This document shows, in pieces, positions 1 to 64,000 of a DNA stretch of 64,000 nt. Position 1 is the first letter of the stretch, and every line of letters begins with the position of its first letter. The DNA is from Eledone cirrhosa (lineage: Eukaryota). The stretch is from positions 28,768,001-28,832,000 of the forward strand of contig OZ024743.1 of NCBI GenBank assembly GCA_964016885.1, written 5' to 3'. The notes below the pieces were generated by a model, which ran no database searches, was not told the origin of the DNA, and saw only the letters and a program-made list of their open reading frames with translations. The translations under genes were made by a program, and so were the position numbers.

Positions 1-2260
1 CCTCGTCGGATATCGGTGAAACAGTTAGGCCATTAATAAAAATGTTGCTAGATGGAGTTGTAATTTTCCCCGCTTTACAATCATATATGAACATTTATCT
101 TGGCCAAAATCCATTCTTATATCCTTTGAGAATGTTGTAACCAGGTCAAGTTTTTTCTTCATCCCATTTATGTTCTTAGCATAGATTTTCAGATCAACGA
201 CAAAGAAATGATGGGTTAAGTTCGTTTTTCTGTCCTCCTGTGAGCCAATGATGCATCCTTCACATCTCTTGAGCAGAAAGAATAAGGGGTTTAATGACAA
301 GATAAATAGTAGCACACATCGACTGTCTCCTAGAAATATACCCCTGTGATATTCTATTTTATCAGTGAAAATAGAGTCCACCTTAGGATAGTAGCCCAAG
401 AAGAAGACAACTTCTCTATGGCTCTGATAATAATGCCTGGGACTTTAGCAAGTCGAAGGGCCTCTATCATCCAAGATTAGGAAACAAAATTAAATGCTTT
501 CCTGTAGTCCAGCCAGACTGTAGCTATATTCCTCCTAAGCTGTCGCACCTCCGACAGTTGTTCAGTACACACCCAAACACCTTTCTTACCAACTGCCTGT
601 TCATCTGTGATGAATGATATTTTCACAGTAATTTTGGAGAAATAGGTTCAGGCAGGCTGTCTACATCTTATACATCAGGTTCTGACATACAATGGGTCGG
701 TAACCTTTTACCAAGTGGATGTCTTTGTTCTTGGGGACCTGTACTGTTTGTGTTAATGCCAATCATTCTAGTATATGAGAGTTTGTTGATAGAGGTCGAT
801 AAGATACATCTGACAGAATATCAGGTTTTTTTTGTACCAGTAGCCGACAACTCGCTTCCTGGTGTTTACTTCCTATTTCAGTCTCAAGCGGATTCTCATT
901 TTCCTCATTTATTTCGTATGTATTTGTTGTAGAGTGGGAGCAATAGTTCTTTTAGATTTCTTTTAGCCACACTGCATCTTCGTTTATATTCTTTTCATCC
1001 CATATTTTCCTCCAGAAGGAATTTGTCTTTCTGGGATGGGGCCTCAGTGACATTTATTATTTTACCCTTCATATCTCTATAGACTGATTTTTGGTTTCGT
1101 CTAAATCTTTTATTAATTATTTTCTTTCATCTACCCTCCTATTCTGGTATCGACGTTTCTCGCTAACAGCTCTCAATTCTTGTTTGAGGGTGATCAGCTT
1201 ATATTGAAGAATTCTGGTTGTACTGTCACCAAATATCGTTTCTATTTTATTTTTCAGTCTTTGTTGGTGAGTTTTTTTATTTTTGTTTTCAAGTAAGGAG
1301 CATTGTCACATATTCAATAGTTTTTCGTAGGTTAGCAATCATTTTTTCTATTTTAGTTATATATGATGATATTTTTGGTGGTATTTTGTTCTTGTTAATA
1401 TCTCTGCTATCACCAAGATAATGCTTCACTGCCGTTGCTAGGGTATATAAATTTGCCAATTCGTTGTAAATATTCATCCCCTATTTCGTCAATAGCACTT
1501 AAGATTTCATTATTTGGTTTTATTTTATCTAGTATTGTTGTTTTATTACGTTCAGCAAGAGAAATGTTTCTACATGAATTAATTTCTCTCAGGAAGATTT
1601 CGTTGAGAGAAAATTGTTTATACTTTTGACTATTATTATCAATAGTGTTTTCTACAACAGTCGAGGCAGACTGAGATGACACACGTGATGTCAAATTTCT
1701 TACCGGCATAGTTTCAAAGGTCTGTTCAACCTGGTTGCTAGAAAATCTAGTAGCATGGCGACCTGTGGCACGTGTTGTTGATTGCATGTTTGTTCAGGGG
1801 GACTTACAATTAACAATATTTATCTTAATTTTACGTTCGACAAACGTCGTTTGTTGGCGTAATTGTTTGGCTGTGATTTAGCTCTCGATCTATTTCGTCC
1901 CAGCCTATCTTCATTCTGTTCATATAGCCAACGGGATTTTGTTGTCATTTCGTAACAATTAAATAAATCAAGTTCGTAACTCCAAAAGAAATGTGATTTA
2001 TAATTTCGGTTTCTGCTGTATCTACAACTAAATAAATTTTCTTTACCTTTCTCATTGCTTTTCTTCGGTAAATTGTTCTCGCTGCTTGTGTTCAGTAAAT
2101 TGTTGTTGTTGTATCCGGCCATGCTATTTGTAGCAAATCCTTGTAAAATGAATTATGTATTTAGTTGGATATCTCTACGAATTCGAATAGAAGGTGTATT
2201 CAGTGGATATAGAAAAATATCCAGTTATTCGATATAACTGATATTTGTGGCATTACTGTC
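1..2260 (-). mobile_element. R4/Dong-clade non-LTR retrotransposon, 5' part, degenerate and cut by the window edge
   Basis: ORF 25-399 has RT motifs GIFLGDS..LFILSLNPL and THHFFVVDLKIYA (degenerate QGD and FxDD). Upstream pieces are broken ORFs. The 5' end abuts a TATG/CATA remnant at about 2262-2281. Confidence 0.8.
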
Positions 2261-2401
2261 TATGTTATGTAAGTATGTATGGTTCCGTAACTCTCGAGGG
2301 AGTTGTAGGGGCGCCGTATTGACATACGCGGTTTCTAAGCCAGTTTTGAAAACTGGCAGAGCTCATCTCCTCTCCAGGTCTGAATACAGCAGATTTCTTC
2401 C

Positions 2402-2537
2402 AGGTACTTTTTTTAATCGACCTTGAATGGGTGAAAAGCAAAGTTGACCTCGGTGGGGTTTGAACTCAGAGGATAGCCGAAACGAACGCCGCGAAGCATT
2501 CTATCCAACGTTCTAACAACTCTGCCAATTCGCCGCA
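2402..2537 (-). mobile_element. tRNA-derived SINE, family A
   Basis: Reverse complement has B-box GAGTTCAAA and a body matching the copy at 55858-56043. Confidence 0.75.
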
Positions 2538-2624
2538 CAATTGAGGCAACAGATGTAAAATCTTCGTATTTTATTTTCCGACTCAATCATACATCTATTT
2601 TCTAGCAACAACAATATAATGCTT

Positions 2625-2812
2625 TCTATTTTAGGCAGAAGGTCCGTTATTTGGGGGAGGGGAAAGTCGATTAAATCGATTCCCAGTACATTACGTAAGG
2701 ATGAAAGGCAAAGATAACCTCGGCGGGATTTTAACTGAGAACGTATAAATGGTCAAACCTCTGCGACAGAGCATGGTGCCTGATGCTCTGCCGATTCTGC
2801 CAATCCACCGCT
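2625..2812 (-). mobile_element. tRNA-derived SINE, family A
   Basis: aaggatgaaaggcaaagataacctcggcgggattt matches the family A body. Confidence 0.7.
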
Positions 2813-3374
2813 TTTCAACAATATAATATAATATAATATAATAATCTTTTGAAAAAAAAGGAATAGTAGAGCAACTGTGTTTTATATCAATTTACTTTAT
2901 TTTTGAAAAAAGTATATATTTCAAGTGAACATATTTAGGATCTTCCCCTTCTTAACATCTTCTGGCACATTTCTTCCTCCTCCTCCTCTTACATTTCCTT
3001 CTACATATTTTCGGTGAGATGAATTTATACTTTGTTGTTCCACAGCAGTTACAGCATGATTTTAGGGCGCATGTCCCATTCCGTAATATCACCAATCTGT
3101 CAATATATGTTACAATAAACGTCAAAAAAGAACAGACAGTGGACTATTTTTATTGGCAATGTTGTAATATATGTATATATAATACTAGGTATAAATCGAA
3201 GTAGTAGCCGCAGTATAGCAGTTACCAATCGAATTGTTTCAGGCAGAAACAAAGCACTCGACGGTGTGAAAAGTTAATACATTTTAATCCAGAGTAAACA
3301 AAAGGTTGAGAAAGTGTGACACCAACAATAAAGCGTCCAAATATATGTGGACATAATACCACAGTATCGATAAA

Positions 3375-3832
<458 letters not shown>

Positions 3833-3839
3833 ATTAACA

Positions 3840-5330
3840 CACTAAAATACTGCCAACAGCAACACACACATTCGACGGCTATCGCCCTGCTTGAATCAAA
3901 CATAACCTCCAACAATGCTTGAAGACCATCATCAATAACCAAAGAACAGCTGAAGAGAAGTGGGCCATTGAGAAAATCAAACTCAATCTCAAAGTGTTGT
4001 TTTCATTTGCGAAAAAACACAAGGTCACTGTCTCCACTGTTGGCTCCTCTAATTGATAATGCCAAGACCATGGGCGAGATACTGCAGAAACAATACTGCT
4101 CTGTTTTCAGCAATCTTGATATGGCCGATCTGAGCTGTATCAGTGATGTTAATCCCCAACACACTATATCGAACATAACGTTTGGCGCCTCTGAATGGTG
4201 TCGACACCAACTTACATTTGCACTTGCTAATCTGTGGAGGAATTCATTGGATACAGGCTATATTCCTGAAAACCTTCTGTCCCAGTCTGTTGTCCCAGTT
4301 TTCAGAACTGGAAATAAGTCCCTTGCAGTGAACTACCGTCCGATACATCAAGGTATTTGAGAGGGTGGTGAGATCACGAATAACCCACTTTCTCAAAAGC
4401 AACGGGCTGCTGAACTCCAACCAGCATGGGTTCCGTAATGGAAGGGACTGCGTAACGCAGCTCCTCTATCACTCTGACGATGATATGAGAGCATTCAGAG
4501 AGGGCTCCAACACTGATGTCATCTACCTTTATTTCAGCAATGCCTTTGACAGGGCTGATCATAAGATTCTACTGAAAAACTATCCAATATTGGTGTCTCT
4601 TAGAAAGTTACTACAGTGAATCAAATGTTTCCTGACAGACAGAACCCACCATGTAGTCGAAGGAGGAAAATGAAGCCCAGCCAAAGTCAGAAGTGGCGTC
4701 CCACAAGCCACTGTGTTGGGCCCACTTCTTTTCATCATCTACATTAATGACATTACTGACATCATCCACAACAACATAAGGGTCATCAATGAGATTGGTG
4801 ACCGGACTTGCCTTCAGTCAGACCTACTGGCTGTCATCCAATGGGCAGAAAAGAACAATATGCTGTTGAATGAGGAAAAGTTTGAGTTAATCCACTTTGG
4901 AAAAAAGGATGCCCTGAAACTACCATACTCTCTTCCTTCAGGTGAAAGTCTCGTGGCCCGCAGAATATGTTCCTGGTTTCTCAGAACCTTCCAGTCGAGA
5001 GATATCCACACTGTTATCCTTCTCTTTTCCACTTTTGCCCGACACCACCTTGAATACTGTTGTCCACTGTGGTCTCCCCACACGAAATAAAGTATCATGA
5101 AAGTTAAAGTACCCCAAAGATCGATTACAAATGACTATTGGAGTCGATTATTAAAGCTCAACCTTTATTTTTTCCAACGTCACCGTGAGCGCTACATTAT
5201 CTGCATAATGTGGAAAATATTCCATCATGGTCCCCAAATCCTGATTTGAAAGACTTCGCCAGGTGGTGCTAAAGTTATAGATGGCCTGGGTCAATGCTGG
5301 CCGAAACGTATCAAATTTATCATAGTTATA
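3840..5330 (+). mobile_element. CR1-group LINE RT region, frameshifted
   Basis: Motifs VPVFRTGNKSLAVNYRPI, QHGFRNGRDCVTQLL, SGVPQ..VLGPLLFIIYIND and HLEYCCPLWSP across broken ORFs. Confidence 0.85.
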
Positions 5331-5544
5331 TAAATAAATATATATATATATATATAATATATATATATATATTATATATATATATATAATATATATATAT
5401 ATAATATATATATATATATATTATATATATATAATATACATTATATATATATATATACATTATATATATATATTATATATATACATTATATATATACATT
5501 ATATATATATTATATTATTATATATATATATATAAATAAAATAA

Positions 5545-5615
5545 AAATGGTGTAGACATTACAATACAATAGGAGGGAACTTAATAACAGTACCACTGAT
5601 GAGAACTTTGATAGA

Positions 5616-5662
<47 letters not shown>

Positions 5663-5826
5663 ATTATTTTTAACCGTTGGTCAATCAATGATAAACGTTG
5701 ATTGCCAAATAAATTAACTATGGAGATATAAAACATACAGAAGCGAAAACCAACCAAACAGTGAGTGTGTTCTGTTATTATTTCTGGCAATATTATTACA
5801 ATATGACTCTCCCCAAGTATAACAAT
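5545..5826 (+). mobile_element. PLE pseudo-LTR relic split by (TA)n
   Basis: CTGATGA-GAACT..AGT at about 5596 is cut by the TA tract. The 3' end atgactctccccaagtataacaata resembles atgaccctcccaaagcataacaata of the PLE at about 46670. Confidence 0.45.
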
Positions 5827-5904
5827 AAATATATATAAATAAATATATATATTTATTTATATATATATATATTTTTATATATTTATATATATTTATATGT
5901 TATA

Positions 5905-6128
5905 TATGATAGAACGATCGACTTTCGTCAAATCGGACCGAGGGAACAATGTTTCCGTTGGTCTTTCCAATTGCTAATACTATCTATCGGTCGCAACTCC
6001 CGGTAGAAGGAGCAACGTGAAATAAAGTGTCTTGCTCAAGGACATAACGCACCGCCTGGTCCAGGAATAGAACTCACAACCTTACGATTGCGAATCCAAT
6101 TCTCTAACCACTCAACCACACGCCTTCT
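5905..6128 (-). mobile_element. tRNA-derived SINE, family B
   Basis: Reverse complement has A-box TGGTTGAGTGG, B-box GAGTTCTATTCC, then gtccttgagcaagacacttt. Second copy at 57410-57590. Confidence 0.8.
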
Positions 6129-6589
6129 AAATATATATGTATATATATATATATATACATATATATTCATACATACACACACACACATATATATGGAAGG
6201 TAATATCCGTAGTGGTAGAGCACTCAGTCCATGGGACGTGTTAGGTAGACGTGGTTACACAACAGTTAGTTCACCATACAATTCTTTCACCTTAGTGGAT
6301 CCTCAGCTCGGAATGGGCATGGTTATAGGAACAGGAAGGACAACCGTACGAACGCGCATGCGCGGCAACCCGGTCACTTCACACAGGCAATACTAGACTG
6401 CGTGCTATATGCATGGTATAGCAAGCGAAATCGGACACTGGAATAGTACCTTTATTTCCCTCGGCTAAAGAGATATTAATCTCGAAATATCAGGGCATAT
6501 GAATAAATTAAGGTAAATAAACAACCCATGTTTCTTACGATATAATTATTTTCCGTCCAAACCCGCATTATTGTGGCTTTCAAACTTCG

Positions 6590-6754
6590 TGTGTGTGTGT
6601 GATTTGTGTGTGTGTACGTGTGTGTATGTGTGTGTACGTTTGTGTGTGTGTGTGTACGTTTGTGTGTGTGTGTGTGTACATTTGTGTGTGTGTACGTTTG
6701 TGTGTGTACGTGTGTGTGTGTGCGTGTACGTTTGTGTGTACGTTTGTGTGTACG

Positions 6755-6795
<41 letters not shown>
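6590..6795. repeat. (TG)n with interspersed TACGTT units
   Basis: Direct reading. Confidence 0.9.
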
Positions 6796-6798
<3 letters not shown>

Positions 6799-7009
6799 AC
6801 TTACAATAAATATAAATATAAATAAAAAATTCTTCATAAAGATATTAAAGAGTTCGTTCTCGTACGCAATTCTGGGTACCACAACGGGCGTACGTACATA
6901 CGTACATACATACATGTGTGTGTGTGTCATACATACATGTGTCATACATACATGTGTTTGTGTGTGTGTAAGGTGCGGTGTGTGTATGAGTGTGCGCGCG
7001 TGTCTTTCT

Positions 7010-7600
7010 GTGTGTTGAAGCGATTGCTCATGACCATCTTTTTGTCCGTCACCATAGAAACCTTCTCAGGTTAGGGTTCTCTTTGTCTGCCCCCTCTTTT
7101 AACCGTTTGTAGACAGAGTCGTACAAAGCAAGCTTTTATATTTTCATTGTTGCAGGTTGTAATTCCTGTCGGCCAGAATATTTGGCGACATTCTGCATGA
7201 CCAGGCTTTTGGTTTGTGTTCTGTGTATGTGATGTAAAGTTATCTTCTGGAGCACAAACGCCTGGATTCTTCGTGTTGGCGGCATATATGCATCTTTTGC
7301 TCTTATACAGATGGATCGAATATTGTAGTTCGATAAACTGCTTCTTTTATATGACATTAAGCTTCCCCATAGCAGGTGAAGCATGGCCGGCCGGCCAGCC
7401 ATCAATTTAGAACCTAAGTACTTAATGCCATGAACAACTTCGTGTTTCTTCTTTCAACAGGAAGCTAGTTGTTGCATTTGCATTTATCTTTGACCAGAAA
7501 CTTGCAGTTTTTTTAACGTCTCTTAATTCTCTACTCTCCTGGTGCGTTTATTATTCTGGTGGTGAGATTCCAGTTCTGCTTCACTGACTTCTAGTAAGAA
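7010..7600 (-). mobile_element. Highly degenerate RTE-like LINE 3' fragment
   Basis: Only weak resemblance of translated pieces to the RTE post-RT region. Confidence 0.35.
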
Positions 7601-8365
7601 AGATCGTCCTTATGGAAATAGAGGTTAAGAAGATAGGGGTTGATGACCATAGTGAAATGTGCCTGTGTCGTACCATAGATACGATCGACTCGCATATTGT
7701 GAAACTGGGTCGATCGAAATTGTTCGGAAGAACGTCGGATGGACGATAATTCAAAGAGTCAGCTTTCACAGTCTCTCTTTCTCTCTCACTCTCTCACTCT
7801 CTCACCCTCTCTCTCTCTCTGAGAGAGTCTTTACTAAAATAAAATGAGCCAATTTTCATTTTCTTTTTTTTTTTGCAAATATGCGTTTTTAATTCGATTT
7901 GAATGACGTCTGATTAGTAATAACGGAGATTCCCGTTCAACTTCATCGTTCTGATGAAATCACCTCGTTCTGATGAAATCACCTCGATGATATTTTTACT
8001 TTTATTTTTCCTTCTTGCTCATTTTTTTAACTTTAGTTTATATTTTTATCGTTCTGGGTTTAAATCCTTGAACTTGATTAAATGACCAGCTTTCCTCTGT
8101 AGAAATATTAAGACATATGGTCATAACATTTCTTTCACTATCACTATCACTGCAGTCATAATCATAAAGCTGATTAAGGATCGGCCATGGGTTATTTACG
8201 ACCGAATGTGTACTGACACAATTTGACACAATTTAAAACTGTTGTATTACATTTAGAATAAGTTATCAGATGTAAAATATAAGGTTCACATAAATTATCA
8301 GACCTGGGAAAATATTTAACTCTAAAGCTCCATTGAAAATTATAAATTCTTATGAGTGTGTGTGC

Positions 8366-8477
<112 letters not shown>

Positions 8478-8509
8478 ACACGGGTGTGTATGATTGTGTA
8501 TAGAAGATT

Positions 8510-8736
8510 ATATTAATAAGAGGAATTCCAACTTTGATTTACAGTTGAAAATTGTAAACTTGATTGTCACCACACATTATGAACCTGAAGATTGTGAAAT
8601 CATGAAAGTACTTGTTCAATTAACACTTAACATTTAATATTCTATCATACTATTTCATTATAATACCATTATAAATTTTAAAGGATTGTAAATAAAACGA
8701 GTAAATCAGACAAAGTTGGAATTCCTCCTATTAATA
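8510..8736 (+). mobile_element. Non-coding PLE-type mini module with inverted ends
   Basis: attaataagaggaattccaactttg..atttac is inverted at 8701-8736, with an internal HHR and (TA)n on the right. Confidence 0.7.
8580..8618 (+). ncRNA. Minimal type I hammerhead ribozyme
   Basis: TGAAC-CTGAAGA-ttgtgaaatcat-GAAA-GTAC-TT-GTTCA, with 5-bp stem I and palindromic stem III. Confidence 0.75.
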
Positions 8737-8746
8737 TATATATATT

Positions 8747-8777
<31 letters not shown>

Positions 8778-8836
8778 TTATATATATATATATTTATATA
8801 TATATTTATATATATATATATATTTATATATATATT

Positions 8837-8918
<82 letters not shown>

Positions 8919-8934
8919 TATATATATATATATT

Positions 8935-8995
<61 letters not shown>

Positions 8996-9133
8996 ATATA
9001 TATATTTGTATATATATTATATGTATTGAAAATTATAAATTATGTGTCTGTGCGTATATATATATATATATATATATATGTAAAAAAAGTGGAGAATAAC
9101 ATGGTCAACAGTACAAAAAAGGAGATTTATTTA

Positions 9134-9240
9134 CAGTCTAACAATTGTTTCACTGATAGAGTTGTCTAAATATTGCTAAACACAAAGTAGTGCCACTCAA
9201 TTTAAAATACATGTTATCTCCATCATATCCTCAGAGACTG
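9134..9240 (-). ncRNA. Type I hammerhead ribozyme with 76-nt stem II region
   Basis: CAGTCT-CTGAGGA-taTGATGGAG...CTCTATCAgt-GAAAC-AATT-GTT-AGACTG, with perfect 6-bp stem I. Confidence 0.75.
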
Positions 9241-9844
9241 AAAGAAAATATAGATATATGCGTAACGGCAAATTTACAAATTCAAATTACCACATCAATA
9301 ATAATATTATTAATAATAAAGATATAAAGAGAAAAAAAAGGAAGTAAATATAGAAAGGAAGGGAAGAAGAAAGAAGAGAAAATATAAATATATGCGTAAC
9401 CGGTAAATTTACAGATTCAAATTAACACATCAATAATAATATTAATAATAAAGAGAGAGAAAAAAATAGATATAGTAAAGATAGAAAGGAAGGGAAGAAG
9501 AAAGACGAAGAAGGAAAAAGAAAAAGAGATAGAGAAAGACAAAGGAAAAAGAAAAAGAGATATCTTGTTATCCTCTATATATATATATATATTATATATA
9601 TGTATATATGTATATATCAAAGGCATGTATTGAGTTAGAAACTCAAAATAGTCTCATTACAATAAATTAGCTCTAGGAAAGAGGTTTTACGGAGCCGTAT
9701 ATTATAACTGTAGTTAGTATTCTTTTCACCTTAGCGAATCTGGTCCATAACCATTTGCACACATATATGTATATGTCTGTGTTCGTTTTTCTTTTTTGTT
9801 CAGTTATATATATGTATATATGTATATATGTATATATGTATATA

Positions 9845-9917
<73 letters not shown>

Positions 9918-10203
9918 GCACAGATACACAAGAATTTATAATTTTCAATGGAGCTTTAGAGTTAAACATTTTCGCAGGTCTGATAATTTATGTGAACCTT
10001 ATATTTTACATCTGTAATACAACAGTGTTAAATTGTGTCAAATTGTGTCAAATTGTGTCAGTACACATTCGGTCGTGAATAACCCATGGCCGGTCCTTAA
10101 TCAGCTTTATGATTATTACTGCTGTCATAGTGAAAGAAATGTTATGACCATAAGTCTTAAATATTACTACGGAGGAAAGCTGGTCATGTATATATATATA
10201 TTC

Positions 10204-10251
<48 letters not shown>

Positions 10252-10337
10252 CACACATAGAATATACATGACCAGCTTTCCGCCGTAGTAATTCTTGGAC
10301 TTTTCCGACGGAATTACTTCATTTACACACACACATA

Positions 10338-10428
<91 letters not shown>

Positions 10429-10489
10429 GAAGTAGTTCCGTCGGAAAAGTCCAAGAAAAAAGAGTGCTCTATGTAGGTAACAGAGCTTA

Positions 10490-10750
10490 ATAGTTATGTA
10501 ATAAACAACATAAGGCAATTATTCCATTTGCCAGTGGTTTCTTAAAACCAAAAAATGTTGCTTTCAATCATCAGAATGAAAAGGTCCTGGTCTATTTACT
10601 GATATTGGATTCTAAAAACCTGTTTTAGAATCCAATATCAGTAAATAGACCAGGACCTTTTCATTCTGATGATTGAAAGCAACATTTTTTGGTTTTAAGA
10701 AACCACTGGCAAATGGAATAATTGCCTTATGTTGTTTATTACATAACTAT
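10490..10750. repeat. Near-perfect palindrome, 128-bp arms, 5-nt loop
   Basis: Arms 10490-10617 and 10623-10750, loop ACCTG. Confidence 0.95.
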
Positions 10751-10879
10751 ATATATATATATATATAGATATATATATATATATATATATATAGTTAATA
10801 TATATCATATGTATATACATACATATATATATATATATATATACACATGCGTGTGAATGTGTCAATGCGTGTTTGTACG

Positions 10880-10933
<54 letters not shown>

Positions 10934-11294
10934 TGCGTGCGTGCGTGTGTGTTTGTGAGTATGTGTTTGTATGTGTTATCGACGATCTATCTCACAAGTC
11001 TCTTTCGGTTGCCAATTCCATCGGTATTGCCCATAGCATAGATAAGGCATATACAGTTTTGCATCAATGTCCTTGATAAAATAACCCGCCTCGTCCGACG
11101 TTCTAACAATTCCGACGATCAACGGCGCTGAGACAGGATCAAAGGCAATGGGGACCTCGGTGGCGTTTGACCTCCTCAGACCACAGAGACCAAATGCGAT
11201 CGATAAAATAAAATACCAGTAATGCACTGGAGTCGATTTAATCCCCTTTAAATTGCTGGCCTTGTGCCTAAAGCAGAAATCATTATTATATATT

Positions 11295-11480
11295 CTAATT
11301 GGCAGTATCGCTAGAGGGTCGGACGCCATGTTTTGCAGCAAAGAGTTACGGCCATTTATGGTCTGAGTTCAAATCCCGCCGAGGTTAACTGTGCCTTTCA
11401 TCCTTACGAGGTCGATAAAATATAGTACCAGTAATGTACTGTGTAATTGCTGGCCTTGTGCCAAAATTAGAAACAATTAT
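11295..11480 (+). mobile_element. tRNA-derived SINE, family A
   Basis: A-box tggcagtatcg, B-box gagttcaaatcc, and the family body. Confidence 0.85.
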
Positions 11481-11481
11481 T

Positions 11482-12121
11482 ATCCATATATCTAAAACAG
11501 AGAATGTATGGCCGTCTGTCTGTCTGACTCCCTAAAACTCGAGAATCACCCAACCGATTCTTTTCAAACTTTACACATGTAATACATGGTTCTGTGAGTG
11601 TTTTGAGCAAAACAAATTTCAAATTTTCAATGAACTAGGGACCGCATTAGGCGATTTAGCGATCTCTCTATAATTCTTAGTCTTTCTTTTTAGATAGATA
11701 CATAGATATAACGTTGCGTCGTTATAATATCTGTATGTATGTCTGGCTGTCTATATAACGACATTATTGTTTCTAGTTTTTGGCACAAGGCCAGCAAATA
11801 CTTTATGACGTTATATGTGTGTGTGTATATGTATATATAGTTTGTGTGTATATATATATAGTGTGTAACGTTTTTCTAAATATTTACTTCTGCGTTCACA
11901 GATTGATTTTTTTTGTTTCAGAAGATCCCGTTAAGGGTGGAAGCAGGGATTCTTTGCTTAAACTTGAATCTTATTTATATATTCGTGTACAGATGTTTTT
12001 GCATACACAATAACAAAATATAAACAAACATTTATTTCACGAGGCTCGATAAAGATAAATATATAGCAAATATATAAGAACCCTAGAGAAAATCCCGAGC
12101 AACGCCGGGCCAGTCTGCTAG
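11482..12121 (+). mobile_element. Non-autonomous Helitron-like element with nested fragments
   Basis: Starts near a-TC with gtct repeats and ends cccgagcaacgccggg hairpin + CTAG|t. Related to 42785-43717. Confidence 0.7.
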
Positions 12122-12539
12122 TATATTCTAAACGGGCGATGGATTGGATAAGTCGGTAGAGCGTCAGGTAAATATTTGTTCTGGCTCAATGTGTTTTCAA
12201 TTCAAATCCCGCCATGCCTTTCATCCTGAGGACAATAAAATAAATTACCAGTGAAATAATCGTCGACTGCACCCCTGACTGCACCCCTTCCCAAAACAAA
12301 AAGAAAAACATTACTTATATTGCCTTTCAGAAGACAGACATCCTAATTTGATTTCTGGTGGTGTTTGGTGGTTTATTTTGTTGTGTTAGTGTTGGTTTTG
12401 TTTTATAGTATTACAATATGTATGAAGTGTATTATATTTCAACATTCAGTTATATGTGGTTTATAAGTGGTTTTCGGCACCTACATGTTACATAACTGCA
12501 CCGAGGACCTACCTATAGGATATATATACGCACACATAT

Positions 12540-12604
12540 ATAAATACATACATACATTACATACATACATTACATACATACATTACATACATTACATACA
12601 TACA

Positions 12605-12635
<31 letters not shown>

Positions 12636-12663
12636 CATTACATACATACATTACATACATGCA

Positions 12664-12694
<31 letters not shown>

Positions 12695-14432
12695 CATTAC
12701 ATACATACATTACATACATACATTACATACATTACATACATACATAAATTACATACATACATACATTACATACAAACATACATTACATACAAACATACAT
12801 TACATACATACATACATTACATACAAACATACATTACATACAAACATACATTACATACTTACATACATTACATACATACATACATACATACATTACATAC
12901 ATTACATACATACATACATTACATACATACATTACATACATACAATACATACATACATTACATACTATACATACATACATACATACAAACATTACATACA
13001 TACATTACATACATTACATACATACATTAAATACATTACATACATACATTACATACATACATTACATACATTACATACATACATTACATACATACATACA
13101 TTACATACATTACATACATATATACATTACATACATATATACATTACATACATATATACATTACATATATTATATGCATTCATTACATACATACATTACG
13201 TACATACATTACATACATTACATACATATATTATATACATACATTACATACATTACATACATACAATACATACATTACATACATATATTACATACATTAC
13301 ATACATTGCATACATACATTACATACATTACATACATACATTACATACATTACATACATACATTACATACATACATTAGATACATACATTAGATACATAC
13401 ATTAGATACATACATTACATACATACATTACATACATACATTACATACATACATTACATACATTGCATACATTACATACATACATACATACATACATTAC
13501 ATACATACATACATTACATAAATTACATACATTACATATACATTACATACATACATACATTTACAAACATACATTACATACTTACATTACATACATACAT
13601 ACATACATTACATACATTACATACATTACATACATACATACATACATTACATACATACATACATTACATACATACATTACATACATACAAACATACATTA
13701 CATACATACATTACATACAATACATACATACGTACATACATTATATACATACATTACATACATTACATACATACATACATTACATACAAACATACATTAC
13801 ATACATACATTACATACAATACATACATACATACATACATTACATACATACAATACATACATACATTACATACATACATTACATACATACATTACATACA
13901 TACATGCATTATATACATTACATACATATATACATTACATACATATATACATTACATATATTATATACATATATTATATACACACGTTACATACATTACA
14001 TACATACATACATTACATAGATACATACATACATTACATACATTACATACAAACATACATTACATACATACATTACATACATACATACATACATACATTA
14101 TATACATACATTACATACAATACATACATACATACATACATAACATACATACATCACATACATTACATACATACATATATTACATACATACATACATTAC
14201 ATACAAACATACATTACATACAAACATACATTACATACTTACATTACATACATACATACATACATTACATACATACATACATTACATACATACATACATT
14301 ACATACATTACATACATACATTACATACAATACATACATACATACATACATACATTACCAAACATACATTACATACAAACATACATTACATACAAACATA
14401 CGTTACATACAAACATACATTACATACTTACA

Positions 14433-14463
<31 letters not shown>

Positions 14464-14604
14464 CATACATTACATACATTACATACATACATAGATTACA
14501 TACATACAGTACATACATACATTACATACATACATACAACATACATTACATACATACATTACATACAATACATACATACATACATACATACATACATACA
14601 TACA

Positions 14605-14637
<33 letters not shown>

Positions 14638-15609
14638 TACATACATTACATACATATATACATTACATACATATATACATTACATACATATATACACTAC
14701 ATACATATATACAATACATATATTATATACATACATTATATGCATTCATTGCATACATACATTACGTACATACATTACATACATTAAATAAATATATTAT
14801 ATACTTACATTACATACATTACATACATACATACATTACATACATACATACATTACATACATTACATACATATATTACATACATACATACATACATTACA
14901 TACATTACATACATACATACAATATATACATACATTACATACATACATACATACATACATTACATACATACATTACATACATACATTACATACATACATT
15001 ACATACATACATTACATACATACATTACATACATTACATACATACATTACATACATACATTACATACATTACATACATTACATATTACATTACATACATA
15101 CATACATTACATACAAACATACATTACATACTTACATTACATACATACATACATACATACATTACATACATACATACATACATACATTACATACATACAT
15201 ACATACTTACATTACATACATTACATACATACATACAAACATACATTACATACATACATACATACAAACATACATTACATACATACATTACATACAATAC
15301 ATACATACATACATACATACATACATACATACATACATTACATACATACATTACATACATTACATACATACATACATTACATACATATATACATTACATA
15401 CATATATACATTACATATATTATATACATACATTATATACATTCATTACATACATACATTACGTACATACATTACATACATTACATACATATATTATATA
15501 CATACATTACATACATTACATACATACATACATTACATACATTACATACATACATACATTACATACATTACATACATACATACATACATTACATACATAC
15601 ATACATACA

Positions 15610-15640
<31 letters not shown>

Positions 15641-15690
15641 CATACATAAATACATACATACATACATACATACATACATACATACATACA

Positions 15691-15721
<31 letters not shown>

Positions 15722-15780
15722 CGTACATACATACATACATACATACATACATACATACATACATACATACATACATACAT
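12540..15780 (+). repeat. About 3.2-kb CATA/CATTA compound satellite
   Basis: Direct reading. Confidence 0.95.
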
Positions 15781-17130
15781 AAAAGAAAATATGGTCATCA
15801 GAACTGTCAGCAAAAGAAAATATGGTCATCAGAACTGTCAGCATACAACAAATACATTGCCCAAAATACTTATGCTGTGCCAATTCTAACGCCAACATTT
15901 GGCCTACTGAACTGGTCATTGCAAGAACTAAGTGAGATGGATGTTAGAACTCGAAAACTTCTCAGTGTTACTGGGAACTTTAACATCAATGGTGATGTGG
16001 ATAGGCTATACTTCTCACGCAAGGAAGGTGGCCGGGGTCTAAAATCAATATTAACAACATATGAGACCCGGATAGTGACACTGAAGCAACACCTTCAACA
16101 GAGGAAAAAGGTTGGCAACCATCTTGCCCAGGTTTATGACCATGAAAAAAGAAATATCATTAGAATAGCGACTGATCTGGAGGAGAGATATGGAATAAAG
16201 CCCGATATAAATCTCTCACCCAGAGAAATCGGAAGATCCTATTCAATGTTCAAACAAGAAAAAAAAATTGACCAATTTACAGAAAAAGTTGTGCATGGAT
16301 ACTTGAGGCGTAAAACACAGACCATAGAGGGGATAAACCACTCAAAAAGCCTGGCATGGAGTTCCGACAAGTTTATGACATCACACCTTGAGGGATATCT
16401 CTATGCAATACAGGAACAAGAACTCCCTACCAAATATCTGCTGCACAAAAGAGGAGGGCCAGCAGCTGACAATAAATGTAGGCTATGTAAAACAAAGATC
16501 GAGGATGTAAGCCACATTGTTGCCAGCTGCGAAAGAATGTCATCTCGCTACTACCTCCCCATGAGACACGATGGGATAGCTAGAACCATCTGGAACGCAC
16601 TTCGGAAAACAAAATTAACAACAAACGAGGAAGAATATATTGAGACAGATGGCACTAAGGAATACTGGTGGAACCTGAAAATAAAAACTGCCACCAGATT
16701 AAAGCACAACCGGCCTGATATTGTAGTTTGGGACCACACATTGAAAACGTGTTCTGTTGTGGAGATCAGCTGCCCACTTGATGTAAACGTTGTCAGAAAA
16801 ATACAGGAGAAGGAGGACATCTACGGACCATTGATGAGGAGTTTACAAATCCAGTATCCAAGATACACCTTTAGCTTCATACCCATCATTATTGGTGCTA
16901 CGGGTTATATACCAACCCGCTTGGACCAAAGTATGACTGAACTTGGATTTGCGGACAAAAAGCGCAGCTCCCTAATTCATAGTCTACAAATGGCTGCGAT
17001 AGCTGGCACCTTCAAAATTTGCAAAACATTCTTGCGATTCAAGGGATGACAATTTCTTTTCTTTTACAACCTTGCCACCAGGAAGGTGGCCGGTCAAAAA
17101 AATATACTCAAAATTAAGAGAAAGAGAAAA
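15781..17130 (+). mobile_element. 5'-truncated R4/Dong-clade element inserted in (CATA)n
   Basis: Open C-terminal ORF and short 3' UTR, with (CATA)n on both sides. Confidence 0.9.
15877..17049 (+). CDS. C-terminal part of RLE-type LINE protein (CCHC knuckle and PD-(D/E)xK endonuclease)
   Basis: DRLYFSRKEGGRGL, CRLC..EDVSHIVASC, RHD, HNRPDIVVWD, VVEISCP, PIIIGATG. Confidence 0.85.
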   Translation: MPILTPTFGLLNWSLQELSEMDVRTRKLLSVTGNFNINGDVDRLYFSRKEGGRGLKSILTTYETRIVTLKQHLQQRKKVGNHLAQVYDHEKRNIIRIATDLEERYGIKPDINLSPREIGRSYSMFKQEKKIDQFTEKVVHGYLRRKTQTIEGINHSKSLAWSSDKFMTSHLEGYLYAIQEQELPTKYLLHKRGGPAADNKCRLCKTKIEDVSHIVASCERMSSRYYLPMRHDGIARTIWNALRKTKLTTNEEEYIETDGTKEYWWNLKIKTATRLKHNRPDIVVWDHTLKTCSVVEISCPLDVNVVRKIQEKEDIYGPLMRSLQIQYPRYTFSFIPIIIGATGYIPTRLDQSMTELGFADKKRSSLIHSLQMAAIAGTFKICKTFLRFKG

Positions 17131-17190
17131 CATACATACATACATACATACATACATACATACATACATACATACATACATACATACATT

Positions 17191-17800
17191 ACATGGTGGC
17201 TGCAAACACGTTTTCGAGTACGGCCACTATTTTATATCCATGTAGGAGAACGCCTGCCGATGCGCTGAACAAGTGTGACTTTTTAGTCCAGCCAGCGACT
17301 TGAAAACTGTGGTACAAATACTACACTTGTGACAATTATTGACACATAGTGCTGGGGCCATGGTACCATGTGACGACAAGTGCAAAGAGATCTGCAGATA
17401 TAAAGCAATGCCTGTGCCGTGAAGCTTTTATAGTGACAAAGGCACTGCACAAAGCCAGTCCCACTCTCTTAACCAAGATGATATTTACCAAAAAGAAGAA
17501 CATGTCAACATCATTGGATACCATCATAGTTGCAGGTGTTATATCAGAGTTTTCCTTCTAGAATTCTGCCTTGACAAAGGCTAAGGGGTCATCTCTCCCG
17601 GTGATTTTGGATGGCCATTGACTCTTAAGAGCTCCTTTGCCCTTTGACAGGTTTTGTTTTTAGTCCTGCAGGATGTCCAAAGTCACCCTCCTCACCAAGA
17701 AACCTTGGTGGGGTTGCCAGTTTAGTCGCCAACGACCCGACCATGAGACAGGTTGTACTGGAATACATGTTACCAGTAGCACCAACTGGTGACCTGTCAT
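17191..17800 (-). mobile_element. About 600-bp non-coding retroposon, family C (longest copy)
   Basis: Near-identical copies at 18917-19482, 51452-51805 and 62465-62754 share one end and are variably truncated at the other. Flanked by CATA repeats. Confidence 0.8.
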
Positions 17801-17844
17801 ACATACATACATACATACATACATACATACATACATACATACAT

Positions 17845-18890
17845 ACATACATACATACACACTGCGTGCCTATCAGAAAAAAATCATACATGGATATGTT
17901 GCCAGGAAGCTCCAGAGTGAGAGCAATATAGATAAGGAAAGTAGTCTATCTTGGATCAACAACCGCTATATTGGCTCCCACTTTGAAGGATACGTTTTTG
18001 CAATCCAGGAACAGGAGATTAGCATGAAATACCTGATTCACAAAAGAGATAGGGATGCAGGCAAAACACCTAGATGTGATCACAAGTGCAGACTCTGCAG
18101 AATTAACATCGAGGATATCACCCATGTGTAAAGATGTAATCGCGGTACTATCTACCTATGAGGCATGATGTAATGGCAAAAATACTGTACAATGCATTTC
18201 GTAAAAAAGAGAGCTCTGATAATAAACACATTAAAAGCTACAACAATGTGGAAGACATCCATGTACATAATATGAAAGAGTACTGGTGGAATGTTCCAGT
18301 AAAAATCCCAATAAAATGCAGGCATAAAAGACCATATATTGTGATATGGGACAGCAAGAAGAAAACATGCACAGTAGTGGAAATTAGCTGCCCAGCAGAT
18401 GCCAATATAATATCAAAGATTAGTGAAAACGAGAATATTTATGCAGAACTGATGAGAAATCTGCAGATACTCCACCCTGATTACACCTTCAGATTTATGC
18501 CTGTGATTATTGGGGCACTGGGATATGTTAGTAACTGCCTCAACACAAATCTTGAAAAGATAGGCTTCACAGAAACAGAAAGAACATAACTAGTTAGGAA
18601 ATTACAAGAACAATCCATTAATGGAACAGTAAAAATATGTAAAACATTCCAAAAATGTTGCATCTAATAACTGCATATACACATGTACAGATACAAAGCA
18701 TATACACATGCACACATACAACCCAAAACATACACACCCAGACATACAATAACATCCATATCTACACATGTATGCATACATAATCTACCTAGTTGATGCT
18801 GTGTAAATTCCAATGAGAGAGGCTTGTGTCTATGTTAGAAACCGACTCTCTCTCTATTGGTAAAAATTTCTGAAATTATAAAACAAGAAG
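17845..18890 (+). mobile_element. Second R4/Dong-family 3' fragment, degenerate
   Basis: SHFEGYVFAIQEQE, CRLC, RHD, KRPYIVIWD, VEISCP. Flanked by CATA repeats. Confidence 0.85.
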
Positions 18891-18916
18891 AACATAGATA
18901 CATACATAGATAAATA

Positions 18917-19482
18917 CATGGTGGCTGCCAACTCGTTTTCGTGTACGGCCACTATTTTATATCCATGTAGGAGAACCCCTACCGATGCGCTGAACGAGTG
19001 TGACTTTTTAGTCCAGCCAGCGACTTGGAAACTCTGGTACAAACACTACACTTGTGACAATTATTGACACATAGTGCTGGGCCCATGGTACCATGTGACG
19101 ACAAGTGCTGACAGATCTCCAGATATAAAGCAATGCCTGTGCCGTGAAGCTTTTATAGTGAGCAAAGGCACTGCACAAAGCCAGTCCCACTCTCTTAACC
19201 AAGATGATATTTACCAAAAAGAAGAACATGTCAACATCATTGGATACCATCAGGGTTGCAGGTGTTATATCAGAGTTTTCCTTCTCCTAGAATTCTGTCT
19301 TGACAAAGGCTAAGGGTTCATCTCTCCCGGTGATTTTGGATGGCCATTGACTCTTAAGAGCTCCTTTGCCCTTTGACAGGTTTTGATTTTAGTCCTGCAG
19401 GATGTCCAAAGTCACCCTCCTCACCAAGAAACCTTGGTGGGGTTGCCAGTTTAGTCGCCAACGACCCGACCATGTACAGGTT
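18917..19482 (-). mobile_element. Family C retroposon copy
   Basis: High similarity to 17191-17760. Confidence 0.8.
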
Positions 19483-19619
19483 GTACATATACATACATAC
19501 ATACATATACATACACACATATACATACATACACACACACATACATACATACACACACATACACACACATATATAACATACATACACGTATGCATACGCA
19601 CACACAAAAAAAATAAAGA

Positions 19620-20248
19620 TAGATACATACATAGATACATACATACATTACATACATACATTACATACATACATTACATACATACATTACATACATACAT
19701 TACATACATACATTACATACATACATTACATCATTACATACATTACATACATTACATACATTACATATATACATTACATACATTACATACATTACATACA
19801 TACATACATTATATACATACATTACATACGTACATTACATACATACATACATTACATACATTACATACATTACATACATTACATACATACATATATTATA
19901 TACATACATTACATACATACATTACATACATTACATACATTACATACATACATATATTATATACATACATTACATACATTACATACATTACATACATACA
20001 TATATTATATACATACATTACATACATTACATACATTACATACATACATATATTATATACATACATTACATACATTACATACATTACATACATACATATA
20101 TTATATACATACATTACATACATTACATACATTACATACATACATATATTATATACATACATTACATACATTACATACATTACATACATACATATATTAT
20201 ATACATACATTACATACATACATTACATACATTACATACATACATACA

Positions 20249-20279
<31 letters not shown>

Positions 20280-20553
20280 CATACATACATACATACATAC
20301 ATACATACATACATACATACATACATACATACATACATAGGAAGAGGAAATAACCCATATATCTAACTTCATCTAATTTTTATAGAGATTTCTGGTGACC
20401 TTGGCCACCCACTGCTGACCACCGTCGTTATTGTCTCTTCCTATGTATGTATGTATGTATGTATGTATGTATGTATATATGTATATAATATATGTATGTA
20501 TGTATGTATATATGTATATAATATATGTATGTATGTATGTATGTATGTATATA

Positions 20554-20607
<54 letters not shown>

Positions 20608-20680
20608 TGTATGTATGTATGTAATGTATGTATGTAATGAATGTATTATGTAATGTATGTAATTATGTAATGTATGTATG

Positions 20681-20711
<31 letters not shown>

Positions 20712-21290
20712 TGTATGTATATAATATATGTATGTATGTAATGTATGTAATGTATGTATGTAATGTACGTATGTATATAATGTATGTAATGTATGTAATG
20801 TATGTAATGTATGTAATGTATGTAATGTATGTAATGTATGTATGTATGTAATGTATGTAATGTATGTATGTAATGTACGTATGTATATAATGTATGTAAT
20901 GTATGTAATGTATGTAATGTATGTAATGTATGTATGTATGTAATGTATGTAATGTATGTAATGTATGTATGTATGTAATGTACGTATGTAATGTATGTAT
21001 ATAATGTAAGTATGTATGTAATGTATGTAATGTATGTAAGTATGTAATGTATGTAATGTATGTAATGTATGTAATGTATGTATGTATGTAAGTATGTAAT
21101 GTATGTAATGTATGTAATGTATGTAATGTATGTATGTATGTAAGTATGTAATGTATGTAAGTATGTAATGTATGTAATGTATGTAATGTATGTAATGTAT
21201 GTATGTATGTATGTAATGTATGTAATGTATGTAATGTATGTATGTATATGTATGTGTGTGTGTATGTATGTATGTATGTATGTGTGTGTG
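19620..21290. repeat. CATA/CATTA satellite that switches strand at about 20338-20443
   Basis: CATA phase on the left, TATG phase on the right. Confidence 0.95.
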
Positions 21291-21292
21291 TA

Positions 21293-21690
21293 TGGCACAG
21301 AGTTGGCTACCCGCAGGTGTGAGGCTAACGAGCTAGAATGGCTCTTCCAGTGCGATTCCCTCACCATCCTCCGGATTTCTCACAACAGTGAGAGATGGAG
21401 AGAACGGGAGAAACGGAGGTAGTGGCAGTTGGAGTTTGGTTCTTTGGAGTTTGGTTCTTTTGTGTTCGGACCTTGTGTATATGTGTGTATATAAGTAGGT
21501 ATATCCACGTGAACCGCTAAAATCCGATTTCTATGTACTCTTATTAGGAATATATAAGACCAGCAGCAGTGATTCTGAAAGTTTGTCATCTAATCTCTCA
21601 AGCCTTTATCCCTTTATCATATACTTCGATGTTTACACTGAACCCAAATATGGTTAACGATATTTTTATTTTATTTTATTTTATTTCAGT
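21293..21690 (+). mobile_element. CRE-clade LINE 3' end
   Basis: ELEWLFQCDSLTILR resembles WLLQRVSLAMVRGN at 33.3 kb. Shares gttcggacc with the 35.9-kb copy. Confidence 0.55.
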
Positions 21691-21829
21691 GTATCTATAA
21701 CTTTAATATCAATCAAACAAACAACACTATCTGAACTCGAAATACAACCTTAATAACACTAACAACAGTAAAAACAACAGCTGATATTTGAGAACATCAC
21801 ATGAGGATCACAATAAAATCACAAACACT

Positions 21830-22068
21830 ACACTGTAAAGAGATTATGTAGGTGTCACGACAAAAGCATCCAATCCACACTGTAAAGTGGTCCTGTAGGT
21901 GTCACAACAAAAGCATTCAATCCATAACACTGTAAAGTGGTCCTGTATGTGTCACGACAAAAGCATTCAATTCACACTGTAAAGTGGTCCTGTAGATGTC
22001 ACGAGAAAAGCATCCAATCCACACTGTAAAGTGGTCCTGTACGTGTCACAACAGAAAGCACCCAGCAC
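21830..22068 (+). repeat. Minisatellite, five units of about 47 bp, leading into a SINE-type tail
   Basis: Unit acactgtaaagtggtcctgtaNgtgtcacgacaaaagcatYcaatYc. The tail to about 22236 ends in GAT repeats. Confidence 0.9.
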
Positions 22069-23576
22069 AAACTGTAAATGTGGTTGGTGTTAGGAAAGGC
22101 ATACAACCGTAGAAATTAAGCCAAAGTCAGTTCCGTATGAGTGAATCACGGTCCCCCAACCTGATCTCTCACTAAGGTACAGCCTGTCCTACCCATGCTA
22201 GCGTGGAAGATGGACGTTAAACGATGACGATGATGTTGATAGACGGGTAGCACTAATGCGCAAAAAAATTGCGTTCGCATCGTCATCAACATAATCATCA
22301 TCATCACCATTAAAAATAATAAATTTCAGTTTATGGCCATATCTATACATTACCAAAATGTAGAGAATTCTTCACGGATGCTATCCGCTTAATTGTTTGT
22401 CTCGCACGCGTTGGTAGTGTTCTTATATTTAAACAAAATGCATGGATTAAAATCGAAATGGATTCGTTGGAAATTCTATCAAAACTCTAATCATTTTTAT
22501 ATAAGTGTTAAGCAAAAGCACAATTTTGTATTCAGTAACGAATTTAAAACGAAATAAATGCAGTTTATGCTTGAAGCGAGCTATGCCTTTCTTTCAGTGA
22601 AAACTTCGTTTTTGTTGCGTTTATTTTTTTTACTCACATTTTGTAATCAGGGATTTTTAATCGAATTGAAAATAAAAATTGAAAGTAGCCAAACTATTAC
22701 GTGTTTTCTTGCTTACTTCATATCTTCGGTTTTAGTTCAATTGGAAATAAAAACGCTAGTGGCTGCCTAAAGAAAATAGGTGATGCGTTCTTCAAATAGC
22801 ACATCGTAACAAATAACCACATTATTGAAAATAGCAGCCAAGAGAAAACAAATAGAAACAAATATGATAAAAACGCTGAGACATTTACGAAATAGTTTAA
22901 AACATTTAAACTCTTTTATTTGAAATGATAATATCCGTTAATTTCTCGACGTTACATTATAAACATTTATAAACTTAAAAAGATTGAAAAAAACGATTTC
23001 TCCGGGAGAAATCTCTTCGTTTATAATATTTTCATTTATTTTCTTTCTCGAAAATAGACTGAAAAATATGTTTGGCGAATAGCAACTAAAATGTTCCTAA
23101 TCTATTCAAAAACGTCATAGATATGATTATTTCTTCTAAATTAAAACGATATATTTCTTTCTATCCCAATTCCCCACCTCTCTATCCCTCCCCCTCTCTC
23201 TCCCTTTCTCTCATTCCTCTCTCCCTCTCCCTCTCCCACACCCCCTCTCTCTATCTATCTATCTCTCTATCTATCTATCTATACATCGATACATCTATAT
23301 CTGCCAGGTTCAGTATCATTTTATCACATTCAAAGTATCATTTATTGATAATTTATAAATTATGAACAACATATTAAGAATATAATTTACGAAATTGACA
23401 AAAAGGAAGAAAAAAAAAAACGAATCGAAAAAGAAATATAAATTTGAAAAAATAAATAGTGTGGAATGGGAAATGACTTTCATTCGTTTGAAATCATCAT
23501 GACTAAACGTATTGAGTAACTTTTTAAACAGTTGTCACCTCCCGATGCCCAAGAGGAATCCACCCATAATTTTATT

Positions 23577-23618
<42 letters not shown>

Positions 23619-23629
23619 TATATATATAT

Positions 23630-23825
23630 ATAGGAACAAGTATAACCCCAACGGCAGAGCTCAAGCCGTTTCGACGGCTAATTCTGGACGTCCAGAATTA
23701 GCCGTCGAAACGGCTTGAGCTCTGTCGTCGGGGTCATACTTGTTCCTATTACCCACTCTACTACCCTAAGTATTGAGTACTTTGGTGCGTTATAGTCCAT
23801 CTGGTTCCTTACCACATTTCCTTCG

Positions 23826-23828
<3 letters not shown>
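23630..23828 (+). mobile_element. Fold-back module, family D (120-bp palindrome + about 80-bp tail) in (TA)n
   Basis: Arms 23630-23689 and 23690-23749 with no spacer. Relatives at 51.0, 56.1, 56.35 and 62.8 kb. Confidence 0.85.
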
Positions 23829-23884
<56 letters not shown>

Positions 23885-25075
23885 GTCTCCAACTGATCCG
23901 CTGAATCCCCAAGCGAGACCAGCCAAGCTCATGAATGTTATCTCAGCCACCTTGCTCGGGGTCTAGTCTTGGGTCCCCTGCCGGTTTTACCCGTAAAATC
24001 TGTCCACCGATTTTTTCCTCAGACATTCTAACCACATGCCCACAACATTGGAGCTGCGATTTCTCAATTCGGAGAGGTAGAGGCTTTACTTGTCGCGACT
24101 CACTGATCTCCTAGCTACATACCCTATCGAGTAACATTACTCCAAAGACCCTTCGGAGGAACCCCATTTTTGCGGGTTGTATTCGCGATCGTATTCTTTC
24201 AATAATTATCCAAGGTTCAGATATGTATGTATATTGTTAGATGTGTACTCAGACCAGTAGAGAGCCTACTTCTCCGGCACTACGAGCATGTGGTTAGAAT
24301 ATCTGAGGAAAGAATCGCTAGACAGATTGGCAAAACCAGCCTACAGAAATCCCAAAAGGAAATCACGAGCCAGATGGTTGGATAACATCCATGAACTCTA
24401 TTACTCCCGCTTGAGTATTCATTCAGATCTATTGAAGACGATTACTTCTGACAAGTCTTTCTGGAAGGCGTGTCTGAGGACTTTGCTCTCATCACCCTCC
24501 GTTATAAGCGGGTTTTTATGCCGATAGGCACGTTTTGTCAGCGCAATCCTCTGTTGCGAGGTTCAGCTCCTTAAGGTCGACATTCATTTGAGTCTTTCCA
24601 TGTTTTTCTAGGTCTAGCTCTTCCACGATACCTATCCACTCAGATTTCCCTAGTTCTTTATACAGCTCTTATTCATAGCCGTTCCCCATTGCACTGTGCG
24701 AACCTTATGGAATTTCTGCCCACCTCATTCCGACATATCGAACAATGCCTTTCCCCTTAGGTTAAGAATCCTCGCTTCTTTCCTACTTATTAAAACTTTA
24801 CTCTGTGCTATGTTCGCTACAGTTCTAGGTTTTGCTTCCATATAGGGAAATTCGCATGTAACTCTTCCACAGATTCAGCTATGAATACTATGTCAGCTGC
24901 ATGCAAGTTCTCACGGATAGCCAGGCTGAAACTCTTCTGTTATGGCTTGTTCATATTAAGAATAATTATGCCATAACCCTTTCAGAACCTTTCATGATCA
25001 GTTCCGTCAACTTTAGAAAATCAGCTTTGCTCTTCAAGCAGTTTACGATGCTTCTTTTCCAGTCATTGATTATAT
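23885..25075. mobile_element. Cluster of degenerate RTE fragments in both orientations
   Basis: LRIEKSQLQ..GHVVRM-type and RARWLDNI motifs, similar to those at 44.4 and 54.3 kb. Confidence 0.6.
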
Positions 25076-25121
25076 TGTTGATATAGTCATTTATACAAAA
25101 GTAATGTGTGTATGTATGTGT

Positions 25122-25170
<49 letters not shown>

Positions 25171-25315
25171 TAATTTTTTAAAATTTTCTTATTTTACGTC
25201 TTTTATATTATTGTTCTGCATCCTCCTGCATTGAACCACCTAGGTACTATGACATAACCTGTGTATTTGCTAGCATTAGCGTACATCTGTACGCATATGT
25301 TAGTAGATATACTAA

Positions 25316-25356
<41 letters not shown>

Positions 25357-25375
25357 CTATGCTTGAAGCAAATTC

Positions 25376-25460
<85 letters not shown>

Positions 25461-25600
25461 GCAATTTGCTTCAAGTATAGCTTTATGCAAATATGTATAG
25501 AAATTACGTATTTCTAAAGAAACACGGTTTTAGGAAGCCGAAGCTATGCAAATACCGGGCCTAACGCCATCTGGGGTATTCAGCAGAAGCAAGGGTGACA

Positions 25601-25644
25601 ACCGTCTGTGCATTTCAGGCTTGACTGGCCTTCATCAGGACGGT
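25601..25644 (-). ncRNA. Type I hammerhead ribozyme, probably inactivated (U16.1 to C)
   Basis: ACCGTC-CTGATGA-AGGCcagtcaaGCCT-GAAA-TGCA-CA-GACGGT. Confidence 0.7.
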
Positions 25645-25689
25645 CCCTCCCACCGCTTGCGACTGCTGGACTTGAAAACAGTCGAGATA

Positions 25690-26069
25690 TATACACGCAT
25701 GGATGTGCAATGTCAATGTGCCTGAACGACCAATCATAGACGAGTTGAGAAAGAAACTGGGTGTAAGAGAGATAAGTTATGGTGTGCAGGAGAGAAGGCT
25801 GAGATGGTATGGACATGTGATGCGCATGGAGGATGAACGCTGGGTAAAGAAGTGCCAAGAAATCCCAGTAGAAGGAAGACGCAGTAGAGGTAGACCGCCA
25901 AAAACATGGGCGGACGTGGTGAGAGCAGACCTCAGATCGCTGAAACTCATGGAGGAGATGAAGGACCGTGACAAGTGGAGAGATGCTGTGGTGAATAGGA
26001 CCCGTCCAACCCTTGCAAGCAGGGAAAAGCGGACGTAAAATGATAGTGATGATGATGGTGATGATGTTG

Positions 26070-26070
<1 letters not shown>
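25690..26070 (+). mobile_element. RTE LINE 3' end with (GAT)n tail
   Basis: RRLRWYGHVMRM..GRRSRGRPPKTW..DRDKWR. Confidence 0.9.
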
Positions 26071-26138
<68 letters not shown>

Positions 26139-26704
26139 CTTATGTATATATATATAGTAATAATAATAAATGTGAAGACTAAAATCCGAGGAGGGCTCGA
26201 TAAGGATAAATATAGATCCAAAAATATATATATCAAATATATATATAGAACACTAGAGCAAATATATAATTTTAATCTGTTATCTTGATATATATATATA
26301 TGTGTATAAGCATATATGAATATGCATACATACATAGACACACACATCAGTTTACGTGTGACCGCACGCATGCGTTTCTCTGTTTCCGTTTGCATCTCTT
26401 TGAATAGTCGTTATTGTTTATGACGCGTCCTTTTATGACGTAACTTTTGTTAGCTGAGTGAGGAAGTTAAAATATATATCTTTAACTATGATAGAATAAC
26501 GTCGACGCGTGCAATCCAAAGAATAGTTTTATAAACGTACATATATATATATATATACATACATACATATGTATATATATACATACATACATACATATGT
26601 ATATATATACATACATACATATGTATATATATATATATATGTACATGTACATATACATATACATATATACATGTACATATACATATATATATATATATAT
26701 GTAT

Positions 26705-26822
26705 ATATGGAAAGTTATATTTAAATTGTTGGGTTACAATTGTTAATATGATATCCCTGAAATATATATAATGAAATAAATATGGTTTTATAAATATAGT
26801 TTCCATTTATTTAATATCGTAT
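26705..26822 (+). mobile_element. Truncated PLE pseudo-LTR, same family as 57912-58190
   Basis: Inverted tail piece joined to the 3' half of the HHR (aatatgatatccctGAAAtatatata), between TA tracts. Confidence 0.7.
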
Positions 26823-26910
26823 ATATGTATATATATATTATATATATATATATATATATAAATACATACATACATACATTCATATATATATGTTTTAAAT
26901 ATATATATAA

Positions 26911-26999
<89 letters not shown>

Positions 27000-27001
<2 letters not shown>

Positions 27002-27243
27002 AGAGGTGAAGTTGGAAATAGCAGAGAAATACATTTAAGGGTCCGCCTCTCCTTTCCCATCCCTTTCCCGACAGTTTTATTTATATAGATTGGTGTCATC
27101 TTTTCAGTAGTGTCACTTTTACGAGGCTGGGAAGGGATAAGAAAGGAGTCGATGACCCTTAAATGTGTTTTCCGTGCTATTTCCAACTTCACCTTTTCTC
27201 TGTATCCACTGTTTCGTATGGAACCTTGCTTCCCTTTTCTAAT
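27000..27243 (+). mobile_element. Fold-back module (about 70-bp imperfect arms + about 45-bp tail)
   Basis: ggtgaagttggaaatagca..catttaagggtc is inverted at about 27129-27197. Lies between (GA)n and (TA)n. Confidence 0.65.
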
Positions 27244-27505
27244 ATATATATATATATATATATGTATACATACATACATACATACATACATACATACATA
27301 CATACATACATACATACATACATTCATACATACATACATTCATACATACATTCATATATACATACATATGTAATTACATATATATATATATACATATATT
27401 CATACATTATGTATATAAACATACATATATATATATATGCATACATACATTTATATATATATACATACATACATTTATATATATATATATATATATACAT
27501 TTATA

Positions 27506-27537
<32 letters not shown>

Positions 27538-28421
27538 CATACATTTATATATATATATACATTATACATATATCTACATACATAGATTATATATATATAA
27601 ATAAAAATATATATATATATACATACATTCATATATACACAAACAACACATCTACATACATACTCACAAACTTGATCAAAATCCCTTACTTTGCTTCATC
27701 CGAAGGTGTTTTCCTACGGCATTTTACACAGTACATCATAGTTTTTCTTTCAATTCGCCTTCTGGCCCCACTTCGTATTCTAGGCCCTTGAGGAAAATCA
27801 TTATATGTTTCTCTATGTACTTTACTATTGCCCATCATTTCTAAGTGTAATAACTAGTTAAATAATTTCTCGCTGAAAGTCTCAGCTCTTAATAATCGTT
27901 GTACCTCTCAGCTTCGACGAAAACGTTGCGGAAAATTATAATTCTAAGATGACACAGAGTTTTAGCTTGCCTCATTAGATCTTCTCCTAGGCAAGCTTGT
28001 TGGGGAAATGTGCTTGCATTTGTTTCTTCATAGAATCGAATGAAATATTTCAATCCCTATTTAATAAGCGTCGTCAACTTGATTCGAATGACGCTTGTTT
28101 AGAAATAACGGAATTTAATCCAAGCTATTGTATTGATGACGAAACAAATCACGTGAATGTTATGTTTAAATATTTTTTGCCGTTTCTATAGCTTTACGTT
28201 GGACTGCGTTGCTTAATTGGTCACTTTAGTTTGTTGCAATGTATTAAATATGATGCTTGAATGTGATGAAATAGAGTAATATAAATGACCACGCACACAC
28301 ACACGCACACACACACGTAGTACGTATGTGTTTGTGTATTTACACACGTATATATTTATAACGTTTAACTGTGTACTATGTATATACACACACATACACA
28401 GAAACATATAAACATATACAG

Positions 28422-28453
<32 letters not shown>

Positions 28454-28647
28454 GAATAGTTTTATATATATATATATGTGTGTGTGTATATATATTTATG
28501 TGCGTGTGTATGTGTGTGTGTATGCATAGTACATAATTAGACGTTATATTTACTTACATAGGAAAATGCGATGGCACAATTTAAATAAAGTTTATTATAG
28601 AAATCTTGACCGTTATATTGTGTATATATGTAAATATATATATATAT

Positions 28648-28714
<67 letters not shown>

Positions 28715-28717
<3 letters not shown>

Positions 28718-29325
28718 GGGCGGGTAAAATTCCTGACATCCATGGACGAGTTCTCTCCAACGGTCTCTGTCCCTCATCATCGCTACCATGTCCTGTTTCT
28801 CCAAGAGACCAGTGTCTCTCCATAGCGCATCAACATATATCAACCTCGGTCTCCCTCTTCTAGTGGGACCGTGAAGGGGTTCCCACAGGAGCACTGAGTG
28901 GAGAGTCAGCTTTGGATATCGGTGAGCATGTCCAGCTAACCTCAGTCTCCTCTGCGCTACTTTCGAGCTGACTTTTGGGAGGCTCCCGTACAGGTTTGAT
29001 TTCTTCATCCTCTGTGTATACTGATTAATGTTCAGAGCCATCCTCAGCATTCTCGTGTCGCACTCATCCACCATTTGAGTAGGTTTCTTGGTCAGTGTCC
29101 AAGTCTCAGACCCGTACAGCAGTACAGACTCCACTAATGTAACGAAGAGATGGATTTTCAGGTCTTTACGACGGTCCGACTTCCACACCGATCTCAGGCT
29201 TTGATCTTCCGGCCAGGCTTTGATCTCGCCCGCCAGGCTTTGATCTTCCTCTTAACCACATCATCTTCTGTATTCCCAATCTTTGCTCCCAGATATAGGA
29301 AGTCCTCAACCAAAGCCCAAGTCAT
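28715..29325 (-). mobile_element. 5'-truncated RTE, same family as 37419-40748
   Basis: ORF 28613-29188 aligns with the C-terminus of the 1044-aa ORF (..EFYPP). Confidence 0.95.
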
Positions 29326-29590
29326 TACACCTTTTATCATATATATATATATCACTATTGACCCCTTAACTACTAACGCATTCGTAGCAAATCTATAAAT
29401 TCGCTAACGGCTGTATTCAATGAAATGATATTCTTTATCATTTGTTGTTTGTTATTACCTAAGAAATATACAGTTAACCACATAATCTAGTATCGCAAAT
29501 CTATTATGATCAACTGTTTGACTTAATGATTTAAAACTGGCGGATCCAGTCGATCTCCAGGGGAAAAAAAAAACAAGAAAGAGAGAGGGG

Positions 29591-29721
<131 letters not shown>

Positions 29722-30022
29722 GATTGCGAATAAAAGAAAATACGATCGCAGTAATAAGCTGCATTTTTTTTATCGACCCTGAAAGAAATAATTGAGATTT
29801 ATTGTGTAAAATTCAATTGTCTTTTGTGCTTATGAAAATGGAAAAGGAAGAGAAAGAATGTCATCCAAATTTTACTTTAGCAGAATTTGAACCTAGAGCG
29901 CGGAGGGCAAAAATAAATACCGCAAAACATTCTAATCGACGCCCTAATAACTTTTCAAATTCACCACAATATATATATGCATGTGTGTGTATGTCTGTGT
30001 GACTACATGAGGATGTACGCCC

Positions 30023-30059
<37 letters not shown>

Positions 30060-30269
30060 TGTGTATGTGCGTGTATTAAACGGTATTTCAACTGTTATTT
30101 CCTTCTGAAATTTAGTTTTTAATTTAATTCTTTTTGCTTTTGTATTTTTTTTCTTTTTCAAAAAGATTCGCATTTTAAATAAAATGCATATCTGTTTATA
30201 GTATCAATTATTAATGAAATTGATATTGTATATGTATGAATATATGTAGTAACACGAACAAGATCCCAG

Positions 30270-31320
30270 CAGACAGAATAGAGTAAGCTTTACCCTTGAG
30301 AATAGCGAGGGAGATGCGCTGAAAGAGCCATTCCAACTCACGGGATTAATTCCTGCCCGTACCCAATTCCATCTTGATAGCAGCGAGTACAGAGGTGGTA
30401 CGGGAATCTAGGACATCAGAGATCTCCACTGCAATAGGTTCAACGACAAATCTATCGGAAATCAGCTAATATTTTAATCCCGCCTGTTTGAGATTAGATG
30501 TGATGCCAGCACATCCAAGACATGTTCAATGATCATCTTGGGAGTGGCAAAGTGAGTGAGTACTAAGGTGACCTGCCAGCAGTGAAGGTCGAAAGCATCT
30601 ACCATGGTCCACAGTAGCATCTGTATTACTTGCAGATCCAGAAACCGAACCTCAGGGAAACATCTATGTGGAAAAAATCACTGTTCAGCTGAGTAAATTT
30701 GACCACGAAAGTACAGCATTTATCCAGGCACAGTTATAAGGTTCGGAGATGGACCGGAATCATGCTTGGCAGTGCGCAAATTTGTCCGAAGGTTTTTATC
30801 TCACTGGATTGTGTTTCATTTGCATTGGGAAGATTGAATGTTCACAGAATGGAAGTCACATATCCCGTATTCAATTCCTTGGACACAGTAGACTCCGCTG
30901 AGTTGTTGAGAACCTTGTCGATGTGCGCACGATAAGAGCTCAGTGATAAAAGAAATGCTGGCAATGACAATGAAACTCGAAACGGAAGGCCAAGGTCACC
31001 GTATCTGACAGGTAAACTAACTGGTTACCATCTAGTAGCATCGAACTGGACACTACCTATCTACTCCGCACCATTTCAGATGCAGAACTGCAACAGGAAG
31101 CACTGCAAAAAATATACAAAAGTTTTGGTACGACGAAGTAGTTCCTCGGCAAAAAGAGAGCCGGTTTCGTATCGGTGTTAAACAATGTTTTAAGCCGTCA
31201 AAGGCTATATATCAGGGTCAATCTCATGGCAGGTGGAATGATCGGTGACCCTAGGATGAGAGCGTCTGTCATCGGAGTCACTTGCACCGGGTGGAGAACC
31301 GATCGTATTTCCATGACAGA
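30270..31320 (-). mobile_element. Degenerate CRE-clade LINE fragment
   Basis: Translated pieces SLPVRYGDLG and ISLAILKGKAYSIL. Confidence 0.6.
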
Positions 31321-31372
31321 GGAATCAACTAATGTTCTTAGACGAGTTGATCTGATCTCTCTCTCTCTCTCT

Positions 31373-31491
<119 letters not shown>

Positions 31492-31641
31492 AGTGTCGTT
31501 CATGTCTTTCTTGATGTTATTGCTCCTACTTAAGTTCGACTTATAAATCATTTGGATGTTCCATAAACTACATCCTCGTTTTCTTTCACATCTATCTAGA
31601 ATATATTTTAACCTGTAATCCATATTTCATTTCTGTTACAC

Positions 31642-31715
<74 letters not shown>

Positions 31716-32319
31716 ATTTTGATAATGTTCTAAGACGAGTTGATCTGATCTCGAGACCGATCCTCGTAAGGGCAGATACTACTGAGTAAAGATCGTGGCA
31801 GATAGTTAGAACAACCCCATTTATCGTTGGTTAAGGGCACACGTCTCTTTGGAATACTCAGCCGATTACACGTTAAATTCATGAACAGGCTGTTCCGTTG
31901 ATGGAACTCGTGGAACCTTATTTTAGTGAAAGCGCCTAGTGTATCTGGACTGAGTTCTGATTTAGTGCAAGACATTTTATTTCATATTATTCCAGTCAAA
32001 TTAATTGGTTAAATTGAATTGCAATGACACTGGTGCCAAGCTGTACAGAACTTGTATGGAAGGTTAAGGTTGACATGAACTGCTAGTCTTTTATACATCT
32101 CACCTGCGATTCATTTCATTGAAATATAATTTTTAAAATACTAGTTCCGCTTCAAGTGGAGATGAAATCGCCACCGAATGAAACAGAACCAGTCGCCTCT
32201 GAGGGGAGTAATTATACAGGCACATACAGACACGCACACTCATACATACATACATACAGAAATGTAGATAGATAGATAGATGACAAATTATTTATTCTAA
32301 AATATAAGTATATATATAT

Positions 32320-32591
32320 AAACTGTGTATAAGAAGGATAAGTTGTGGTGTGCAGGAGAGAAGGCTGAGATGGTATGGACATGTAATGCGCATGGAGGAT
32401 GGCCGGTGGGTAAAGAAGTGTCAAGAAATCCCAGTAGAGGTAGACCACGTTAAACATGGGTGGAGGTGGTGAGAGCAGACCTCAGAACGCTGAAACTCAC
32501 GAGGAGATGACAAAGGACTGTGACAAGTGGAGAGATGCTGGGCTGAATAGGACCCGTCCAACCCTTGCAAGCAGAGAAAAGCGGGCGTAAA

Positions 32592-32640
<49 letters not shown>
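32320..32640 (+). mobile_element. RTE 3' end with (GAT)n tail
   Basis: Similar to 25760-26070. Confidence 0.9.
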
Positions 32641-32641
<1 letters not shown>

Positions 32642-32859
32642 ATATATATATGTGTGCGTGTCAAGCGCACTATTCCCCTTTCCTTTTTCATTACATCTGG
32701 CTCAAAACAGAACATGAATGGTACTGTTGACACATTGATTTGGCTGGGGACGTCTAGCTAAAAGTCATAATACTTCACCCAGCAAATTTCATGTTCTTCT
32801 GACTCGTTGAGCTGGACGTTATCACAACATCGAACTCACCTCTCTAAATTATAAGCTAC

Positions 32860-34530
32860 AAATAACTGCAATAATAAAAAAGAAAAAAGAAACAAAAGAA
32901 AAAGATGATAGGAAAATATAGAGAAAAGGAAAGAAAAAAGAGAAAAAGAGAGAAAAAAAGAGAAAAAGAAAGAAAAAAGAGAAAAAGAAAGAAAAAAGAA
33001 AAAGAAAAAAAGAAGAAAAGAAATAAAAAGAGAAAAAGAAAGAAATGAAAAAAGAAAGAAAGAAGAAGAAAGAAAGAAAAAGAGTAAAAAAAGAAAAATG
33101 AGAAAATAAAAAAAGAGAAAAAGAGAGAAAGATGAACGGGAAGGGGAGGGGATGGCAAGAACTCTGGTATCACAAAAGAGAGGGGTGGGGTGAAGGGGGA
33201 TGGTGATTGGACTTTGGGCCTAGGGCCTGGGGGCAGGAGTGCTGCACTCCGCGGACAATACGGCAAAAGCATTCCCGCGGACCATGGCTAGTGACACCCG
33301 CTGCAACAGCCACCCAACCTTGCAGGACTCTCTTCTCAAACGGGCTGCCGACGTTCCGATCTTGCGGAGGAGCTCGGCAGTATGGGGTCCAAGTACGCCT
33401 GAGGTCTCTATAGCAACCGGTGCGAAGAGGAAGCGGCCAGACACACCCCGGTATTTATTTATTTTGCGTTCTTCTGCGAGGCGGGCCATGATGACCGAAG
33501 CGACTAAGTTGGGGGGGCGAAGAACGTGTCGCAGCAAGTGGCGTTCCAGATGAGGAATCTCCCTCCTTCGAATGAGAAGAGGGTGATTCTATCGGGGCGC
33601 TTACCATCTCCGCGGTTAAGGCCAGCTGGCTGCAGTTGAGATGGAAAGCCAGCTGCGTCCAGGCTCCTTCTCAGTATGTCGTTGAGAGCGGCGTGTCGGG
33701 GGGAACCGGCCTTTCTCTGGCGGCAAGACAGATGGTGCAGGCCGAACTTGTCGACAACCGTCCCACAGCGGCATTTATGTGGCTCACATACGTGGAGGCC
33801 AAGGCGTTGGGCTACTTCGATGCAAGTGCACTCATCATCAAGAGGAGTACCGGTTGATGAGGAGATCATCGAATTGAGTCACGTGTCGCTGTTGGGCTGA
33901 GAACTGGAGCGGAGACAGGCGAGGTGGTGTTGGTTCTTCCAGACTTGATCCGCCTGACAGAAGACCTGCAATTGATGTTGTCCCAATTACATTGGACCGT
34001 AGTATACTGGGGGATACAGAGGTATTCTCCTGTCCAGTAGGCCAGAGACTGTCCTATCTCATGAGAAGATCTGTGTAGGCGTGGCTAGGTGTACCACGCA
34101 GGGTAAATGTGCATTTGGGTAGGGCAAAACAGTTCTTCAAGAGGAAGAGAGCAGGATGATCGTCAACGGGGCGCAGCCTCTCAGCTAATCGGGAAAAATC
34201 TGTTTGCTTGGTCTCCAGGCCTTCTCTTATGTCTTTCGGGAGATTGGGGGAGCCGAGAATGCATGCGACGTCCTTGGGTGTCAGCCGAGCCCCGGCCAGG
34301 ATGGGATGGGAGCAGAGTACGGCGTTGCGGAATTCGGCCTCTCCGTAGCTCATGTTGGTCACTTCAGACTTGGTTGGGTCGATTTCAAGTCCAAGGAGCT
34401 TTAAAGCTGGGCTGATTTGTCGAAGGTCCTCAATTACCGTCTCAGCCGGGCCACCCAGGTTCACGTCATCGAGATACCAGACGATGATGGCTGACCGTAC
34501 TGATCGGGTTACGTCGTCGACTGCTAGCGC
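32860..34530 (-). mobile_element. CRE-clade RLE LINE, 3' part, frameshifted
   Basis: VWYLDDVNLGG at about 34455-34480, CRCG..HHLSC, RHAALND, DGKRPD, PVAIETSGVLG and RGNA, then a pyrimidine-rich 3' tract. Confidence 0.85.
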
Positions 34531-34749
34531 GAATTTCCACGATATCTGGATCCTTCAAAATCTGTAAAACATCGTACGATTCAAAGGATGAACGGTTACA
34601 CACATCGTTGCAACCGGGAAAAAGGCCGGTCAGAAAAATTAGGAGAAAAAGAGAACGTACACATACATACATACATACACACGCATACATTCACACACAC
34701 ACCCCCACCCCCCACCCCACACACACAAATATAGATATGTATATATATA

Positions 34750-34826
34750 CAGGGTGTCCCAAAAATGTACACATACTTCAACAGCATTCTAATAAATATG
34801 TGTATACATTTTTGGAGGACACCCTG
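34750..34826. mobile_element. 77-bp Tc1/mariner-type MITE
   Basis: TIRs CAGGGTGTCC..aaaaatgtaYaca and TA flanks. Confidence 0.8.
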
Positions 34827-35699
34827 TATATATAAATATGAATGTGTGTGGTGTTTACATGTATGTTTGTGTACACATGCTGAACTGCTGCAAGATTATA
34901 TAGAATCACAACAATTGTCTAGAGCAACCATGTTGTATATATGGAAAATTTCTCAAATTTCTGAATAGCATGTGAGATACCTTTATCAATATACAGATAT
35001 ACAAATGTTGCGTTGAAGGTTTTTTGCATCTCACGTTTGGAATGGAAATAGTTTGCTTACTATAATTTCTTAAATGGATATTATGGATATGCGTGTTGAC
35101 TACTCAAGAAAGTAGTCAGACCAATTTTACTGAAATTTCCTTCCTGATGTTGAAAATATGTTTATCTGCTGCTTTTCTTCTAGTATCTTCCATTATTTAC
35201 TTCGTCTCCTTAATATTCATAGTCGTTATGACGTTGGATTAAATGCCACGCATTGTTTCCTTTTAAGTTTCTTTTAAGTTTCTCAAGTATAACAAAACTT
35301 CGACAATCTCCGGCAATCGTCGTATATAATCGAGCAATAAAATGACTTTTAGCGGTACCTGATTTATCCTGTTACTTTATGTATTTATTGTTGAAATAAC
35401 TATAAATAAAATCTAAACACAGCAGATTTCTTCCAGAGAAGGATAGAGAGTGAGAAAGAGATATAGTGGACTGGAACATTTTCATCGACCTCGAAAGGAT
35501 GAAAGACAACTTAAACTCAGCGAGATCTGAACTCAGAGGGAAGAGAGCCGGAACGAATACCCCAAAGCATTTTATCTAACGTTCTAACCGCTCTGCTAGT
35601 TCGCCGACTTATATTGATCTGTATTCCTAACTGTAAAAGATTCGATCCACCACATTGAAAATAATATTCGCTGAGTGAGACTGTTCACTTCGTAATACC

Positions 35700-36340
35700 T
35701 CTATTCAATGGAATATAGTCCATGTAAGTATAGAAACACACCATATAAGTATACAGTTATGTATAGTCCGTCTAGTTGTATATGGGTAAAATATAAGAGT
35801 ATAGTCCACCTTGCTTAAATAGGTACCACTGTCTGTAAGTAATGTGCTCTAGTCATTCTCTAACTGTGTCTATAATTAGTTAATTTTCTATATAGATAAG
35901 GTTATGGTCCGAACGTGGAAAAGCCGAACTCCCACTGTCATCGCCTCCATCTCTCAGGCGGCCCTCCCTATCTCTCTGTATGGTGAGCAAATGGGGTCTC
36001 AGTGCCGGCCTCCCCACAGCTCCGGCGGACAGAATGGAGAAGGCGTTTCCCCGGAGGATGGTAAGGTAGATGCGCTAAGTTGTAATGCATTTAACATTAG
36101 TAACATTAGAATGTACAGTAAAGTGGAGACAGAATTCATCCAGCTGCTAGTAGATGTCTTGTGCCGAGGTATATGTAACATAGCTGAAGATGTGTAACCG
36201 ATGAATGCACAGTTCAGTCATCTCTCAGTAAGAAGAACGAGTCGGTATCTCCAAGATTGGTGGGAGAGGGATTACTCTCAATATGGACGTTTACAACACC
36301 GCGGATAATAGGTACTATTTCAGTGTATCCTTCACTGATT
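35700..36340 (-). mobile_element. CRE-clade 3' fragment
   Basis: One frame reads LTILRGNAFSILSA at about 36030-36070. Confidence 0.65.
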
Positions 36341-36344
36341 AGGT

Positions 36345-36527
36345 CATAATTGTTTCTACTTTTGGCACAAGGCTAGCAATTACCCAGTACATTACTGGAA
36401 CTTTATTTAATTGTCCCCGTAAGGATAAAAGGTAAAGTTAACCTCGACGGGATTTGAACTCAGACCGTAAAGGGACGTAACTATGCTGGAAAGCATGGCG
36501 TCCGACTCTCTACCGATACTGCCAATA
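36345..36527 (-). mobile_element. tRNA-derived SINE, family A
   Basis: Reverse complement of the 55858-56043 type. Confidence 0.85.
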
Positions 36528-37418
36528 TAAAACCAAACACGTCCGGAGTTATCTCTCATATTTGCTGAAACAATTAAAATATTAGTTCTAATTAACCTTT
36601 TGGTGTCCCTTTTACATTAAACGTGTTAACACCAACCTAATTATTCTTAGTTAAAGATTTGCTTCACCACTTATGTATTAGTTACTCTGGTTACATAAGA
36701 ATTCAGTTAATTCCATGATATGATATTCAGCCAGTCTGTTCAAGGTTTAACTACTATCGATTCTCTTTTTGGTTAAAGATCAATTTCATGATATACTCTG
36801 AAACAACTTTAAAGAAGATCAAGAAGTTACTGTGGCATTCCAGTGTTAAAGTTTGGAATACAGACTTATTTCAACGAGGAGCCTAATTATCTATTTGACT
36901 AAGAACAGTAATTGTTCGTCTATTGACATTAATGTAGCCAATCACCATACAACTAAATGGAGCTTTTTCACTAAAGCTTACGCATCAGTTTGTTGGAATA
37001 AATGGATTAGAAACATTAAGAAATCAATGTAGAAGAACGAGCTATGTTTAGACTCATTAATAATGAATACGTAGTTAAATACATGAACTGAAAACTTTTC
37101 AAATTGAGAGAAAGTGATCGTATCCGTTTTAAACTATTTTATTTCTTTGAAATGCTCAGTTTTAAATGCATGATCACTTGACTAGATTAATTAAAAGTTT
37201 AATAAAGATAATTTCCAGAGTTAAGTACATTATAGTTGGGCTAGATGCGGTTACTACTGTATAGAAAAAAGAAAGAGATGCTACAGTGGTTGGTTAGGGA
37301 GTGAAGGTTTGCGTATTATAGAAATACATTTTCCTTATTTAGATGCGACCTAGAAAATTTGTCTTTGTAAAAGCTGTTAGACTCACAAATATAAGCAATG
37401 TTCCAACATAATTTAAAC

Positions 37419-40400
37419 ATCTATCTATCTATCTATCTAAGGCGGGTAAAATTCCCGAGATCCATGGACGAGTTCTCTCCAGCGGACTCTGTCCCTCATT
37501 ATCGCTGCCACGTCCTGCGTCTCCAACAGACCAGTGTCTGTCCTTAGGGCATCAACATATGTTAACCTTGGTCTTCCTCTTCCAGTGTGTCCATGTAGGG
37601 GCTCCCAAAGGAGCACTGAGTGCAATGTCAACTCTGGATGTCGGTGAGCATGTCCAGCCAACCTCAGTCTCCTCTGTGTCACTTTTGAGCTGACTTTTGG
37701 GAGGCTCCCATACAGCTCTGAGTTTTTCATCCTCAGTGTATACTGATTAATGTTAAGAGCCATCCTCAGCATTCTCGTGTAGCACCCATCCACCATCTGA
37801 GTGAGTCTCTTGGTCAGTGTCCAAGTCTCAGACCCATACAGCAGCACAGACTCCACTACAGCAATGAAGAGGCGGATTTTCAGGTCTCTACGAAGGTCCG
37901 ACTTCCACACCGATCTCAAGCTGTGGCACGCCGCCCAGGCCTTGCTCTTCCTCTCAACCACATCATCTTCTGTATTCCCAATCTTTGCTCTCAAATACAG
38001 GAAGTCCTCAACCAATTCCAGCGGCTTCCCGCCTACATTAGTGATCCCCTCTGGCTTCTCAACATTCTCTACCAGATATTTTGTTTTCGTCTCATTCATT
38101 CTCAGCCCCACACTCATCGACACAGTCTCAACCTCCCGCATCAAATCCTCTGCCTCCTTCACTGTATTTGTCACCAAAACTATGTCGTCGGCAAATTCAG
38201 CATCCGATACCTTTTTCGCCCCAACTCTCCTGCTCTGAGCCGGTGCTACAGTAAAGCCAGAGTCCTGGTGTTTCTCCAGTGCAAGGCGCATACAATAGTC
38301 CACTACGATGATAAAAAGGTAGGGAGCCAATGTATCTCCCTGGAGCACTCCAGCCAGTATCTCAAAGAACTCTGTCATCCCATCAGGTGTAATGACTTGG
38401 GCTTTGGTGTTGGTGTAGAGCAGTGATATCAGGTCCACTATCCTCTTGGGGATTCCATAAGCCTGTAAGATCTTCATCAGGCAGTAACGGTCCACAGAAT
38501 CAAAGGCCTTCCTAAAGTCAATGAAAACCATGACCGCAGGAAGGCACTTTGCTCTAGCTCCCTCTAATATCCTCCTCAGCATCAGGATGTGACTGGTGGT
38601 TGATCTACCCTCTCTGAAGCCGTTCTGGTTGTCCCTGAGCTTCTTCTCCATCTCAGGCTGGATCCTGTTAAGAATCATCCTGTTGAGGGTCTTTGCCACA
38701 AGTGACGTCAGTGAGATCCCCCGGTAGTTGTTGGTGTTAGAGAGATCTCCCTTCTTTGGCACTGGGACGATGTTACTGATCCTCCACTGATTCGGGGCAA
38801 CTCCTTTCTCCAGTGCCCCGTTACAGAACCCCAGGATGATATCATCAAAATCACACCACTTCATCACCTCTGATGCCACTCCATCTTCTCCATGAGCCTT
38901 GCCCTCCTTGATCTTCTTCTTGGCTCTCTGAAGCTCCTCTCTGGTGAAGGGCTCTGTCTCAACATCCAGTTCCTCAAACAGCCGCCTGATCTCCCCAGTG
39001 CTCTGGGCTGTGGAGGGTGGCTCTCCTAGTAGGGTCCTAAAATGGTCTAGCCATTTCCTCTTCCTATCCTCGGGCCCCGTTCCCTGGATCTGACTCGAAC
39101 ACCTTTTCTTCCTCCCTGTGATCTCGTTGATGATCATCCAGCTCTCCTTACATCCAGATCTGTCAACCGCTCTCTCCACACTTCTGATCTTCTCTATCAG
39201 TGCCTCCTCTCTGACCTCAGTGTAAGCGGTACAGAGCTCTTCCCTCATCACCTCCACAGTCTCCATCCTCTCCTCCGTAGGATCAGCATAGAATTGGTCC
39301 CTGGCAGCTTTCAGGTGTTCTCTGGCTGCACACACTTTTGGGTCTGCAGAGCTGACGTGCTTCCCTTTGTTCTTTTTCCTCGGCACCAGGGTTTCACTTG
39401 CTTTCGCCACTGCATTGGTGAAGTGCCCGTACCTCCTCGTCACACTCTCCTCAGTCCATCCAATCTCTCTCTCCTCTGACTCTCCACACAGAGCACTAAA
39501 CCTGTTTCTCACTTCCACTGTGAACCTCTCCTGTAGATTATCATCTTCCTTGAAAGCTCCCCAGTCATAGATTGTTCTCCGGGGCTGAGCCTTGCTCTTT
39601 CTTAAGCTCACGCGGACCTCACTCATAACAAGCCGGTGGTCACTACCCAGTGTACTGAAATAGCTGTATGGTTCCGTGTTCAGAACACTATTCCGCCACT
39701 TTTTCCTCACCAGAATGAAATCAATCTGGGACTTGGACAGGTGCATATCTGAGATGTAGGTCCACATCTTCCCCAGATTCTTCCTAAACCTTAGGTTGGT
39801 CGCCATCAAGTTCGCCTCCAGCAGGGTGTCTCTCAGTAGTCTTCCATTTCGGTTGGTGTTGTTATGGAAGTACCAGCAAGGATCTTCACTGCCCTCCTTA
39901 CTCAGATGTGCATTGAAGTCCCCCAAAACAAGCAGGATATTGTGTGGCTGAGTGGTGTTGACAGCTCTACACACTTCCTCATGGAACTCCTCGGCATTCA
40001 CATCACTGTCCCCCTCGGTTGGACTATAGGCTGAGATGACTGTCAGTCTTGGGTTTCCATTGAAGGTCACCCTCAACACTCGCGGGGAGATAGGCATTAT
40101 TTCCCTCACCAACAGATTGGTTTTTGCACTGAACACAAAACCCACTCCTCCTACTGCAGCATTTGTTGTGTTCTTCACTGCCGATGTAGTGGTGAGCTGG
40201 CTCTTCCTCCCGATCATCACACTCCTCACGGGCTCATCGTGTAGAATCCTGTGTTCTTGGATCGCAAGTATCTGTATACCACTCTCCTCGAACAGATGTC
40301 CCAACTCCTCTCTCTTCTCCAGCGTTCGAATAGTCCTCACATTCAAAGTGCCCATTTTGATGGCTCTTCTGCAGGACAAAACTGCATTCTTTATATTTGT

Positions 40401-40748
40401 CTCAGAGACAGCTGATCCATCATCCACTGGCCCTCTCTGTGGCTCTAAGCCAGCAGAGTCATAACGACCAGGCTGCTCCTTGACAGTGTAATTAGGGGCT
40501 CTAACCCTAGTGCTGTTAGATCGGCTCTCCATATTTCTTTTCAATGGCTGACAATACCTTACCGGCGCCACTCGAATAAGGTAGTTATTTAACCCATAAA
40601 TGGAGCCCTAACAGGTACTACCACCCCGGGCCAGGGCAGACCTGGGAGTCATGACAACTAAGGGGTAACTCCATATTCCCCACATCTCCTGAACTCCCGA
40701 ACTGGAGCCTTGCCACTGGATGTAGTTTAATGTCATACCCAAGACATA
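37419..40748 (-). mobile_element. Apparently full-length RTE-clade LINE
   Basis: About 180-nt leader, a single long ORF, and a stop codon running into an (ATAG)n tail. Confidence 0.95.
37437..40571 (-). CDS. APE endonuclease-reverse transcriptase, 1044 aa
   Basis: APE motifs GTLNVRT, IQE, AYSPT, GDFNAH, IDFIL, SDH. RT motifs NYRGISL, QNGFR, FIDFRKAFDSV, GVLQGD, FADD. RTE tail RRLRLAGH. The track start is GTG; the first ATG is at MESRS. Confidence 0.95.
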   Translation of the reverse strand: MAPVRYCQPLKRNMESRSNSTRVRAPNYTVKEQPGRYDSAGLEPQRGPVDDGSAVSETNIKNAVLSCRRAIKMGTLNVRTIRTLEKREELGHLFEESGIQILAIQEHRILHDEPVRSVMIGRKSQLTTTSAVKNTTNAAVGGVGFVFSAKTNLLVREIMPISPRVLRVTFNGNPRLTVISAYSPTEGDSDVNAEEFHEEVCRAVNTTQPHNILLVLGDFNAHLSKEGSEDPCWYFHNNTNRNGRLLRDTLLEANLMATNLRFRKNLGKMWTYISDMHLSKSQIDFILVRKKWRNSVLNTEPYSYFSTLGSDHRLVMSEVRVSLRKSKAQPRRTIYDWGAFKEDDNLQERFTVEVRNRFSALCGESEEREIGWTEESVTRRYGHFTNAVAKASETLVPRKKNKGKHVSSADPKVCAAREHLKAARDQFYADPTEERMETVEVMREELCTAYTEVREEALIEKIRSVERAVDRSGCKESWMIINEITGRKKRCSSQIQGTGPEDRKRKWLDHFRTLLGEPPSTAQSTGEIRRLFEELDVETEPFTREELQRAKKKIKEGKAHGEDGVASEVMKWCDFDDIILGFCNGALEKGVAPNQWRISNIVPVPKKGDLSNTNNYRGISLTSLVAKTLNRMILNRIQPEMEKKLRDNQNGFREGRSTTSHILMLRRILEGARAKCLPAVMVFIDFRKAFDSVDRYCLMKILQAYGIPKRIVDLISLLYTNTKAQVITPDGMTEFFEILAGVLQGDTLAPYLFIIVVDYCMRLALEKHQDSGFTVAPAQSRRVGAKKVSDAEFADDIVLVTNTVKEAEDLMREVETVSMSVGLRMNETKTKYLVENVEKPEGITNVGGKPLELVEDFLYLRAKIGNTEDDVVERKSKAWAACHSLRSVWKSDLRRDLKIRLFIAVVESVLLYGSETWTLTKRLTQMVDGCYTRMLRMALNINQYTLRMKNSELYGSLPKVSSKVTQRRLRLAGHAHRHPELTLHSVLLWEPLHGHTGRGRPRLTYVDALRTDTGLLETQDVAAIMRDRVRWRELVHGSREFYPP

Positions 40749-40982
40749 TGTCTGCTAAAGAATCAAGAACTGTTGAGAGAAGGGATATTGTCTCAAGTTC
40801 TGAAGTTGAAAAGCTGTGCAACATTGTTTATACTTAAATAAATATAGCGACAAAGAGGATCAAGGTTGCAGATGTATTTCCTCGATAATGTGTTGTCTTT
40901 GTGCTCTTAAATGAGACTGATATGGCTCCCTTTTGTTCATGATCACACACAGACATGCACACACATACACACATGCACACAA

Positions 40983-41045
<63 letters not shown>

Positions 41046-41244
41046 TACACACATACATATGCATTCATAATTTACTGATTACAACATTTTATGTAAAGAT
41101 GCTCGAATCCTTCAGTTTACTTCACCTTCTCCCGCGTGACTCTCCGGATATCGCTATATCTCATTTAATATTTATTCAAATGACTTGCAATGTTTCTCTC
41201 CCTTATAGACTTTAAACGTAATCAAATATCTATGGAACTATGCA

Positions 41245-41810
41245 GAACAACTGCTGTCGCGTATGGGACAAATACAGTTGACTGCCGAGTCCATAGTAAG
41301 GATCAAACCGCCAGACTCTTTCAAAAACGAAAGAGAGGCGGTTTTCCTCTGTACGGTGGCTATGGTGAAAGAAGTTATATGGTGGACGAGGTTGAGAGGA
41401 CTGAGGACAGATGCCTTTCTCTCAGGACAACAATTGATTCCCTTCTTTAAGTATCACTTTAGAAGGAGAATCAGGGTGGAGAGAGAGGCACTGCACCCCA
41501 GTAAATTTACTGAAAGGTGGGTGAATGAAGCGAAAATGGCCAGAGTGATTGGGCCTTCTCTGTTTATAAGCCTGTAGGTTGAGGAAGAGAGCAAAAGGAA
41601 GAAAGGAGCACTTGCACAACACGCTCCTCGAGTTGAGGGTTGTTCTATCGACGGGGTATTAAACAACCCATTTGTGGCGCCTCCCCCCTATTGGGGATTT
41701 CGATTGTTGAAATTGTTTGTTTTTATATTTTTTACACGACTGTATGTAAAATCCCCGGCATGTCTTTGTATTGTCCCCTTTCTTGTTGCGCCCTTGTGGC
41801 TAATAAAGAA
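41245..41810 (+). mobile_element. L1/Tx1-like LINE 3' end, copy 1
   Basis: C-terminal peptide KEVIWWTRL..FFKYHFRRRIRVER..FTERW, then AATAAA and (TCTA)n. Confidence 0.6.
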
Positions 41811-41881
41811 ATCTATCTATATATCTATCTATTTATCTATCTACCTATCAATCTGTCTATCTATCTATCTGTCTGCCTGCA

Positions 41882-41915
<34 letters not shown>

Positions 41916-41923
41916 TCTATCTG

Positions 41924-42445
41924 TCCATTGTCATGATCAAACCGCCACCCTCCTTCAAAAACGAAGGAGGGGCGGTTTTCCTTTGTGTGAAAGCTATGGC
42001 GAAAGAGGTTGTATGGTGGACGAGGTTAAAAGGGCTGAGGTCAGACACCTTTCTCTCCGGCCAACAACTGATTCTTTTTTCAAATACCACTTTGGAAGAA
42101 GAATCAGGATGGAGAGAGAGGTGCTGCACGCCAGCAAGTTTTATGAAAGGTGGGTGAAAGTGGCGAGAATGGCCCGAGTGAATGGGCCTTCTCTTTATAT
42201 CAGCCTATAGGTTGAGGAAAAAGAGGAAGAGAGGAAAGGGGTACAAACTCTTCGTACTCCTGGAGATGAGGGATGCACATTTTTTCGGGGTTATGTGTTA
42301 CCCATATGAAATGTCCCCCCCTATTGGGGAAAATCGATTAATTTTTAAATTGCATTTGTGATAGTATTTTACACGTTTTTATTGTATGTAAACTTCTTCT
42401 TTTGTATTTGTCCCCTTTTTTGTGCCCCTGTGGCTAATAAAGAAA
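41924..42445 (+). mobile_element. L1/Tx1-like LINE 3' end, copy 2 (tandem, diverged)
   Basis: Colinear with copy 1, with the same tggctaataaagaaa end followed by TCTA repeats. Confidence 0.6.
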
Positions 42446-42630
42446 CATATCTATCTATCTATTAATCTACACACACACACTCACAAATTAACTGCTATTT
42501 CTAATAAGTTGCACGACCATCTAGAAAATCCACCTTCCTGTATGTTTGTATCTATGTATGTATGGTTGTATGTATGTATGTATGTATGTATGTATGTATG
42601 TATGTATGTATGTATGTATGTTTGTATGTT

Positions 42631-42661
<31 letters not shown>

Positions 42662-42665
<4 letters not shown>

Positions 42666-44335
42666 TCTCTTTCTCTTAATCTTGAGTTTATATTTGACCG
42701 GCCACCTTCCCGGTGACAGGATTGTAAAGAAAAGGAAATTACTGTCGTCTCTTATGTAAGCGTTCATACATTGAATCGTACAAATCTCTCTATATAAAAC
42801 TGAGGATGTCTGTCTGTGTGTGTATGAGTTTGAATCCCTAAAACTCAAGAAGCACCAAACCGACTGTTTTCAAACTTTTCACGTGTAATACTTGTTTCAG
42901 GGAGTGTTCTGAGCAAAAAGAATTTCAAATGTTCAATGCCCTAGGGACCGCATTAGGCGATTTAGCAATCTCTCTCTATAATTTTTAGTCTTTCCCTTTT
43001 TAGATAGATACATACATATAACGTCGCGCCCTTATAATATCTGTCTGTATGTCTGCTATCTGCATTACGTCACTTCCCTGAGGATGTCTGTCTGTGTGTG
43101 TCTGTCTGTGAGTTTGAATCCCTAAAACTCGAGAAGTACCCAACCGAATTTTTTCAAACTTTATATGTGTATTACTTATGTTTCAGGGAGTGCTACGCAC
43201 TTAAATTCAACTTTTTGATCTCCTAGGGCCCGCATTAGGTGAAAAACTGCGTTTTTTTCAGATTTTTAGGGGGTTTTTTAGGCGTTACATCAGACCGATT
43301 TCCTTGAAATTGTAAATATGTATTAGTCAGTCTCTTCTTCATACCGTGAGCAAAGAAAATCCCACTTTTTTTTATAGCCTAGGGCCCGCATTAGGTGAAA
43401 AACATCATTTATTCAGCTTTTTAGGGCTTTTTTGAGGCGTTACGTCTAGCCGATTTTCCCGAAATTTCAAGGCATATTATGCACATTAAAAAAATTCATT
43501 TTCTTGATCCCCTACGATCTTGATCTCCTAGTATTAGGTGAAAATCTGCCTTGTTCCTGCTTCATCAAGGAAAATCTTAAAGATTATCCAGCTATCAGAC
43601 TATTCAGTTTATTTTCTTTACATATTGTCCAGGCATGCAGTTTTTCCACGATTAGGTCTGTTGGCGGCCCACGTTCCAAAATACCTTATCCCGTGCAACG
43701 CCGGGTACCACTGCTAATGTTTTATAAATTTTGAAAGTGCCATATATCGCGGTCGTTTGTAGCTTAGGAATTTGCTCACCATACGGATTAATAGGCAAAG
43801 TTATAAACTATTGTAAATAAATAATTATTGTGGCTTGCGCTTAGGAATTAAAGAGCGACGTTCTTTCTAAACAAACCTGAGCTCAGCTATAATTTTGGTA
43901 TATAACCTGACATGTTGGTATATAACCAGACATGTTGGTATATAACCTGTAGCTCCAAAAATAATGGGTATGAATCTGAATGTGTATCTTGGATACTAGA
44001 TCTGCAAATGCCTCCTCAATGGTCCGTAGATATCTTCCTTCTCTTGTTTTCTTACCACATTGACATTAAGTGGGCAACTGAGCATGTTTTTAATATGTGG
44101 TCCCAAACAATAATATAAGGCCGGTTGTGCTTTAATTTGATGTTAGTTTTAATGTGTAGGTTAACCAGTATTCATTTGAATCATCAGTCACACTTATTTG
44201 ATTTGATTTTCGTCTTCCCTAATGCTCCCAGATCATTCTAGCTATCACATCACGCTTCACGAGTAAATAGTAACGCGAAGACATTCTTTCATATATGGCA
44301 ATAATCTTCAATTTTTGTTTAGCACATCCTATATT
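42662..44335 (-). mobile_element. Degenerate copy of the 15781-17130 Dong family, interrupted by a Helitron-like insert
   Basis: 3' UTR ggaaggtggccggtcaaa..ctcaagattaagagaaagaga matches 17070-17128. KHNRP, CPLNVN and IIFGATG pieces at 43.9-44.2 kb. Confidence 0.75.
42785..43717 (+). mobile_element. Non-autonomous Helitron-like element with internal duplications
   Basis: a|TC start and cccgtgcaacgccggg hairpin + CTAA|t end. Related to 11482-12121. Confidence 0.7.
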
Positions 44336-44339
44336 CCTC

Positions 44340-45135
44340 CGAAGGCTTTTAGAATAACGTTACTTGATAAGGAGCGTAGCTCGGAGATCAGAGAGTCACT
44401 CCATGTAGAGCCGTTACTTCTCCGAATCGAGAGATCACAGCTCCGATACTAAGGGCATGTAGTTAGAATGCTTCAGGAAAGAATTGTTGGACAGATTTTA
44501 CGAGCAACACTACCGGCAGATGAACCAAGGACAGACCCCGATCAAGATGATTGGATAACATCCTGCAAGATGGTAGGATAACATCCTGTAGAACTTCCAC
44601 AGTAGAACCCAATATATGCCTTTTCGAGGTCTACAAAATAAGAATATACCATATGACAATACTCCCACGATTTCTCGAATGAGTATGGGATCAATGGTCA
44701 GCTTCTTGAGGCCCTGATGTCTTTATACGAATGCCAGAATATTTGTGTTCGGATAAATGGTGCTAAATCGAAACCATTCAATGTGGGAGTCGGACTCTAT
44801 CAAGGGTGAGTACTGTCCCCTCTTTTGTTCATTATTTTTATGAATAGGATTGACATGCGCAGCCGGGCTGGAAGTCGTATCACGACTGCGGATGTAAAAT
44901 CAGCCGGGTAGAATTTGCAGACGACAGAAAGTGATATCCGACGTGCACTTAATAAGTTTGATGCCGATGCTGCATGGTTGGAATGAAAATGAGTGCTGCC
45001 AAGGCTTTGACACCCGTCCTCTCAATAAAGCCTGCGCAGTGCACTCTATATGTTTATGGAGTGCCACTGAAGCAAATGAAGAAGTTCAAGTGTCTCGGGG
45101 CCGTGTTCACGACTGATGGAAGGCACAAGGCTGAA
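44340..45135 (+). mobile_element. Rearranged RTE fragments
   Basis: LRIERSQLR..GHVVRM and VGL.QG.VLSPLLFIIFM pieces. Confidence 0.7.
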
Positions 45136-45430
45136 TTAAATGCCCTAGAACACACTTTATAAAAATATATAATGATATATAACGAAATATAAGCTCTGAA
45201 GATATAACAAGGTTGTGATATCATTAAATCAATATGTTTTTCAAAATGTATTAAAATTTAATAAAGTAACAATGACAATCCTCATTCCCATTCTAGATAC
45301 AATATGGAACTGAAGTCGATAAAAGCTTCTTTATATAGTGTTGAAAACACGATCCTGAGTAAAATCCTTCCATGTGAAATATTTAAAGAATGCTTTAACA
45401 TTCTATAGTACAGGGCATGTAATTTCTCTC

Positions 45431-45476
<46 letters not shown>

Positions 45477-45625
45477 GCTCTCTCTCACACCACACACACA
45501 CACACACACACTCACACAGAGGCGCACAGATACATACGTATAGACATATATACGTACATATATATTCATACAGGTATACATGTGCATATATACAACAAGC
45601 ACACACACACATATCGCTCTCTCTG

Positions 45626-45700
<75 letters not shown>

Positions 45701-45844
45701 ATGCTTTGGGAGGGTCATGTTGCCAATAAGAAACACAACCACCAGTTGCTTTCACTTCAATTTATTATAAATTAAATTTATAAATTTAGGAATTTATAAA
45801 TTTCCGGTTGGTTGATTGGTTGCACAATTATGTTGGTTCCACAT

Positions 45845-46290
45845 ATTAAGATAGTAGAAAGACCAGGTACCTCCATAAAAACACTTATTAGCAATACATA
45901 CCCTTTTCAAAGACCTCCCTGTATAGATAAGAAATGTATAATCTGTAAACTAAGCCCCCATATTAACTGTAAAACTAGAAATGTAGTATATAGCATAAGA
46001 TGTACTGAAGGACAATGTAGAGATAAGAATATAGTGTACATAGGGGAGACAGCTCGTAGTGTAGGGGAACGGATAAATGAACACTGGCGAGAGCTTCAAG
46101 ATAGTAAAGAATCATCTGTACTCCACCAACATGCTAAAATAGAAAATAAGGGTAAATTAGAGAACATAGAAATAAAAATAGAATCTACACACAGAAAAGA
46201 CGCAATGTTTAGACAAATCACAGAGGCATTAAACATAAATGAACTCCAACCAAATTAAATAGAAAACATGAATGGAACAGCAACATCACA
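45845..46290 (+). pseudogene. PLE GIY-YIG endonuclease domain with upstream C-x4-C-x2-C linker (Neptune-like)
   Basis: CIDKKCIIC..NVVYSIRC..VYIGETARSVGERINEH..RQITEAL, then a stop before NRKHEW. Confidence 0.85.
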
Positions 46291-46491
46291 ACTTACAATT
46301 AAGGACAAAATGAAAACACACACACACATAGAACAAACAACCAACCAGTAACATGTTAATAAACAAATAAATAAACACACACAGACACCCGGATGTAACA
46401 CATGCTCAAACTAAGCACACAACACACACAAAAACAAGGTGGTGTAGGACAGAACAAAGGAGAGGCACAAAAACAAAGAAAAGAATCCCCA

Positions 46492-46534
46492 GTCACTGAA
46501 GAGGTCACAGAATGTGTGACGAAAGAACTTTGAC
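46492..46534 (+). ncRNA. Minimal type I hammerhead ribozyme
   Basis: GTCA-CTGAAGA-gGTCACAgaatgTGTGAC-GAAA-GAAC-TT-TGAC. Confidence 0.75.
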
Positions 46535-47018
46535 AATATATGAACAATCGTCTGGTTGTGGAACCAACCAACCAACCAACTGGAAATTTATAAATTCCTA
46601 AATTTATAAATTTAATTTATAATAAATTGAAGTGAAAGCAGCTGGTGCGCGTGTTTCTTATTGGCAACATGACCCTCCCAAAGCATAACAATATCGGTTT
46701 CAACACACGTTTTCAGGTAAAGAATCTTGCTAAACAAATTCAGAAACGAAATATATATCTATCTATCTATATATATATATATATATATATACGGGGTAAC
46801 AAATAATTGTTATATGCAGTCCACTGAGGTGTAGTCCAGTTATGGTACTCCGGATAGTGGATGATATCAACGCTTGGCTAAGTTTGACTCAACAAGGCGT
46901 TTCCATAGTGATGCTGCGAGTACGTTGTAATTCCTATGTTGTAAACACTTGAAGTAATAATAAATCAGGAAAGAAGAGTGACACGGTTTGCTATACAAAA
47001 AAGGTTTTTAATCTCATT

Positions 47019-47124
47019 GCTGACAATTGTTTCTCTGAACTGGTAGGTCTAGAGATCGCTATCCGCATATTTTCACGTTAATCGATCGCCAATACAAAGT
47101 TATAACCAGTCAGTTCATCGGAGC
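47019..47124 (-). ncRNA. Hammerhead ribozyme variant, 81-nt stem II region, CCGAUGA core
   Basis: GCT-CCGATGA-aCTGACTGGT...ACCAGTTCAGa-GAAAC-AATT-GTC-AGC. Confidence 0.65.
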
Positions 47125-47947
47125 TTGCGAGAATGAAGAGAATATACAGGCATGAAAAGAATATACAGGCTACTATATGCAGAAGTAATGGCATTCAGTT
47201 AGAACAATAACAACAATATCAACAATCCTAGCAATAAATTATTTGAAATAATCACAACATCAATCTAGGTGGGAAGTATAGTATATCTATGATTTTAGCG
47301 TATAAAACTAGCTGACATGAGGCAGATGTATAAAATTGACATGTAAAAACTGTCGTAGGGTGTATTATATTAAGTGTAAAGATAAGCTGGTGTTTTTAAA
47401 CAATGTAGGTCAGGTGGCCGTAATAGTCGGTTTTTATCTGACCGATGAAGGATGTATCACTGTAGTGGAATTTGTGTGGTCTATATTAGATGAGAGGGCT
47501 GTCTTTCTTTCTCATCCTCAATAACATACATGTATAAGACAACACTAACAAAGCTAAATAATGGGCAAGTTAATACAGAGGTTAAGGAGGCAATATATAT
47601 ATATATACATATATATACACACACACATGCACACAAACATATATATATATATATACACACACACATACATATACATACATACATACAAAGAGAAAACATG
47701 CTGACTATAATTATAGCAAGAGGAAGGTAAAGTTCTGTTGTAATAGTATTTTGAAATGTTCTTGGATTTAGGATCAAGTGCTGACAGCAGCTGAGAAGAG
47801 ATAAGTTTATGGGTTGATGAGGTACTTACAGACATTTGTGTGGTATAGAATTAAGAAGGCTAGAATGTACTTAATGATTATATTTCTGTGGTGATTCGTG
47901 CAGAGTAGTGGGTATCCTAGTTGAAAGCCATGTTACGTCGGTTCGAT

Positions 47948-48873
47948 TCACGGAGGTTTAAATCTTATGAATTTAGTGGCGATCCTGTGTCTGCGGAAGA
48001 TAGATCTTTCTAACTTGTTGTTAAGTAGCCTTTTTAGATTTCTAAGGATATACAGTAGTTCTAGATCACATAGCCTACAGTGGGACATACCTGTACTGTT
48101 GGTTTTCGCAGCCGACAACCTCGACCAGTTGATACTGTAGCTAGTGTTGTTGTTCTTCAGTTCCCATATTTTTTTGGCGAGGGTTGTAGAACCCATAAGT
48201 GCACGATTTTTCATCGAGTGTCTGTGCACATACCATCTTTTTTTAAAAGTACCCGCGGTGGATCCAATGTAATGCCAAGTGGAGTCGTCTGAGTTGACCG
48301 TACACATGTACACTAGGCTCTAATCGAGGCATCTATTCGCCAATGGGCACCTATCCGGTAGGTGACAATTACAGTTTGAGGTGTTATTTCGTGCAGCTTC
48401 TACACTGCTGTTTAGTACTCTGCTATAAGTGGGTTGTGATTCATGCCCGTTGGGGTTTTGCTGCTGCGCGCTTGTATGTGCTTGCGGTTGTGATACTGTG
48501 ATGTGTTTATGCTTATAATTTGGTGCTATGTTTCGCATATGTGGGGCTGATTCCCTAGAGATATTTCTGTGGTTGATCTTGCGTATGTGCGATTCTATAT
48601 TTGCTGCCGTAGAGTATGAGAGTTTTATAGTATTTCTATTGAGTATTTTATGATATCTATGTGCAATAGGGAAGTGTTTATCTATTAGTTTAAAGAATGT
48701 AGAGGGCAGTCTGGTTTTTACAGAGGAGTTGAAGATTGGGTTGAACCATAGGTATTTTCTTTCTCTGATTCTTCTATTGTTTCTTGGGTTTACGTTATTA
48801 GTGTTTTGACCGTTCACTCTAGGTGCTACGTGCCTAACCCTATGTCTAGTCCAGTTACCTCTATTTGTGTGTG
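47948..48873 (-). pseudogene. PLE C-terminal linker + GIY-YIG endonuclease, one in-frame TAG
   Basis: LWFNPIF..LIDKHFP..NRNTIKLSYS, CNC-x5-CPL-x3-C, LVY..YIGST..FKKRW..H, CRLCDLE. ORFs 48320-48817 and 47948-48313 are in the same frame. Confidence 0.9.
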
Positions 48874-49622
48874 AGCCTTCTTAGTTCTATACCATACTAA
48901 TGTCTGTAAGTACCTCATCAACCCATAAACTTATCTCTTCTCAGCTGCTGTCAGCACTTGATCCTAAATCCAAGAACATTTCAAAATACTACTACAACAG
49001 AACTTTACCTTCCTCTTGCTATAATTATAGTCAGCATGTTTTCTCTTTGTATGTATGTATGTATGTATATGTATGTGTGTGTATATATATATATAGATAT
49101 ATATATTTGTGTGCATGTGTGTGTGTATATATATGTATATATATATATATATATTGCCTCCTTAACCTCTGTATTAACTTGCCCATTATTTAGCTTTGTT
49201 AGTGTTGTCTTATACATGTATGTTATTGAGGATGAGAAAGAAAGACAGCCCTCTCATCTAATATAGACCACACAAATTCCACTACAGTGATAAATCCTTC
49301 ATCGGTTAGATAAAAACCGATTATTACGGCCACCTGACCTACATTGTTTAAAAACATCAGCTTATCTTTACACTTAATATAATACACCCTACGACAGTTT
49401 TTACATGTCAATTTTATACATCTGCCTCATGTCAGCTAGTTTTACACGCTAAAATCATCGATATACTATACTTCCCACCTAGATTGATGTTGTGATTATT
49501 TCAAATAATTTATTGCTAGGATTGTTGATATTGTTGTTATTGTTCTGATTGAATGCCATTACTTCTGCATATAGTAGCCTGTATATTCTTTTCATGCCTG
49601 TATATTCTCTTCATTCTCGCAA

Positions 49623-49728
49623 GCTCCGATGAACTGACTAGTTATAACTTTGTATTGGCGATCGAGTAACGTGAAAATAAGCGGATAGCGATCTCTAGAC
49701 CTACCAGTTCAGAGAAACAATTGTCAGC
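49623..49728 (+). ncRNA. Mirror copy of the 47019-47124 HHR variant
   Basis: Same motif in the right arm. Confidence 0.65.
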
Positions 49729-50587
49729 AATGAGATTAAAAAACCTTTTTTTGTATAGCAAACCGTGTCACTCTTCTTTCCTGATTTATTATATATATAT
49801 ACACATAGGTACACACACACATATATATATATACACACAGACACACACACACAACACACACACATGTGTTTGTGTTTGTCTACATATGTTTATTATTGTG
49901 TTATATAACATTTTTCCTTTTCATGTTTTATCGAAAAGGAAAAGGCATATGATTTGTTTTCCACTTGCCCACAAATGAAATCACATCAAATAAAATACAC
50001 AATCAGAGAATATATCGTTCAGAATAATCGATTGTTGTTAAAATACTGCATGTGTATCTGAATAAGAACAGCCACCATCTTCTGAACGCTGCGATATCAT
50101 AAAATTTGAATCTCAAACGATAAATCGCCATTATTATTATTTTCACTCTTAATATCCATCCGGTGACAGCTTTCGTCCGTTAGAATCTTTTTCATATTTT
50201 TGATTGGTGAATTTACTTTCGTTTCTGATTCATATTTCGTCTTGATCAAATACCATAATGCTATTGTTCGTCTGAGATACATTAAGAAGGAGTTATTGAG
50301 CAATCCAATACCGATATTATTCTAATAAATTTACAATAAGCTATCTCCAGGCTACGTGAGATATCTTGCTCTTTTTACATGGTCGTAGTTTGCAATTATC
50401 GATATATATATTGATTGATATGTCTGTCAATGCATTTCACTGTTTAATGTATCATACAGAGCTAGATCTTGTCTAATACAAGTATAACATCTTGGCAGTA
50501 GAATGATATTGCTTTCTTACATATTGACGCAAGGTGGATTTTGGAATAACATAGTAGATACCTGCACACACATATACATACACAAGT

Positions 50588-50697
<110 letters not shown>

Positions 50698-50909
50698 GTA
50701 CATATGTAATAATAATACATTTGAAAACTAAAATCCAAATAGGGCTCGATAAGGATAAATATATATCAAATATATAAAAACCCTGAGCAAATATCTATTA
50801 AAATAACAGATTAAATTTTAACCAATGAATCGCTGCTTTCACCCAGAGATTCTTTGCTTAAACTTTAATCTGTTATTTTAATAAACATGTATATATGTAT
50901 GTATGTATG

Positions 50910-50996
<87 letters not shown>

Positions 50997-51000
<4 letters not shown>

Positions 51001-51170
51001 CGAAGTGAGTGTGGTAAAGAACCAGGTGGATCATAATGCACCAGTCTACTCGATACTTAGGGTAGTAGAATGGGTAATAGGAAAAGAGTCAGGACCCCGA
51101 CGGCTGAGCTCCGACCGAAAGGATGTAGCTGTCGAAACGGCCGGAGTTCAGCCGTCTGGGTCCTGACTCT

Positions 51171-51175
<5 letters not shown>
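50997..51175 (-). mobile_element. Fold-back module, family D
   Basis: Tail homologous to 23750-23828, gagtcaggaccc../..gggtcctgactc arms, TA flanks. Confidence 0.8.
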
Positions 51176-51224
<49 letters not shown>

Positions 51225-51451
51225 GTGAGGTTTTTTTTACAAAATGAAAAATAACCGAGGTGTCCTACACGAGTGAAAGTATAAAGAAAAAGAGATGAAA
51301 TCGAAAATGCAACTGAAGTCTTATTTTTTTTTTTTTTTTTTTTTTAAATATATATATTTATTTGGTTCCTTTACCGGTTTCGCAGTTCTTCTGCTTTTCA
51401 AAAGGTGAGTTGAGATGGAGGGTCTGTGGTTTTTCTCACATATACACATAC

Positions 51452-51805
51452 ATAGTGGCTGCCAACTCGTTTTCGAGTACGGCCACTACTTTATATCCAT
51501 GTAGGAGAACCCCTACCGATGCGCTGAACGAGTGTTACTTTTTAGTCCAGCCAGCGACTTGAAAACTCTGGTACAAACACTACACTTGTGACAATTATTG
51601 ACACATAGTGCTGGGCCCATGGTACCATGTGACGACAAGTGCAGAGAGATCTCCAGATATAAAGCAATGCCTGTGCCGTGAAGTTTTTATAGTGAGCAAA
51701 GGCACTGCACAAAGCCAGTCCCACTCTCTTAACCAAGATGATATTTACCAAAAAGAAGAACAAGTCAACATCATTGGATACCATCAGGGTTGCAGATGTT
51801 GTATC
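51452..51805 (-). mobile_element. Family C retroposon, truncated
   Basis: Matches 18917-19265. Confidence 0.8.
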
Positions 51806-51849
51806 ATATGTATGTATGTATGTATATGTATGTATAGATGTATGTATAT

Positions 51850-54190
51850 ATACAAACATATTGTTATACTTTGGGGTGGGAGCCATGCTGACAATAAAAA
51901 CACATGCATCGGTTTCGTTTCACTTCAGTTTTATTATTAAGTAGGAAACTAATCCATATCCTGGTTAATCTAGCGACCCTTTCGCACTATGGAACAACCA
52001 CCGTGAAAGTCTAGCTGAGGACATCCTCCACCGCACACGCAGACAAAATTCAAACGTAATATACGATGTCTTTTCAATGAGGCGCTCATTTGTCTTGAAA
52101 ACAGTGTCCTGGAGATTGGTGGTAGGCCTCTAAGTCACTACAGCTTACCTGCTCCTGACAGGAGTGTCCAGAGGTCAACGTCTACAGAGTTTCTCCGCGA
52201 GAAGAGCTACGAAATCCGTGATTCTCCCATGGTCAATTGTATGTAGGATGCTCTAGGATGAGCTCGCCAACAATCTCTTCATCTTTGCTCCTGAGGGCCG
52301 AACAAAAAATATTGTATACTCTGAGGCTCTAACAATGTAATTTAAATATTTTCTTTTACTTGTAATTTTCATTATGGTTGTACAAATTATTGTTTGTTAA
52401 AAAATGTGTTCTCTGTTCAGACTTTATTGTTGTAACTATCAATTTTCTTTAACGTACTGGCTGCTGAACTGGGGAATCCTAAAACTATTCAAACCCAACA
52501 TCAGAGCAAGTTAACCCCCCCCCCCCCCCTCATCGCTGACTTGAGAAGGTGTGCGGTATTTTTGTACTCGAGTGTAGGGGGGGATTCATGAAAAAATAAA
52601 ATGCCGGTATACCTAGCCGGACGCCTACCGGATGGGCCACATAGTATATATATAAAGTTGTAGTTTCTGTTTGTTTGTTTGTTTGTTCACGAACTTTTTC
52701 TATGGTTGTGGAGATAGACCCCATAACCATATATATTCCGAAACCACATTGCCCAGGGTACTTGGATAAGTATATTTCATTTTAATCAAAGTGTTCCACG
52801 GGGTCACAAACCCCCGCTGAAACTATTTTCCCTTCGATTTCTATGAAATTTAAACCATAGGTAAATGACAAGATATGATGCCTATTCAAAAAAGTTTTGA
52901 ATTGATATTTTGAAAAAAATTATTTACAAGTAACAACATAAGAATAAGATTTAATAATGTCATTTTGATTTGATATATTACAAAAAATAATGTTTTCCAA
53001 TTTTCCATGCATTACATTTTACATTGAGTAATATTAAAATGCAGAATTTTTCTCCATAAATTATATCACTGATTTAAAATCAATCATCATTTTCGTACCA
53101 ATAGAATGTGTGAAACGCAGCAAGGCGCGGGTAATTCGGTTAGTATATATATATAAAGTTGTAGTTCCTGTCTGTGTGTTTGTTTGTTTGTTCACGAACT
53201 CCTCCTATGATTTTGAAGATAGACACCCATAACCATATATATTCTGAAGCTACATCGCCTAGGAAACTTAGATAAGTATATTTCATTTTAATCAAAAGGT
53301 TCTGCGGGGGCACAAACCCCCGTTGAAAACCCCCGCTAAAAATTATTTCCTTTCGACGTATATGAAATTTAAACCATAGGTAAATGACAAGATATGATGC
53401 CTATTCCCAAAATTTCAGCAAATTTCAATAATATTAAGATACCCTAATGGGAGTTAAACACCCCTATTGCATGAGAACTTGATTGAAACAACTATTATAT
53501 TCGGGGCTTACAAAAGTCAAGCTCTTCTCATTCTGAGGATTCCACTTATTCCAAGTGAAAGCGAGTTGTCTTTTACATTTAAGAGGCTGCAGTTCCCAGT
53601 GAGGCCATGCTTTGCCATGACCATCAATAAGAGTCAAGGTCAAACTTTCAAAACTATTGGTATAGATCTGACAAACCCATGTTTCAGTCATGGCATGTTT
53701 TATGTGGCTGTTTCAAGAACTGGAACTTCAAAAATTCTCTACATTTTAGCCAATCAAAGAAAGACAAGAACTGTTGTTTACTCTGAAGTTCTTCATTAGG
53801 ACAAAGTATGAAATATATTTTCATGTATTTAATATGTTAAAAAATAAATAATTAAACTTTGAATTTCTAATTTGAAAATAATGCTTTACACAAAAATAAA
53901 ACGATCAAGTTTTGAATTGATATTTTGAAAAACAATAAAGTACCAGTAATACACTGGGTAATTGCTGGCCTTGTGCGAAAAGTAGAAACAATTATTTACA
54001 AGAAACAAAATAAGAATAAGATTTAATAGTGTAATCTTGATTTGATATATAAAAATGTTTTCGAATTTTTCATGCATTACATTTTACATTGAGTAATATT
54101 GAAATTCGGAGTTTTCCTCCATAAATTATATCACTGATTTCTTACAAAAAAAATGTGTGAAACGCAGCAAGGCCCGGGTAATTCGGCTAG
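51850..54190 (+). mobile_element. Tandem Helitron cluster (units end at about 52644, 53143 and 54190)
   Basis: Helicase C-terminus HGQLYVGCSR..TKNIVYSEAL at about 52226-52335. Repeated unit start tatatatataaagttgtagtt. GC-rich subterminal motif + YTAG|t ends. Confidence 0.8.
53467..53799 (+). pseudogene. Helitron RepHel PIF1-type helicase C-terminal fragment
   Basis: RIPLIP..FKRLQFPVRPCFAMTINKSQGQT..FSHGMFYVAVSR. Confidence 0.9.
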
Positions 54191-54224
54191 TATATATATA
54201 TATTCAGACAGACAGACAGATATC

Positions 54225-54670
54225 TTGGGTAATACAAGCAACCGAAATAGGGTTCCTAATAACATTATTCTATAGAGTGGGTAGCTCGGAGATCAGAGTG
54301 TTGCTCTAGGTAGAGCCATTGCTTCTCTGAATTGAGAGATCACAGCTCCGATACTATGGACATGTGGTTAGAATGTCTCAAGAAAGAATCGTTGGACAGA
54401 TTTTACTGGCAAAACCAACTGGCAGGAGAGCCAGGGGTAGACACCGAGCAAGATGGTTGGATAACATTGATGAGCTTTGCTGGTCTCACTTGAGGATCCA
54501 GCCGGATTATTTGGAGACGGTTGCTTCTGACAGGACCTCCTGGAAGGTGTACTTGAGGACTCTGCTGCCACAACCCTCCCTATAATAAGTGGGAGAAGAA
54601 GAAGAAGAAGAAGAAGAAGAAGAAGAAGAAGAAGAAGAAGAAGAAGAAGAAGAAGAAGAAGAAGAAGAAA
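54225..54670 (+). mobile_element. RTE 3' end followed by (GAA)n
   Basis: GHVVRMSQERI..GRRARGRHRARWLDNI. Confidence 0.85.
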
Positions 54671-55036
54671 GACATTCACGACGATAACACCAGAGAAAAA
54701 GAGGGGGAGGAAGAGAAGACATATCTGTCAATCTACATATCTAACTACTTATCTATCGACCATTCAATCTACCTTACCTATATGTCGATTCATCTGTTTG
54801 TTCAGCTGTGTTTTTCTGTCCATCTATCTGTCTCTGCCTATCTACCTATCTATTTATCTCTCTCTCGCTCTTTATATATATATATATATATATATAATGG
54901 GGGGGGGGTAGAGAGGGAGAGAGAGACAGAATAATTATATGTACGTATGCATGTATGTAAATATGTATGTTTGAGCGGAAAAGATTCACGAGTAATATCA
55001 AACATTCTCGATAACACCTGCTCACAAGAACACACC

Positions 55037-55168
<132 letters not shown>

Positions 55169-55340
55169 ACACACACACATACATACATACATACCTCCGA
55201 AACTGAAGAGATTGCTATCGTTTATGTTCAATTCAACTCCCGCAAGAAAGACGCGCGAAGTGAAAGAATTTCAGAAGGGTGGACTTTCTGGGGAGGACAG
55301 ACTAGACATAGTGGCTGGTGAGAAGTCTGGAAGATTAGAC

Positions 55341-55390
<50 letters not shown>

Positions 55391-55590
55391 TATGTATACG
55401 TACATACATATATGTATACAGACGTACAATAGTATGTATATACATACATACATGCACATATATATGTACGTATGGGTTTACCGAATATTTATTATAATGC
55501 TCGGTTTGTTTGTAAACAAACAGCCCGAAATTATTAGCCGTACAGTGTTCGGCAACCGTCGTTGCCCTTTTGTTCAACGCTGACAAAGGA

Positions 55591-55633
55591 ACGATGAACT
55601 AGTTTCTAGCTTATTAGCAGTCATCAGCAACGT
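55591..55633 (-). ncRNA. Type I hammerhead ribozyme, weakened stems
   Basis: ACGTTG-CTGATGA-ctGCTaataAGCta-GAAAC-TA-GTT-CATCGT. Confidence 0.6.
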
Positions 55634-55678
55634 ATACCTTCCTGTCAGTCGATTGAACGTTTGAACGTATATACTTTC

Positions 55679-56043
<365 letters not shown>

Positions 56044-56056
56044 TATATATATATAT

Positions 56057-56276
56057 ATAACAAAGGAATTGTAGTAAGGAACCAGATGGACCATAACGCA
56101 CCAGAGTACTCAATACTTAGAGTAGTAGAGTGGGAAATAGGAAAAAGTATGACCCCGACGGCACAGCTCAAGCCGTTTCGACGACTATTTCTGGACTATT
56201 TGAGTCCAGAAATAGCCGTCGAAACGGCTTGAGCCCTACCCTCGGGGTCATACTTTTTCCTATATATATATATATT

Positions 56277-56346
<70 letters not shown>

Positions 56347-56452
56347 GAAACGGCTGGAGCTCAGCTGTCGGGGTCCTGACTCTTTTCCTATATATATATA
56401 TATATGAAAAGAGTCAGGACCCCGACGGCTGAGCTCTGGCCGTTTCGACAGC
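56057..56452. mobile_element. Two family D fold-back modules
   Basis: 56057-56263 is tail + palindrome; 56345-56452 has arms around a short TA tract. Confidence 0.8.
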
Positions 56453-56671
56453 TAGAGCTAGAGACCCTCTTCCTGTTATTTCAAGCGTTAATCTAATATA
56501 TTCCTTCCGTATACTGTACCGACTGTATTGTTATTTTTGTTTACCTTTTTTACCATGCCAGTACCGGTTGTATCTCAGCGCACTCAATGGGCAATGTAAG
56601 ATACATTACCAGAGTATACACATAGTTATTTGCCTCAACACAGCACACGTAAAACGGGTGCCTATAAGAAC

Positions 56672-56781
56672 CCCGGACTCGAGTTTCTGCCGCACTAATG
56701 CAGCGGTAAGGTGCACTGCACCATCTGTCTGCATATATTATGCAACAATGCACAATCGGCTTATGCGGCTTCATCAGCGGG
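56672..56781 (-). ncRNA. Type I hammerhead ribozyme with 83-nt branched stem II region
   Basis: CCCG-CTGATGA-aGCCGCA...TGCGGCa-GAAAC-TCGA-GTC-CGGG. Confidence 0.8.
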
Positions 56782-57409
56782 TATCGCCTAAAATAACCAA
56801 TCGATCGCCAGAATCCAAACACCGGCCCATGCCGGTCATGACTGTTTGTGACAACTGACACGTTAAAGCGATTAGCAACTGGCAACCGATAGGACTCTAT
56901 CTCTCAACTAGCCACTGATTTACGAATTTTACGTGGGGACTGGAAGCTAAAAAGAATCAATCTTTTAGTTCCTGTCAGAAGACCTCAGCCAACGTGTCTC
57001 ACACACAAATTATCAAGAGGTGAAAAGATGGCTATTAGAAATAGCAGTTCACATTGATATAAAATAGAATGGTAGCATTCGGTTCATGTCTCCAAGCCCA
57101 TGGCTAGAGGAAAGCGATGGTAACAATGGTAGTGCCAAGAACCTTTAACGGACTTTAAATGCGATCATCCATTATATAACAATATAGTAGCGAGCTGAAA
57201 TGTGTCAGCCACGTGCGTAGATAACCAGTCTAATTCACAACTTAAAAGAGTGAGAGACAAAATTAGTAGCAGGAAAAAGAGTGCATATCAAAACAAAAAC
57301 ACAATAAAAAGTGAAAAATTGTTTAACTTACTCTCATATATATATATATATATATAATTTAGGCTTGTATTTTGTTATGGGGTAGGTTGTAAGGTATAAA
57401 TTATATATA

Positions 57410-57590
57410 TAATGGTCGATCGACTTTCGTCAAATCGAACCGAGGAAACAATGTTTCCGTTGACGTTTCCAATTGCTAATACTATCTATCAGTCGCAACT
57501 CCAGATAGAAGGAGCAACATGAAATAAAGTGTCTTGCTCAAAGACATAATGCATCGCACGGTCCAGGAATCGAACTCACAACCTCACAAT
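57410..57590 (-). mobile_element. SINE family B, head truncated
   Basis: Matches 5915-6085. Confidence 0.8.
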
Positions 57591-57738
57591 ATATAGTTTC
57601 AGAAGATCCTGTTAAAGGTGAAAGGAGCGATTCTTTGCTTAAACTTTAATCTGTTATTTTAATAAATATTTGCTCTAGGGTTGTTATATATTTGATATAT
57701 ATTTATCTTTGGATGTTAGTCTTCATATTTATTATTAT

Positions 57739-58217
<479 letters not shown>

Positions 58218-58226
<9 letters not shown>

Positions 58227-59580
58227 TATAAATATTAATAAAATAGATGTTCTTTTGATCAATTAAATTTTATTAACAGTAATTATCTTTTGTAAGTTTT
58301 TAATTTTACCTACCGTATTTTTCTATCCATGATTCAAATATAGAGCAAATATCCAAACTATAAATTATTACGGACCTTATTCTGAACTCTGAATTATCCA
58401 TGCATTTATTATTATTTTTCTTATATATATGTATGTATTTAACTGTAACACGTTGAAATCTATTATATAAGATTATAATCGTTATCATTTACCTAAAGTA
58501 TACTGTATCACTAATACTTAATATATATCTATATATACCTCCCTGTAGCTCTCTATACATAATTTTTAGATAACTTCAAAATTTTTAAATTATTATTTAT
58601 TTTGAACTGTGAATAATTCATGCATTTACTACCTGTTATATATAGGTATCTATTTAACTTTAGCATGCTTCACTCTATTATTTTATATTCGTTATCATTT
58701 ACCTAAAATATACTGGCTCATTAATATATCTCTATATACATAATCGTTATTTAAATATTTCTAACAATAAGTACTTCATAAGCTTTACATACCAAAAATG
58801 TTGACACTTTTATAGGTAATCTTCGTTAAAGTTTACATTTAGGAAAATATTCAACAGTGTAAATTTTCCTTTCGCTTGCCAGGTAAATACTTTAAATTTT
58901 ATCCTCATAAAATTCAGAAATTTATAAATGTTAACACACTTATAGAATTTATAAAATTAATAAATATAAATAACCAGCAACTTTTAAAAACACCTAAAAT
59001 CTTGATTCTTCACCCTTAAAATAACAAATTAAATATTTTGAAACTTAACCGTTTAGCTTTTGGGAAAAAAATCTCTTTCTGCATATATTACTCCCCTTTA
59101 TCTTTCCCTCTCTTTAAATCCTCTTTCAGCGGCCCTCGTGGACTGTTATAATTCATGAGATGTTTTCCTAGATAACCATAACTTGTAGTATCCTACATGT
59201 TAAAATCTCTATAGTCGTCACATTAACCAACATTTTTCTTACTCACACATTCCCTATTGAATATATTACGTTTTCGCATTTTCTCATTATTATGGTATAA
59301 ATGTTGAGTTTTCTCTTAGGTTAATCACTACCTTGATTAAATCTTAACCATTTAACATCTCAGGGTGTGTCATGTATCATTATATTTTGTCTGATGAGGG
59401 CGTACTGTTGTACCTCCGAAATATGTATAATAAAATTTAATTGATCAAAAGAACATCTATTTTATTAATATTTATATTTTAATATTAATAACTCTGGAAA
59501 ATTATTTACTGTAGAGTGCTTCCAATCTACTGTAAAACTCATTCTTTGATATACTCATTGAATCTTGTTTAACTCTTTAA
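58218..59580 (+). mobile_element. 1.36-kb non-coding PLE-type module in (TA)n
   Basis: 58-bp arms 58218-58275 and 59428-59485, HHR just before the right arm, about 95-nt tail. Confidence 0.8.
59384..59436 (+). ncRNA. Type I hammerhead ribozyme
   Basis: ATTTTGT-CTGATGA-gggcGTACtgttGTACctcc-GAAA-TATGTA-TA-ATAAAAT. Confidence 0.8.
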
Positions 59581-59724
59581 TATATATATATATATATATG
59601 TATATATATTAGAATTGGTGCTCTGAAATAGCTATATATATATGAATGTATATATAGTGTATTTTGCAATACACTGTATGCTTAATTAAAAGCATTTCGA
59701 AGACCTTATGCTTTTGTTTTAGAG

Positions 59725-60426
59725 CAAAGGTTCTCAACCCATTTCCCTTCGAAATCACGAAACGGCCCCCTACCCTTTTTTTCCATTTTTCAATATACTA
59801 CTGATTTTGATATCAGTAGATTACTAAAAAATCGATTAACGATATTCCAAAGATACCATTGCAGGCAGTTGAAAGTATAAATACATTACTTGAAAGGAAG
59901 TATATAAATTTCAAAAAAAGGAACATAAATGTTCTTTTTTATGAATTAGGACCAGTTGAATTTGTTATATTCCCACCAGACGATACCAGCTATTTTGAAA
60001 ATTTATACAAGATCAACTCTGTCTATCCAAAGAGTGCTCTTATCTGGAAGAAAGTGGCAATTGTATTATTTCAAAGCTTTCCAATTTCCCATTTAATGAA
60101 ACGGACAGAATAAATGCTGATATCTAACTTGATGTCCCCTCCGCTTTGTGACCACGCAAGAGGGTTTTCATGACCTCGTAAGAGGGTATATTCATTAGTG
60201 AACGGTAAAATATATACAACTAATGAGTAAGTGAATTGTGGTAGATGGTTTGCAGTCCTGTCTGACTGCAACTACAAATAAAAAATCGACTTACTTTGAC
60301 CTCGTATCAATGGGACCCTTGAGCTTCATGGATTTTAGCTAGTCTTTGACGTCAGGCTGGATTTTCGTGAGCTGTAGCCGGAGATCTCCACGTGCAATCA
60401 CATTGTAGCGGTTGCGAGCCTTACTA
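59725..60426. mobile_element. Degenerate hAT (Charlie-like) derivative inserted in the left arm
   Basis: Ends caaaggttctcaacc / ggttgcgagccttacta, 8-bp flanks ttttagag / tgctagag, absent from the mirror arm. Confidence 0.55.
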
Positions 60427-60481
60427 TGCTAGAGTAGTGACAGACTCACTTACTTTAATTTCAGAAAACAGGGGGAGATAA

Positions 60482-60526
60482 AGCTGACAAGGCCTTGTTT
60501 CGCATTTATTGATGCTTATCAAAGCC
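60482..60526 (-). ncRNA. Hammerhead ribozyme with U3-A8 core
   Basis: GGCT-TTGATAA-GCATcaataaATGC-GAAAC-AAGGCCTT-GTC-AGCT. Confidence 0.7.
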
Positions 60527-60791
60527 AACTACTCCTCCTGTTTGCTGAAATCATGGATGTTTGGTTCTTATAGAATTCTAGTAAATAATCAGGAACTGAT
60601 TATACAGAGCGGTTGCCGGTCAAGCAATACACTATATATACATTCATATATATATAGCTATTTCAGAGCACCAATTCTAATTTTCAATTTCTGCTTGACC
60701 GGCAACCGCTCTATATAATCAGTTCCTGATTATTTACTAGAATTCTATAAGAACCAAACATCCATGATTTCAGCTAACATGAGGAGTAGTT

Positions 60792-60836
60792 GGCTTTGAT
60801 AAGCATCAATAAATGCGAAACAAGGCATTGTCAGCT
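60792..60836 (+). ncRNA. Hammerhead ribozyme with U3-A8 core (mirror copy)
   Basis: Same motif with one stem III change. Confidence 0.7.
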
Positions 60837-60962
60837 TTATCTCCCCCTGTTTGCTGAAATTAAAGTAAGTGAGTCTGTCACTACTCTAAAACAATATCAT
60901 AAGGTCTTCGAAATGCTTTTAATTAAGCATACAGTGTATTGCAAAATACACTGTATATACAT

Positions 60963-61305
<343 letters not shown>

Positions 61306-61419
61306 GAGAGAGAGAGAGAGAATTGAGGTTGGTAATGGCACATGGAATATATAAGAGACAGAATACTTTTTTGTGAAAAAACATAATTTTATAAGGTAAG
61401 GAAATAATAAAGGGTATAA

Positions 61420-61468
61420 AAAATGACCGGTTTCGATGGGTCTGCAAAAAGCCATCTTTTCAAATGTT
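61420..61468 (-). ncRNA. Hammerhead-like motif with U3-A8 core (mirror copy)
   Basis: Reverse complement of 62213-62260. Confidence 0.55.
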
Positions 61469-61954
61469 GATTAATATTACGAAAAATTAATAATACGAAG
61501 AGTTAAAATTTGAGATTTGAAAATTCAAGTATAAAATTCATTGTGGGATTTCATAGTAGTTTTCATCTTGGTAGCAGCTAGTTGACTGCTGTGTGCCTTT
61601 CTGGTAGTGAATGAGAAGTTATTTGGGGGTGTGGGTTATTTTATAAAGGTCAGATTTAGCAATGGCCAGCTGGCCAGCTGCTGGTCAGTGAGGGGGTGGA
61701 AGCAATATACATACATATATCTTCCTGTGGTGGGTAGGAGAGTGGAGCGTGATAGAAAGGGATTTAGTGCACTTACACCTATATATACACACATACCTTC
61801 ATCCACACATACATACATATACATACACACATACACACACACACATATATACACATACACACACATATATATATACACACACACATATATATATACATAC
61901 ACATACATCCAGATACACACATACATACACACACACACACACATATATATATAT

Positions 61955-62010
<56 letters not shown>

Positions 62011-62212
62011 CCACACATTGCTAAATCTGACCTTTATAAAATAACCCACACCCCCCAAATAACTTCTCATTCACTACCAGAAAGGCACACAGCAGTCAAC
62101 TAGCTGCTACCAAGATGAAAACTACTGTGAAATCCCACAATGAATTTTATACTTGAATTTTCAAATCTCAAATTTTAACTCTTCGTATTATTAATTTTTC
62201 TTAATATTAATC

Positions 62213-62260
62213 AACATTTGAAAAGATGGCTTTTGCAGACCCATCGAAACCGGTCATTTT
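62213..62260 (+). ncRNA. Hammerhead-like motif with U3-A8 core, weak stem I
   Basis: AACAT-TTGAAAA-GATGGcttttgcagacCCATC-GAAAC-CG-GTC-ATTTT. Confidence 0.55.
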
Positions 62261-62464
62261 TTATACCCTTTATTATTTCCTTACCTTATAAAATTATATG
62301 TTTTTTCACAAAAAATTATTCTGTCTCTTATATATTCCATGTGCCATTACCAACCTCAATTTTCTCTATAACCTTCGTTTTGTGTAGAAAATTACACTTT
62401 TCATATATATATATATATATATATGAATGTATATATAGTGTATTTTGCAATACACTGTATATAT

Positions 62465-62751
62465 ATCATCTTGGCTAAGAGAGTGAGACTGGCTTTGTGC
62501 AGTGCCTTTGCTCACTATAAAAGCTTCACGGCACAGGCATTGCTTTATATCTGGAGATCTCTCTGCACTTGTCGTCACATGGTACCATGGGCCCAGCACT
62601 ATGTGTCAATAATTGTCACAAGTGTAGTGTTTGTACCAGAGTGTTCAAGTCGCTGGCTGGACTAAAAAGTCACACTCGTTCAGCGCATCAGTAGGGGTTC
62701 TCCTACATAGATATAAAGTAGTGGCCGTACTCGAAAACGAGTTGGCAGCCA

Positions 62752-62754
<3 letters not shown>
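62465..62754 (+). mobile_element. Family C retroposon, truncated
   Basis: Reverse complement of 18917-19207. Confidence 0.8.
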
Positions 62755-62801
<47 letters not shown>

Positions 62802-62806
<5 letters not shown>

Positions 62807-62980
62807 AAAAAGTACGACCCCGTCGGCAGAGCTCAAGCCGTTTCGTCCAGAAATAGCCGTCGAAACGGCTTGAGCTCTGCCCTCGGGGTCATACATTTTC
62901 CTATTTCCCACTCTACTACCCTAAGTATTGAGTACTCTGGTGCGTTAGGGTCCATCTGGTTCCTTACCACAATTCCTTTG

Positions 62981-62983
<3 letters not shown>
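62802..62983 (+). mobile_element. Fold-back module, family D
   Basis: Palindrome + tail as at 23630-23828, TA flanks. Confidence 0.85.
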
Positions 62984-63019
<36 letters not shown>

Positions 63020-63532
63020 CTCCCTTATACAATCCTACCCAACAACAAAATACAAGCCTAAACAGACTACCCAGATTACACTACATAACATATAAATACC
63101 TAGTGGATACCACTGCAGTCCTTCACACCAGAAACCTTTTATCAATGTATATAATGTTTTTATTCTTATACAGCCCTACCCAATACTTAAGTACAACTTG
63201 CCTAAACTCATCAATAACACACCACACAATATATAATAAGGCAATTAAATACAATTGAAATTATTAAATTAATTAAATCCCACCCTCCATACTGGTACTA
63301 AGAGAGCGATCTTTACTAGGCCACAATCGCCCTTAATATAGGGGTTCTCTCGAAAGGATGAAAGGTAATTTTGACTTCGGTAGGATTTTAACACAGAATG
63401 CACAGATCTGGAACAAATAACGAGACGTTTAATTTTCTTCTTTAATGATTTTAGCAATGTTTCTAAGAGAGAGATGGAGTGATAAAAAGTGTAGAGAAGC
63501 CCACGTGATGTTTTCTGACTATGTTCCTTTCG

Positions 63533-63728
63533 CGGACCTGCCAACCGCTAAAAACCCAAACGGGAAGTAGCATGAAAAACAGTGCCCGAAAACGGGGAGA
63601 AATGAAGCAAAATGGAGGGGGGCGTACTTAATGAAAGCTATACCCATTTTTACAAGAGAAGACATCCCCCACCCACCCCAAAGTCGGTGGGAGATCTCCC
63701 CGTCGGATGGGGAGAGTTGACAGGTCTG
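63533..63728. mobile_element. Putative MITE
   Basis: 13-bp imperfect TIRs cggacctgccaac / gttgacaggtctg. Confidence 0.45.
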
Positions 63729-64000
63729 CTTTTGCAACAAGCTATTCATCGTCTTTGTGAAAATATTAACATCCTTTTATTATTGACAATAAAATTTAAT
63801 ATTCCAACAACTATTTGTTTTAAAATTTAGTAGTTATACTGTTATTTAATAACAGTTATATTAAGATAATGCATTTAACTGGCTTCACAGAGGTATTTTG
63901 GGCCGTTTTAATTGATTTTACAGTTAAAGCAATTGAATAATTTCAGTACTTTCGTGTTGAGGCAATTATATGATGTAGTTAGTGAAGACAATTGTAAGTT

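Follow-up and report, generated by a model that had tools for sequence, protein, structure and literature searches.

A type I hammerhead motif with a stem II region of 83 nt lies on the minus strand (56781-56672) of the window, that is, of the whole 64,000-nt stretch of Eledone cirrhosa DNA that was analysed. Judged from the sequences, what is new here is a set of stem II arms that are 60-116 nt long and belong to at least three architectures. The best explanation for the motif under study, held with slightly more confidence than doubt, is a weak ribozyme dependent on a dimer or on a protein, with the 83-nt three-way junction as its putative protein-binding handle.

The hammerhead at 56781-56672

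The motif was assigned to type I on the basis of its core (CUGANGA, GAAA, NUH) and of three helices, of which stem I is open. Its features, all on the minus strand, are as follows:

56778..56781, minus strand: hammerhead stem I, 5' strand CCCG (read from the sequence and by subfamily comparison)
56771..56777, minus strand: 5' half of the catalytic core, CUGAUGA (read from the sequence and by subfamily comparison)
56688..56770, minus strand: 83-nt stem II region, predicted three-way junction (from folding and subfamily changes)
56770 and 56688, minus strand: extra A bases of stem II, flanking the closing helix
56769-56763 / 56695-56689, minus strand: stem II closing helix GCCGCAU/GUGCGGC, opening with G-C
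56762-56757, minus strand: stem II linker, 6 nt
56756-56737, minus strand: stem II hairpin 1
56734-56698, minus strand: stem II hairpin 2
56676..56687, minus strand: GAAA, 2-bp stem III with palindromic UCGA loop and GUC triplet; the 3' core half reads GAAAC-UCGA-GUC (56687-56676)
between 56676 and 56675, minus strand: predicted cleavage site, after GUC
56672..56675, minus strand: hammerhead stem I, 3' strand CGGG

The core, the CCCG/CGGG stem I and the 83-nt stem II with its closing helix and inner hairpins are thus present on the minus strand as the sequence-only reading had described them. The insert was predicted to fold with -34.7 kcal/mol (z -3.1 against 200 dinucleotide shuffles) into a 7-bp closing helix, a 6-nt linker and two hairpins; the stability of its 146-nt context is ordinary (z -1.14), and several UGCA palindromes in the insert allow alternative folds. 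Stem III has a predicted probability of 0.001-0.04 in the monomer, and the homodimer formed through its palindrome was calculated at -10.7 kcal/mol. In the minimum-energy fold, the 5' strand of stem I and the start of the core are buried in a GGCG/CGCU hairpin. A pseudoknot of GUGCAUUG in the insert with the downstream UAGGCAC was dropped, the pairing being broken in the subfamilies.

Because the pattern CTGANGA-N80..86-GAAACTCGAGTC has 675 exact matches in the 3.0-Gb genome and 0 with the reversed control, the motif is not a product of chance. No hammerhead model of Rfam matched positions 56550-59500 (E<=10); short-armed motifs at 58012 and 59391 were equally missed, so the failure is not specific to the insert. 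Over the 64-kb window no hammerhead family appears among the Rfam matches listed (150 of 248), and neither these matches nor the search of 56550-59500 yielded a source RNA for the insert; ARAGORN found no tRNA at 5 loci. The two short-armed hammerheads, at 59391 (+) and 58012 (-), belong to other repeat families and have stem II regions of 20 and 31 nt; an inverted, probably deleted pair of short-armed hammerheads lies near 10.6 kb (10574, minus strand, and 10666, plus strand).

The motif resembles the hammerheads of Penelope-like elements (PLEs; Cervera and de la Pena 2014, PMC4209133) in being type I, in its CUGANGA-H core start and short stem I, and in its palindromic stem III and its position near the 3' end of a PLE-like repeat. 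Measured against the consensus CUGANGAH-G...C-GAAAN-palindrome-NUH published there, it has an A after A9, then G-C, and the UCGA palindrome. It differs from that set in its predicted branched stem II of 83 nt, whereas the 2014 descriptor provides for 3-7 bp and a loop of 3-10 nt, at most 26 nt for stem II (PMC4209133); the expectation that standard descriptors would miss the motif is borne out by these figures.

An A.A mismatch had also been pointed out at the foot of stem II. Both A bases are there, but the G-C pair follows one step further out, and the PLE descriptor already allows 'a possible extra N10' and 'a possible extra N11' (PMC4209133). In F1, the repeat family of the motif, the bases beside the core are never Watson-Crick (A/C in older and A/A in younger copies), and the next pair out is C/C or U/C in the oldest subfamily instead of G-C. 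Elsewhere, U10.1-U11.1 has been reported as natural (PMC3088659), stem II is flanked by U/U or by other unpaired bases in many Hydra-clade rows of File S2 (PMC8557442), and HHR_Amex2 of the axolotl begins its helix II with U-U (preprint 10.64898/2026.07.22.740005). Mismatches at this place were counted in 13/17 long and 7/16 short clusters (P=0.08), clusters that are not independent and of which one or two long ones are mis-parsed. A tie between mismatch and long insert, as had been supposed, does not follow from these counts, the mismatch being found in short hammerheads too and being already published. The mismatch at the stem II base and the link to PLEs are already known and add little.

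The host repeat

The motif sits in one copy of F1:

56555..57341, minus strand: F1 copy covering unit positions 56-844, its truncated 5' end lying in a (TA)n tract
57336..57356, strand not assigned: (TA)n tract at the 5' truncation point of the F1 copy, likely insertion target

A 301-nt query returned 2501 first-look candidates, of which the best 40 were scored, and the unit was defined from 60 loci representing 55 distinct places; as best matches, these are biased to long, young copies. The F1 unit is 844 nt long and non-coding, and showed no similarity to PLE protein queries. A common 3' end was found in 46/55 places (43 by BLAST, and 3 diverged ones by eye) and runs into (TA)n or (TTA)n, while the 5' ends are scattered, mostly at (TA)n. 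Part of a second lap is present in 17/55 places and the cut site occurs twice in 5; two full hammerhead motifs occur in L050 (842 nt apart) and L384 only, the copies being mostly single units. The constant 3' end, 5' truncation and partial tandem (pLTR-like) copies are PLE traits, and partial tandems and internal initiation of reverse transcription belong to PLE anatomy (PMC8557442, PMC11167929). F1 can be called a PLE-type element with high confidence; it is likely non-autonomous, with the reverse transcriptase/endonuclease of a PLE copying it in trans.

An autonomous partner of F1 was not found among the fetched loci and flanks, nor could the family be placed in a PLE clade, and a search for its relatives with a tight pattern yielded just 4 matches. 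F1 does not align significantly (z about 1) to D, an old family in which similar words occur. The F1 family is present in three contig sets from one sample. The window copy is 96% identical to the natural copy L021, is shorter by 34 nt at its 3' end than is usual in the family and, with its one hammerhead, is probably an inert insertion. A tail of 30-40 nt is only suggestive, since its 34-nt length is set by the window copy's own end (L019 ends 40 nt short). Directly downstream of the motif, a small inverted-repeat element around a (TA)n core occupies 56343-56450, with related copies nearby.

Non-LTR retrozymes are, like F1, non-coding, non-autonomous, of type I and PLE-derived (PMC7229834; 10.64898/2026.07.22.740005). 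They form tandem arrays of about 300-nt units that make circular RNA (PMC7229834), unlike F1, which is 844 nt long, dispersed, 5'-truncated and rarely has two hammerheads; tandem arrays with a hammerhead in consecutive units were not seen in F1.

For copies starting near the cut, 25 places were taken by eye among 100 matches listed of 410 overlapping ones. No pile-up of 5' ends at the cut was found among these 25: one starts at the cut, and 11 start at or beside a TATAG microhomology. With 1/25 starting at the cut, the main template does not look like cleaved linear RNA; copies in which the cut site is crossed twice could come from a circle just as well as from an uncut multimer.

Long stem II arms in the genome

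Patterns were counted over the 3.0-Gb genome and compared with control counts. CTGANGA-N60..90-GAAAC-N4-GTC gave 7331 matches (279 in the control) and the same pattern with GTW 13641 (713), about 21,000 against about 1,000 together; the N8..35 short-arm pattern with GTC gave 1227 (299). Both arm-length ranges exclude GAAAT-type motifs, and about a fifth of the first 100 GTC N60..90 matches listed were by eye not long-armed hammerheads: some are short motifs preceded by a second core, others belong to a repeat that has no stem I or are chance matches. One repeat with both core halves 76 nt apart and no stem I (L135, L144) inflates the counts. In an untargeted count over 362 kb of flanks, 28 motifs had stem II regions below 45 nt and 9 longer ones (5 of 70 nt or more), against ~1 in shuffles; the long-armed motifs are therefore a minority, but a sizeable one. 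The sequence-only reading had pointed to ~80 nt as a special length; the lengths instead run continuously from 11 to 116 nt.

Three further groups of long arms were distinguished beside F1. Class A (59-63 nt; L188, L146, L171 and others) carries one A.G/bulge module, of which the columns G, A, U and A are invariant in 19/19 sequences; RNAalifold gave a meaningless consensus for it, and a count of named structures in its place showed double changes at 14 pairs in the 19 sequences. Class C (104-116 nt; L089, L185, L221) has a single module in 2/3, not significant singly. Bar one weak class A link, neither autonomous partners nor a host clade of classes A and C were found in the fetched flanks. 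An old non-coding repeat (L257-L286, e.g. L271:1548-1684, minus strand; 75-82% identity, 2153 first-look candidates) has a hammerhead with an apparent U3-A8 core (UUGAUAA), the stem III loop UGCA and a stem II of ~62-65 nt with G-C as its first pair, which is missed by the CUGANGA patterns.

Class B consists of F2, F3 and further families of 75-90 nt. Its members in the window are:

9134..9240, minus strand: F2 hammerhead, 76-nt rod-shaped stem II, U/U, two A.G/bulge modules (class B)
46992..47687, minus strand: F3, a Hydra-clade PLE 3' UTR that holds a class B hammerhead (stem II 81 nt) whose core lies at 47121
47948..48880, minus strand: Hydra-clade PLE upstream of F3, in broken frames: thumb, CxCX5C linker, endonuclease
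49060..49755, plus strand: inverted 5'-truncated F3 copy with a second hammerhead, core at 49626

The lengths and flanking bases at 9234 (minus strand), 47121 (minus strand) and 49626 (plus strand) are those given in the sequence-only reading: F2 has its U/U, the window copy showing a 2-nt deletion against family copies of mostly 78 nt, and both F3 hammerheads have 81 nt with A/A flanks. The F3 core is fixed family-wide as CCGAUGA (U4C), and its stem I has an internal loop. F2 and F3 had been taken as unrelated, yet their inserts align with z 5.4-5.5, and each aligns to a third family with z 8.5-9; for the F1 insert, the alignment to either of them has z about -1. A convergence of three independent families was not borne out, F2 and F3 being homologous and F1 of a different architecture.

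The class B rod carries two modules of the form 5'-A-N-U-X / 5'-Y-A-G (A.G, bulged N, U-A, X-Y) about one turn apart. The module pair beats shuffles at p<=0.05 in 22/28 representatives, three of the 22 in a register other than the by-eye one and with the motif defined from the same sequences; in the F1 target it was found in 0 of 3 (p 0.12-0.31). Because MAFFT misplaced several class B groups by one module, pair counts were taken from 15 of 31 class B sequences, together with a motif-anchored parse of 28. Over the 15 members that could be aligned, double changes occur at 10 pairs of the named structure, and its covariation is 0.286, compared with 0.155 shuffled and at most 0.144 slid (n=15; relatedness inflates these scores). 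Both module U-A pairs are invariant (15/15), and the first stem II position is unpaired in 13/15. A class B model returned 17.7-46 bits for held-out members, although a short-armed family reaches 30-33 bits via the common core; the F1 target scored 11.2 bits (E 4.2), below short hammerheads. A metagenome scan with the class B pattern gave 94 matches, 4 with a 3-bp stem I and 0 with a palindromic loop or a closed stem II, which were treated as chance.

Hydra-type thumb/endonuclease frames are found 0.4-1.6 kb upstream of the class B motifs. The hosts of F3 and most class B families show a C-terminal endonuclease without CCHH, a CxCX5C linker, CxxC, CxH and (TA)n, the Hydra-clade assignment being made from motifs read against the descriptions in PMC8557442; the frames at 47948..48880 gave no Pfam match. 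The more distant class B host proteins are 33-45% identical to that of F3, and over this divergence the invariant A, U, A and G of both modules persist. In an endonuclease tree (18 rows, one short row dropped, class B links by proximity), 12/13 class-B-linked rows fall in one clade with one unlabelled row (support 99/98), and L222 falls outside.

Elsewhere in the window, a GIY-YIG endonuclease frame at 45800-46258 (+; PF01541, E 5.6e-5) with a CX4CxxC linker represents another PLE clade, presumably Neptune/Nematis-like by motif. By eye, the open 1056-aa frame at 37437-40607 (-) resembles an endonuclease-RT LINE protein, 28613-29251 is a fragment related to it, and 33220-34554 (-) and 15780-18589 (+) look like fragments of RT and restriction-like endonuclease domains from other non-LTR elements.

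Hydra-clade PLE hammerheads likewise have a stem III of 2-3 bp and (TA)n targeting (Craig et al. 2021, PMC8557442, File S2), with listed loops of 3-10 nt. In the same source the longest stem II is about 50 nt, in two spike-moss PLE-X elements, the spacer is 7-17 nt, and unexplained Naiad 'half cores' stand at 35-50 nt. Comparison with these PLE/Naiad alignments, which had been named as the measure of novelty, leaves the arm length beyond the longest entry in the parts covered, but the flanking mismatch is already listed. Six stem III words were not found in the text of the Craig supplement, where line breaks could hide them. In the parts of the literature covered, 'long helix II' stands for 6-8 bp and no 60-120-nt stem II domains in PLE hammerheads were found; Luense 2017 and Arkhipova 2017 may hold some.

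Selection on the arm and its possible role

As the sequence-only reading required, the inserts are family-wide and not copy-specific; the alignments hold 54, 35 and 28 distinct sequences for the three families. The core is intact in 42/52 young F1 copies. Older F1 subfamilies are 73-88% identical overall to the young one, and between subfamilies 0/19 core columns and 0/20 columns directly upstream of the core differ, compared with 102/567 (18%) further upstream. Against this last figure, the insert is not significantly more conserved (10/83, P=0.21), and the entire hammerhead region is (13/142, P=0.011). Nine of the 10 insert changes keep the fold: four make up two double changes, two are G-U/Watson-Crick swaps, three are unpaired, and one breaks a terminal pair. 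With the fold taken from the young subfamily, 1/30 insert pairs is broken versus 4.3 expected from matched random changes (P=0.011). The F1 arm is therefore likely kept folded by selection. Direct covariation, which was also to be checked, is thin in F1 (one named pair with a double change, a value that shuffles reach in 344/500) and present in class B with the scores given above. Of the 'selected variant' that had been proposed, the kept fold across F1 subfamilies stands and the convergence of three families falls.

A close rival, above all for F1, which has no conserved module, is that the distal part of stem II, away from the active site, grew by local duplications and has no function of its own, selection removing only changes that unfold the arm and disturb the core. 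This is a substantial possibility, if one that falls short of being probable. The continuum of lengths, the several unrelated architectures, the insert divergence not significantly below that upstream and the repeated UGCA words in the F1 insert, which suggest duplication, agree with it, and the fold-compatible F1 changes are equally expected. It does not account for the non-canonical module positions of class B, invariant over deep protein divergence while neighbouring pairs covary, or for the related class A module, invariant in 19/19; this invariance argues for a shaped surface in those classes, not in F1. Any role of the F1 arm beyond staying folded is somewhat doubtful.

It is improbable that the GCC of the linker pairs with a GGC upstream of stem I, or docks on distal stem I, so as to free the hairpin hiding C3-U4 and turn the ribozyme on as a monomer. 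The hidden 5' stem I strand and core start in the minimum-energy fold would give such a switch its occasion, the 20 nt upstream are unchanged between subfamilies and the linker GCC is kept, and loop I-II contacts are the usual activators (PMC3088659); but the pairing would be of 3-4 bp only, without covariation, and a 2-bp stem III argues against an active monomer. A dead ribozyme, carried as a relic by recent amplification of a few master copies, would fit the even deviation across regions (1-4%) within the young subfamily, the missing trace of cleaved templates and an A/A beside the core that may slow catalysis, but has little probability given a core unchanged between such diverged subfamilies and the reduced divergence of the whole hammerhead region.

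The preferred reading remains the weak ribozyme dependent on a dimer or a protein; the motif is probably catalytically competent in one of these two states. A tandem F1 copy would be transcribed, and two hammerheads would pair via the UCGA palindrome, or the element's protein would refold one, with slow cutting after GUC. Reverse transcription would have one constant starting point, ~155 nt downstream of the cut, with mostly uncut multimer or circular RNA as its template, and the copy would insert into (TA)n. The branched arm may bind the PLE protein or chaperone the fold. Dimers through the stem III palindrome have been proposed for PLE hammerheads, and in vitro one PLE hammerhead needed its protein for cleavage, and insertion did not require the hammerhead (PMC11167929), which agrees with cleaved linear RNA not looking like the main template. 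A long arm is not needed for success, as short-armed families are commoner (28/37 untargeted motifs below 45 nt).

A protein-binding or regulatory role of the arm would be best supported for the class of F2 and F3, less for the target. Large domains can hang on a hammerhead arm and regulate it: aptazymes are artificial hammerheads with aptamers on stem II, and the rodent Clec2 discontinuous hammerhead reportedly has a large domain inserted in stem I. A repeated conversion of stem II into a protein-recognition domain, bound by the element's own RT-endonuclease, is conceivable but unlikely; the modules would be the three-way junction in the target and A.G / bulge / U-A, present once in classes A and C and twice, one turn apart, in class B, and ribozyme cleavage would be coupled to ribonucleoprotein assembly.

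As to why PLEs keep hammerheads, given that insertion in vitro can do without the one tested with its protein (PMC11167929), natural families whose stem II carries a large conserved domain provide defined positions at which mutants can be made for binding and cleavage assays; the strongest lead comes from the class B module rather than from the target. A descriptor limited to 26 nt, or one with 7-50-nt spacers, misses ~10^4 motifs in the Eledone cirrhosa genome; published numbers of hammerheads, and statements that a PLE clade has none, may therefore have to be looked at again. If true, the recognition-domain reading would explain the protein-assisted cleavage of PLE hammerheads, and would suggest long-armed ones in some PLEs reported without hammerheads.
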